Shown here: piece after piece, positions 1 to 64,000 of the stretch
Position numbering within the stretch: position 1 is the first letter of the stretch
How the letters are laid out: every line of letters starts with the position of its first letter
Source of the DNA: the human T2T-CHM13v2.0 reference genome, Homo sapiens
DNA length: 64,000 bases
Assembly (NCBI RefSeq): GCF_009914755.1
Contig: NC_060938.1
Reading direction: 5' to 3' (one strand)
Made by a program: the position numbers and the translations under genes
Notes under the pieces: generated by a model
The model's database searches: none
What the model saw: only the letters and a program-made list of their open reading frames with translations
What the model was told of the DNA's origin: nothing

Positions 1-39
1 CCCACCCTTTTCTGTGTCTCCGGGTAGGGTGGGAGGGGA

Positions 40-420
40 CGGACCTCTCCCTGGGCTCTGGCCTTCAGTTGGGTCTGGCTAATAGGAATTGCCTACAAGA
101 GACTGTGAAGCATGGAAGAGATAGAGGCTGGGGTATTCATTCACCACTTTCCAAATGGTTTGGCAGTAGTGGTGTTTCTCTATGTCAAGTCCACAACTTA
201 GGAGGCCTCTCTGATGGCTCTCATTGGTGTCTAGTAGTAGGGAGTGGTTACTCCCTCTCTTTATCCCTTTAAGCCTGGGTGATAACTGCTTCCCCTGTTG
301 CTAGTCCCTGGGTGACCTGCCATCTCTTTTTGGTTCTCTCAACCCTATCCACTCCTCTATAAATAGTCTTTGATTATCATTTTTAGGTGCTGCCTGTTTC
401 CTAATGAGGCCATGACTCAC
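40..420 (+). mobile_element. LTR33-like solo LTR (ERVL)
   Basis: Motifs 'ggccttcagttgggtctggctaataggaa', 'ctgttgctagtccctgggtg', 'ctctataaatagtc' and 'ctgtttcct...tgact' match the recalled LTR33 consensus. Boundaries are approximate. Confidence 0.65.
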
Positions 421-702
421 TCACTCATTTCCTAAAAAATGTTCAGGTAGAGGTAGATACTGTTAAACTGTTAAACTCTATAGAAGGAGGAGGTTGGGAG
501 GTCCCAACAGTCAGAATATGAGGAGAAGTTAGGGCTTCAGCTTGACCTTGACACGTGGGGAGGATTTGCAGACACAACAGAAAGAGAACATGCCAGAAGA
601 ACATCGAGCAGAGCAAAAATTAAAGGGATGTGGGGATCTAACTGCACTTTGGGATCAATAATAGGTTGCCTGCAGTGAAACCAAGTAAGGGTGGGTTATA
701 GG

Positions 703-935
703 AATAATAATGCTAATGTTATTAAGTGCTCGAGTTAGTGTGTGCTAAGTGCTTTACTTGAACTAACTCATTCCATTTTCAACAGTCCTGTGATCTTGTT
801 TTTGAAGAGGAGAAGGAAGCTGAGGTAGAGAGAGGTTAAGAGGTTAAGAACTAGTCCCAGGTTACCCAGCTCCTAAGTGGCCAGGATTTGACCCTTTGTA
901 GTATGGCTGTGAGCCTGCCCTTTGACCCACCATAC
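703..935 (-). mobile_element. MIR SINE
   Basis: 'aataataatgctaatgttattaagtgct...gctaagtgcttta...gctgaggtagagagaggttaag...ggatttgaccc' is the reverse complement of the MIR core and tail. Confidence 0.75.
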
Positions 936-1155
936 TGTGCTGAAGCATAGACCTCCAGAACCCATTGACTGTTTTGGAGCAGGGATAAACTCTGAAGAAA
1001 GTGATATTTAGGAGAGGATGTGCTGGATAGAAGGCATGCGGGGAAAAGCTGGGGGAATCTGCGGCTCTCTCTGCAGGGCATTCAGTTAGCATGCTCCACC
1101 TCCCACGAAATGCAGGGGAAAAGAGGCTCTCAGCCACATATCAATCAGATGGGAT

Positions 1156-1841
1156 TGTCAGCTGCAGAATGATGAGGTTTATACATTTGGAAAGGAGAGC
1201 TTTATTTCTCATAAAGGGTTGCAGCCTGCAGGTGGCTATTCTGACAGGCTGGAAAACACAGCCTTTGGCCAGAAGCCAGAAACAGATACTTCAAGGGAGG
1301 GGCAAAGGGAGCAGAAATTTATGCTGAGTGGGGTGGCTGAAATACATATTTAATAAGCTGTAGGAGGAGTTATAAATATGAAAGGAAAAACATACACATG
1401 CACAATTGAACTTCATGCCTCTCCATGGGTCGTATGTTCAACAAATGACTGTGTTAGCATGATCTGAGGGTAGAATTTTCAGCCCTCTGGCATCAAAGGT
1501 GAAGCATTGGACACAAAAATCCTCAGTGTACATCCTCTGTAGACTGGCCAGAACCACTCTGTGGTCAGAAGGAATGCTGGTCATTTGTGTCAAAGGCACT
1601 AAATGGGAGGGGCAGTCATGGGGTTGGTTGAAATCAATGGTGGGGCAAGCCTTTCCCAAGGACTAGTTTCTGTTTAACCCTTAGGAAAGAAAAGCAAGGG
1701 AGGAGGTATAACTAGGCCTGTCCAAACTCCCATCCAATCATGGCTCGGAACTCAGTTTTCAAGGTTTCTCTGTGGTCCCCTTGGCCAAGAGGGGGCCTGT
1801 TCAGTCAGCTGCAGAGCTTAGGATTTTATTTTTATTTCTCA
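1156..1841 (-). mobile_element. MER39-like solo LTR (ERV1)
   Basis: The minus strand starts TGAGAAATAAAAATAAAATCCTAAG...CTCTTGGCCAAGGGGACC and ends ...TGACA. The flanks GGAT/GGTT look like a decayed 4-bp TSD. Confidence 0.75.
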
Positions 1842-1961
1842 GGTTCATCTGCCCTCTTCTGGGTGTGACTATGGAAGAGCTGTCTTTCCTTTTCATATGC
1901 CCCGCGTCAGAATTCTTGTTCCTTTATCTGAGTGGCAGGGAAATGGAAAGGACCGGAGTCA

Positions 1962-2594
<633 letters not shown>

Positions 2595-2730
2595 TCATGT
2601 GCATTCCTGTCATGGAGAGCACCCAAAATAGGTATTCACAAATACTAGTGGGAATTGCTCCCTCCTATTAATCTATCTTCCTTCCATTTAAAGTCATTAT
2701 GAAATGATAAGGGTGTTGGACAGAGTCCGT

Positions 2731-2808
2731 CCTCCCCTCCCCTCCCCTCCCTCCCCTCCCCTCCCTCCCTCCCTCCATCCCTCCCTCCCTCCCTTCCTTC
2801 CTTCCTTC
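2731..2808. repeat. (CCCCT)n/(CCCT)n/(CCTT)n polypyrimidine simple repeat
   Basis: Pure C/T tract with a single A, read directly from the sequence. Confidence 0.95.
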
Positions 2809-3006
2809 TCACTGTGAAAAATTCCAAACAGACATAAAAGTAAGATAGTGAAATATACCATCATCATCATCAAGACTTATCAATGCTCAGCAGCTTGCTG
2901 TATTTCATTTATTTTATTTTTGCTAAAATATTATGAAGCAATCCCAAATATCATACATTTTATATCAAATACTTCAGTGTGCATATCTAGAAGATAATGT
3001 TTTCTT

Positions 3007-3643
3007 GGCTGGGTGTGATGGCTCATGCCTGTAATCCTAGTGCTTTGGGAGGCCAAGATGGGAGGATCACTGGAACCCTGGAGTGCAGACCAGCCTGGGC
3101 AACATAGTGAGACCATGTTTCTAAAAATAATAAAAAAATTAGCTGAGTGTGGTGGCACACTGATATGGTTTGGCTGTGTCCCCACCCAAATCTCATAAAT
3201 CTCATAAATTGTAGCTCCCATAATTCCCTCATATTGTGGGAGGGACCCGGTGGGAGATAATTGAATCATGGGGGTGGCAGTTTCCCCCATACTGTTGTCG
3301 TGGTAGTGAATAAGACTCCTGAGATCTGGTGGTTTTATAAGGGGAAACCCCTTTCACTTGGCTCTCATTCTCCTCTCGTCTGCTGCCATGGTGAGGCATC
3401 CGCAGTCACGTGGAACTGTGAGTCCATTAAACCTCTTTCTTTTGCAAATTGCCCAGTCTAGGGTATGTCTTCATCAGCAGCTTGAGAACAGACTAATACA
3501 CACTTCTAGTCCTAATTACTTGGAAGACTGAGATGGGAGGATTGCTTGAGCCCAGGAGTCTGAGGATGCAGTGAGCTGTGATTATGTCACTGCACTCCAG
3601 CCTGATCAAGACCCTGTCTCCAAAAAAAAAAGAAAAAAGAAAA
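3007..3643 (+). mobile_element. AluJ split by a THE1 LTR (3007-3160 and 3501-3643)
   Basis: The first part ends ggtggcacac. The second part resumes 'cacttctagtcc...gggaggattgcttgagcccaggag' (J-type diagnostics) and runs to the A-tail. Confidence 0.9.
3161..3500 (+). mobile_element. THE1B-like solo LTR (MaLR)
   Basis: Termini TGATATGGTTTGGCTGTGTCCCCACCCAAATCTC ... GGGTATGTCTTCATCAGCAGC...GACTAATACA. Confidence 0.9.
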
Positions 3644-4222
3644 TTATATTTTCGTAACATAATGTCATTAATACACCTAAAAAAATTAACAGTAATTCCT
3701 TAATAGTAAGTAATACCCAGACCATAGTCGCATGTATTCAATTGCCAGCACAGTCTTTTTATAGTCGATTTGTTCAAATCAAGATCTAAGCATGGTAAGT
3801 AGCACAAGAGAGAACAGCTAGCTGGGGCCCCGTTTACAGTTCTTAGAGTGGAATGCAGGAATTTCTTTGCCTAGTGCACAGTGAGTCAGTTTTACTAATA
3901 AAGTGCACCCTGACATTTGTGGTTTTGACTGTCTGGAAACAACTTCAAATGTACATGGCATTTAGTAGTGTCTGCTGAAGCACAAAAGTGAATCCTAGGG
4001 ACTCCTGAGGCTGTGTCTGGGAGGGAGTGGTTCAGCTAGAGAGTAAACCTAGCTGAGAGCTGGCACTTGGCTCCTCAATGACGCTTTGTTCTTCTCTTCT
4101 TCTCTTTTCTTATTCTTCCCTGATTTGGGATTTCACAGACTTGTACAATTAAAAAGTAGAGTTTTACATAGAATTATTAATCTTTTATTTTGCTAAGTAA
4201 GGACATCAGAAAAAAAAGTCTT

Positions 4223-4519
4223 GGCTGGGTGTGATGGCTCACGCCTGTAATCCCAGCACTTTGGGAGGCCGAGGCTGGTGGATCATCTGAGGTCAGGAGT
4301 TTGAGACCAGCCTGGCCAACTTGGTGAAAGCCCGTCTCTACTAAACATACCAAAATTAGCCAGGTGTGGTGGTGCATGCCTGTAATGCCAGCTGCTTGGG
4401 AGGCTGTGGCAGGAGAATCACTTGAACCCACGAGGCAGAGGTTTCAGTGAGCTGAGACTGCACCACTGAACTCTAGCCTGGGCGACAGAGCAAGACTCTA
4501 TCTCAAAAAAAAAAAAAAA
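4223..4519 (+). mobile_element. Alu (AluS-type), full length
   Basis: Dimeric Alu with an A-tail; TSD-like aaaaaa(g)tct. Confidence 0.95.
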
Positions 4520-5107
4520 TCTATCACCATTATTTCTTAAAAGAAAGGATATTTTAATACTAAAAGGGTAGAACTGACATGATTTCAGAATAATGGAGCA
4601 TCTATCCCAGGAAGTGATTATTGGCCACCTTATCTTGACATTATATATGTTCTGTGGTTCTAGTTTTGTTATTTTGTCATGGATTGGTGAACAACATTTT
4701 GTCACAGTTTGGTATTTGGGAAGCATTCCTCTACCCAAGATTGCTTAGATAGTAAAACTTGTGCCGTGATAAAAATGTCATTCTCTTTTGAAAAATAGTT
4801 GAGTGGGAGAGGAAACTTGTAGTAAAAGTTGAAAATGAAGTTAACTTGTGATGTAGAGATAGGCACAGAGATGCTACTGTTTTGATCTGTGATTTAGGGG
4901 CATAATGGGAGCAGGTACAAACATTTCCATATTCTCATATAGATCTGCGATTAGATCAAGGGATGTCAAGAATTATTCTCTTAAACTTATTAGGCCTCTG
5001 ATCCAACTTCTTCTTGGCTCCCAAGAACTTTCATTGTTCTTGCTCACATTTCCAAGCCCACATGTCCTCCTTGTCCTGTACTCACAGCCTAATACCAGCA
5101 TTAAGCG

Positions 5108-5912
5108 GATGACCCCCACATTTGCATCTCTTGCCCACTCTGCTCTGCTGAGCTTCAGACCAATGTATCCAATTGCATTCAATAACAGCTGCATTCAACA
5201 ACAGGGAACCGTTACTCTGCTTCCTCATTCTAGCTCTTCGTCCTCTCTTCCTATTGTGCAAAATGGAGACTTGCTCATGCCAGAAACCAGGAGCTCTCGC
5301 ATCCATATTCACCCCTCTAAGATTTTACTTCCGAATATATTTCAGTCTATTTACTTCATGCCATTACTATCCCTACCACTCCAGTCTAGGTCACTGCTAC
5401 CTCTTGCTTGGGCTTCTACAACAGTTCTTCTTACTCCACCATCTCTACACTAACCCTACCAGTTCATTCTTCATACAGCCAGAGTGACTTTCTTAAAATG
5501 GAAATTGTGTCACATTGTACCCCCTGTTTAAAGCTCTGAGGGCATTTGAGATAAAATGAAAAAAAAAAAAAATTAAGAGAGGGTCCAAGTCCCATGTGGC
5601 CTGCCCATTACCCAACTTCAGTCTCATCTCAAGCAACTTTCCTTTTCATCTACCCTGCTTGATTGATACATGCTGGACTTTGATTTTCTTGAATACTCGA
5701 AACTTTCTGATTCAGAGTAGGGAAGACATGGTGTTTCTTCTACTAGAAAGTCCTTCTCCCTCCCCTCTCTGCTGTCTGTCTCTTCCCCCTCTGCATTGTA
5801 AGCTCCCTGAGGACAGACCCTAGACTATTGTGCTCATTAATGAATAACCAATATCTATTCATAATAGCACAGTCCTTGGCAGAGAGTAGGTGCTTGCTAA
5901 ATGAGTGAATGA
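5108..5912 (+). mobile_element. L2 LINE 3' portion
   Basis: L2 motifs 'gccagagtgactttcttaaaat' and 'tgtaagctccctgaggacaga', with the terminal 'agtaggtgcttgctaaatgagtgaatga'. Confidence 0.75.
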
Positions 5913-6689
5913 CTATTCCAATTAATACCAAACTTCCTTCATCCCTATAGAAGGACAGAAAGGAGAGGCTGAATATATTTGAAAAAGAAACAAGGCCATA
6001 TCTTTGCTAGGTCAGCCAAATTGATATTGGGTATTCAGACGAATATTTATCTGTGTCGTTGTAATAACGGACCTTTCTGTGAAATAAAGTCAATCATATT
6101 TAAGTGGGTGCTATGATCAGCCCCATTTTGTCTGCGTTGCAATAATTGCCAAGGTTTCTATAAAACTCCTGGAAAGGGTGACCCCTCTGTCTTGATAAAG
6201 TGCTAAATCTGTCCATTATAGACAAAGATCTATAATATGTCCATTAAAAAAACACTAAGTACCTTATTAGAAAAGACTAAAATCAAATACATGGAAAATG
6301 GCCCCATAACTTAAGCCCACACTTTTATTACAGTTTTTAAAGAGAAGAGTCAACATATTTGTAGAACCATTTCCTATAATACTTTTCAATAAATTATATA
6401 ATTTGCACTTTTGCTTAGCGGAAATGAAATGTGTTCTGAGAATTGTAAGCCCACATTGAGCTCCTATTTTACTAATTCCCTTTTAATGCATCATCTCAGT
6501 GACTCACATTTAGCACCACATCTTACTGGCTAATTATCTCTACTTTTCAGTTTAGCATCCTACTTCATGCTAATTGAGTCCTTACTTGTATTTTGTGGGT
6601 ATGATTTATCCCAACTATACTGTAAGCTTCTTGTAAACAGGAGTTCATGTATTTTTCTACTTCTGCATTGTAGTTACCCTGTGTAATAG

Positions 6690-7100
6690 GCAAAGTCATA
6701 GAACAGTGAAAAAAAAAAACAACCGACATCTCAGGGGCTTCGTTTCCTACTCAACCTGCATGTCCAATATGGGTCCGCAGGGGAACTCTGACACATCCAT
6801 CACCCTCATATTCACCCTACTAAGAGTTGTGTTCTCCCAGGGACCCAGGCTAATGAAGGCTTTGTCTTGACACTTCTTTCCCTGATCAAAACAACACTGA
6901 GGAGGAAACATGACAAACCCCATAGCTGGATTTTATAGCTCCTGCCAGTGTGTAATACATATCATTCCACATGCATGTCATTGGCTAACACAAGTCACAC
7001 GGCCATGCCCAACCTCAAAAGTGGTGGGCAAATGCAGCCCTATTGTGTGCCAGGAAAGAAGAGAGTCAAGAATACTGGCAGCTCTGCACTCATGATTCAC
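6690..7100 (-). mobile_element. Old MaLR LTR (MLT1J/K-like)
   Basis: 'tcattggctaacacaagtcacacggccatgcccaacctcaaaag...gggcaaatgcagccctatt' is typical of old MLT1 in reverse orientation. Confidence 0.65.
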
Positions 7101-7389
7101 ACTCAGTGCTGCTCAGTTCCAGCTCATGATGGGATTTCTATCATAACTTGTTTCATTGAAGTTTGGAAATGCCTGAAGGAATATATGTGGGCTCAAGGTA
7201 AAGAGAAGGCAGTTACTGGTTGAAAAGAAGAAAGTGTGGCTACTGTGTGTTTGTACTCTTTCTTGTTTCAATTTCTAAAATCTGGAAGGGAAAGCCCTAA
7301 AGAATATTTCAAAATAAAGGACCCACATGAATACCTGCCTTTATGTAGCCAATAGGTGTGTACTGACTAATCATCTGGTATTCCACTTG

Positions 7390-8100
7390 ACCTAGTCAAC
7401 ATTTCTGCCAATGATTTGCATGATTGCAGATGCTGACATGCAGAAAACATTTGCATACTATATGAACCTGGAACCAAATTACTGGAATGAATAATTTGGG
7501 TGATAGAATTATGATCCAAAGCTGGGATCATGGGCTGGAATAATGGGTTCACTGTAAAGGATAAATGTGTGATGTTTGGGTCTAAAGACCAATTCAATTA
7601 CAAAACTACAAGATGGCAGAGCTTTGAATAATAGCATATGTAAAAAATCTTCATGATTTTATGTTGACATGAATTGTATTCTTATCTGATGGTGGGATAT
7701 GGTGGACAAATGAATTAAAGGAATGTCTGTCTGCATGGGAACATGACACCCAGGCCCATGAAGGAGGGGCTCATGAAGTCTGCTCAGGCATTGTGCAGAG
7801 CCTTGAGCTAAGTTTGGCCTGTCAGTGCTTGAGGGACCTTGACAGATGAGCCTGCCCAGAGGAGAGTAGTGAGGTTACCAATGGAATGAGAACACTCAAG
7901 GAGCAGATGAAGGGGCTAGGCCAGCTTATCCTAGAGAATAGAGACTGGATTGGGGAAATGTGGGATGGGAAGGGCAGCCTTCACATACTCATAGAGCTAC
8001 CAGGTAGAAGAGGGAATAAACTTTGTCTTGCTGTGGAAGGCAGAGCAAGGATAGATCATAGCACTGATTTTGACACAACGGAGAATAGAACTCTGTGAAG
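7390..8100 (+). mobile_element. CR1/L3 LINE fragment
   Basis: 'aaggataaatgtgtgatgtttgggtctaaagaccaattc...acaagatggcaga...aatagcatatgtaaaaaatct' resembles the L3/CR1 RT 3' region. Confidence 0.55.
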
Positions 8101-8199
8101 TCCATGTCTGTGTTATTCTGTGTTCTAACCGAACTCTGTGAAGTCTCAGTTAAGTTTCTTCTATGTTATGTCACAGAGAAGATTCATGAATCCAAAGAG

Positions 8200-8310
8200 T
8201 AGAGTGACCAACTTCGTTTACCCAAGACTCAGAGATTTTTCTAAGACTTAGAATCTTCAGTGCTAAAATCAGAAAAATCCCAGGCAAACCTGGAAGAATT
8301 GGTCACCCTA
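8200..8310 (+). mobile_element. MER81 hAT-Blackjack MITE
   Basis: TIRs TAGAGTGACCA / TGGTCACCCTA, internal 'ttcagtgctaaaatc', and an 8-bp TSD CCAAAGAG (8192-8199) / CCAAAGAA (8311-8318). Confidence 0.85.
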
Positions 8311-10947
8311 CCAAAGAAGTTTGCTTTTAATGTTATCTAAGGTCTCAGCCCCCTCAGAGATTCTATGATTTCTAAGATAGATATGTTGATTTTCTCAGAA
8401 AAATTTCAGGTAAATGCAGTGATTCTTATACAGTACTTTTGGTTCTCAGTCCCATGCTAATTTAATCATGAAAGACTTTTACATGTATTTTGAGCAATTA
8501 TTCCACATTTGTGTTTAAGATTTGATCATTGCCAGTAGATTCATGCCCTACAATTGTATCAAATAATCAGGAGAATATTTCCCTGCAAGTCCAAAGTCAT
8601 TAATTACATAAATGAACATTTTAGAAATACAGAACTGCACCTTTCTTAAGAAACCACAGTGGGTAATTTGATTGTTTGAATGGCCGTTATCCTTAGATGA
8701 AGCTTTATGAAGGTGAACGGCAGAACAGGCTGTTCCATCGGAATGAAATTTCACTAGGCTTATACACAATGAAAGAGCTATTTGTGTTCAAGACATCCTA
8801 GTAGAAACTTTGTTCCTTTCTTTTAATCATTTATTATATATGGGGTTCTGGAATAAATTTATTAAATCAATCTGCAATCTTGAAGATTTGTTCATTTTTT
8901 GGGGTTCAATGTTTGTGTATTTAGGAATAAGACCTTCACAAAGAGGTTTTGTAGTTTTCCCTTGGCATTCTTTTTGGTAATATGCCACCTGGCCATTCTA
9001 ACTGTTCAACTTCAATACAACCATGCGATGGTTTATTGAGGTCTGCCAACTTCCCTAAGCCATTTCCCTTATAGCACACTTGACAAAACCATGTTAATAG
9101 AGTCCTACGAGATGAGAAGAGTAACTGGTGAATGGGCTCTATTTTTTAATCTAGTTGGTGATTTATGGAGAAGAGAAAGAGACTCTTCAGGTTTCTGCCT
9201 TTCCATCTCATTTCAAGAACAGAAATACATCGAGGTAAGAGAATCATGGCAAGGCTATTGATGTGGCTTAAGGGCAGTGGCAATAAAAAGAGTTTTGACT
9301 GAGAGGAAAATAGTGGGAAACAGCTGCTCACTCAAGCCCACTCCACCACATGCTCCCTCCTACTTTGGTTTGGCTTCATGCCTTCTGGGAATTTTCCTTG
9401 GATCATGCATCTGACTCTTCTCTCTGCTGTCACACAGAATAACTCTATTCTTGGATCTGTGTTCACTGTAGTTGTTGATGAAAGATTTACTATAAGGCCA
9501 GGAAAAAAACCTTGTTGTTCATGATGAATAAAGCCCCAAATGGGTACAGTCTTGGACATTCTACTGCTTAAATTATCAACCATGCAAGAGAGGTATACAA
9601 TTGTCTTAGCTTCCTGTCTGTATCACTCTGTGTACTGTGGCTATGGTAGCTTTGGAAACTAATTGGAAACAGAAGCAATGCAGTGTAGGATAGTGACACA
9701 TCCCCGAGAAGATCTTATACGAAGAAGAGATGCATTTATTACTAGAATCTGCAACCCCCCCTCACAATCTCATCTATCTATTTTCACAAGTAACACTCTG
9801 GAATCTCAAACTGAGTGTGGAATTGTATACTTACCTTGTATGGCCTTTCACATTGATTTGAAAAGGAAGTCAGAACTGAGTATTTTTAGTGGACACTGCA
9901 ATTTTGATCCAGAATATCTTAACTTTTTATGAATCATTGCAATGGTAAATATTGGAAATCCGTTGTTCAAGTTCAGAAAAAGGCTCACCAAAGGTAAATA
10001 GCATGTGTGCTCATCAATGATAATTAGCTTGCTTTTATTTAGCTATATTCCAGCCATGTTTAAACACCCATGGGAACATGACTGCCCCTTTCTGGGATTG
10101 CATCTGAAGTTATCTACATGGATAAAGGTGGATTCCCCCCCTTCCTTCTTGGTACTCATTTTTCCTGGATTTGATCTTTTTCTCACACTATCCACACTGA
10201 GGAAAGGTGAATATCTCCTCAGCATTTCCCATGATTAGGAGGAAGATGATACTTGATTGTAGAACAGAAACCTACCCTCAAGAGAGAAGTTGGGAAAGAG
10301 GTTTTGAGAAATAATTTGCTTGTGCAGGAACAAGAACATGGAGAGACTTATGAATGTTGAGTCAGAAAACTCACTGTGATGAGAATGAAGTGTATAAAGT
10401 AACTTAGCAATGTCAGTGATGCAGGAGAAGCTGTAGAGTGGGCCAGTGGTGTTGCTCCCGGGATAGACATTTTCATGGACCTGTCATGCTGGACTGGCAC
10501 TGTGCACACTGCTGCTCTTGCTGTGCTATCCTACGCTGAATACATTGCGGTCTCAGATTTACTGTGACTGCACTTTTCAAAAAATAGTGTTTGAAATTTA
10601 TGAAAATATGAAAATCTGAATGTTACTAATTGGATTTATACTGCTTATCAAGAGATTCTTCTTCACATATACTCAGGGCATTGCTGAACTGAGGTATCAC
10701 CACCTTTCTGCCCAGTCACTTTCCACGTTTGCTAAGTTCTCCTGTAGGCTGCCCTGTCAATGTGACGCTTATTGCACATGGCCTATGTGCCACCCTTCCT
10801 GTCACCTTCAGTTTATCCCATGCTTGAATTGCACTATCATGTTATAAATCCATCAGAGAGTTCTTGTTTTATTCAAACTGGTATCAAAACAAAATTATCT
10901 ACAGGCAGCCAAGCCAAGTTTTTCCTTTACTTGCTTTTGAAAGACTT

Positions 10948-12372
<1,425 letters not shown>

Positions 12373-12474
12373 TTATAAATTTAATTATGCTAGGAGAAAT
12401 AATCACCAAGTTACTGTTTGGTGTATAACATTTTCCCTCACGACATCAATCAGGTGCCCGAAATAAACAGCTAA

Positions 12475-12827
<353 letters not shown>

Positions 12828-13207
12828 TGAGTTTTTTCTGTCTTTCCTATAGAATTTTCAAGCTCTTAAAACAAGTGCATGCTTCATGTGACCTTTTCAT
12901 TGAACCCACAAAAATCACTGCAAATGCTGTTTTCTCTTAGGCTCTAAAACTTAAAATAGGGAAATGAATCTGAGGCAGTCAACACAACTGGGATGCTTCC
13001 TTTAAAAAAAATTCTTACAGACTGCAAAAGATAGGCATCTCATCTCATTTGTATTTAACATCATATATGATATGCATAGATATATAGATATAACTTACAC
13101 AAAGATAATTCAATATACATGCTTTGAATAATCCTACTGATTGGTTGCCTTCTTGCTTAAGTAGTCATTGCAGAGACAATAAGGTTTGCTTAACATGCCT
13201 CTTTGGC

Positions 13208-13230
13208 TGTGTGTGTGTGTGTGTGTGTGT
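13208..13230. repeat. (TG)n microsatellite
   Basis: Read directly from the sequence. Confidence 0.95.
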
Positions 13231-14289
13231 ACATAAAGAGAAAATACAGCTTTGGGAAGAGACCAGTCTTTCACTATAATTGTTTGGAACGTAATGAGCT
13301 GGTATATTCCTTAACATAAAGCCACCACTATGATGTGCTATTCTTTACCATGTCCTAAGATGGTTGTGTTGTAAACTGGGGTTATGGTATACTGACTTCA
13401 TTCCTTATAGCTAAATCATTAAGGATAATAATTAGCATTCTTTCTGTATGTGTGCAGATTACAAATTTAACCTGAGATGTGTTTCCCCTTCAGACAAATT
13501 GCTTTTGGGTCCACAAAAGCATTTCTTCGTTGTTTATTTTTAAAAATTATCCTGCCTTTTCTTTTTAGCAAGCAAATGTTTATCGGACACCTCATTTGTA
13601 AAGTCTATAATAAACAGTGGGAGGGAGGGAATCTCTGTCTTTAAGGAACTTATTATTTAGTGGAAGAACCTAAAACCCGTTAGTTGTGGTGTGCTTATTA
13701 AGTTTCCACATGGGACAAAAATATACATTGCTGATTAATATGCCAAGGTGGTATATATTTAGTTAGGTTTAGGTCATACGAAAAGTTTGGTTATACATCC
13801 CCATTGGCATATACACACATACACATTTATTTAGATCAGTGGCTTTCAAGCATGTTTTCTCTCCTAAAGTGGCAGAGACTCTAGCCTAAGTGAGGGAGAG
13901 GCAGGATTCTTACTGTTGGCCCTCTTTATGCCACCTCCTGTCTTCATGCAGTAGCCTTGAGCATGACCTGAAAATTCCTGATTCAGATTGTTTGATATGC
14001 AACAGTGTGTCTTAGAACATTAATTATTACAACTGTAGTCAATTTCTACAAGCATAACTCAATATACATGCTTTGAATAATCCTACTGGTTGGTTGCCAT
14101 GTTGATTAAGTAGCCTTGTTTCTAATGGCTTTGCAGTTTTTTCTTAATTCAGGCCTTTCACATCGTTCACCCTCTTAGTCAACCATATGCAGTTTATAGC
14201 TTCACTATAGACATTTTCTATAACCAATTTGTCTCTTTGGCAATACACATCTTATTGATTTTCTAAATAAATATCTGGGCCTTATCACT

Positions 14290-15010
14290 TAGGATCTCAT
14301 CACTTTTCATCTGAATTATTAGGAGAACCTCTGCACTAGCTTTCTGCCTTTATTCTTGAAATTGATAGTGAATTTATTCCTTTCCACTTTGTTACCAGAG
14401 GGGTATTCCTGAATCATGAGTCATTTTTTGTTCTTCCCTGTTTAAATTTTAGTGAGTTGTGTGGTCCTGGAGATAAAGTTCAAACCTCCTAACGTGGCAT
14501 ACCAATTTCGTCCAGTTCAGCTTATTGAATCTCTGATGAGATCCCCCAGTAATTCAGGAACCAGGTTAGAGATGGGAGTCCTTCCTCCAACCTTGTCCTC
14601 TGCCTCATCCTTTTATGTGTGTTGAGTTGTTTTCTATTATAGCACCTCAGCACCTCATTGCCTTGGTACAGGCTGTAGCCTCTGCCTGGCACAGCCTTCT
14701 GCAAGCTTCAATAATTCCTCTTTTTTTTTCCCAAAATTCAGCTTAAGTTTCACTTATTTTAGAAACATTTCATGATTGTTTCCAGACTAAGATCTCTTCT
14801 TCTGTGTTCCCTCTCTCCACTGAAGCTATATCCCAGCATATACTTTTGTTAGAATTCTATTGCACTGATTTGTAACAATTTTCTGTCTCCTCTCATAAGA
14901 ATGTGTTTATTTGATGGCCAGGACTGCATCCTGTTCATGGTTGTATTCTCTGTACTATATCATCTATCAAGGCGACTTGCATAAATATTTTATTTTAAAA
15001 TATGTGAATT
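14290..15010 (+). mobile_element. L2 LINE fragment
   Basis: Degenerate L2 3' motifs ('ccagaggggtattcctgaa', 'gataaagttcaaacctcctaacgtggcat', 'ggccaggactgcatcctgttcat'). Confidence 0.55.
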
Positions 15011-15037
15011 TGAGCCCCTCTTAATATTGATCCCCTC

Positions 15038-15437
15038 TGTTATAGACTGAATGTTTGTGTCCCCACAATTCATATGTTGAATCCCTAACCCTCAATGTGA
15101 TGGTACTTGGAGATGAGGCCTTATGGAGGTAATTAGGGGTAGATGAGGTCATGAGGATAGGGTCTTCATGATGGGATTAGTACTCTTACAAGAAGAGACA
15201 CCAGAACACTCTCTCCCTCTCTTTCTCTGCACACACACTGAGAAAAGGCCATGTGAGGACACAATGAGAAGGTGGCTGTCTGTAAGAAGCCAGGAAGGGA
15301 GCTCCCACAAACACCCAACCATGTTGGCACCTGATCTCAGACTTCTAGCCTCCAGCACTATGAGAAAATGAATTTCTGTTGCTTAAGCCACCCAGTCTAT
15401 GGTATTTTGTTATGGCAGCCCCAGCAGAATTATAAAC
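15038..15437 (+). mobile_element. MLT1A-like solo LTR (MaLR)
   Basis: TGTTATAGACTGAATGTTTGTGTCCCC ... AATTTCTGTTGCTTAAGCCACCCAGTCTATGGTATTTTGTTATGGCAGCC. Confidence 0.9.
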
Positions 15438-15600
15438 CCTCAGGGGAAGAACTGCTTATTTATCATTTTGTTTACTATCTTTATGTTAGATTTCTAGCTC
15501 TGGAAAGTATTCCCTTTAGTTCTATGGTAATTCAACATTTAACAACAGGTTTTTTGAATTAAAAAAAGTAGTGCCATGCTTGATATACAAGATTTGGGAT

Positions 15601-15601
<1 letters not shown>

Positions 15602-15634
<33 letters not shown>
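15602..15634. repeat. (CA)n microsatellite
   Basis: Read directly from the sequence. Confidence 0.95.
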
Positions 15635-15636
<2 letters not shown>

Positions 15637-16189
15637 CACAATGAAAACATCACCTATAACCCAACAGAATCACTGTTAATATTTGTGTTTGTCTTCTAGT
15701 GTATATAATACAGTATGTATTACACACATACGTATTCCACAAAAATAAGATCATACTATAGTCCAAAGCAGTAAATATAGCTTACACTTACATACTTATA
15801 TGGATGTTTATTTTGTTTAGTGTCACAAGGTGCACATTTTGCTATGACAATAATTACTCTTCTGCAGCATTATTTTGGGTATACAATTTTCCATCCAATG
15901 AATATATAACTCTACTGTAGATGTAATTTTTGGTCTGTATTCTTCTGAGATATTTAAACATTTATTAGTTTACTGGTTCCTCCAATCCAAGTGTTTATTA
16001 CTCCCTCAAAGTTTACTTAGTTTCTTATAGTTCAAATATGGCAACTTTTCACAAGAGTATCACAAAGAATCTTAAAAATCATTTATTCATTGATTGATTG
16101 ATAAATATTTATTAAGTACCCACTGGGTAGTACGAACTGTGTTTGTATTTCTGGGGAAATTCAGTAATATATAGCAAGAATCCAGAAAA

Positions 16190-16560
16190 TATATGTGGTG
16201 TTTGTTCCAGTTATTGTGCTTTTAGAAATTTATTGCTAGGAAGTAATTGTATATGCACAAACAGACCTGTGTACTCAGATGTTCATTGCAGCATGTAGAG
16301 CAAAGGAATGGCCATGACCTACATTTCCAACAGTGAGGAAATATCTGAAATAATTGTGGCCCATCCATATGGTAGAATGTTTTTCAGCCATTAAAAATAC
16401 CCTTCTCAGAGAGTATTTAAGAATGTGGGAATTGCTTAAAATAGAATGTTAAGTGAAAAAAAAAAAACAGGTTACAAAATTATGTGTATAACACGTGATC
16501 CCTGTTTTATACAAAACAAAACAGAACAAAAACTATTTATAGAAAATAAAATACCGAAAT
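16190..16560 (+). mobile_element. Old L1 (L1ME-like) ORF2 end/3'UTR
   Basis: 'agatgttcattgcagca...atccatatggtagaatg...cagccattaaaaat...gttaagtgaaaaaa...caggttacaaaat'. Confidence 0.65.
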
Positions 16561-19146
16561 ATGATTTGTTTTCTCTAATAGCTGGATTCCTGCCTTTGTG
16601 ACTAAAAAATGTTTTGGGCAATTAAACATGTTTGAGATGGTTTATTAATTTCAGAGATATGGAGCACCTTTTATTAGAATTGTTTCATTTTGGTGAAGTG
16701 AAATGCTTCAAACATCGGTTGAATTCTCACCTTCATAGTGATACCAGGGATGTTTTTGGAGTGTTTTTGATGAAAGGAAGCCCATCAAGGAAGCAGGGGA
16801 GGCATCACCAATATACCCTCAACACTTGTTCTTTAAGACTCAGCCTAGCAGTCAAGTCTCCTGGGAAGTTTTCTCTGCATCTTATCCTATCACCACAAAT
16901 GCAAATCCAGTATACTGTGTTACTATTACACAGTGTTGCTATTGTTTGTTTCTTTTCTCTCCTGGATTGTGCTGGAGCCTACCAATGTACTTGGTTTATA
17001 GTATTCAGTAAAATGTTGAATGCATGAATGAGAAGTGAATGACTGATCCAATGCCAACATTGCTCAACTACCCCTGAAACCCCTATACCTGAGCAAACCA
17101 AAGCCGGTATGTTGGACTTGATGGAGTGATATCAGCCTTGCTTAATAGAGAAGCAGCTCAAGTCAGGATATAGGATGGATTGTGTCAGTACAACCTCGGT
17201 GAATGTTTTTCATGCATTCCCCCGACATTGTTCTCCCTGGCTGGCTCTTGTATGATTATATTAGCTCTCGCATATCTGAGGTGAGAACTGTTAAGCAGCA
17301 AGGAGGCTGCCTGCTATGTGGTTCAGCATCCGACGTTATTTGGTCCTAAGCTCTGCGATGGAGCTGATCTGTTTCTGTATACTGAACTGTCTTTTTGGGG
17401 TGGTTTGGGGGAGGCTGCTGGGTTCTCAGACCTCAAAAGCCTAATAAAAGAACAACCATACATTAAAAGACATCAGGGAAAGAGGGCATTGTTTCTTATG
17501 TGGCAGCACAAAAGATGGGCCCTGGACTAGAAGGAGGGTCCCTGCTAATAAAGAGCTAGCCCTGTGAGGGCTCTGGTGCTCTTCTTGTCGTATAAAAAAA
17601 CTGGAATCCCTGAGCAGATGGCTGAAGCACAGGACTCTTTCTGTTAACTTCAAATTCCCTTCCTATGGTGTAGGACTCATTCATAGGAGATAGGTCACAT
17701 TCTGGCTCACAATGCCATGCCCATAATTCCTGCTGGAATCAGTGAGAGCCGTGGGTCCACAAGCTGAGGGCAGTCTGGTTTCCTTTGATAAGGAGTGTAG
17801 AGTGTGTGTGTGTGTGAGTGTGAGTCTGTACGTGATAGAGAAACTGTACATGTGTCAGGGGAGAGAGAGGGAGTGAGAAATATTGAGAATTGGCCTTTTC
17901 CAAGAGAAAGGATTAAAGACATCCCTTTCTGTTCTGGGATGGCCCTTTCTTTACTGTTATGAATAGCTCTACTAATAGAAAGAATTAACAAGTACTCCAT
18001 CTGTCATAAATCCCATTTAATATTCATGCCCGAAATAAACTGAGTTCTTACCCTAATCTGGCTTGCTGACTGTTCCTTCTCAGCCCCAGGGAAAGGATTA
18101 TTCCAATGGGATCACTTCCAAATATTTGGAGAGAAGGGGGTGGAGGTAGAGAAAATGAAAAGGCTGATTCTGCCTTCCAAGGAGTTTAATTAATGCCACT
18201 GCCTTCTAGCCCTGAATTGTCTTGTGGCAAATGGCTCATCGAGTTATCTGAAGCGTACCACCTCCTGTTAACAAAGGTCATTTAAGGTCACCATGACTGG
18301 CTTCATTTCTGAAGTGTCTCTTCCTACCATGCCTGGGCAAATCTCAACTTCTATTTTGTTTCCTGATAAGGCTGCCTTTTCTGCATAGGATTTGGAAAGA
18401 CTCTTCTATTTAATATTCAGTTTTACAGACCATTGCCAAGAAGCTATTTAAATTGTCCAGACACATAACTGTACATATTTTCTGTTTTATATAGGGGCTC
18501 TTCCATGAAAGGTAGCAGAGAATTCAGTATTATGATTTGGCAAAACCTAGTTGACACAGATGTGTTGCCAGTACCCTTGGGCAATGCAGGACCCATAAAA
18601 CTGTGTCCCAGGTGTGGCACCCCACTCCCACCTCAAGGTGAACCTTAGTGCCAAGAACTCACTCTCTTAATTGGTATAACTTTACAGCAAATGTTGATAT
18701 ATTATAGGGCAAAAGGCTGCACCTTGTTCTTCTTTAAAATTATTTCAGATATCCTTGTTCCTTTGCTTTTTCATGTTAATTTTAGAATCATACTATCAAA
18801 TTTTAATCAAAATTATTTTGGGTTGGATTGCATTTACTGAATTTATAGATTAATTTGGAGAGTTGGAGTTGTCCTTTATAGAGTCTTGAGTCTTCCCATA
18901 CATGATATCTCTCTCCATTAATTTGGTCTTATTTCATATCTTTCCATAATGTTTAATAATTTTTCCCATGAATGTCCTGGACATATTATTTTAGTGCATA
19001 ACTCAGTGCCTGCTATATAGTAGATATCCAGTAAATTTTTACTGAATAAATATGTTTTGTTGCTAGTGTGAATGGAATAAGAGTTCAACAAATGTTTGTG
19101 TATTGATTTTTTTATCTAGGAACCTTTCTGAAGCATGTTTTTCTAT

Positions 19147-19446
<300 letters not shown>

Positions 19447-19898
19447 CATGTTTTTCTATTCTAATAATATGGTACATTTTCTTGGATTTTCTGTGTATAT
19501 AATAATTTGGTCTGAAAAATCAGAGGTTTGTTTTTTCTTTCTAGTCTTTATGCATTTAGTTTTCTTTATTGGCTTATTTTATTTGATATAATCTCCAGTA
19601 CAATGTTGAATAGAAATGATGATAGAAGTATCCATTTCTTTTCCTGAATTTAATGGGAAATTGAAATCTCACTATAATATGTCTGCTTTCAATAGATGCC
19701 TGTTATCAAATTAAGAAAGTTCCCTTGTATTCTAATTTTCTAAGTTTTTCATATCTTAAAATCATGGATAGGTTTCAAATTTGATTAAATGCTTTTTAAA
19801 AATATGCTTGATTAGATGTGCTAACATTTTATTTAGTGTTTTTGGCATCTGTTTTCGCTTGATATTCATTCTTTGGTCACAGATGCAAATATTGGTGT

Positions 19899-20480
<582 letters not shown>

Positions 20481-20986
20481 TTTTCTTCTTCCTATTACTA
20501 TTATTTCTCAGACTCCCCTTGTTTAGTTTTGGTGCCAAGGTTATAATGGTACCTAAAGGAAGATTGAGAGATTTCTATTTTACTTTTCAATATAGCTTAT
20601 ATAAAATTAAGATTTTATGTTTATTGAAGCTTTGGTAATACTCATTAGTAGAAATCATCTGGCTTTAGGAATTTATGTGGATAAAATTTGGGGATAGTCT
20701 TTAAAATTATAGACTTGTTTTTATTTCTTTTTGAGTCAATATTGGCAAATTTATCAAAAAATTATAAATTTATTTCTCAAAATGTGGGTTCATAGTGTTC
20801 ACTTAAGATTAGTTTTGAATCCCTAGTTCATCTAAAATGCTCTTCTCTTTTCTACTGCTACCATTGTCTAACTTGTACAATCTCCTTTCCTTGACCCATC
20901 TTACCAGAAAATCATCTATTTAATTTTCCATTTCAGAAAAAGAACTTGGTTTTATTGTTCTTTTCTATCGTTTCTTCCCTTGTGTT

Positions 20987-21274
20987 TATTATTATTATTA
21001 TTATTATTATTATTTTGAGACAGGGTCTCACTTTGTCACCCAGACTGGAGAGTAGTGGTACCATCTCGGCTTACTGCAATCAACCTCCACCTTCTGGGCT
21101 CGAGTGCTTGATCCTCCCACCTTAGCCTCCTGAGTAGCTGGGACCATAGGTGCATGCCACCATGCTCAACTAATTTTTTATATTTTTGATAGAAATAGGG
21201 TTTCACCATGTTGCCCAGGCTGGTCTCGAACTCCCGAGCTCAAGCGAGCTACCTGCCTCGGCCTTCCAAAGTGC
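20987..21274 (-). mobile_element. AluJ, slightly 5'-truncated, (AAT)n tail
   Basis: J-type diagnostics; TSD ccctt(gt/ac)gtttatta. Confidence 0.9.
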
Positions 21275-21512
21275 CCTTACGTTTATTATATGCATCCATC
21301 TACTTTCTTCAAGTTCCATCTTTCTCTTTCTAACTTCTTGAATTGAATGCTTAGTTCACCTTATTTCTAGTTCATTGTGATACATATATACATATATGTA
21401 CTTTTTACTTTTAATACTACTTTAGGTGTATCATACAAGTTTTGACATGTCATGCTAATAATTTCTATCATGAGTTGTTAGCTCACAAGTTATTTGGAAA
21501 TATGTTTTCTTT

Positions 21513-22630
<1,118 letters not shown>

Positions 22631-23387
22631 CATTTGGCATGGGTGTTCCATTATTTGAAAGTTATGTTTTTCTGCCTCATCTCAGAATTCTAAATGTCAC
22701 ATAGGTCAATATTGATTATTATAATTATTTGAATCTTCTATGTCTTACCAATTTTTGGTCTAGGTGACTCGCTTTCTGACAAAGATGTGTTAAAATCTAC
22801 CTCTGTGATTTTTTCATTTTTTCCCCTTATAATCTTGCAGCTTTTTGCTTTATATATTTTGAGACCATATTGTTTAGCACAACAGTCAAGGTCAGTCTCT
22901 CTTCCTGAAAAAAATTTCCCTTCTCATTTAGTGTGTTTAATACTAACAACTCTGTCTTAAATTCCATTTTGTCTGATTATAATAAGGCTCTCCTAGCTTT
23001 CTTGCACTTACTATTTGCCTGGCGTATCTTTTTTCATCTGTACCTTGTAAATATCATACAGTTCAAATTTCAAAAATTCCAGTCTGAGACTATAACCAGT
23101 GGTTTTAATTTTTTTACATATATTACTAGTATATTTGGATCTATTTCTTCCATCTAATTTTCTGTTTTTGCGTCATTCTCCTTTCTTTTTGCCCTTTTGG
23201 TCTATTTGAGTTTTGTTTTTCCTCTTCTTCTTTTTCTAGTTTGGGAGTTATACTTTTTATTTCTATTGTGATAATCTTTAAATTCTAAATTTAAATTATA
23301 GTGATAATCTTTAAATTCTTGTGACTAATACTTGACTAAGTTTAAAGTTAATGTTTCCCAAGCACTGTGAGGACTTCCACTTGTCTG

Positions 23388-24085
23388 TTCAGCTTTATTG
23401 AGTTACACCTGACAAACAAAAATTGTATATGTTTAAGGTGTCCAATGCAATGATTCGACATACATACCCATTGTGAAACCATCACCAGATTCAAGTGAAT
23501 TAACACAATTTGTCACCTCACAGAGTTACTTTTTTGTGTGCTGAGAACACTAAAGTTCTTTTCTCTTAGCAAATTTTAAGTATACCATACAGTATTATTA
23601 ACTATAATCACCGTGCTATGCATTAGATTCCCAGAACTTATCCATCCTATAATCGAAAGTTCGTACCCTTTATTTTACCATCTTCCCATTCCCTGCCCAT
23701 CCAGCCCCTGAAAATCATCATCTACTGTGTGCTTCTATGAGTTCAACTTTTTAAAGATTCCACATATAAGTGAGGTCATATGTGAGGTCATGAGTGAGTA
23801 TTTTTCTTTCTGTGTCTGGCTTATTTCACTTAGAATAATGTCCTTAGGGTTCATCCATATTGTTACAAATGGCAAAATTTCCTGCTTTTTTTATATTCAT
23901 ATGTGAGTGTGTGTGTGTATATATATCTAAAATGAGATATTATGTATACATACATGTATATAATGATGCTATATATACCTATATATGAAATTTATGTGGA
24001 ATAATTTAGATATATCATTATATATGTAATTTATATATATATGTAATTTTGTGGATTATTTCACATTTTCTTTATCCATTCATCT
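23388..24085 (-). mobile_element. L1MA (MA8/9-like) 3' end
   Basis: 'cagctttattgagtt...aaaattgtatatgtttaaggtg...ctcttagcaaattttaagtat...attattaactataatcacc...gattccacatataagtgag'. Confidence 0.85.
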
Positions 24086-24915
24086 GAGCTTACTTTTTAA
24101 ACTCAGCTCCTCTTCCATTTCCATGTTATTAGTGACTACTATTGTCTTCTATCTAGTTCTAACTTCCTCATTAGTTGTCTGAATTATTATTATGCTTTGT
24201 TTACAGTTTCCATTTATCATCATATGTACTGATATTTGTGTTCATCATTGCATCTTGCTTTTTACTTCTTTGTTCTGGACTAAATTTCCTTAATGAAGTG
24301 TATTTTTAGTAGGTATTTCAGTGATGAATGGCAAATTCTCCTTTCCTTTTTCCATAAACATCTTTACTCTCCTCTCTGGGAGTTTTGTTGAGTTAGGTGT
24401 TGTATTCTAGGTTGACAGTTGTTTTCAAACAATAGCATGAAAATACAATGTGATTTTCTTGTGGGATATTCTGTTGCTGATGGGAAGTCTACTGGGGATC
24501 CAGCTGTCATTTTTTTGTTGGCAATTTGTATCTTCTCTTTGTTTGCTTTGGAGATTTTCTGCTGTTTTTGCTATTCTGCAATTTTACCACAGTGTGTCTA
24601 GTAGCAGATTCATTTTCATTTAGCCTCTTCAGCATTTGGGTACTTTTTCATTTTGAGGAATTACAATTCAGTTCTGGAAAAATCTTAGCCATTGTCTTTT
24701 CAATATTACCTCACCCTCATTCTCTCTTTTTTCTCTTTTTGGAGATTTATTTTGGACTTTCATACCCTAGCCTTTATATCTCTTAACTACTTTCATATTT
24801 CCTATCTTTTTATTATTCTCAGCTGTATTCTGCATAATTTCTTTAGATCTAGTTCCCATTTTTGTAATATTCTCTTCAACTCTGTTTAATCTGCCACATA
24901 CTTTGAGCTTCTAAT

Positions 24916-25222
24916 TTTATTTTTTTGTTATTATTATTTTTGAGACAAGGTCTCACTGTGTCACCCAGGCTGGAGTGCAGTGACATGATCTCGGCTCACT
25001 GGAACTTCAGCTTCCTGGTTCAAGTGATTCTTATGCCTCAGCCTCCCAAGTAGCTGGGATTGCAGGCATGCACCACTATGCCCAGCTAATTTTTGTATTT
25101 TTAATAGAGATGGGGTTTTGCCATGTTGGCCAGGCTGTTCTTGAACTCATAGCCTCAAGTGATAGACCCTCCTTGGCCTCCCAAAGTGCTGAAATTACAG
25201 GTGTGAGCCACCGTGCCTGGCC
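24916..25222 (-). mobile_element. Alu (AluJb/Sz-type)
   Basis: Reverse Alu; TSD ttga(g/a)cttctaatttta. Confidence 0.93.
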
Positions 25223-25450
25223 TTGAACTTCTAATTTTAAGCACTATATTTTTCATTCCTATAAATTCTGTTTTTTAAAAATCTGTCCTTTTTCATACTT
25301 TTATTATTTTTTAACAAAGTTTTAATAATTTTAAATATACATATTTTTTTAGTCTGTTTCAGTTCTCTTCTCTCCCAGTACTTGGAATGATAATTCTCTC
25401 ATGTATTAATTACATCTGCTGGCATTCCATTCCCTCTTGGTCCTTTATTC

Positions 25451-25451
<1 letters not shown>

Positions 25452-25491
<40 letters not shown>

Positions 25492-25500
25492 TGTGTGTGT
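25452..25500. repeat. (TG)n microsatellite
   Basis: Read directly from the sequence. Confidence 0.95.
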
Positions 25501-25739
25501 ATTGTAATACTTTATTTTTAAATAGAGTTCATTATCAGCAGGTTGTGTTTTTCCTTGTGGGATTTCTGTGTTCTCAGTTGGTTTAAGTGTCCCTCCAAGA
25601 AATAGCTTACACATGGTTTCCGGAAAGTTCAATATTTCTTGCTATTGGTTACAACAAAGAGGATAGAACTAGCAGCCACTGAGAGACAAATCCCAAGTGA
25701 GCAAGGACGAAATGAATGGAGCAAGGACCTAGAGAAAGT

Positions 25740-26440
25740 GAGAAGCTAAAGGATGAGGAGCCCAGGTATAGTACAGCTTTATAAAAAGGAACAGGAATAT
25801 GTCTTTCTTTTCAATAGGAGGGAAGGTAAAACTGTGACGAAAAACACAGAAAATTTTGAGGAAAAACTTGAGAGAAGCCCCAAGAAATGATTTATTCTTC
25901 TTAGAATGACAAGAGATGAGTTGTCTTTGCAGGTAAGGCAGTCAGATAGTTATGTGTCTGAGGAGACTAATGCTGTTAGAAGTGCTGAAGGGCAACAGGA
26001 AAAGTTAACAGAAAGGATTGTCAAGAAGGAGGGAGGGCCCAGCCAGGATTTAGAGAAAATAGACTTGTGGGATACAATCTATGTGCTTTGGTGATTTTTC
26101 CCACACTACTTGGCAGCTATGGATAGAGGGAAGATAAGTATGGGTTTGCCAGATTCGATGATTGACAATCCAGCCATAGGAGGCAGTTTGGGAGTGAGCA
26201 ATTCTAAGATTCCTGCAAAAGCCCTATTTAAATCATTTCTAATGGATTCCAGGCTGGGTAAGGGGCAAAAGAAGCCAGAAAGACTCTGATGAATGAGGAG
26301 ACAAGAGAAGAATCTAGAAAATGGAGACTCAGTGAAGGTGAGGACAGATCAGCAGGGATGAGAGGGCTGTGGGGTAAGAAGTGCAGGAAGTAAGGTCAGG
26401 AAAGGGGATTTTCCAGCTTGAGCTCTTGGCCATGGAATAG
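25740..26440 (-). mobile_element. Diverged L2 internal fragment
   Basis: Purine-rich tract resembling antisense L2 ORF2 (compare 63200-63400). Confidence 0.45.
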
Positions 26441-28258
26441 TTCCCAGGGCCAAGCATACCAGTAATTATTTGTGGCTCAATTATTTCCTAGATCCTTGCT
26501 ATCTGGAGGAAAAGTTAGTGGCTCTGAGCTGCAGCATGGGGTCTCTCAGCTCCTACTTTCTATTGTAAAAAGTGAGAATGTTAGCCTTGCAGAACTATTA
26601 TCCTACTTTAAAAAAAGATACATATTAGGTGCTCAGCAGTTTACAACATCTCTGGTGATTGTGTCTAAAATTATCATATTCTAAAGCCATGAGGGGGTCT
26701 ATCAAGGCAAATATTTTAACATCACTTGAGGACTTTGAGCCTTATTTCTTCAAATGCTTGCCCATGATTCCTGGAACCTTTGCTTTCTGGTTGAAGTCTT
26801 GGTTTAGCATGTGCAGCAAATAAAACAGAACACAGCCACTCCCTGAGAGCATCCCCACCTCCCCTCTCCTCTCCTGTGACTTACGTTTTCCTCAGTGAGC
26901 TGGCTGCCACCTCTGCAGCTGCCCTTTGAAGCATTTCTCCAGAGTGGTGACTGTCATTAGCTGTGCTGCGGCTTGGCTGTTCTCCCTGCCAACTGTGGTT
27001 GTGTCTGCCCTCACTTTCCATAGGACGTGCTGGCAGGCTTGGTGCTTTACCAAATCACAGCGGCCTTTGTGGGTCTCTGTCAGCATTTCTTTCCTTTTGC
27101 TTTCTTTGTCTATGTTGTTTCTAGAAGGGAGCAGAACTTGGTTGCTGAGTCATCACTGGCTGTGATGTGGGAAGTCAGAACAGTTCTTTACCTTTTGTTT
27201 ATTTGTGATCTCCTCCCTCTAGAATGCTGAGAGTGTTTTGAAGGAGAAGATTCATAGGAAGAAACAAATTTAACCAGGATAATAGGTTGGGATGGGACAC
27301 ACTTCCAGTCCAATCTTGCTGTCCACTTGGTGGTAGGGAGGGGTCAATTCACTGTGCTGTTTCATTGGGACTTACTTTGGCATCCTCATACTGAGTTAAG
27401 TGTAGAGAACACAGTGATGGGATTGCATTAGCCTTCAAAAAGATGCTTACTTGTGACTGGCCTACTTAGAAAAATGGAGTGGAAAAAAAAAAAGGAATGT
27501 TTTGATGCAGAAAGAAAAATAAGGTAGTAGAAGGTAGAAATAGAGAACTACAGTGAAGGACCAAGCAGATGGGCTGTATCAGCTCTAAAACGTCCCTGGA
27601 CTGTGTTCTTCCTGGCCATGTCCTGGATTTTCCATTCCTGCTGACATTTCCAAGTCATAAATCAAGGAGGAATACTCGAAGAGCCTTACGATTTCGTTGA
27701 AATATGAGCAGCCAGGACATCCTCTGGGTGGAGTAGGACTTACAGGTGCTGGAGGTGGGCGGGCAGGACATGAGTTGAACAGCAGGCAGGGATATTGGGC
27801 AGGGTGGCCATTGCCCATGGAGTCCAAAATTTCACCTTTTTATAAGAAACTTTGGGATTTGGGCCTATGAAGGACAGCCCAGTGAGTCATTTCTCCTGGG
27901 CTGGGATGGGAAATTACTAGTTTTTGGTCTTATGATTGTGAAAGTCTGCAGATGTGCAACCATAAGTCTTTTTTATTCTCCTTTACTCTGCCTTTTAAAA
28001 CTTTACAGTTAACAAAACCTTCCCTATTCTGCCCCAAGTGGATCAAATCCTTTTTCTCTCATCTGACTCCATTATAGTCTTGAGAACTAGCTAGGCACTT
28101 TTCAGATTAAGAAGCTATGTCTTGCCCAAATTCCTGTCCTCGTGACAAGTTTTCCCCAAATCTAGGACCAATTCCTGATCAACTGCTTTACATATTCAGA
28201 TCAATGATGGCTTCAGTTCTGTGCATATTCTAACACTTGACATGGACATCTATCTTAA

Positions 28259-28574
<316 letters not shown>

Positions 28575-28624
28575 CTTTAAGGACTATTCTTAATTGCCTG
28601 ATGCCATAGGCTGTGGGTTGTGAC

Positions 28625-28830
28625 TGTGAGATAGGTACTGTGCTAATCTCTAGACATTCATGATTTTGTTTACATTTTACACCCCTGTGAAGTAGATATT
28701 ATTATTCTCATTTTATGGCATAATAAAATGAGGTTCAGAAGAGTTACATAAAGTGACAAGAAGCTGGTGGTAGCTGAGCTAGGATTTGAACCCAGATCTA
28801 TCCTACCTCAAAGCCTAAGTGCCTAACCAG
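28625..28830 (-). mobile_element. MIR
   Basis: 'acccctgtgaagtagatattattattctcatttta...tgaggttcagaagagtt...gagctaggatttgaacccagatct'. Confidence 0.8.
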
Positions 28831-28839
28831 TCTGCTGGA

Positions 28840-28976
28840 GACTCAATCTGGAGTCCATGCCCCTGTCACCCCTAGATTTTATGTGACCTTTTGTACATGT
28901 GTTTTTCTGGGAAGCGGGATCCTGGTCTATATCAGATTTTCAAAGGGCTACGATCCCACAAAGCTAAGAACACTGT
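28840..28976. mobile_element. hAT-Charlie MITE fragment (MER103-like)
   Basis: Ends 'atcagattttcaaagggctacgatcccacaaagctaagaacactg'. The family name is uncertain. Confidence 0.45.
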
Positions 28977-28997
28977 ACTTAACTATTAGAGTTGGTG

Positions 28998-29560
28998 GAT
29001 CAGTTAGGATGCTCTTGGTTGCAAACAAAGCAGAACTGAACTCAAACTGGCTGTGTCAGTGTTCACGCACAGTTTAATCAGGATTCCTGCTCTGTTTCTC
29101 TGTAACAGTCCTGGCTTCATCCTCCTAGTGTGTAGGCTTTGTCCTCAGGCTTCCCTTATTGATAGCAAAATGCCTGCAACAGTTCTGGGTCCAATGTCTG
29201 CACACACAGGTCCAAAAGAAGAGCCAAAAGAAGGTCCAAAGGAAGAACATTTCTCTCCTCTCTACTGTCCAACAAAACTTGTGGGCTTCATTCTTGGCCA
29301 TGGGGCCCAGTAAGATCCCTGTGCCCCTGTCTTGAGCAGTCATGGGAACTGGGGGACGCCGTGCAAGGGTTGGCTGCAGCATGTATTCCTTGTGTATTCC
29401 TGAATCAATCACAGTCTTAATGAGGATAAGATTACATTGAGTGCCTTAGGCCACTGCAGCGGGGAGTAGGGTCATTTTTACCTCACTGACATGGCTGATT
29501 CCTAATGGTCAGGGGAGAGGTGAAGTGGATGATGGGCAGGCATCCAGCAATACCCAAAAT
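28998..29560 (-). mobile_element. Old MaLR LTR (MLT1L/N-like)
   Basis: Starts 'atcagttaggatgctcttggttgcaaacaaagcagaa...actcaaactggct'. Confidence 0.55.
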
Positions 29561-30969
29561 AGTTAGTATTCTTCCTGTGGCAACTCAAAGATTTTGCAAC
29601 AATCTCCATATCTTAATGGGACAAGATGAAAGCAAATTCAGCTTCTAGGAGGAAACTTTTTGGCATTTCATTGTTCTCTTTGATTTGAAGAGTTTAATAT
29701 GCTGCCTTTTCTCATCCCCAATCAGAGTCTATTTAGTGAGGCAAGATGTCCCTACCAATGAAGAGATATTTCCTTTAGATGCAGTTCTAATTAGAACTGC
29801 CGCTTCTGAGAAACACTTTCATGGCCTGAGTTACAAACTCCTCTGGAATATTTTCCTCTTGTTTAAGAATGCATAGTCTCAGAATCCAAGGGTGGCTGGG
29901 AAGAGGAAGAGCAATTGAAAATGAGAATGTGAAAGAAGACAGAAGTCTTTTTTATGAGAACTTAAGCAGAGTGATGACTGCATGTGTCTGAAAATATAAT
30001 TATCCTCTTTTGTTTGCTTGATAGAGTTTTGATAGATAGAATCTTGACAGCTCTGTTATGAAATGTTAAAATGTAATTTAGGTTAAAAATCTTAATTATC
30101 TTAAATTATAGTCTGAAGTCATGTTCTAGACTTTGATCCTTTTATCATGTGTGACACAGCAGAGGCTGCAGGTGCAGCTAATCCAGCTGCTGTGTTTGCA
30201 TAAAAGTGAAAAAAGTGGTTGATTGGCTCACTGGACACCCTTGGAGGGGATATATGTGTGCGTAGAAGGAAACCAGTGGGATTTGCCTTCTGCCCGGCAA
30301 TCCCTAGATGATGCTCTTAACTTTAGAGCAGAGGAGCATTGTGGGTACTTATATTCATTAGAGAATAAAGCCCAAGCTCCTTAGTGCAACATTCAGGCCC
30401 TTAAGGACATGGTCGTAAACTACCCTTTCAGGATCAGGGAGACATATGTGCAGTGAAGAGGGTGTGGGCTTCAGAGTCAGACACTAGTCTCCTACCTCCC
30501 CCCACTGACTTGCTAAGCAAACTAGGATTTGCTATTTAAGATCTCTAAGCTTCAGTTTCTTCTGTTTACCGTATATGCAAAGAAGACACACTGACCTTCC
30601 TTGTGGGGTTGAATCACCGCATCACTCCTCTGTACTCTCCCAGATCTCTGCTTCCTCTCTCTTCCTCTCTCCCTTTCTTACATTGTTATTTTTCTTTCAT
30701 GTGGCCTCTCTCTCTCTTTCTCTCTCTCCCCCGCCAATCAAGGAGATGGAATGTTCATTAGGGACATGGACTGCATGTCCTCCCCTCCCTTTATCCCCTA
30801 GTCTTAGTACAGCAATTGGTCACATGATTAAGTGCTAGATACAACTTTGCTAAAATGAGTGCTCAACAACATCCTTCGTCATCCATTTGACCTTCTTAGC
30901 AAATGTCAATTAAAAAATGAAATACCGAAGTGAGTCAGAAGGAGAGAGGGCTGGTTGAGATGAGACAGC

Positions 30970-31180
30970 TTTGTATAGTGGGTGCTGGAGTTTGACCCAA
31001 TGGGTTTAAGTTCTGGCTAAATGATGACCTTGGGCAAGTTACCATTCTGTGCTCAGTTTCCTCTGTAAGATGGGGATGACAATAGACCCTCTTTAGAGGG
31101 TTGCTATGAGAAAAAAATGAGATAATAAAAAATATACTTAGGAGAATGAGTACTTAATTAACATGACCTATTATTGTTCC
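30970..31180 (+). mobile_element. MIR (further MIR pieces at ~30445-30610 on + and ~31550-31740 on -)
   Basis: 'tgaccttgggcaagttacc...ctcagtttcctctgtaagatggggatgacaata'. Confidence 0.8.
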
Positions 31181-33344
31181 CCCAGAAGATTAGTTCTGCC
31201 AGGTAAGAACTCGACTGTACACTCATGAAATTTGAGGCAAGTCTTATTCTTTCATGAGATGAAAACTGAGCAAGAGCAGAGAAATCCTTTTATGTCTTTC
31301 TCCTCACTTTGTTCAACGTGGGGAACAAGATATGTAGGACTATAGGATGTTTCCTGTAGACAACCTGAGCATTACTGAGGGAGAGAGGGAGTGTGTGAAT
31401 CTTGTGCCCTGGCCTGACCACACGGCTGCCTATTTCACCATGTCAGGGGGCTGCCAGCCTCTGAGGCATTGTCCCTTTTGACATCTTCAGAAGCCACCCA
31501 TCATGAAGACTAAATTCTACATCTGTCTTCTCTAGAAAACAGAGTAAAAAATCAACATATATTAGGCACTTATTGCATACCTATTATGACATAGACAATC
31601 TCATTTAATTCTCACAATAATCTCCTAAATTAGTTGCTACCATTATCTCAACCTCACAGAGGAGGAGACTGAAGAACAAAGCAGTCAAGTACACTGCCCA
31701 GGGTGTACTGGTTAGAAGTGGTAGAGGCAGAATTCGCATCCACCCCTGGCCCTGCTGCCTCCTCTGCTCATGATATCTGTGCCCCAGGGTTCCAGATGGG
31801 ACCATGCATCCACGACACCCACAAGGCTGTCCATTCCTACATGGTGCTCTTCTGTTCTGACCTCCTAGTGAATGGTGATAAAGGTTAATGACTATTTGGA
31901 CTTTAATGTGTGTGCCTATTGTTTCAAAGGGAGAATCATGATTTAAAAGAGGCTTAGGAAGGCTTCATGAATTTAGTTGTCAGAAATATGACTCTCCCAA
32001 GGCTTGGGGTGAGTTGAAAGAGACCTCAACACAAGCCCATTAGCTTGATGCAATGTCCTGCTTAGGGCTTGCAAGAGTCCAGTGTAAAGGCAAATGAAAG
32101 ACCCAGGTGCAAAAATGGGTGGGCATGTGTTTCCTTTCTTCCATCAGATGGGGCGTCCTTACTCCCAGTCTTTCCAGATGTTCTTCCCACTCCTCAACTG
32201 CTCCTGGCTCAGAAACCCTGCACACCTGGAAGAAAGTGAGAACCAGTTTTTCAACAAACACATTGCACAGACTTATTGTGAACCCCGGGTGGAATCAAGC
32301 ATCGGAGGAAGAGAACGTGGTAAGTTTTATCACTCTACAGAGCACTTGAACTCTGCCTTCTTAGAAGAAATACCAGTGTTCTGGGGTATCTCTTGTGCCC
32401 AGGAAGCTCATGGGAGCATTCATTGCCTCAGTTAGGGGAAATCTCCAGAGAATATTTCTCTCATTTGAAGTAGAGATTCTAACTCATGCTTAGAGGATCA
32501 TTTATACAAGATTCTTTTGGGAGCCTGGTTGTTTAACATCTGCTTTAGGGCAGGAGTATTTTTCTAAAAAAATACTTTATTTCTTTCTTATTAACAGTTG
32601 TCTACCCTACAAAGTTCCCGTGTGCAAACAGGATGGGTCTTAATTAGGCTGCAGAAGTTGTTGTGGAAATCCATTTGGCCTCAGGCCTCTGTATATGGCA
32701 TGCTAAGACACAGAGAAGAATTACTCAGCCTGGGTGCCAGCTGAGATGCTCTACCCAGCTCTGCCCTGCCTTTTTGGAAGCTTTCTCTGTTTCCTTACTT
32801 TTGACATGTGGGGTTGTGAATTTGAGAGCTTCCTGAGATGTCAGCCATGAGAAGCCAGATCTGTGTAATGCTACCTATGTAGTCTTCCAGACTTGAAAAT
32901 AATCAGACGTATAAGTATTTGAAAGGCCAAACAAGGAAAACTATGAGCCAAAGAAAGACTGAAACAAGATGTGACAAGTCTCATGTAAATTGTTCATAAT
33001 TCTGTTCTGATTCATAGTGGAGTTAAAATAACCTGTAAGCCCAACACTGCAGCTGGTTAACAGAGCACTGGTGTGTTTGTTTCCTCCAGTGAGGGCAGGC
33101 CAAGTGGAGGCCTGTGGGTGGGAGATCCCTGCAGATAAAAATGACTCTTCAAGGCCAAGTGGCCTGTTGGCTGAGGGTCTCAAAGATTTGGTAATCAGAG
33201 TTGGAGTATAACCAAAGAAGAGGCTGAGGAAAATCTGGATAGACCTTTCTGGGGGTGGTGGCCCCTTCTTTGCCTTTGCCCCACCCATTGCAGATTGTCT
33301 CTGGGAAAGCAAGTTCCCACAGCCCCGTTTTTTCTTCAGAGTAG

Positions 33345-33507
33345 GATTGACAAACTATCTACTTTAAGATTACCTAGACCACTTATTAAAATGCACACTT
33401 CAGGCCCTATTCCACGAAATCAGGAACTTTGTCCGTGCAGCTGAGAAATCTACTCTTCTAGAAAATACCCCAGATGACTCTCGGTATTAAAAGCTTGAAA
33501 ACCACTG
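33345..33507. mobile_element. MER5-type hAT MITE
   Basis: 'gattacctaga...ttaaaatgcacact...ccccagatgactct...aagcttgaaaaccactg'. Confidence 0.6.
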
Positions 33508-36500
33508 CCAAAGCCTAATAGGCAAATACTTTCTTGGACTCCAGCATAATCTAAGTTTTTCTTTAATTCAGGGAGAGAAGGATCTGTTATGATCCAGATG
33601 GGACATAAATGGGCAAGAATTTGATGCATCCCAGCACAGTTACTCAGTGTTTCAAAAAACGAATTAGCAAGTGTTTAAGCACTTTTATCATAGGAGAGGA
33701 GCTCAATAATGTTTGTTTTGCTTGTTAATTTGTTATAATGTCACCAGGGAGAGACACTCAGGCCATGTGGCAGGTTCTTGCCCTCAAAGAACTTCCGCTC
33801 TGTAAAATCCTGTGAAGTAACATATAATTAAGTACTAAATTACCTGGTAGGAAAGTTAAATGTTAGGTAAAAACCAAAGCCTGGCATAATCAGGAGAAGC
33901 TTCATGGAGGAGATGGGACGTAAGCTGAATTGTGAAGAATTGTTAGTTGTGGGGACCTTGAGAAAGAGGAGAGGAAGTTGCCGGCAAGAGGAAAATGATG
34001 TCCAGAGGCCTCAGGTGGGAGTGGGCTTGGGAGCTGGTGCTGCACCGGGAAGAGCAAGGTAGCTAGTGTAGAGGGATGATGGGAACTGGGAAAGGTAGGC
34101 TAGATTGCGCAGGACCTTAGAAACCAGGCAGAGAAATTCAGGCAAGAAAAGGGAGCTCCTGAAGCTATTGAAAGCCATGGGGTAGCAAGGATCCCACTGT
34201 TCCACAGTCAGTCCCCTCAGGGCCAGAGGAGTGCCCAATGCTGAGTGCCACTCGCTGCTAGTAGGGAAAGTGCTGAGACATCAGACACATCTGGGGAGAT
34301 TCAGTGTTGGAGATGGGTGGCCAGGGGCAGATGGGGCAACAGAGGGCAGGCAATTCTGGGGCTGCTGGGCCCTGGCTGGCAGGAGAAAGGGGCAGCAAGT
34401 CAGCCCGGGGTGGCTGGAGTCAGATACAGAGTTGAGTCAAGGTCATGGGCTGTGGAATCTACAGTGGAGAGGGCCAGAGCTTCATAAGCAGGGCAGGAGG
34501 CCAAAGCAGACACTGAAGCTAGCAAGTAAGGAAAGACTTGGCACTGTGGAGTCTGAGGAATTAGTCTGATTATCTGTGGTGAAACGAGGCTCATGGGATA
34601 TGCTCTTTGGAAATTCCAATAAAAAATCTGTGCTGGGCATTAAAGGACCATCTCCCATTGCATGGACAAGGAGCTGTGGGTTATACTCAGGATTGGTTTC
34701 CCCACATGGCAGGCTAGCCTGGCCATTCTACAGTCTGCCCAGAGCTGCAGCGTAAAGAGGCATTAGACGGTACATATTGTTGATTTCCAGGAAGTTACAC
34801 TGCCCTACTTTAAGGTGATGCTCATTAGTCTGCAAACCTGGATGCTGAAGAAATCCATGTCATAGAAGGACAGAAGTCTTGTATCCTGTGCCAACTCTCA
34901 TTGTTTGGTGGTGATTGCCTGGAGTGCTGGGGCTAGTCTGGGTTCTGCAGGAAAAAAGGTACTGATTGGTTAATGATATGTGCCATGGATGTGTGTGTGC
35001 GTGGAGTGGGAGGAGGTAAGTGAATGAGTGAATGATGGCACCAGTACCACCTATTTACTATGTCTGATTTGATCCCAACCTCCTGATCTCACAGGTGAAG
35101 AAATGGAAGCCCATAGATATTAAAAGTGTTATAGTGGTCACAGGACTCAGGGGTAGATCTGGGAGAGAGGCTGAGACTCCTGGTCTAGTGTTTTTTTTTC
35201 CTTTGGATCACAAAGCCTTCCAACCCTTCCACTCACCATGGGGCTGTCACACTGACTTCATTTTCCCAGTCCCACCCTTGGCTTCTGCTAGACTTTGCAT
35301 TAGGAACTTGGCCACAGAACTAATTTGCACAATGGCCAAACTTGTTTCACATGTGATCAGGACTCTTGGGGGGAAGGATTCTAGGAAAAGAAATTGCAGA
35401 TTGATTCAGAATTCCTGAGAGCTGGAAAATGCCATTAGGTAAGGGGATGGCAAGAGTTGACTGAGAGAGAGAGAGGGAGGAAGATTACTGTGGAAAGGTA
35501 TCATGAGGGAAGCAGCAGTAGATTGTCACTACTTTTACAGAATTGAAGATGCACAAATTGAAGTTGGAGATTGTGGCTGCCCAAAGTGCAGAGTGGGCAC
35601 ATTGTGGGGAGGAGACAGCCTGATGTTTATTGAACAGTGTTGGGAGAGGTAACATGCGGTTTTGGAAGGCATGTGGACAGTGGGGTCACCCAAAGCCCAG
35701 CTCTGCTGAAACAAAGTAGGCCCACAATAAATGTTAGCCAAAAAAGCCAGCTGTGCTTTCAGCATTTCATCCTCCCAACTCCACCTTGAGAGTGGATATG
35801 ATTAGCCCAATCTATACCAAAATAGAAAGTGGCTGGGGTCTCAGAATGGCTAATGAACTCATCCAGGTATGCAAGTGGCTGATCATGTTACAGATTCCAA
35901 ATCCCATTCTCTTTTCCCTGGTAGTGAGAATGTCTCCTGAGCATACCTGCTATTTAAGAGAATGAAAAGAGTTTTCTCTTTCTGCTTATTACCTTGCTCT
36001 TGGATGGAAAACAACCAGCTTCTAGTCTATGGGACAGGAATCTAACTTTATTCCAAATTCCTAGAGTAGAAATTAGCTCTGTGTGTTGTTCTTGAGTTGT
36101 ATGCATGTTTTATTGAGGAATTAACGTCATAACAAAAGAGTATGATTGGAACTTTTATAATTGCACCTGTTACTTCTATTATTGAACTTCTCTCCCTCCC
36201 CTGTTTTATTGCTAAAAGAATCAGTGATAAATTATTTGTTTGGAGAAATGTGCAGCCTGCTGAGTCCAGACTGCCCTCATATGCTTTTGGTATCTAGACA
36301 CATAAACTGTTGTTATTTGAATCTGTTTAAAGGAACTTCCAGCACATGCCCAGGCAGGGCCTCAGGGTGGGCGGAGCTCAGGTGGACTGCTGTCTCCATC
36401 AGGCTAATCACAGGGCAACGTGGCTCCCATCTTACTGCTAGCTTCAGAAATTAAACCTACACTTCCGGGGCCTGGTTGAAAACCACTGACTCTTCTGCCA

Positions 36501-37410
36501 AGCAGGAGCTGTGCCCTCAGGGACCATCTGCAGAGGTAGTGTGGCCAATTATGGGCATTCAAAGCAAGCCAACTGGTTTAAGCCATCTTTCGCTGCCAGT
36601 GTTGGCTGCTGGCAACAAAGCCAGAATCTGGAGGATGCTGGAGGAAGAGTCATCCCTGAGGTCTCTCTTCAGTCTCACAACTGCACTGTCTCTAATTTAA
36701 TGTAGTCTGAGAGTCTCACAACCACACTGTGAGCCATGGAGCATCCGTTGATCTCATTGAATACATGAGGAAACCAGGACCCAGACCTATTATGTGACCT
36801 GTCCAAGGTCTCCTTGATCCTTAACAATGAAATGGAAACCCAGCTTTTACATTTCTTTAGAAATACTTATTTAAATGAAAAATATTACATTATTTTAATT
36901 ATGCTGCTTCTTTCCGAAGAGAGATCATTATAACACAAGTGAAAAAAAAAAAAGAAATTTTTAATACTTCTCTGCTTCCTTTTTTGGAGGGGAAGACAGC
37001 AAAATTATGACAACCAAAAAAACTTAACTACATGACGTTTCAACAGTTCCTACTGTCTTGCTTAAAAGACTTTGCAAGTGTTACATATTTTTGCTTTTAA
37101 AACACTGAATCTAAAAGTCTTTGCTATTATGATTTTTAAAATTTTTATGTACATATTTATTGGGAAGTAAGCTCATAGTAAAGAGCTTAGAAACTGCTAT
37201 AAAAGTAGAAAACAAATGCCCTCCTAAAGTAAAAATTCAGAAATAACTATTTACTTTCCTATACTTCTTCAGGTTTTTCTTTTCTATGCCTACATATGTT
37301 TCTTAAACAAAATTAAGATTTTGCTGCATACAGTTTGGAGTCCTAATTTTTTTTTCCACTGGAGATTATATCATCCTATTTTTGTAATATTAAGATTCAA
37401 ATGTATTATT

Positions 37411-37620
37411 AATTTTTTAAATTGCAAACAAAAATTATATATATATAGTATATAACATGATGTTTAGATAGATATATATTATGGAATAATTAAATCAAAT
37501 TAGCATATCTATCACCTCACATACTTATTATTTTTGTGTGGTGAAAACACTTGAAATGTACTCTCTTAGCAACTTTCAGTTATATAATGCATTATTATTA
37601 ATTATAGTCACTATGTTGTA
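37411..37620 (-). mobile_element. Short L1MA 3' fragment with a TSD
   Basis: 'atctatcacctcacatactta...actctcttagcaactttcag...attattattaattatagtcac'; flanked by tcaaat(gt/ac)attatt at 37397 and 37621. Confidence 0.8.
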
Positions 37621-37659
37621 TCAAATACATTATTTTTAATGGCTGTGTAATATTTTCCC

Positions 37660-39312
37660 ATTCCCTTCTTGAAACATTTTCTTCTTGGCTGCTGGAACAT
37701 TTCTTTCTTGGTTCTCCTCCTTAGAATCTTCTAAGTCTCTTTTGTAGAACCTCTTCATCTCTTCTCAGTCTCTAATAGCAGGAGGTGCCCCAGAACTCAG
37801 TCCTGAGGCCTCAGACCTCTCCTAGTCCTTCTCCATCTGCGTTCACTTGCCAGGAGTGCCCATCAAGCACCATGGCTTCAAATACTGTCCACCCATCCCC
37901 AAGAACTCCCAGATTCTATCTCCAGCCTCAACTTTCCCCGGAATACTGCCTATTTGACATCTCCACTGAGATGATTAATGACATACTAAACTTACTGTGT
38001 CTTAAGCTAAACTTCTAATGAACCTGCACTCCACGTTCCCCTTCTCAGCAAATGGCAACTTCATCCTTGACCTCAAACCTCCAGGCCTCAAACCTCATCT
38101 GAGGTCTTCTCTGACTCTTTTCTCTTACATCACACATCCAGTCCTTCACAAAACCTGCTAGTCTCACCTTTTGAGTAGTTCCAGAATCAGATACCATTCC
38201 CATCTCACCTCACCTTCCCTGCAGCCGCACTGGCCCAAGCCATCTTCATCTCTCGGTTGGATGATTTCAGGAGCCCCCTGAGGGGTCTTTGCCTGGATTC
38301 CATCCTGGTCCCATGACAGTTTATACTCAACAAAGTAACCAGATAATGTTATGGATCTGCTCAAACCCTCAAAGGCATTGCAATGTCACTGCCAGTAAGT
38401 GTCTCTATCTCCCACTGCTGCCTCTATCCCACACCCCTCTGGCCCTTATCCACTCTGCTCCGGCCACACAGGTGTCCAGCTTCCTCTCCCTTTGGAACTT
38501 TGCTTTGCTGTGTCCTGACCTGATAGGTTCTGTCCCCAGATGCCTGCCTATCTTGTTCCCTCCTTGCTTAAGGTTCCTGTTCAAATACCATCTTACCTGT
38601 GAAACTCTCTACATAGTCTTTATAAAGAGCAGTCTCTCTACCCAATACTCCTTTCCCTGCAATCTTACCTATTTTAATTTTTCTGCATCTTGCTTTTTCT
38701 GTGTGGCATGTATATTCATTTCCTAGGGCTGCCATAACCAAGTACCACAAACTGGGTGGCCTCAAACAACAGAAATTTATTCTCACCTTGTTCTGGAGGT
38801 CAGAAGTCCGGAATCAAAATGTCGGCAGTGTTGGTTCCTTCTGAGGGTTCAGAGGGAGAATGTGTTCCACGCCTGTCTCCTAGCTTCTTATAAATGGCTG
38901 GCAAACCTTGGCATTCCATAGCTTGTGGATGTATCACTCCAGTCTCTGCCTCCATCTTCACATGGCCATCTTCCCCCTGTGTCTCTCTCTTCTTATAAGA
39001 ACACCAGCCATATTGAAGTAAAAGCCTATTCTACTCTATTATGACCAATTTAATGTAACTATTTACATCTGCAATGATCTTATTTCCAAATAAGTTTACA
39101 TTCTGAGATCCTGGGGGTTGGACTTTAACACATCATTTTTGGAGGACCCATTCAACCCGTAACAGCATACAAAGTACTTACTAGTTGATTTCTTTAGTAC
39201 CTGTCTTTACCCACAAAAACATAAGCTATTTCTGTTCACTGATGTATCCTCCATGACTAAAATACTTGGTACAGAGTAAGCATTCAGTAAATACTTTTTA
39301 AATGAATGAATA
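37660..39312 (+). mobile_element. L2a 3' portion, interrupted by MLT1C
   Basis: 'actcccagattctatctccagcc', 'tgcctatttgacatctccact', and the terminal 'gagtaagcattcagtaaatact...aatgaatgaat'. Confidence 0.85.
38711..39164 (-). mobile_element. MLT1C solo LTR
   Basis: 'tttcctagggctgccataaccaagtaccacaaactgggtggc...attcaacccgtaaca'; 5-bp TSD gcatg/gcata. Confidence 0.9.
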
Positions 39313-40312
39313 ACTATGGAAATCCCATTTTCTAATCTTTTCTAAACACCTTGCTAATGTAAATACTGGTATAGTGAAAGTTTTTATGCATAATTATTCA
39401 CCTACATCTTGGATTGTTTCTTTGGGATATGTTCCCAGAGATAGATTCAACTCAATCTACTACCCCTTATCCTAGTGCTGGCCTGTGCTGCATGAATAGG
39501 GAAATCCTATTCATTCAGATGTTGCTCAAATGGAATTTGTGGTGACTTGAAGGAAAGGGTGACCTGGTTCATCTTTGCTGTTTGTTAAGCAAATTAAGGG
39601 TGGAGTCAAAGTTTTAGTGGGCAGTAACTCAAATCCTAAAGATTATATGTGGTTATATAACCTTTTTTCCTATTTAAGAATTGGTTTGCCTTTTCCCCAA
39701 GTTTTTGCGTAACTTCATAGTTATATTTAATGGCCAGTATTAGAAAATCTTATTTCACAATCTGTTATTATTGGGCATTTAGTTTCTTTCTGATTTGGGG
39801 GTATTATAAATAATGTTGTAACGTCTATTTTCAAACATATATTTTTCCCCTCACATCAGTATTTTCTCTTTAGTGTAAATTCTTAAGAATCAAAGACTCT
39901 CAAAATGCCCAAGCGATTAAATATCTTTATGGTGTTTGATATATTTACTTCTTTCATTTGAATCACATGGGCCGAAGGGTATATCCGTACATTTTTTAAA
40001 ACACATTTTACTTACACATTCATCTTTTAAGAAAAATGGCCCAACTCTTTTTGCCAGTATTGTTATAATCATTAGTTGGTTCATGTTCATTCTTTCTTAG
40101 GGAGTGGAGCTTCCTGTTAAGTGGGTACCACCTGCAGGACCTGGGCCAGGCTCAAAGCTGAAAGCAACTCTGTGTGGACTGCCTATAAGGGAGCCAATCA
40201 CCCTTGGGAGGTTGGCAGAGACTGTGCCCATTAAATCCCTCCATACCATGCAGTGCTAAATGGCCCAATCAAATCCTCTATTTAGAAGAATATATATCAG
40301 ATGATTAAAGAG

Positions 40313-40449
40313 AAAGCTGATGACTCAGCTTTAGGCTGTTGTTTTTTCTGGAGCAATAGTGAGCAAATATCACTGGTTGTTTACGATACTGGCTGCACAT
40401 TTTAATGGGTAAACCAATGTCCCTGAATACCTACACCGCTAATCAATAA
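40313..40449. promoter_or_regulatory. Candidate enhancer motif cluster (AP-1/ARE, FOX, ONECUT)
   Basis: ATGACTCAGC 40320-40329, GCAAATAT 40363-40370, TGTTTAC 40378-40384 and AATCAATAA 40441-40449, all in non-repetitive DNA. Motif evidence only. Confidence 0.3.
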
Positions 40450-41108
40450 TGCCTCCTTTTGCTGGCCTTTCCCATGGTTCTTTGAAATAAACTTTTATGT
40501 TGGTTAACAATTTGTGCATATTACTTCCTTGTAACCCTGAAGGAATGGCTAGTAGAGCCAGTACAATAGTGCTTTACAGAAGGGAGTACCCCCTGATAAT
40601 CCTGCCAGTGGTAATGCCTATAAGCAGCTGGGTCCCAAATTCACCAATTCCGAGAGTTGTCACTAAAACCTTTTTTTTTGGGCAGGGGGATCAGGTTCAA
40701 CATGGTGTTGATTTTTTTTTTGGTTATTAGTTAGAAAAATTGAGTACTTAAATGGTCCTTACTTATTTTAAGCCAAGTTCACTAATAGAGAAACTGGCCT
40801 CTGGAAAATTGGCCTTTAGTGTTGACTGCTAAGTAATGTTCTTCATTTACTGGGGGAATTCATCTAATATTGACTTCAAATTATTCAACAATGAAATCAT
40901 AGATTTACTGTAGACACAATAGTCCTCAAGCTTACAGAATTTGGGAGCCCCTATTGTCTACTTGAAACTATCATTTTGTTTCTGTCATTCGCATATGTAC
41001 AAGTCATGGCTAACTTGATTGCTTTGGTGTTTTCCCAGGTAATATTGACTCCAATCCAGAAGACAGTCATCAGTTAAGTAAATAAAACAGGAACAGAACA
41101 TTGGTACT

Positions 41109-41652
41109 TACAGTAGGCATGATTTTAAGATAAACCCCAATGAGTCATATCCTTGTATAATCTCCTCCCCTTGAGTGTTGTTGGAGCTAATGAGTTGCAT
41201 TTAGTGAACAGAATATGGCAAAGATGGTGGGATCGTCACTTCCGTGGTTATGTTATTGCTATGTAAACTGCCATTATAGCAGACTGGAAGGATTGATTCT
41301 CCTTTTGGCCATGACGTAGTGAGGTACCATGTGACAAGAAACTGCAGGCAGCCTCCTGAGTCTGAGAGTGGCCCCTGGCTGACAGCTAGCAAGAAAACAG
41401 GGACCTCAGTCCTCCAGCTTCAAGGAAGTGAACTCTCTGAAATCACATACACATGGAAGAGGACCCCAAACTCCAGACTCCAGAAAAGAATGTAGCTGTG
41501 TCGACACCTAGATCACAGCCTTGTGAGACCCTGAGCAGGGGACCCAGTTAGGCTGTGCCTCAACTCCTGACCTATAGAAACTGAGATGATAAATGGGTGT
41601 TGTTTTAAGCCACTAAACTGGGATGTGTTATGAAATGACAGAAATTTAATAC
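41109..41652 (+). mobile_element. MLT1E-like solo LTR
   Basis: 'acagaatatggcaaagatggtgggat', 'gctgacagctagcaagaaaacagggacctcagtcct', 'aaatgggtgttgttttaagccactaa...taataca'. Confidence 0.85.
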
Positions 41653-41684
41653 AGTCTCCGTATTCAGGGTGGAGTGTAAGGGAG

Positions 41685-41880
41685 TGTGTTTAAATCTCAG
41701 CTTTGCTACTTATTAGATGTACAACCATGGCAAATTACTTAACCCCTCTGAATCTGTTACCTTTATGGTAAAATAGGAACAAAAATTATACCTATTTCAG
41801 GATGATGAAGAGGGAATGAAATGGTACACGCTGAGTCACTTAACGTGGTACCTGACACATAGTAACTTCTCAATGCATGT
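41685..41880 (+). mobile_element. MIR
   Basis: 'aatctcagctttgctacttatt...ggcaaattacttaacccctctg...cctgacacatagtaac'. Confidence 0.8.
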
Positions 41881-42037
41881 TTTTCATTGTCATCAGAGGT
41901 TGGACATTTTAAATTCCATAATCCTAAATGTTTTTTTCATTATTTTTTTCCATGTTGCTCATGTTTTGAAGATTTTCATTTATCATATTACCTGATTTTA
42001 TTTATTAAGTAATCATTCATTTTCATTTCCTCATCTA

Positions 42038-42317
<280 letters not shown>

Positions 42318-44169
42318 TGACCTACATACAGCTTCTGATTAGCTTGGGGTATTCTTAATAGATTAATTATAATTAATGTAGTTTGGCTAAAAGCAGACAT
42401 TTAGTGTTATAGTTAGTAGAATTTCCCTTAACTTTTGAAATATAAGAAATGAATTGTTGAACTTTGCCAGATTAACATTTGGAACCACAGTATTAGCTGA
42501 TTGATGGCAAATAGGCATTGGGTGACTTTCTGCAGCTAAGCAAGGCAATCATGATTTGCCTTTATATGCCAGCATATTTGCTCAGGTATTGCTGGATGGG
42601 TGAGAATGGCTGAAAAGAAAATTGTTAGTTCAAGTGAAGGAAGGAAGTGCCCAGAAAGAAAAAGAAGATAAAATATTAACATTATTTAGGTACTTAATGG
42701 CTGGGAATTAACTTATGAATCACAAAAGTTTTAGGAATTGTTGTGCAATGTCAGTATTTAAATTATGGTAAAATGAATAAGTATGCTTCATTTATGTTGT
42801 GTTTATAGTAAAATGCTCTTATTTTGTAATTTATTTTGTGTATAATAAAATAAGAGCATTTTAATCTATAATTATAATATTTGAAGTATGATTGCTACTC
42901 TTTCTTTAGTGCTTTATTTCCTCTTTGAATATTATCTAAAATACTGCATTATATTATGTTATTAATATCAAGGCCTAATGTATTCAGTTTCTAGATGAAC
43001 GATTTTCAAGTTGATTACAGACTTGATAGGGAATTATATTTATTTAATAGAAGTCTCTTTTGTACAATCTTAGCTAAAATTCTGAGAAACAAGAAAAAGC
43101 TATGTTATAAGGAACTAGTTCATCTGCTGTAAAAGTACACTGACATTTTAAAGTGCAAAAAACCAAAATACAGCTTAAGAAGTATGTCTGAAAAGTTAAT
43201 GTTAAATAAATTAGATTTTCCAGGTTATACTCTGTATACGCCCTGAAAAAGTTCTGCAATACAACGCATAGAAAACATACACATACTCACACAACAGACA
43301 CATAATACATAAAACACCCACAGTGCACACACGCAAAACACACAAATGGCAACCCCTATAAGCATACTAAGGTCTCTGAGAAGTCCTACAATAGAGACCT
43401 ACTAAGTTTTGTTTAATCATGTGCTTCTCCAGTTGATCTCAGAATCCTTCCCCCACCATCACAGGTAACCCTGATTCCTGATGACTTTGTGTTCCTTGGA
43501 ACACACTTTATGAATGACGGCTCTATGAGATTTTTCCCAAGGAAAACTATTACATAGGAGAAGTGTAAGATGCCCTCAACATTTATGGGTAAAAAACAGA
43601 TACCACCATTAAAATAACCCATATATCAGAAACAATACCTCCAAATTATGTGAAGAACATTGAGAATTCTTGCAGGGACTGAAAATCTTTATTTCCTTCT
43701 GGAATCCAGGTTTTTTCTTTTGGTGTTATGTACAGATAAAGCCAGGTCTATCTGCAGGTGATCACTGTGCTGCTAGTCTCTGTTCACATTGGTAGAAAGA
43801 TGTTGTTGGGCAGTAAAAGATGGTCATCTTCCTGCAAAATGAGTCAGTAACCCAAGGGTGAAAGCTGTGTCTCCCCCACAAGTTCTATCAGCATCTTTTG
43901 ACTTGACAGCACAATTGGGAGCCTTATCCTTTCTGCATTCCTGACACAGAGGACCAAAGGCCACTCCTCAACAACTTGTACCGCTCTCTCTGTTTATTCC
44001 ATAAAGAATGAAAAAGGAATATATTTCCACACTTTAAGACTATATGGTGGGGCATTTGGAGGGTGCTTACTCTGATAATTAAAAGGATTTTATCTTCATA
44101 AGGAAATCGACATTTGCTGTCAGGATGCCAGACCACAATTCTATAGAAGCTTTTCTCTTTTTTTTTGAT

Positions 44170-46790
<2,621 letters not shown>

Positions 46791-47238
46791 ATGATTATCT
46801 GTTTATTATCTAAAAGATGCAGTCCTAATTAAACTTTCTGTTTATATTAACCCTAATATTTTGATCTTCATTTTTTTAACTTTGTGAACAGTAGAGTTTT
46901 ATCCAAATGTGAAGTTTTATACCTTCACAGCTATCACTCCAATAAAGATATTTATTCTATTAAACAAAACATTTTAAAATGTTTTAACATATACAAATAT
47001 ATTTACAACATAATCTGCCAACTAAAGACTCCAACAAAGTTTACAGTACCTAAAACAGAATACAGATGCCTACAATAGTTTGCAGACTGATTTAGTTCAC
47101 AGTTACATCTATTGCTTTAAGAAATACCATTAATACAAATGCATGATTTACAGTATTCCCATTACAGCAAGAAAAAATAGATTTATAAAGTAAGGTGTCC
47201 TTTAGGTATTTATTATGCCAAGTATATCAAGTATTTAC

Positions 47239-47307
47239 TTTTTTTTCCTTTTTTTTGAGACAGGGTCTTGCTGTGTCCCTAGGCTGGAGTGCAGTGGTGC
47301 AGTCTCA
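47239..47307 (-). mobile_element. Severely 5'-truncated Alu (3' end only)
   Basis: Poly-T + gagacagggtcttgct...gcagtggtgcagtctc; flanked by attatgcca(a/g)gta at 47212 and 47308. Confidence 0.85.
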
Positions 47308-47579
47308 ATTATGCCAGGTACTTAAATGATTATTCTCATTATGACATAAGAATAATGGTCTTTTAGTGATGAAAGATAAATTGTATTGGCTCAAAGACCA
47401 CTGAAGAGCTTCCAGGAGGTTCCAAAGTAAAATCTGGCTATTCTTTATGTGAAATAAATAGAATAGCAGCAATCTCAGTGTATTCCTTAAACATAAACCA
47501 ATGTGATTCCATTTATGTTCATTGGGCCTTAAGTAAATGACTTGTTACAAATAAAAATCGAATTTTAGAAACTAGTTAA

Positions 47580-47947
<368 letters not shown>

Positions 47948-48058
47948 GTAAGTTTGGTATTTAATTGCTTGCATATGTCTGAGACATTTTACCATGAAGT
48001 ACATATTAAAAATTAACAATTATTTCTAACTTATACATAAGCCAAAATGCTCACTCTT

Positions 48059-49270
48059 TTTTTTGTAGGAAAGTTAGAGATTGTATATTATTGAAAAAGT
48101 TCATTTTCCAGGGCTTCAAAATGACCAGGGGAGTCAAGAGACACTATCATGGAATCAAACAATGAATTTTTGTATTAACCTATGTGTACATTGACTATTT
48201 CACATTGACTAAGCTGCCTTAGCTAGAAAAACAAGGTTCTGTCATTTCTTTCCTGATCTTTTCCTTTCCTTCCTTATTCACCAAGGAGGATGGCCCAGCA
48301 GCATCTCAGCCTACGCTTTTTAACTCACCTTCTCTATACCCTCTACCCAATGTCCACATCAACCAAGGATCCCTGAAGGATTCTTTAACAGCACCAATGT
48401 ACTGACCATTACTCTACATTTTTCTAGATGGCTCTGAGGTCCAAGTAAAAGATAATATTTGCAACCAACTCACTGGAGTTGACCATCAAAACTCTTTTCC
48501 AGGTAAGGTCTCCTTCATTATCTGAGGCAGAAATTTTTTATTGCTTTCTTTCTATTCCAATTGAATTAAGATATGACAATCTTCCCATGTACATCAAAGA
48601 TGACTTACAGAATTTCTTGGTGGGCTATAAGGTGGGAGTCCATCACCAACTAAGATTTCAAGATGGCATCCATAGATGAGCACATCGGTTACAAACTGTA
48701 TGGAAGAGAGCTTTTTCCTACCATAAACATTTTTTTCTTCTCAAAAAAGAGTTTGCAATTTGCAACCAAATGGACTGGAAAATCTGGCACAAAAATCCTG
48801 GGCCTTTTCCACAAGTGTCCTGTCTGCTTTATTTGGGGCCATTACTTTGACCACTATTTCCCAATGGGTTTTGTAATGTCATAAGTTAACAAAAGACCTG
48901 TGCAAACAGGATACAGCATGGTCTGATGCTCATAGACTTTTCTGTAATTACAGGCACACTCAGGCATCGCAGAAAATAATATGTATTGTGGAATCCCTCA
49001 CTTGATGAATAATCTAGATGATCAGAAATGTGGCACTATTTTGGCTTTCAGGTGGAAAAGCACCCTGAATCCAGCTTCCTGCTATGAATGAATACTGAGC
49101 TTGGGTTGGTGGAAATTGATTTTCGAGATAAGTAAGTATGGCCATATTCTAAGGTTCCTGGAATCAACTGTGTTCCCTTTAGGTGGTGTGGGATTTTGTG
49201 CATGGGACTGGGTATGCCTATGTGTGAATCCAAGTGGTGTGATTCTGAGTGTTTGTGCATGTGTTCTTGG
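48059..49270 (-). mobile_element. L1-mediated retroposed unique sequence (orphan transduction or truncated processed pseudogene)
   Basis: Perfect 16-bp TSD CAAAATGCTCACTCTT at 48043-48058 and 49271-49286, a T-run at 48057-48064, and no recognisable Alu or L1 body. Confidence 0.8.
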
Positions 49271-49765
49271 CAAAATGCTCACTCTTACCATGGAAGCAAA
49301 ACTCACTTCTGAAAATAGCCTACTCATATAATATGTAAACACATGGAGCTTTGAGATAGACTAAGAACATGCTCCTATGTTCTATGGATCAAAATGCAAA
49401 GGTATCTGTACATATGTAAATGAAGACATTTTTGTTAATTTGGGATATATTGATATTACATAACTATGTGCATACCTATATAGACCATAAAACAAATTTT
49501 GACAATGTTTCTAATGACAACATACTTTCTAAGCCCCAAATACTGGACATAAATATGAAAATGAGTTTTTCTGTTTTTAAATACAGTTTTTAAGTGGAAA
49601 AGCAAAACCAACACTCTCCGTTATAACATGGACTGGCCTTTAAAAGGTTCAGAGTCAAAAACCTCTTGTTGTTCCCCAATGTGATAAAACACATAAGCTT
49701 TCTCTCTCTGGTGAGGAAGTCTGATCATCTCTAGTGTTTTGTCTTAAAAATTGCTTTCCAGGATA

Positions 49766-49915
49766 GGTCGGGCGCAGTGGCTCACACCTGTAATCCAGCA
49801 CTTCGGGAGGCTGAGGCAGGCAGATCACCTGAGGTCAGGAGTTCGAGACCAGCCTGGCCAACATGGTGAAACCCCGTCTCTACTAAAAATACCAAAATTA
49901 GCCGGGCATGGTGGT
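49766..49915 (+). mobile_element. AluS left arm only (3' half missing)
   Basis: Alu 5' half up to 'gccgggcatggtgg', then unrelated sequence; no tail and no second TSD. Confidence 0.9.
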
Positions 49916-49946
49916 ACCACGTTTCTCAGTCCCTAGAGCCTTTCTT

Positions 49947-50049
49947 TCTTTCTTTTTTGTTTTTTTCAAGGAAGCGTTTTGCTGTGCCACCCAGGCTTGA
50001 GTGCAGATTTGAGACCATGGCTTACAGCAGCCTCGACCTTTCCTGGCCA
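49947..50049 (-). mobile_element. Old AluJ/FRAM-like 3' fragment
   Basis: The minus strand reads 'aggtcgaggctgctgtaagccatg...ctgcactcaagcctgggtgg' + A-rich tail; TSD agagcctttctt. Confidence 0.8.
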
Positions 50050-50061
50050 AGAGCCTTTCTT

Positions 50062-50364
50062 TTTTTTTTTTTTTCTTTTTTTGAGACGGAGTCTCGCTCT
50101 GTTGCCCAGGCTGGAGAGCAGTGGCGCCATCTCGGCTCACTATAAGCTCCGCCTCCTGGATTCAAGCCATTCTCCTGCCTCTGCCTCCCGAGTAGCTGGG
50201 ACTACAGGCGCCCGCCACCATGCCCTGCTAATTTTTTGTATTTTTAGTAGAGATGGGGTTTCACTGTGTTAGCTGAGATGGTCTCGATCTCCTGACCTTG
50301 TGATCTGCCTGCCTCGGCCTCCCAAAATGCTGGGATTACAGGCGTGAGCGACTGCGCCCGGCCA
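50062..50364 (-). mobile_element. AluY, full length
   Basis: Reverse AluY; 15-bp TSD ccaagagcctttctt at 50047-50061 and 50365-50379. Confidence 0.95.
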
Positions 50365-50766
50365 CCAAGAGCCTTTCTTAGCACCAACTGTGTACATTGT
50401 GTACTGCCCTTTAGCCTTTGCGCTTTGCAGCCTAATCCAAACCAACTGCTGAACGAGACACGCGTCTCCGCAGTCTCCGAGTCTTCATGGCTTTGGTTGT
50501 TAATCACTCTCAGCAATAGCCAAATCCCTTCCTCCACGCTGGTCTGTTCTCCCTAACTGAAAATGCAAGTGAAGGTGGACGGTTTGCCGTTCTGAGGAGC
50601 CCCTTATCAGTAATAATGTAGCAACTTCAGAAAAGTTAGCTGAGCAGCCTAGAGAAATAAGCAAAGGCCAGAATGTAGAAAGCCTTGACTCCATGCTGCT
50701 TCATGAGAACAGGGGTTCTTAGACCTATCAGAGCAGCAGCACCTTTTGACAGCGAATGCTTTCCAT

Positions 50767-51005
50767 CTTATCAAAGGTGGTGTCACCTTTCTTCAAAGCA
50801 ATGTGGCTGAAACTCTCGACCAAGTTCTCCGCAGCTTCTTCATCTTGCGGATCTTCTCGCCCGGCTGCAGCTCAAAGAGGTGGCACCTCTGGGCAACGCA
50901 GGGCCCCGGCAACGTCCCCAAACTAGTGGAGAGCAGGCGCGCGCCAAGGCCTGCTCCTCCTCCACACGCCTTCGGCGGCTCAGGAGGTGGGGCGGCGGCG
51001 TCTTC
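50767..51005 (-). pseudogene. CDK14: Processed pseudogene fragment of CDK14 (PFTK1): GC-rich 5'UTR + codons 1-41
   Basis: 50888->50767 translates (one 1-nt deletion) as RCHLFELQPGEKIRKMKKLRRTWS/ESFSHIALKKGDTTFDK, against the CDK14 N-terminus as recalled, MCDLIEPQPAEKIGKMKKLRRTLSESFSRIALKKDDTTFDE (31/41 identical). The start ATG is mutated to AGG and there is no intron. Confidence 0.9.
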
Positions 51006-51176
51006 CTTGGTGCCAGGCCTACGTAAGTTTTCCTTAAAGCCTAACTGACAATTCCGCACAGGAAGCCTGTATTGCTGAAATTAGAACAAAAGGCCTATGT
51101 ACCTTAATGCATTCATATTTCATATTTTAAATAAAACCATGGTTTCCCACAGAGTGACTTCTACTCTAAGAAATGG

Positions 51177-51509
51177 GGCCAGGAGCGGTGGTTCACACTT
51201 GTAATCCCAGCACTTTGGGAGGCTGAGGCAGGTGGATCACTTGGGGTCAGGAGTTCAAGACGAGTCTGGCCAATAGGGTGAAACCCTGTCTCTATTAAAA
51301 ATACAAAAAAAAAAAAAAAGAAAAAAGAAAAAAAATAACCTGGCGAGGTGGCGGATGCCTGTAGTCCCAGCTACTCAGGGGGGTGAGGCACAAGGACCGC
51401 TTGAACCCGGGAGGCAGAGGTTGCAGAGTCGATATCGCGCCGTTGCACTCCAGCCTGGGCGACAGAGTCAGATTCTGTCTCTAAATAAATAAATAAATGT
51501 ATGTATGTA
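51177..51509 (+). mobile_element. Alu (AluS-type) with an expanded middle A-tract
   Basis: Full Alu with a (TAAA)n tail; TSD aagaaatg. Confidence 0.93.
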
Positions 51510-51848
51510 AAGAAATGTAATATCCTGGCAACTTCTAGATAAGCTTTTTATTAGTAAATTACCTATTTATTAAGGTACAGTGAAGGAAAGAACTTGCTAA
51601 AAATTATTTTGATTCGGTTCACTCAATATTTGAATACGTGCAAGACATTTTGCTATGCATTTTGCCTCTTGATCTATAAGCAAGAAGTAAATATATATTT
51701 TCATCCTTCCAGAATAATTTTCACCCGTATTTGATGGGTATTTGTAGACTGAACATGTGCCAGAGCCAATCTGTCCTTTCTTCTTAAACTCATAGGACTA
51801 ACCAGGCTGGCAAGTGGTAAATGACACCAAACTAGGCTAGATTCATAG

Positions 51849-52261
<413 letters not shown>

Positions 52262-52483
52262 CTCTTCTAACCTTTTCATAGTGGCATCTCGAGTTGAAAC
52301 ACCAGAGCCAACAGTTTGAAATACACATATGGTTTAGGAGGCTGTGTTGCTATAGGACATTTCTGCCCTATCAATGGTACAGAGACAGGAACTTCCTTAG
52401 CTCTTTTGCCTGAGGTCATTTGTAGAGACTCAAGTCTCAGTGATGGGATTCGGAGGGCTGCCTGTTAATTTTCGAGAGTGGGT

Positions 52484-52903
52484 TGTGATGGTTATGTTTA
52501 TGTGCCCACTTCGCTAGGCCATGATATTCAGTCAAGCTTTCTAGATGCTTGTGTGAGCTATATTTACGTGAGGTAAACATTTAAATCAGCAGACTCTGAC
52601 TAAAGCAGATTGCTCTCCAAAATGTGGTGACCCTCACCCAATCAATTGAAGGCCTTAAAAGAAAAAAGGCTGAGCTGTTTTGAGGCAGAGGGAGTTATAC
52701 CAGCAGGCTGCCTTCCAACTTGAGATGCAACATCTTGTCCCTGGGTCTTCAGCTTGCAGGCCTACCCTGCAGATTTTGGACTTGTTAACCTCCATAATCA
52801 TGTGAGCCAGCCAATTCTTCAAAATCAATCTGTCTCTCTCTCTCTACACACACACCCACCCACCCTTTCAGTTCTGTTTTTCTGGAGAACCCTGACTAAT
52901 TGA
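52484..52903 (+). mobile_element. MLT2 (C/D-like) solo LTR, ERVL
   Basis: TGTGATGGTTA...TCTGGAGAACCCTGACTAAT; perfect 5-bp TSD TGGGT at 52479-52483 and 52904-52908. Confidence 0.9.
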
Positions 52904-53496
52904 TGGGTAGCCTTTAATATGCTTCATTGTCAAACCCATGAGCGGCTTCATAAAAACAATCTGGGATGGCAAGGAAGACTTTTTTGGCTTGGTTCCCAAA
53001 TTTGGCTTTGACCTTTGCCTAGACTTTGGCCCCTGAATTCCCCCATGAAAACCCTGTGACTGACCCTCAGGACCCAGCTGTCTCTGCCTCTTGAATAACA
53101 CGCCAAGCTCCCTTACATAGAGCTGAGTCTGAGCCACTAGGCATTTTTCTCTCCAGCTAAAATTACACGGGACTCACTCCTAACTTTGCACAATTTAAGA
53201 ATCGATTCAGAATTTAACTAGTGAGCATGTCTGAGTTCCAATATCATACAAGGTTAATTCATTAATACTTGAAGATTCAAACAGCATTTTCCTGTACTTG
53301 CCCTTTTCAACTCACATAGAGGTGACCCTGTTCTATTATAGTGCCATTTTATACAATTTTGGTCCATTTCTGCTCATGCTTTCCACTACACCCAATGCTG
53401 GAGAGAGGACCTATAAAACACTAACCCATGGCGTCACTTGTGTAAATACCGTAATCTATGTACATGATCCAGCTGTGAATGTTGGTAATATTCATA

Positions 53497-53640
53497 ATTA
53501 TAATGCTCATATTTACTGAGTGCTCACTATGTGCCAGGCATTACTTTGTAGGTACTAAACCCTTTAATGCTCACACCAATCTTAAATGAGGTAGGTGCTA
53601 TGATTATCCCCATTTTATAGATGAGGAAATTAAGCCACAC
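53497..53640 (-). mobile_element. MIR
   Basis: 'tttactgagtgctcactatgtgccaggca...attatccccattttatagatgaggaaat'. Confidence 0.85.
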
Positions 53641-55393
53641 CCTCAATGGCACCATAAATAGTAGATGACCCCTGAGATTGTTCAGCTGCACTGACTGGCA
53701 GCCATTCCTGATGCTCTGCTGCTGGCCTTGGGAATTTCTCCTTCTGCTTCTATCCACAAGGGCACACAGCATGGCAATCCCCTAATCCTGCCTTTGAGGA
53801 TGCTACCCTGAGAAGCAGAGCCTGTGGCTCTTTGCATCCCACCAGGGAGCAAAGCTCTTCAGTCTTAGATTTTTTTCTGGCTGATCCTCTTTTCTCAGGA
53901 TGCTGCGGCTTCTGTTCTAGTGTCTAATTTGTCATCATTCCTTTTTTTCCTGCTCACCCCAACATGTGGCCCCTACTTGTTTTTGTGTTATGTTTCTGTG
54001 CCCTGTCCCTTCTCCGGAGGGTCTCAGGAAACATCCTGGTGGGCTCAGCATGCTAGGGGCTGCTCTTCACCTTCTCAGCTCCTTTTGATGTAAACTGTAC
54101 TGCAAGACTGAGGGCTTTGGATAGTTGAGGCTTTTTTTTATCCATACAAAAAATACACTGACTCACCTCTCCTGACTTGTACATAAGATTATCTTGACTC
54201 TCTTCACATATCTTGTTCCTTAACCAAAGTCCAATACTGCTTATTTCATTTAAGTATGACTTCAATGAACTTCTTAATTTGAAGAGTTGTAAGTTCTCAG
54301 TGATTCTGGTGAAATGTTTTCTTAACTTTGAGATGACTGTCTTCTCTTCCTGTAAGTCACTGAAGAAATCTTCCTAAAGTGAAACAAGCCTTTCTTCATG
54401 TCTCTCTTTGGAGCAGACTTCAACTGGCCCTTTAACATGCCCCTCCTTTGAGCAGAGGCACACTTCTTCTCTGTGTGTCTTTGTATCCCCTTATACACCA
54501 GGAATCCATGGAGCCCATCATACCAGGTGCCCATAGCATGGTAACTAGGAAGTAGCATAAAAAATATTACCCTACAAAAAAGGAGAGCTGTTACAACCCA
54601 ATTCATTAATTCCTGGTAGAATTGAAGGGTTAGGTCCTGCTAGACCTGGGTAGATTGGGCTGTCACTGTCGGGAGGCAAGTATAGGCAGGAAAGAGCTGA
54701 CAGAGTAGGTCTGAGACTTCAGAGCAGAGCCCTACAGTCAGAAACAGAGGTAGTGGCTCCTGGTGGCCTCTGGCACAGACACTGAGGAAATAATGGCCAG
54801 GTTGGAACCAGGAGAAGGACGAGGGACAGAGGTAGAGAGCCAAGGGAAAAGCTGGATGTGGGTTCAAGCGCAGGCTATGAGACAGAATTATGAGGCTCAG
54901 GGACATCTATGCTGATACTTTCACAGAGAGCAATGGCTTTTCTGAAGTGACAGGTTGACCCCCATTCTCCTAGGATTAAAGGGTCCCATTGTCCTGGAGC
55001 CAGCATGGGGGGCTCTTCATATCATAAGTGATAGTGCTGACAGCACGTTTATATTATTTTCTTTAGCAGGAGTTTAGGTGTTCCCAGAACACTGAATTGA
55101 ACTAAGAGCGAGAGAAAGAGAGAGAGAGAAGTGAGTGAGATGCTGTTGAGTTGAGGTAACCTATCTGTGAAATACATATTTTAAAATTTAGCCATTTGTA
55201 TAGCTGATTGTCTCCTTAACATTCCATTTAGGAAAGGAAGGGGATCTGTCTTACGAGTCAGATATTTCAGTTTAGCCATCTCATTTGCTATTCCTCTCAC
55301 AGTAGAGGAAAGCCAAGTGAGTTGCGTAAATGGAATAATTACATTTCCTATTCCTGGGCGACACATTTGCCAATTCTTTCTTAATAGCATTAG

Positions 55394-55686
55394 AGCCAGG
55401 CACGGTGGCTCAAGCCTGTAATCCAAGCAGTTAGGGAGGCTGAGGTGGGAGGGCTTGAGCTCAGGAATTCGAAACCAGCCTGGGCAACATGGTGAGACCT
55501 TGTCTCTACTAAAAATATAGCTGTGCTCAGTGGCACACGCTTGTGGCCCCAGCTACTTGGGAGGCTGAGATGGAAGGACTGCTTGGGCCTGGAAGGTTGA
55601 GGCTGCAGGAGCTGTGATTGTGTCACTGCACTCCAGACTGCACGGCAGAGCGAGACCCTGCCTCAAAAAAAAAAAAAAAAAAAAAA
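55394..55686 (+). mobile_element. AluJ
   Basis: J diagnostics and an A-tail; TSD agcattaga. Confidence 0.9.
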
Positions 55687-57348
55687 GCATTAGAATAGAT
55701 AGATGCAGGAAAACCCCCTGTGTACATGCAAAAGGTAGTAGTTGTTAGCATAACTTAAAGCATAGATCTCTGGACATAATGAAAAAGAGGCCGCACTGGT
55801 CCACAGATTAGAAAGATACATATGTAGAGAAAATGATTTTTGAGCCTCCTTTAAAGATACTATTCCAACTTAATTCATAAACATAATGATAGCATTCCTC
55901 ACTTACTTTACAGCTACTTGATCATTTTGTCCCATCTAGAGAAGACTCATCTCTGATAGGATAACTCTCATTTATCTCCTGTGTGGCTGGGACTCCCACC
56001 CATAAGCCTACATAATTAGAGGCCTGCAGGAGATTCACATTCCTTCTCTTGGTTTGTCTTTTAAAAACTCCCATTTGTTCAGTTTCCCTGGCACATCATA
56101 CATGTTCTTGCCTTCCTTTCCTTCTTCTCAGGCCCCCAGGCCACTACAGCACGTTTTCTAGAACTTTCCTGAGATATAATGCCTTTATCTAAACACTCTG
56201 TGGCTGAGTTCTGGTAAATAATGACAGGCATGTGTGGACTTGTGGGCAGAAGTAGGTTTTGCCTCTGTGCTTTTTCTCAGTGGGAAGCCCAGGAGGCTGG
56301 CCCTGTTTCAACCTCCAGATCTTTCTTTTTATGAAGATAATGATGATCACAGAGTCATATTATTGGCCTCCCTGCGGGCACTCAGAGGCAGCCAGCCCAA
56401 CGCTCTCATGTTTCTTTGCCTTTCATTTGAAAACAACATGTAGGGGCACATAGACAGGGTCAAGATAATTTAAAAGAAGAATTTTTGAATTTAATTAGAT
56501 AATACTTCTTCATAACATACTTGGTTCATTTGCACAAGGTATGGCAGCATGCAAAGGACTTCCACATGTATGATGCTATATAGTACTTGAAACATTGGAG
56601 CTGTTTCTTTTCTGATTATACAAGTGTTAAAGCAAATGTCTCCCTCTGTTTCTGTTAAAAAAGTGACAGAAATGGAATATTTGCCATGATCTCTTTTGCA
56701 GATACCATCCTATTTTCTTGCTTTTCAACACAGACTAAATTCTTCCTCAATCCAGTGCTCCTCCAAAGCCCCTTGTTCTTCTTCTTTTATATCTTAGCAT
56801 TTAAGCTAAAATTAGTATTCATGGCCATATGCTTGTTAATTCCCTTTGCATGAAGGTGCGTTATTGGCAATCTGTGCAGATCATTCTTTAGTTTGGACTT
56901 GCAGCTAGCAAACTCTTGGAGCGAGAGCCAAGCTCAGGTGGGCTGGCCTAGAGGACATTGCTTCCTCTTCTTTTCAGCAACAGCTTGCATCTCAAATAGT
57001 CCCCCAAGAGGACTATTTGATGAAGTTTTGGCATGTGGAAAATATAAATACACTTTGCAAAGTGGTATAGACAAGCAGAGATTTTTCTGAACTAATATAT
57101 AATGAGAAAATAACATTGAAATGGGAGCTGAATCCCCAAACCTGCATTGAAGAATGACTTTATTTTTTCCCTAAGCCTTCAAAATACTGAGGTGGGTTGC
57201 ATACCAATAGCCCTCAGTGGGCTATGCTGAGGGAGAATAAGCTAGCAAAGTAAGAAACAAAATGTATCATTTTAACAAAAAAAAAAATCCCCTTTTATTG
57301 ACTATGACATACATACAAAAAGATATGTTATGCATATGAGTTGTGGGA

Positions 57349-57388
57349 GTACGCGCGCGTGTGTGTGTGTGTGTGTGTGTGTGTGTAT
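57349..57388. repeat. Compound (CG)4(TG)n alternating purine-pyrimidine tract
   Basis: gtacgcgcgcgtgtgt...gtat, read directly from the sequence. Confidence 0.95.
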
Positions 57389-58580
57389 TTCCTAGCTCTG
57401 TTCACTGAAAAGGTTTAGAAACCATGACCGACCCAGTAGCAATGGGCATCCCTCGTTCCCAGGTGTGTCTTTGAAACACCATTTTTCCACTAACGAAAAC
57501 TAGAGAAAATGCTATTTCTAGGTTTGGGATGGGCAATGTACAAGATGTGTCTGGAACACCTTGCCATACCAGATAATGAGGAAGCTCTTGAAGACCACCA
57601 GGATCATGTTGAAAACACTCAGGGGTCACCTCGAAGAGGCTTCCACTGGCTGATGAGGGGGAAATTTGAGCTTCAAAAAGGATAATAAATGTAATCATTA
57701 TGAAACCCATCAAATAAATTGAAATCCATGACTTCATAATGATACCTTAAAAATTGATCTCCTTCAGAGCATAATAGGGAAATAATCCATTTTTTGTGAA
57801 AATTAGTAAATGAAAAGAAAGAAACATTTATTCTACTTCTGCTAAGTGAACATGCCACTGAGTAATCAAATAGTAGATGAGGGAAAGTATATTTTTAGAA
57901 AAGTGTTCCAGTGACAAATTAATAAATGGAAAAGAAATGATAGAACTAGAAGGTTACCATTTTGCAACCCCCTTTGAATGAATAGATCTTGGCATCAAGC
58001 ATCAACAGCTGCTATTATCACAACAAGAGAAACAACCAGACACTGCATGTTTCATGATGAAAAAACAAATCACCACCTAGAATCTTGCCAAAAGTTCAAA
58101 CCTGAGGCTGACCAAGTCTCTGGATCCAGCTCCCATTTGCAGGAAAGATAGAAGACAGAGGACAATCGGTATACAATCAGCAAAGGCCAAATGATGGGAG
58201 GTCTACCAGTCAAGTTGGACAAAAAGAAACGGATGGAGGAGAGACCCTGCAGACTATAAGAGAATTAAAAGACACGTCAAATTTACAAATGGGTAAAGCT
58301 ACACTATAGTGTTTAGGAATGCATGCCTAGGTAATAAAACTACAAGAAACACAAGGAGTGGTTACTTAACACTTCAGGGCAGTGGTTAGCTTTGTGAGAA
58401 TGAAGCCATATTGAGCAGGATGAGACACACAAGGGACTTTGGGGGTGCCGTGCAAAGTTCCATTTCTTGACCTGGACAGTGGTCTCTAAGGTGTTCACCT
58501 TTTAACAATGAATTGGGCTATGAAATCACTTTGTGTGGGTTTCTTAATCTGTGTTTTATTTTATAATGGAAAACGTTAAG
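57388..58580 (+). mobile_element. L1MC3/4-like 3'UTR
   Basis: 'tttcctagctctgttcactgaaaagg', 'ccagtagcaatgggcatccct', 'gaagaggcttccactggc', 'aagctacactatagtgtttaggaatgcatgc'. Confidence 0.8.
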
Positions 58581-58679
58581 AGAGTAGAAGAAAAGAAGAA
58601 GACCAATTTTTAAATTTACATTTTATGAATGCCATAAAGGGCTTAACTAGTGAAGAGCAGTTGCGTCAAGACATTATCA

Positions 58680-58920
58680 TGGAATGGTAATGAGCGTGAG
58701 CTCTGAGCCACCCTGGTGGGGCCTAAATCGCAGCTTTGCCACTTATCAGCTGTGTAACCCTGGGAAAATCACTCAGCCTCTCTGTTTCAGTTTTCTTATC
58801 TGTAAAGTGCATGTCATAATAGTTCCCACTTCATAATGTCATTATAAGATTTACATGAGATGATAACGTGAACATTGAGAATACTGCCAGGCATATAGTA
58901 AGGGCTCAATACAGCTATGT
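58680..58920 (+). mobile_element. MIR
   Basis: 'gctttgccacttatcagctgtgtaaccctggg...tcagttttcttatctgtaaa'. Confidence 0.85.
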
Positions 58921-60576
58921 TGTTCCTTCTTACTTCTTGCTTTTCTCTCCCATTCATTTTCCTCAAACACTGTAGCATTATCTCTTTCTTAAAATCCTGT
59001 GGAGCAGGGTGAGGAATCCTCCACTAGTCCTAGCCTGTGTCTCTCTTGTCCTTCTATCTTCTGCTCCTCATTCTGTATTTAAATACCCCCAGGGAGAAAT
59101 CTGAAAAGACAGGGAAGGAAAGATCCCAGCTGGGCACTCAGAATCTATTTAGAGATGAGAGAGAGGGAAAGGGACTTTTCTTGAATCCACAGCACCTAGA
59201 ACAGTGCCTGATCCAGAGCAAGCATGTGGCAGACATTTGCTGAAAGGATAAATAAAAGAACCTGTAGAACGTGATTTTAAAAGCACTGCTCAAGGATTTC
59301 TCTTTTGGATGAAGAGTTTGAAGCAGTCCATGGCTTTATTTTTGCCTCGTCCTGCCTAGCTGTTTTTCTTCCCCGCTGCCCCATTTTGGTGTTCATGTCT
59401 TAGTATGAGTCAAATAGTCTAAATGTAGTATCTGTTGGCAAAACATACATATTGCGCTTGTTCTTTATTCAGAAAGCCACATGTGGACTCCAGCCCCATG
59501 CCTACCAACCGTCTTGTCACTGTCACTCGGAGCTCCTTCCTGCCCAGCGGATGTGTCCACCCTCTCCTTCTTCCTCTAATGTTCTTCCTGTCATTGTTCC
59601 CGTACGTAACTCCCTCCCATCCTGTGTTCCAGTGTAGATGAGCCCATTGCAGCAAAGCCTTTGTGTACCAGCCTCTCATAGGTAAATTTCCCCATCCACT
59701 GCTTGTTTCCCTCCTGTTTCCTTCAAAGCACTTACCATGTATCTACCCATGGATGAATATTTGTGGAGGAGTCCATGGCCTTGACAGCAAATGACCAAAC
59801 ACACACTACAAGAATGGAAGCATGAATGCGAGTTGACTTGTTTCTTGTCTCCTCCATAGCTTCCTTGAAGGTACTGTGACTGTCGAGTTTACTAGTTTCT
59901 AGTTTTTAGTGGGTGCTCGATAAATACTTTGTGAATGAATGAATAAACAAATAGATAAAATGTGAAGCTTCAGGCTTGGGGTTGGGGAGGGTGGTTCTAC
60001 AAGACGACCTATCAGAGTCTCATTGTGAGGTGGAGCAAGGAGATGGGGATTCCAGGACAAGGAAGTAACATTCACAACCTTGAGGAAATAGGCAGTTTTC
60101 CCTGAAAGATCTGCTTCTAATGAGGGAGACCACCCCATACCTTTATTCAGAGATGGGCTAGAAGGCAGGACTCAGGAACAGGAACTGAGCCTACAGCCAA
60201 GGTCAAGGGCCTACGATGGTGAGCAGGATTGCTGGGCCTATTGTGCCCAGTGGACAGTCTTTAAGATGCTGATTCCAATGGGCATTTTGAGGTTTCTGAG
60301 AGTGAATGATGACTGAGTTCCATCAGGGGACTCAGCGTGGCCTGTCACTGACAGGGTGCTTCAGGATTTGGAGTGGTCCATAACTATAGACAGAGTATAG
60401 CCAAAAAAGCCTTGAATTTGAACCTTAGTTTTGTCACTTACCGTGTTATCCTGAGCAAGTTTTTAACTTCTCAGCGACTTGGATTCATTGTTTATAAGAT
60501 GAAGATCAAAGTATGTACTTTCTGTGGTTGTCATGACAATGAAATAAGATCTTTTCTCAGGTAAACTGCCCCATCC

Positions 60577-60750
60577 AGTATTGCTCAAATCTGGTTGTGC
60601 ATTAGAATGGTCCATGGGGAACTTAAACACTGCACACACACCTGGGCACAACTGCAGCAGATTCAGACTCAGTAATTCTGGGGTGGCCTCCAATCATCTG
60701 TGGTTTGGGAAAGCTTAGAGGTGACTATGCAGCTCAGGCAGAGTTGAGCA
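60577..60750. mobile_element. MER5-type hAT MITE (preceded by a MIR at ~60390-60560)
   Basis: 'cagtattgctcaaatctggttgtgcattagaat...agattcagactcagtaattctggggtgg'. Confidence 0.65.
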
Positions 60751-61143
60751 AGGTCGGATTGGTGTATATAAGGCAACAAAAGACGGAAGCTTTTCCAGCT
60801 ATCTCTTCTTCTGCTGCCACTGCCTCATCTTCTTCTTTCTGATCCTTTTCTCCTTTTTTTCTTCTTTGTTATTGGGTGTGAGCATAAGTGGACAAAGTCA
60901 CATGGTACCTGGAGAAGCAGTGGCATTAAAAACAATTAAAGACTGATAATGTCCACATATGACGTTGATTCCAGCAAATGACTAGATAAAGGCTATGAGA
61001 ATTGAGGTCTTGATGCTAATTAGTCAGCTTTGAATATCTGGAACAGCAATTGCAAAGGTGTGAAAGATGGTACTGCCAGTACTTCATTTGCATAGAATGA
61101 CTCTTACACATGCCTTTCCGGTTTTCCTATATTTAAAAAAATT

Positions 61144-61487
<344 letters not shown>

Positions 61488-61589
61488 TTAAAATAAAGAT
61501 TGTAGAGTGGTTTAATTTTCTTGCGTAATGAAAATTTATTGAGTACTTTCTGAGTACATAGCATTGGGCTAAGGACTATTGACGTATGA

Positions 61590-63950
61590 TTTAATTCATT
61601 CATTTATTCAACATGTGTTTATTGAGCGCTGCTGTAGGTATTAGAATATCGTAGTGAAAAAAAAAACAGATAAAAATCCCTATGCTATTGGAGCTTACAT
61701 TCTAAGGGGAAGAGACAGGCCATAAAAAAGTAAACATAGTAAGAAGTAAATCATAAAGTGTTAGAATGTGATAAAATGTTACTTAAAACTATTTTAAGTA
61801 AGATGGTTAAGGAGACTCATCGAGAGATGCCTGAAGAAGGAGCAGGAGTTTTACTATGTGGATACTGGGAGCCTCACATACAGGCAGAAGGACTAGCCAG
61901 TGCAAAGGCCATGAAGTATACAAGATGTATCTGAGGAACAGCAATGAGGCCAGAGTGGTCTCAGCGAAGTGAAGTTGAGGACTAGGGAATGAGGTCAAAG
62001 AGAAAATGACCTTGTAGGTCATTTCGGGACTCTGGCTTTTACATTGAGTGTGATAGAAAGCTACTGGGGTGTCAGGGGCAGAGGAGGTATAGGATTCATA
62101 TTATAACCAGATCACTCCAGCTGCAGCATTGAGAATAGATCATAGGAAGGCAAGGGTGCAAGGGAGAAGGATGCAAGAGAAGAGGCTCTAGTGGGAATCC
62201 AGGGAGAGCCCCAGTGGCTTAAACGAAGATGGTGGCAGTGGACATGGAGACATGTGAATATATTTTGGAGAAAAATTCAGCAGGATTTCCTGATGTGTTG
62301 ACATGCGGTATAAGAGAAAGTGTGGAATTAGTGACTCTAAGGCTTTTGTTGTTATTGTTGGGTTTGGTTTGGGGTTTTTGTTTGCTTTTTCATTTTTTCC
62401 TGAGCAACTGAAAGGATAGAGTTATTTTCCAGATGGGAAGATCGTGGGTGGAAACTGTTTGGGGAAGAATATTAAAGTTTGCTTTCGGTGACTTGAGTTT
62501 GATCCCCAAGCGAAGACATCCAGGAGGCGTTGGACCTGAGCATTTGGAGTTGGGAGAGGTATCTGGGCTGGGGGGGCATACGAGGGACCATTGGGGTACA
62601 GATGGTGTTAAAAGCCAGAGACTACATGAAATGGGTGAAGGCGGGGTGCAGATGGAGAAGTGAAAAAGTGCAAGGACCAAGCTCTACGGCACCCCCAGAG
62701 GTCTGGGGGACAAGGAGGGATCAGCAAAGTAGAGTGATGAGGAACTACAGGTGAGGTGAAAGGAAACTCAGGGCAATGTGGTGTCCTGGCAGCAAGTGTG
62801 GTGAGGATGGTGAGGAAGAGAGCAAGGAGGCCAGTACCAAATGCTGCTAGGGGTCGAGTTAAAGGAGGACTGAGAAGTGACCATTGGATTTAGTAATGGG
62901 GAGGCCATTTGTTACCCTGACAAGAGTAGAGGTGTTAAAGCCCACTTGGATGGGTTAACAGAGAAGGGAAGGGAGGAACTGGAGACAGAAGAGAGGAACA
63001 GGCAGTAGTTCATAGGGAACTGGGTCAAGAGGGTTTTTTTTTTGTTTTTCATTTTTTAAGTGAGAGTGATAATAGCATTTTTGTGTGAAGATGAGAATAA
63101 TACAATGAGAAGAGGAATTGTTGATGCCAGAGAGAAAGGAGAGCTGCTGGAGCAATGCCCTAGAGTAGGTGGGATGAGATGGGATCTATATGCAGGTGGG
63201 AGGTTGGCATTAGATGGGTGCACAGACAGGCCAGCTATTGTGTCAGGTGGGAGGCGGCACATGTGGGTGATGATGCTGGCAGGTATGAGTCTAATGATTT
63301 TCCTGATGGCTTCAATTTTCCCTGTGAAATAGGAAACTAAGAACTGGAGAGAAGATATCAGAGGCTTAAGGAGAGTGGATAAGGTATTATGTGGATGTCT
63401 AGGAGAGTGGGAGAGTCCATAGACCAGGGAAATGAACACAGTTGCCTGGCTGCACCAAGCACTCATGATGTTCACTATCACAAACATAAAGTGGGACTGG
63501 TGCATGTAGTTATGAGTTTTTCGCTAGCCACGTTTGGCTGTTCGGGTGCAGACACAGTTTGCTAGATTTAAACAGGGTTGAGGTGTTGCCAAGTGGGAAA
63601 GCTACAGAGAGACAAAGAAATAGAGATTAGATGCAAGGGGGCCATCATGATAATTGCCCAGGTAATGAAAGGAAGCTGAAAAGGGAAGATAGTGAGGGTC
63701 AGCAAAAGGTGGTGGGATCAGTGGATGGGTGCTGCCAGTGGGTTGAAGGTGGTGGGAGCAGTGATGGGGCTCCCAGTGGGTTGAAGGTGGTGAGAGAAGA
63801 GGATGGTCGTTCCCAGTGGGTTGAAGGCTTGTTGGAGTTGGGACACTGGGTGGTATGAACTGGAGAGTCAGGAGGTAAGTGATCAGATGCTGGGATGGAT
63901 GAAAATGAGAATATGGATGGCAAGGTGGTTGTTCACCCCCAAACATGGCT
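61590..63950 (-). mobile_element. Long L2a fragment
   Basis: Starts with the reversed L2 tail 'ttcattcatttattcaacatgtgtttattgagc' and continues through antisense L2 motifs ('ggagcttacattcta', 'ccaaatgctgct...gaggactgagaagtgaccattggatttag'). Confidence 0.85.
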
Positions 63951-64000
63951 GGAATACATTTTTTTGTTCCTTTTTGCAGTTAGATATGGCCAATGCTTAG

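What the first reader, a model, noticed from the sequence alone, without database searches (positions are those of the whole stretch)
50380..51005. CDK14 retrocopy preserves a non-canonical splice isoform
Similarity to CDK14 stops exactly after codon 41 (…TTFDE). From recalled isoform structure, this is the exon boundary where the alternative N-terminus (MHGYFG…TPQ) joins ICVTKM. Here the sequence continues in frame as MESIRCQKVLLL* instead, followed by several hundred bp of unique UTR-like DNA. The retroposed RNA was therefore spliced from the early CDK14 exons into an alternative/cryptic exon or another gene. It is a fossil of a kinase-less ~53-aa CDK14 isoform or a chimeric transcript.
Basis: partly seen in the sequence, partly recalled or inferred. 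Interest (0 to 1): 0.8.

Follow-up and report, generated by a model that had tools for sequence, protein, structure and literature searches.

The report
Dead retrocopy of alternative CDK14 transcript
This is an old, dead retrocopy of an unusual CDK14 messenger RNA that skipped from exon 2 into cryptic exons inside the gene's own intron and ran through another gene's pseudogene lying there; it is a neat but ordinary kind of genomic fossil.

Summary
On the minus strand, window 51017-50767 is CDK14 5'UTR, exon 1 and the 32-nt exon 2, joined exactly at the chr7 splice sites. Similarity to the canonical gene stops after codon 41.

The continuation is not local DNA. It matches chr7 91879317-91882403, 26.8 kb into the 122-kb CDK14 intron 2, in the same order and orientation. 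Two short chr7 stretches with GT...AG ends (88 and about 160 nt) are missing. The source RNA was therefore exon 1, exon 2, altA, altB, then a long terminal exon of about 2.2 kb.

Most of that terminal exon is itself a dead processed pseudogene of a TVP23/DUF846 gene sitting in the CDK14 intron. The chr14 element is a retrocopy of a transcript that already carried a retrocopy.

The element spans window 51017-44150, not 50380-51005. It ends in AATAAA plus an A-run that a later LTR element split, and it is riddled with Alus. Identity to chr7 is 84% (K2P 0.18).

Caveats:
- The altA acceptor is TAT, not AG, in today's chr7.
- The two alt junctions are off by 1-2 nt.
- The target-site duplication is not significant.
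- No transcript data could be consulted.

This is a new member of a known kind, of modest interest.

The parts
50799..51017 (-). CDK14 5'UTR and exon 1, equivalent to chr7 91844665-91844988. The start codon is lost (AGG at 50888-50886). One base is deleted between 50818 and 50817.
   Evidence: (178 of 217 aligned bases identical).
50767..50798 (-). CDK14 exon 2 (32 nt, ends with codon 41), joined exactly to exon 1. The 7.5-kb intron 1 is absent.
   Evidence: 30 of 32 identical. chr7 flanks are AG|...|GTAGGT.
50603..50766 (-). Alternative exon altA, equivalent to chr7 91879317-91879491. It carries the in-frame stop TGA at 50730-50728.
   Evidence: (137 of 164 identical). The chr7 donor AAG|GTAAGT is canonical. 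The acceptor is TAT, not AG.
50509..50602 (-). Alternative exon altB, equivalent to chr7 91879580-91879691. It has an 18-nt indel, and one extra G at its 5' junction.
   Evidence: (82 of 91 identical).
50364..50508 (-). Start of the long terminal exon altC, equivalent to chr7 91879850-91880003. Two extra bases (AG) sit at the junction.
50047..50363 (-). Later Alu insertion with an A-tail and an identical 14-nt target-site duplication (AGAAAGGCTCTTGG).
   Evidence: Read directly. Alu-type multi-hits.
49947..50046 (-). Older 5'-truncated Alu 3' fragment inserted at the same target site. A third copy of the target sequence lies at about 49946-49931.
49916..49946 (-). Continuation of altC, equivalent to chr7 about 91879985-91880012.
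   Evidence: 19 of 25 identical.
49770..49917 (+). 3'-truncated Alu (left half only). It marks a deletion of about 785 nt of retrocopy (chr7 91880013-91880796), which includes the 5' 620 nt of the TVP23 pseudogene.
   Evidence: The deletion is an inference from the Alu's missing right half.
49271..49769 (-). altC, TVP23-pseudogene-derived part, equivalent to chr7 91880797-91881616. chr7 has since gained an Alu at 91881090-91881394.
48059..49270 (.). Later 1.2-kb insertion of a moderately repeated family. It is not part of the retrocopy.
   Evidence: 46 candidates, 40 scored, 67-75% identity.
47969..48058 (-). altC, equivalent to chr7 91881601-91881690.
   Evidence: 82 of 90 identical.
47605..47968 (-). 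Later Alu insertion.
47308..47604 (-). altC, equivalent to chr7 91881697-91881997.
   Evidence: 250 of 297 identical.
47232..47307 (-). Alu fragment inserted later.
46791..47231 (-). End of altC. The TVP23 pseudogene 3' end is at about 46879. Then come its A-rich tail and about 70 nt of chr7 intron flank, AATAAA at 46807-46802, and the cleavage region.
   Evidence: (361 of 422 identical).
44170..46790 (+). Later LTR retrotransposon (MaLR/THE1-like by recall) that splits the retrocopy's 3' end. Its flanks are ATCAT/ATCAA.
   Evidence: LTR-LTR K2P 0.147, 263 of 303 identical.
44150..44169 (-). Poly(A) tail of the retrocopy (A9 GAG A4 G). Before the LTR element inserted, it lay 10-11 nt after AATAAA.

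Best explanation
Window 51017-44150 (minus strand) is an L1-mediated processed pseudogene of a non-canonical CDK14 transcript.

The source RNA began at the normal CDK14 promoter and spliced exon 1 to exon 2. From the exon 2 donor, after codon 41, it spliced not to exon 3 (92 kb further on) but to three cryptic exons 26.8 kb into intron 2:
- altA, about 175 nt;
- altB, about 110 nt;
- altC, a terminal exon of about 2.2 kb.

The terminal exon starts 330 nt upstream of a sense-oriented, dead TVP23-family (DUF846) processed pseudogene that was already in the intron. It reads through that pseudogene and ends about 70-85 nt beyond it, at an AATAAA signal. This RNA was reverse-transcribed into chr14.

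Both copies then decayed neutrally (K2P 0.18). The chr14 copy later acquired Alus, a 1.2-kb repeat, a 785-nt deletion and an LTR element in its tail.

Shown directly: the exon joins, the intronic origin, colinearity, the TVP23 identity, and the poly(A) end.

Inferred:
- The two short gaps are introns.
- The altA acceptor was AG when the RNA was made.
- The RNA was a low-value, NMD-prone isoform rather than a source of a 53-residue protein.
- The age is roughly 40-75 Myr, using recalled neutral rates.
For: 1. The exon 1/exon 2 join is exact at the chr7 GT and AG sites. Intron 1 and the first 26.8 kb of intron 2 are absent.
2. Window 50380-51010 finds only chr7 in the whole genome: 3 candidates, all scored, giving 4 chr7 pieces plus itself.
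3. An 11-block colinear chain covers 1,994 aligned bases with 1,678 identical (84.2%).
4. The chr7-only stretches 91879492-91879579 and about 91879692-91879851 begin AAG|GTAAGT and AAG|GTATGA and end in AG behind pyrimidine tracts.
5. chr7 91880181-91882338 is multi-copy (10 candidates, 10 scored). The copies include two chr17 loci and a chr16 copy with 5'UTR, ATG, poly(A) and a perfect 13-nt target-site duplication. That chr16 copy hits Pfam DUF846 at E 4e-42. The chr7 copy has 11 in-frame stops in 150 codons.
6. The window shares with chr7 both the unique sequence upstream of that pseudogene and about 70 nt beyond its tail. It therefore copies the chr7 locus, not TVP23 mRNA.
7. Removing the LTR element restores AATAAA, then 10-11 nt, then an A-run.
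8. LTR-LTR K2P is 0.147, below 0.18, which fits the nesting order.
9. The parent is the chr7 PFTAIRE kinase gene. Exon 3 and the PFTAIRE exon lie downstream on the same strand.
Against: 1. At the position homologous to the exon 2/altA junction, T2T chr7 reads TAT|ATTAC. There is no AG, and the first 14 nt of altA are only 7 of 14 identical.
2. Both alt junctions deviate from clean GT-AG excision. The window carries 1 extra G and 2 extra bases (AG), so an indel must be assumed at each.
3. The candidate target-site duplication (GGAAAACTTACGTAG against GAAAAGCTTCTATAG) is no better than chance: 1,346 of 5,000 shuffles reach its score.
4. Within the TVP23 part, chr7 and chr14 group only weakly. 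FastTree support is 0.646 on a branch of 0.005. There are 11 shared derived sites of 607, against 8-9 shared with the chr3 copy. The sister relationship rests on the shared flanks.
5. In chr7 the poly(A)-signal region is interrupted by a full-length antisense L1 and cannot be aligned with confidence.
6. No annotation or RNA data for chr7 were available, so nothing shows that the isoform exists today.
Confidence: 0.85

Rival explanations
1. Chimeric retrocopy made by L1 reverse-transcriptase template switching. Reverse transcription would begin on an unrelated intron-derived or TVP23-pseudogene RNA and jump to a CDK14 mRNA, with no exon 2 to altA splice ever existing.
For: Template-switch chimeras are an accepted route to chimeric retrocopies (passages of PMC5470649). 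There is no AG at the altA start in chr7, and similarity is poor over its first 14 nt.
Against: The 5' partner ends exactly at the last base of exon 2. Both partners come from one gene, on the same strand and in genomic order, 26.8 kb apart. The 3' partner itself lacks two GT-AG stretches.
Confidence: 0.04
2. Same retrocopy, but exon 2 spliced to one long terminal exon. On this reading the 88- and 160-nt gaps are ordinary deletions in the chr14 copy after insertion, not introns.
For: The junctions are 1 and 2 nt off a clean excision. The copy carries other indels, for example an 18-nt one inside altB and a 785-nt deletion.
Against: Both gaps start at GT with strong donor context; AAG|GTAAGT matches the consensus at all 9 positions (consensus recalled). 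Both gaps end at AG behind pyrimidine tracts. The extra bases lie in a G-run and a GAGAG repeat, where slippage is common (inference).
Confidence: 0.08
3. The source RNA was a genuine, regulated CDK14 isoform that produces a 53-residue N-terminal peptide or tunes CDK14 dosage by premature termination, and it may still do so.
For: The frame and the TGA-TAG stop are the same in chr7 and chr14. The first AG downstream in today's chr7 (CAAAAG|G, 24 nt further) keeps the frame. The RNA was present in the germline often enough to be retroposed soon after the TVP23 insertion.
Against: The stop lies about 125 nt before two more junctions, which predicts NMD (inference). The altA acceptor AG is absent, and an L1 sits in the poly(A) region of today's chr7. 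The alt exons diverge at the neutral level, 82-90%. No papers were found.
Confidence: 0.07

Closest known systems
Processed pseudogenes as fossils of alternative splice variants (Shemesh, Novik, Edelheit and Sorek 2006, PNAS; seen only as an entry in the reference list of PMC5470649; paper not held; content recalled)
   Same: A retrocopy records an exon combination of its parent that differs from the canonical mRNA.
   Different: Here the alternative part is not a known exon choice. It is three cryptic intronic exons, one of which contains another gene's retrocopy.
Type I 'exon acquisition', new 3' exon from an intronic sense retrocopy (Baertsch et al. 2008, PMC2584115; passages and Table 1 text read). 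18 of 726 expressed retrocopies. Example: RPL32 retrocopy in RPS29, where most of the retrocopy became 3'UTR.
   Same: A sense-oriented retrocopy in a host intron ends up inside an alternative 3' terminal exon of the host gene, mostly as UTR.
   Different: The evidence here is a second-generation retrocopy, not ESTs. The splice acceptor (330 nt upstream) and the poly(A) signal (about 70-85 nt downstream) lie outside the TVP23 pseudogene. CDK14, PFTK1 and FAM18B have 0 occurrences in that paper's main text; its supplements were not opened.
PIPSL, a retrocopy of a PIP5K1A-PSMD4 read-through transcript (PMC2773790; only the search listing and the start of the abstract were seen)
   Same: A retrocopy of a composite transcript that carries sequence from two genes.
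   Different: PIPSL joins two neighbouring live genes and is expressed. This one joins a gene to a dead pseudogene inside its own intron, and is itself dead (lost ATG, frameshift, many insertions).

Membership tests
Processed pseudogene (L1-mediated retrocopy) | Parental introns precisely absent | tested here: met
   The exon 1/exon 2 join is exact at the chr7 GT and AG sites. 7.5 kb and 26.8 kb are missing.
Processed pseudogene (L1-mediated retrocopy) | Poly(A) tail shortly after a polyadenylation signal at the 3' end | tested here: met
   AATAAA at 46807-46802, then 10-11 nt, then A9GAGA4G at 44166-44150 once the LTR element (46790-44170) is set aside.
Processed pseudogene (L1-mediated retrocopy) | Flanking target-site duplication | tested here: inconclusive
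   The candidate 15-mer pair scores no better than 1,346 of 5,000 shuffles.
Processed pseudogene (L1-mediated retrocopy) | Unlinked to the parent gene, and disabled | tested here: met
   chr14 against chr7. ATG changed to AGG and a 1-nt deletion.
Alternative CDK14 transcript isoform | Alternative exons lie within the gene, in sense orientation and in order, after the exon they join | tested here: met
   Exon 2 ends at 91852522. The alt exons lie at 91879317-91882403. Exon 3 is at 91974849. All are on the + strand.
Alternative CDK14 transcript isoform | Canonical splice sites at every alternative junction in the present human gene | tested here: not met
   4 of 5 alt sites are canonical (altA donor, altB acceptor and donor, altC acceptor). 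The altA acceptor reads TAT.
Alternative CDK14 transcript isoform | Direct transcript or annotation evidence | not testable with these tools
   No chr7 annotation or RNA-seq data were at hand. Searches found no paper on it.
TVP23/DUF846 processed pseudogene (the chr7 insert) | Sequence homology to the DUF846 family mRNA across CDS and 3'UTR, without introns | tested here: met
   chr7 91880168-91882329 is colinear with the chr16, chr15 and chr2 copies from just before the ATG to the mRNA end. Pfam PF05832 hits the chr16 copy at E 4.2e-42. The names TVP23B and TVP23C are recalled. FAM18B2 is placed at about 15.44 Mb of chr17 (hg19) in a table of PMC4306395.
TVP23/DUF846 processed pseudogene (the chr7 insert) | Own poly(A) remnant and target-site duplication | tested here: inconclusive
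   An A-rich run follows the mRNA end. ATGAAGAT recurs on both flanks by eye, but the flank alignment is not above shuffles (783 of 5,000).
Host-gene exon acquisition from a retrocopy (Baertsch Type I) | The retrocopy itself supplies the splice site or the poly(A) site | tested here: not met
   The acceptor is 330 nt upstream of the pseudogene, and the end lies about 70-85 nt downstream of it.

The most novel reading that the evidence does not exclude
The landing of a TVP23B retrocopy in CDK14 intron 2 created, almost at once, a prematurely terminated, germline-expressed CDK14 isoform (exons 1-2 plus cryptic exons). That isoform was abundant enough to be retroposed itself within a small fraction of the elements' age. 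The two retropositions cannot be resolved on the tree. The isoform may have acted, or may still act in some primates, as an intronic-polyadenylation brake on CDK14. Humans would have since lost it through loss of the acceptor AG and an L1 insertion at the poly(A) site.
Probability: 0.1. Interest if true: 0.45.

Novelty: new member of a known kind. Interest (0 to 1): 0.3.

Why it matters
The finding documents an ancestral CDK14 transcript structure that current splice sites would not predict. It is also a clean example of a second-generation retrocopy, that is, a retrocopy of an RNA that already contained a retrocopy.

It adds an unannotated pseudogene, about 6.9 kb in span, to chr14 (nothing is listed there in the supplied RefSeq table). 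It also explains the origin of sequence that now underlies exons of LINC00640 and LOC105370495.

It does not bear on CDK14 kinase function, and there is no sign that the element itself is functional.

Tried and rejected
- **14-nt micro-exon.** I looked for a source of ATGGAAAGCATTCG between exon 2 and altA. There were 2 hits with up to 3 mismatches in 26.8 kb, about the chance number, and neither was flanked by AG and GT. Rejected.
- **A fourth intron.** The 785-nt gap (chr7 91880013-91880796) has GAG|GTTTCG and TTGTAG| ends. I rejected the intron reading because the window holds a 3'-truncated Alu exactly there, and its match runs 2 nt past the would-be donor. A deletion explains both.
- **Independent TVP23 retrocopy on chr14.** Rejected on the shared chr7-specific flanks, although substitutions alone cannot separate the two readings.
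- **L1 target-site duplication in chr7.** I searched for it in order to rebuild the parental poly(A) region. The first 12-mer hit was inside the L1. The L1 ends at about 91888572, and the flank TTTAATAAC may correspond to the window's ATAATAAAC, but the alignment is not convincing.
- **Target-site duplication tests.** Tests for both retrocopies were not significant.
- **Literature.**
  - CDK14 plus retrocopy: 0 papers.
  - CDK14/PFTK1 plus processed pseudogene: 105 papers held at least 2 of the 3 terms. All 8 listed had 0 occurrences of 'processed pseudogene'; the other 97 were not examined.
  - TVP23BP/TVP23CP/FAM18BP/FAM18B2: 22 papers, 10 listed, none on this locus by title.
- **Not opened.** Supplements of Baertsch 2008, and retrocopy databases that might list the element.

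Full report
**1. Observation**

Read on the minus strand, window 50927-50799 matches chr7 91844859-91844988 of the same assembly at 87% identity (E 4e-35). Weaker, indel-rich 5'UTR similarity extends to window 51017, equivalent to chr7 91844665, which is 233 nt upstream of the chr7 ATG.

In chr7 this exon ends ...CATTG|GTGAGT. The next 32 nt of the window (50798-50767) are a separate small exon at chr7 91852491-91852522. It is bounded by TATAG| and |GTAGGT, and 30 of 32 bases are identical. Its last codon is codon 41. The window reads TTFDK where chr7 reads TTFDE.

The window then continues in frame as MESIRCQKVLLL followed by two stops. The copy is dead: ATG has become AGG, and there is a 1-nt deletion.

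**2. The parent gene**

I recognise the 41 codons as CDK14 from memory, so I checked this with tools. A degenerate pattern for the PFTAIRE motif has 3 exact hits in the genome (the reversed-pattern control gave 1). One hit is at chr7 92038708 on the + strand, in an exon that reads VNGKLVALKVIRLQEEEGTPFTAIRE. A pattern for the recalled start of exon 3 also gave 3 hits (control 9). One is at chr7 91974852 on the + strand, behind a CAG acceptor, and reads ICVTKMSTRNCQGMDSVIK....

Exons 1 and 2 therefore sit upstream of a PFTAIRE kinase gene on chr7. Intron 2 spans 91852523-91974848, which is 122 kb.

**3. Where the continuation comes from**

A whole-genome search with window 50380-51010 produced 3 candidates, all scored. 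They gave the window itself plus four chr7 pieces, and nothing else.

BLAST of window 44000-52500 (minus strand) against 100 kb of chr7 gives one colinear, same-strand chain once the Alu-type multi-hits are set aside:

| Window | chr7 |
|---|---|
| 50752-50602 | 91879331-491 |
| 50602-50514 | 91879580-686 |
| 50508-50357 | 91879850-91880003 |
| 49765-49488 | 91880801-1087 |
| 49500-49271 | 91881390-616 |
| 48058-47950 | 91881601-709 |
| 47604-47308 | 91881697-997 |
| 47225-46812 | 91881984-2397 |

Over 11 aligned blocks, 1,678 of 1,994 bases are identical (84.2%). There are 185 transitions, 131 transversions and 112 gap columns, giving K2P 0.180. The continuation is therefore CDK14 intron 2 sequence starting 26.8 kb after exon 2. 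It does not start with the intron's GT.

**4. Further splicing**

Two chr7 stretches are absent from the window. They are 91879492-91879579 (88 nt) and about 91879692-91879851 (about 160 nt). They begin AAG|GTAAGT and AAG|GTATGA, and they end ...TTAGCCAG| and ...CTGTTTCTTAG|. I read them as introns. The source RNA then had exons altA, altB and a long terminal altC.

Three caveats apply:
- The window has one extra G at the first junction and two extra bases (AG) at the second. These lie in a G-run and a GAGAG repeat.
- The first 14 nt of altA align without gaps at only 7 of 14 positions.
- They are preceded in chr7 by a pyrimidine tract ending TAT, not AG.

A 14-nt micro-exon was sought and not found. 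The first AG after that tract in today's chr7 is 24 nt further on and keeps the same frame and the same TGA-TAG stop.

**5. The twist**

A search with chr7 91881400-91882400 returned 13 matches from 10 candidates, all scored. They fall on chr17 (two loci), chr16, chr15, chr3, chr2, chrX and the window.

Three copies begin at the same chr7 position: 91880184 for chr16, 91880181 for chr15 and 91880188 for chr2. The chr16 copy has a 5'UTR, an ATG, an A-tail and a perfect 13-nt target-site duplication. Its first 150 codons hit Pfam DUF846 at E 4.2e-42. By recall this is TVP23B/TVP23C (FAM18B1/FAM18B2) on 17p. A table in PMC4306395 lists FAM18B2 at the hg19 chr17 15.44-Mb end of the CMT1A duplication.

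So chr7 about 91880168-91882329 is a sense-oriented TVP23 processed pseudogene inside CDK14 intron 2. It has 11 stops in 150 codons.

The window shares two things with chr7. One is the unique intronic sequence upstream of this pseudogene (altA, altB and the first 160 nt of altC). The other is the A-rich tail plus about 70 nt of intron beyond it. The chr14 element is therefore a copy of the chr7 locus made through RNA. It is not an independent TVP23 retrocopy.

Substitutions alone barely resolve this:
- K2P is 0.166 for chr7-chr14, 0.161 for chr7-chr17 and 0.169 for chr14-chr17.
- FastTree pairs chr7 with chr14 at support 0.646 on a branch of 0.005.
- There are 11 shared derived sites of 607, against 41 and 43 private ones. 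Either copy shares 8-9 with the chr3 copy.

I infer that the second retroposition followed the first quickly.

**6. The ends**

Homology stops at window about 46800. There the window reads AATAAA (46807-46802), followed by CAGATAATCA. A 2.6-kb element with two LTRs follows at 46790-44170. Its ends are TG...CA, its flanks are ATCAT/ATCAA, and it is MaLR/THE1-like by recall. After it comes A9GAGA4G. With that element set aside, the structure is a standard signal, spacer and poly(A) end.

LTR-LTR K2P is 0.147 (263 of 303 identical), which is below 0.18 and consistent with the nesting order.

A candidate 15-nt target-site duplication is not significant: 1,346 of 5,000 shuffles reach its score.

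In chr7 a full-length antisense L1 (about 91882412-91888572) now sits at the corresponding place.

**7. Later damage to the chr14 copy**

- Two Alu insertions used the same target sequence. The younger has an identical 14-nt duplication.
- A 3'-truncated Alu marks a deletion of about 785 nt, which removed the 5' part of the TVP23 pseudogene.
- A 1.2-kb member of a moderately repeated family was inserted.
- Two further Alu pieces were inserted.

**8. Mechanism and meaning**

The most likely account, at about 0.85, runs as follows. A CDK14 pre-mRNA in the germline used the exon 2 donor with cryptic intronic exons. It terminated just past the resident TVP23 pseudogene, and L1 machinery copied it to chr14.

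The 53-codon frame ends about 125 nt before two further junctions. By the usual 50-nt rule (established knowledge, inference here) the RNA would be an NMD target. I do not take it as evidence for a peptide.

With K2P about 0.09 per lineage, and recalled neutral rates of 1.2-2.2e-9 per site per year, the event is roughly 40-75 Myr old.

Today's human gene lacks the acceptor AG and has an L1 in the poly(A) region, so the isoform may be extinct. That needs RNA data and outgroups, which I could not consult.

**9. Comparison with what is known**

The closest concepts are these:
- Processed pseudogenes that preserve splice variants (Shemesh et al. 2006). I saw this only as a reference entry, and the paper is not held.
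- Host genes gaining a 3' exon from an intronic sense retrocopy. Baertsch et al. 2008 report 18 of 726 such cases, with RPL32 in RPS29 as the nearest example (passages read).
- Retrocopies of composite transcripts such as PIPSL (listing only).

Searches for CDK14 with retrocopy (0 papers) and with processed pseudogene (the 8 papers listed had no occurrence of the term) found nothing on this element. The supplied RefSeq table has no pseudogene here.

**Verdict.** The finding is real, correctly interpreted in outline, larger and more layered than described, and a new member of a known kind. Interest 0.3.

Noticed in passing
window 50379-50365, 50060-50047, 49946-49931: The same target sequence, AGAAAGGCTCT(T/A)GG, occurs three times. 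A 5'-truncated old Alu piece and later a full Alu inserted at the same site in succession. chr7 keeps the single uninterrupted version.
   Followed up: partly
window 48059-49270: A 1.2-kb insertion inside the retrocopy belongs to a moderately repeated family (46 candidates, 40 scored, 67-75% identity; clusters on chr5 176-181 Mb, chr16 33-34 Mb and chr22). LINC00640 exons 48428-48502 and 48954-49131 lie within it on the opposite strand.
   Followed up: partly
window 47232-47317: LINC00640 exon 47264-47317 (+) and the first exon of LOC105370495, 47239-47275 (-), overlap each other in and beside an Alu fragment embedded in the retrocopy. These lncRNA exons are built from debris inside a dead pseudogene.
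   Followed up: no
window 44170-46790: A complete LTR element of 2.6 kb (MaLR/THE1-like by recall) is inserted between the retrocopy's cleavage site and its A-tail. LTR-LTR K2P is 0.147.
   Followed up: partly
L019 (chr16 14236995-14240896), positions about 553-2420: A young, full-length TVP23-family processed pseudogene has a long A-tail and a perfect 13-nt target-site duplication (AAGAGCTAGATTC). It is K2P 0.035 from the chr17 gene copy. Its frame stays open for about 150 codons before a frameshift.
   Followed up: partly
L010/L016, chr7 91882412-91888572: A full-length antisense L1 is inserted in CDK14 intron 2 right where the ancestral alternative transcript was polyadenylated.
   Followed up: partly
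L017 and L018 (chr17 18.75 Mb + and 15.44 Mb -): The two chr17 copies differ by only K2P 0.011 and lie in inverted orientation. This fits the recent TVP23B/TVP23C segmental duplication (names recalled).
   Followed up: no
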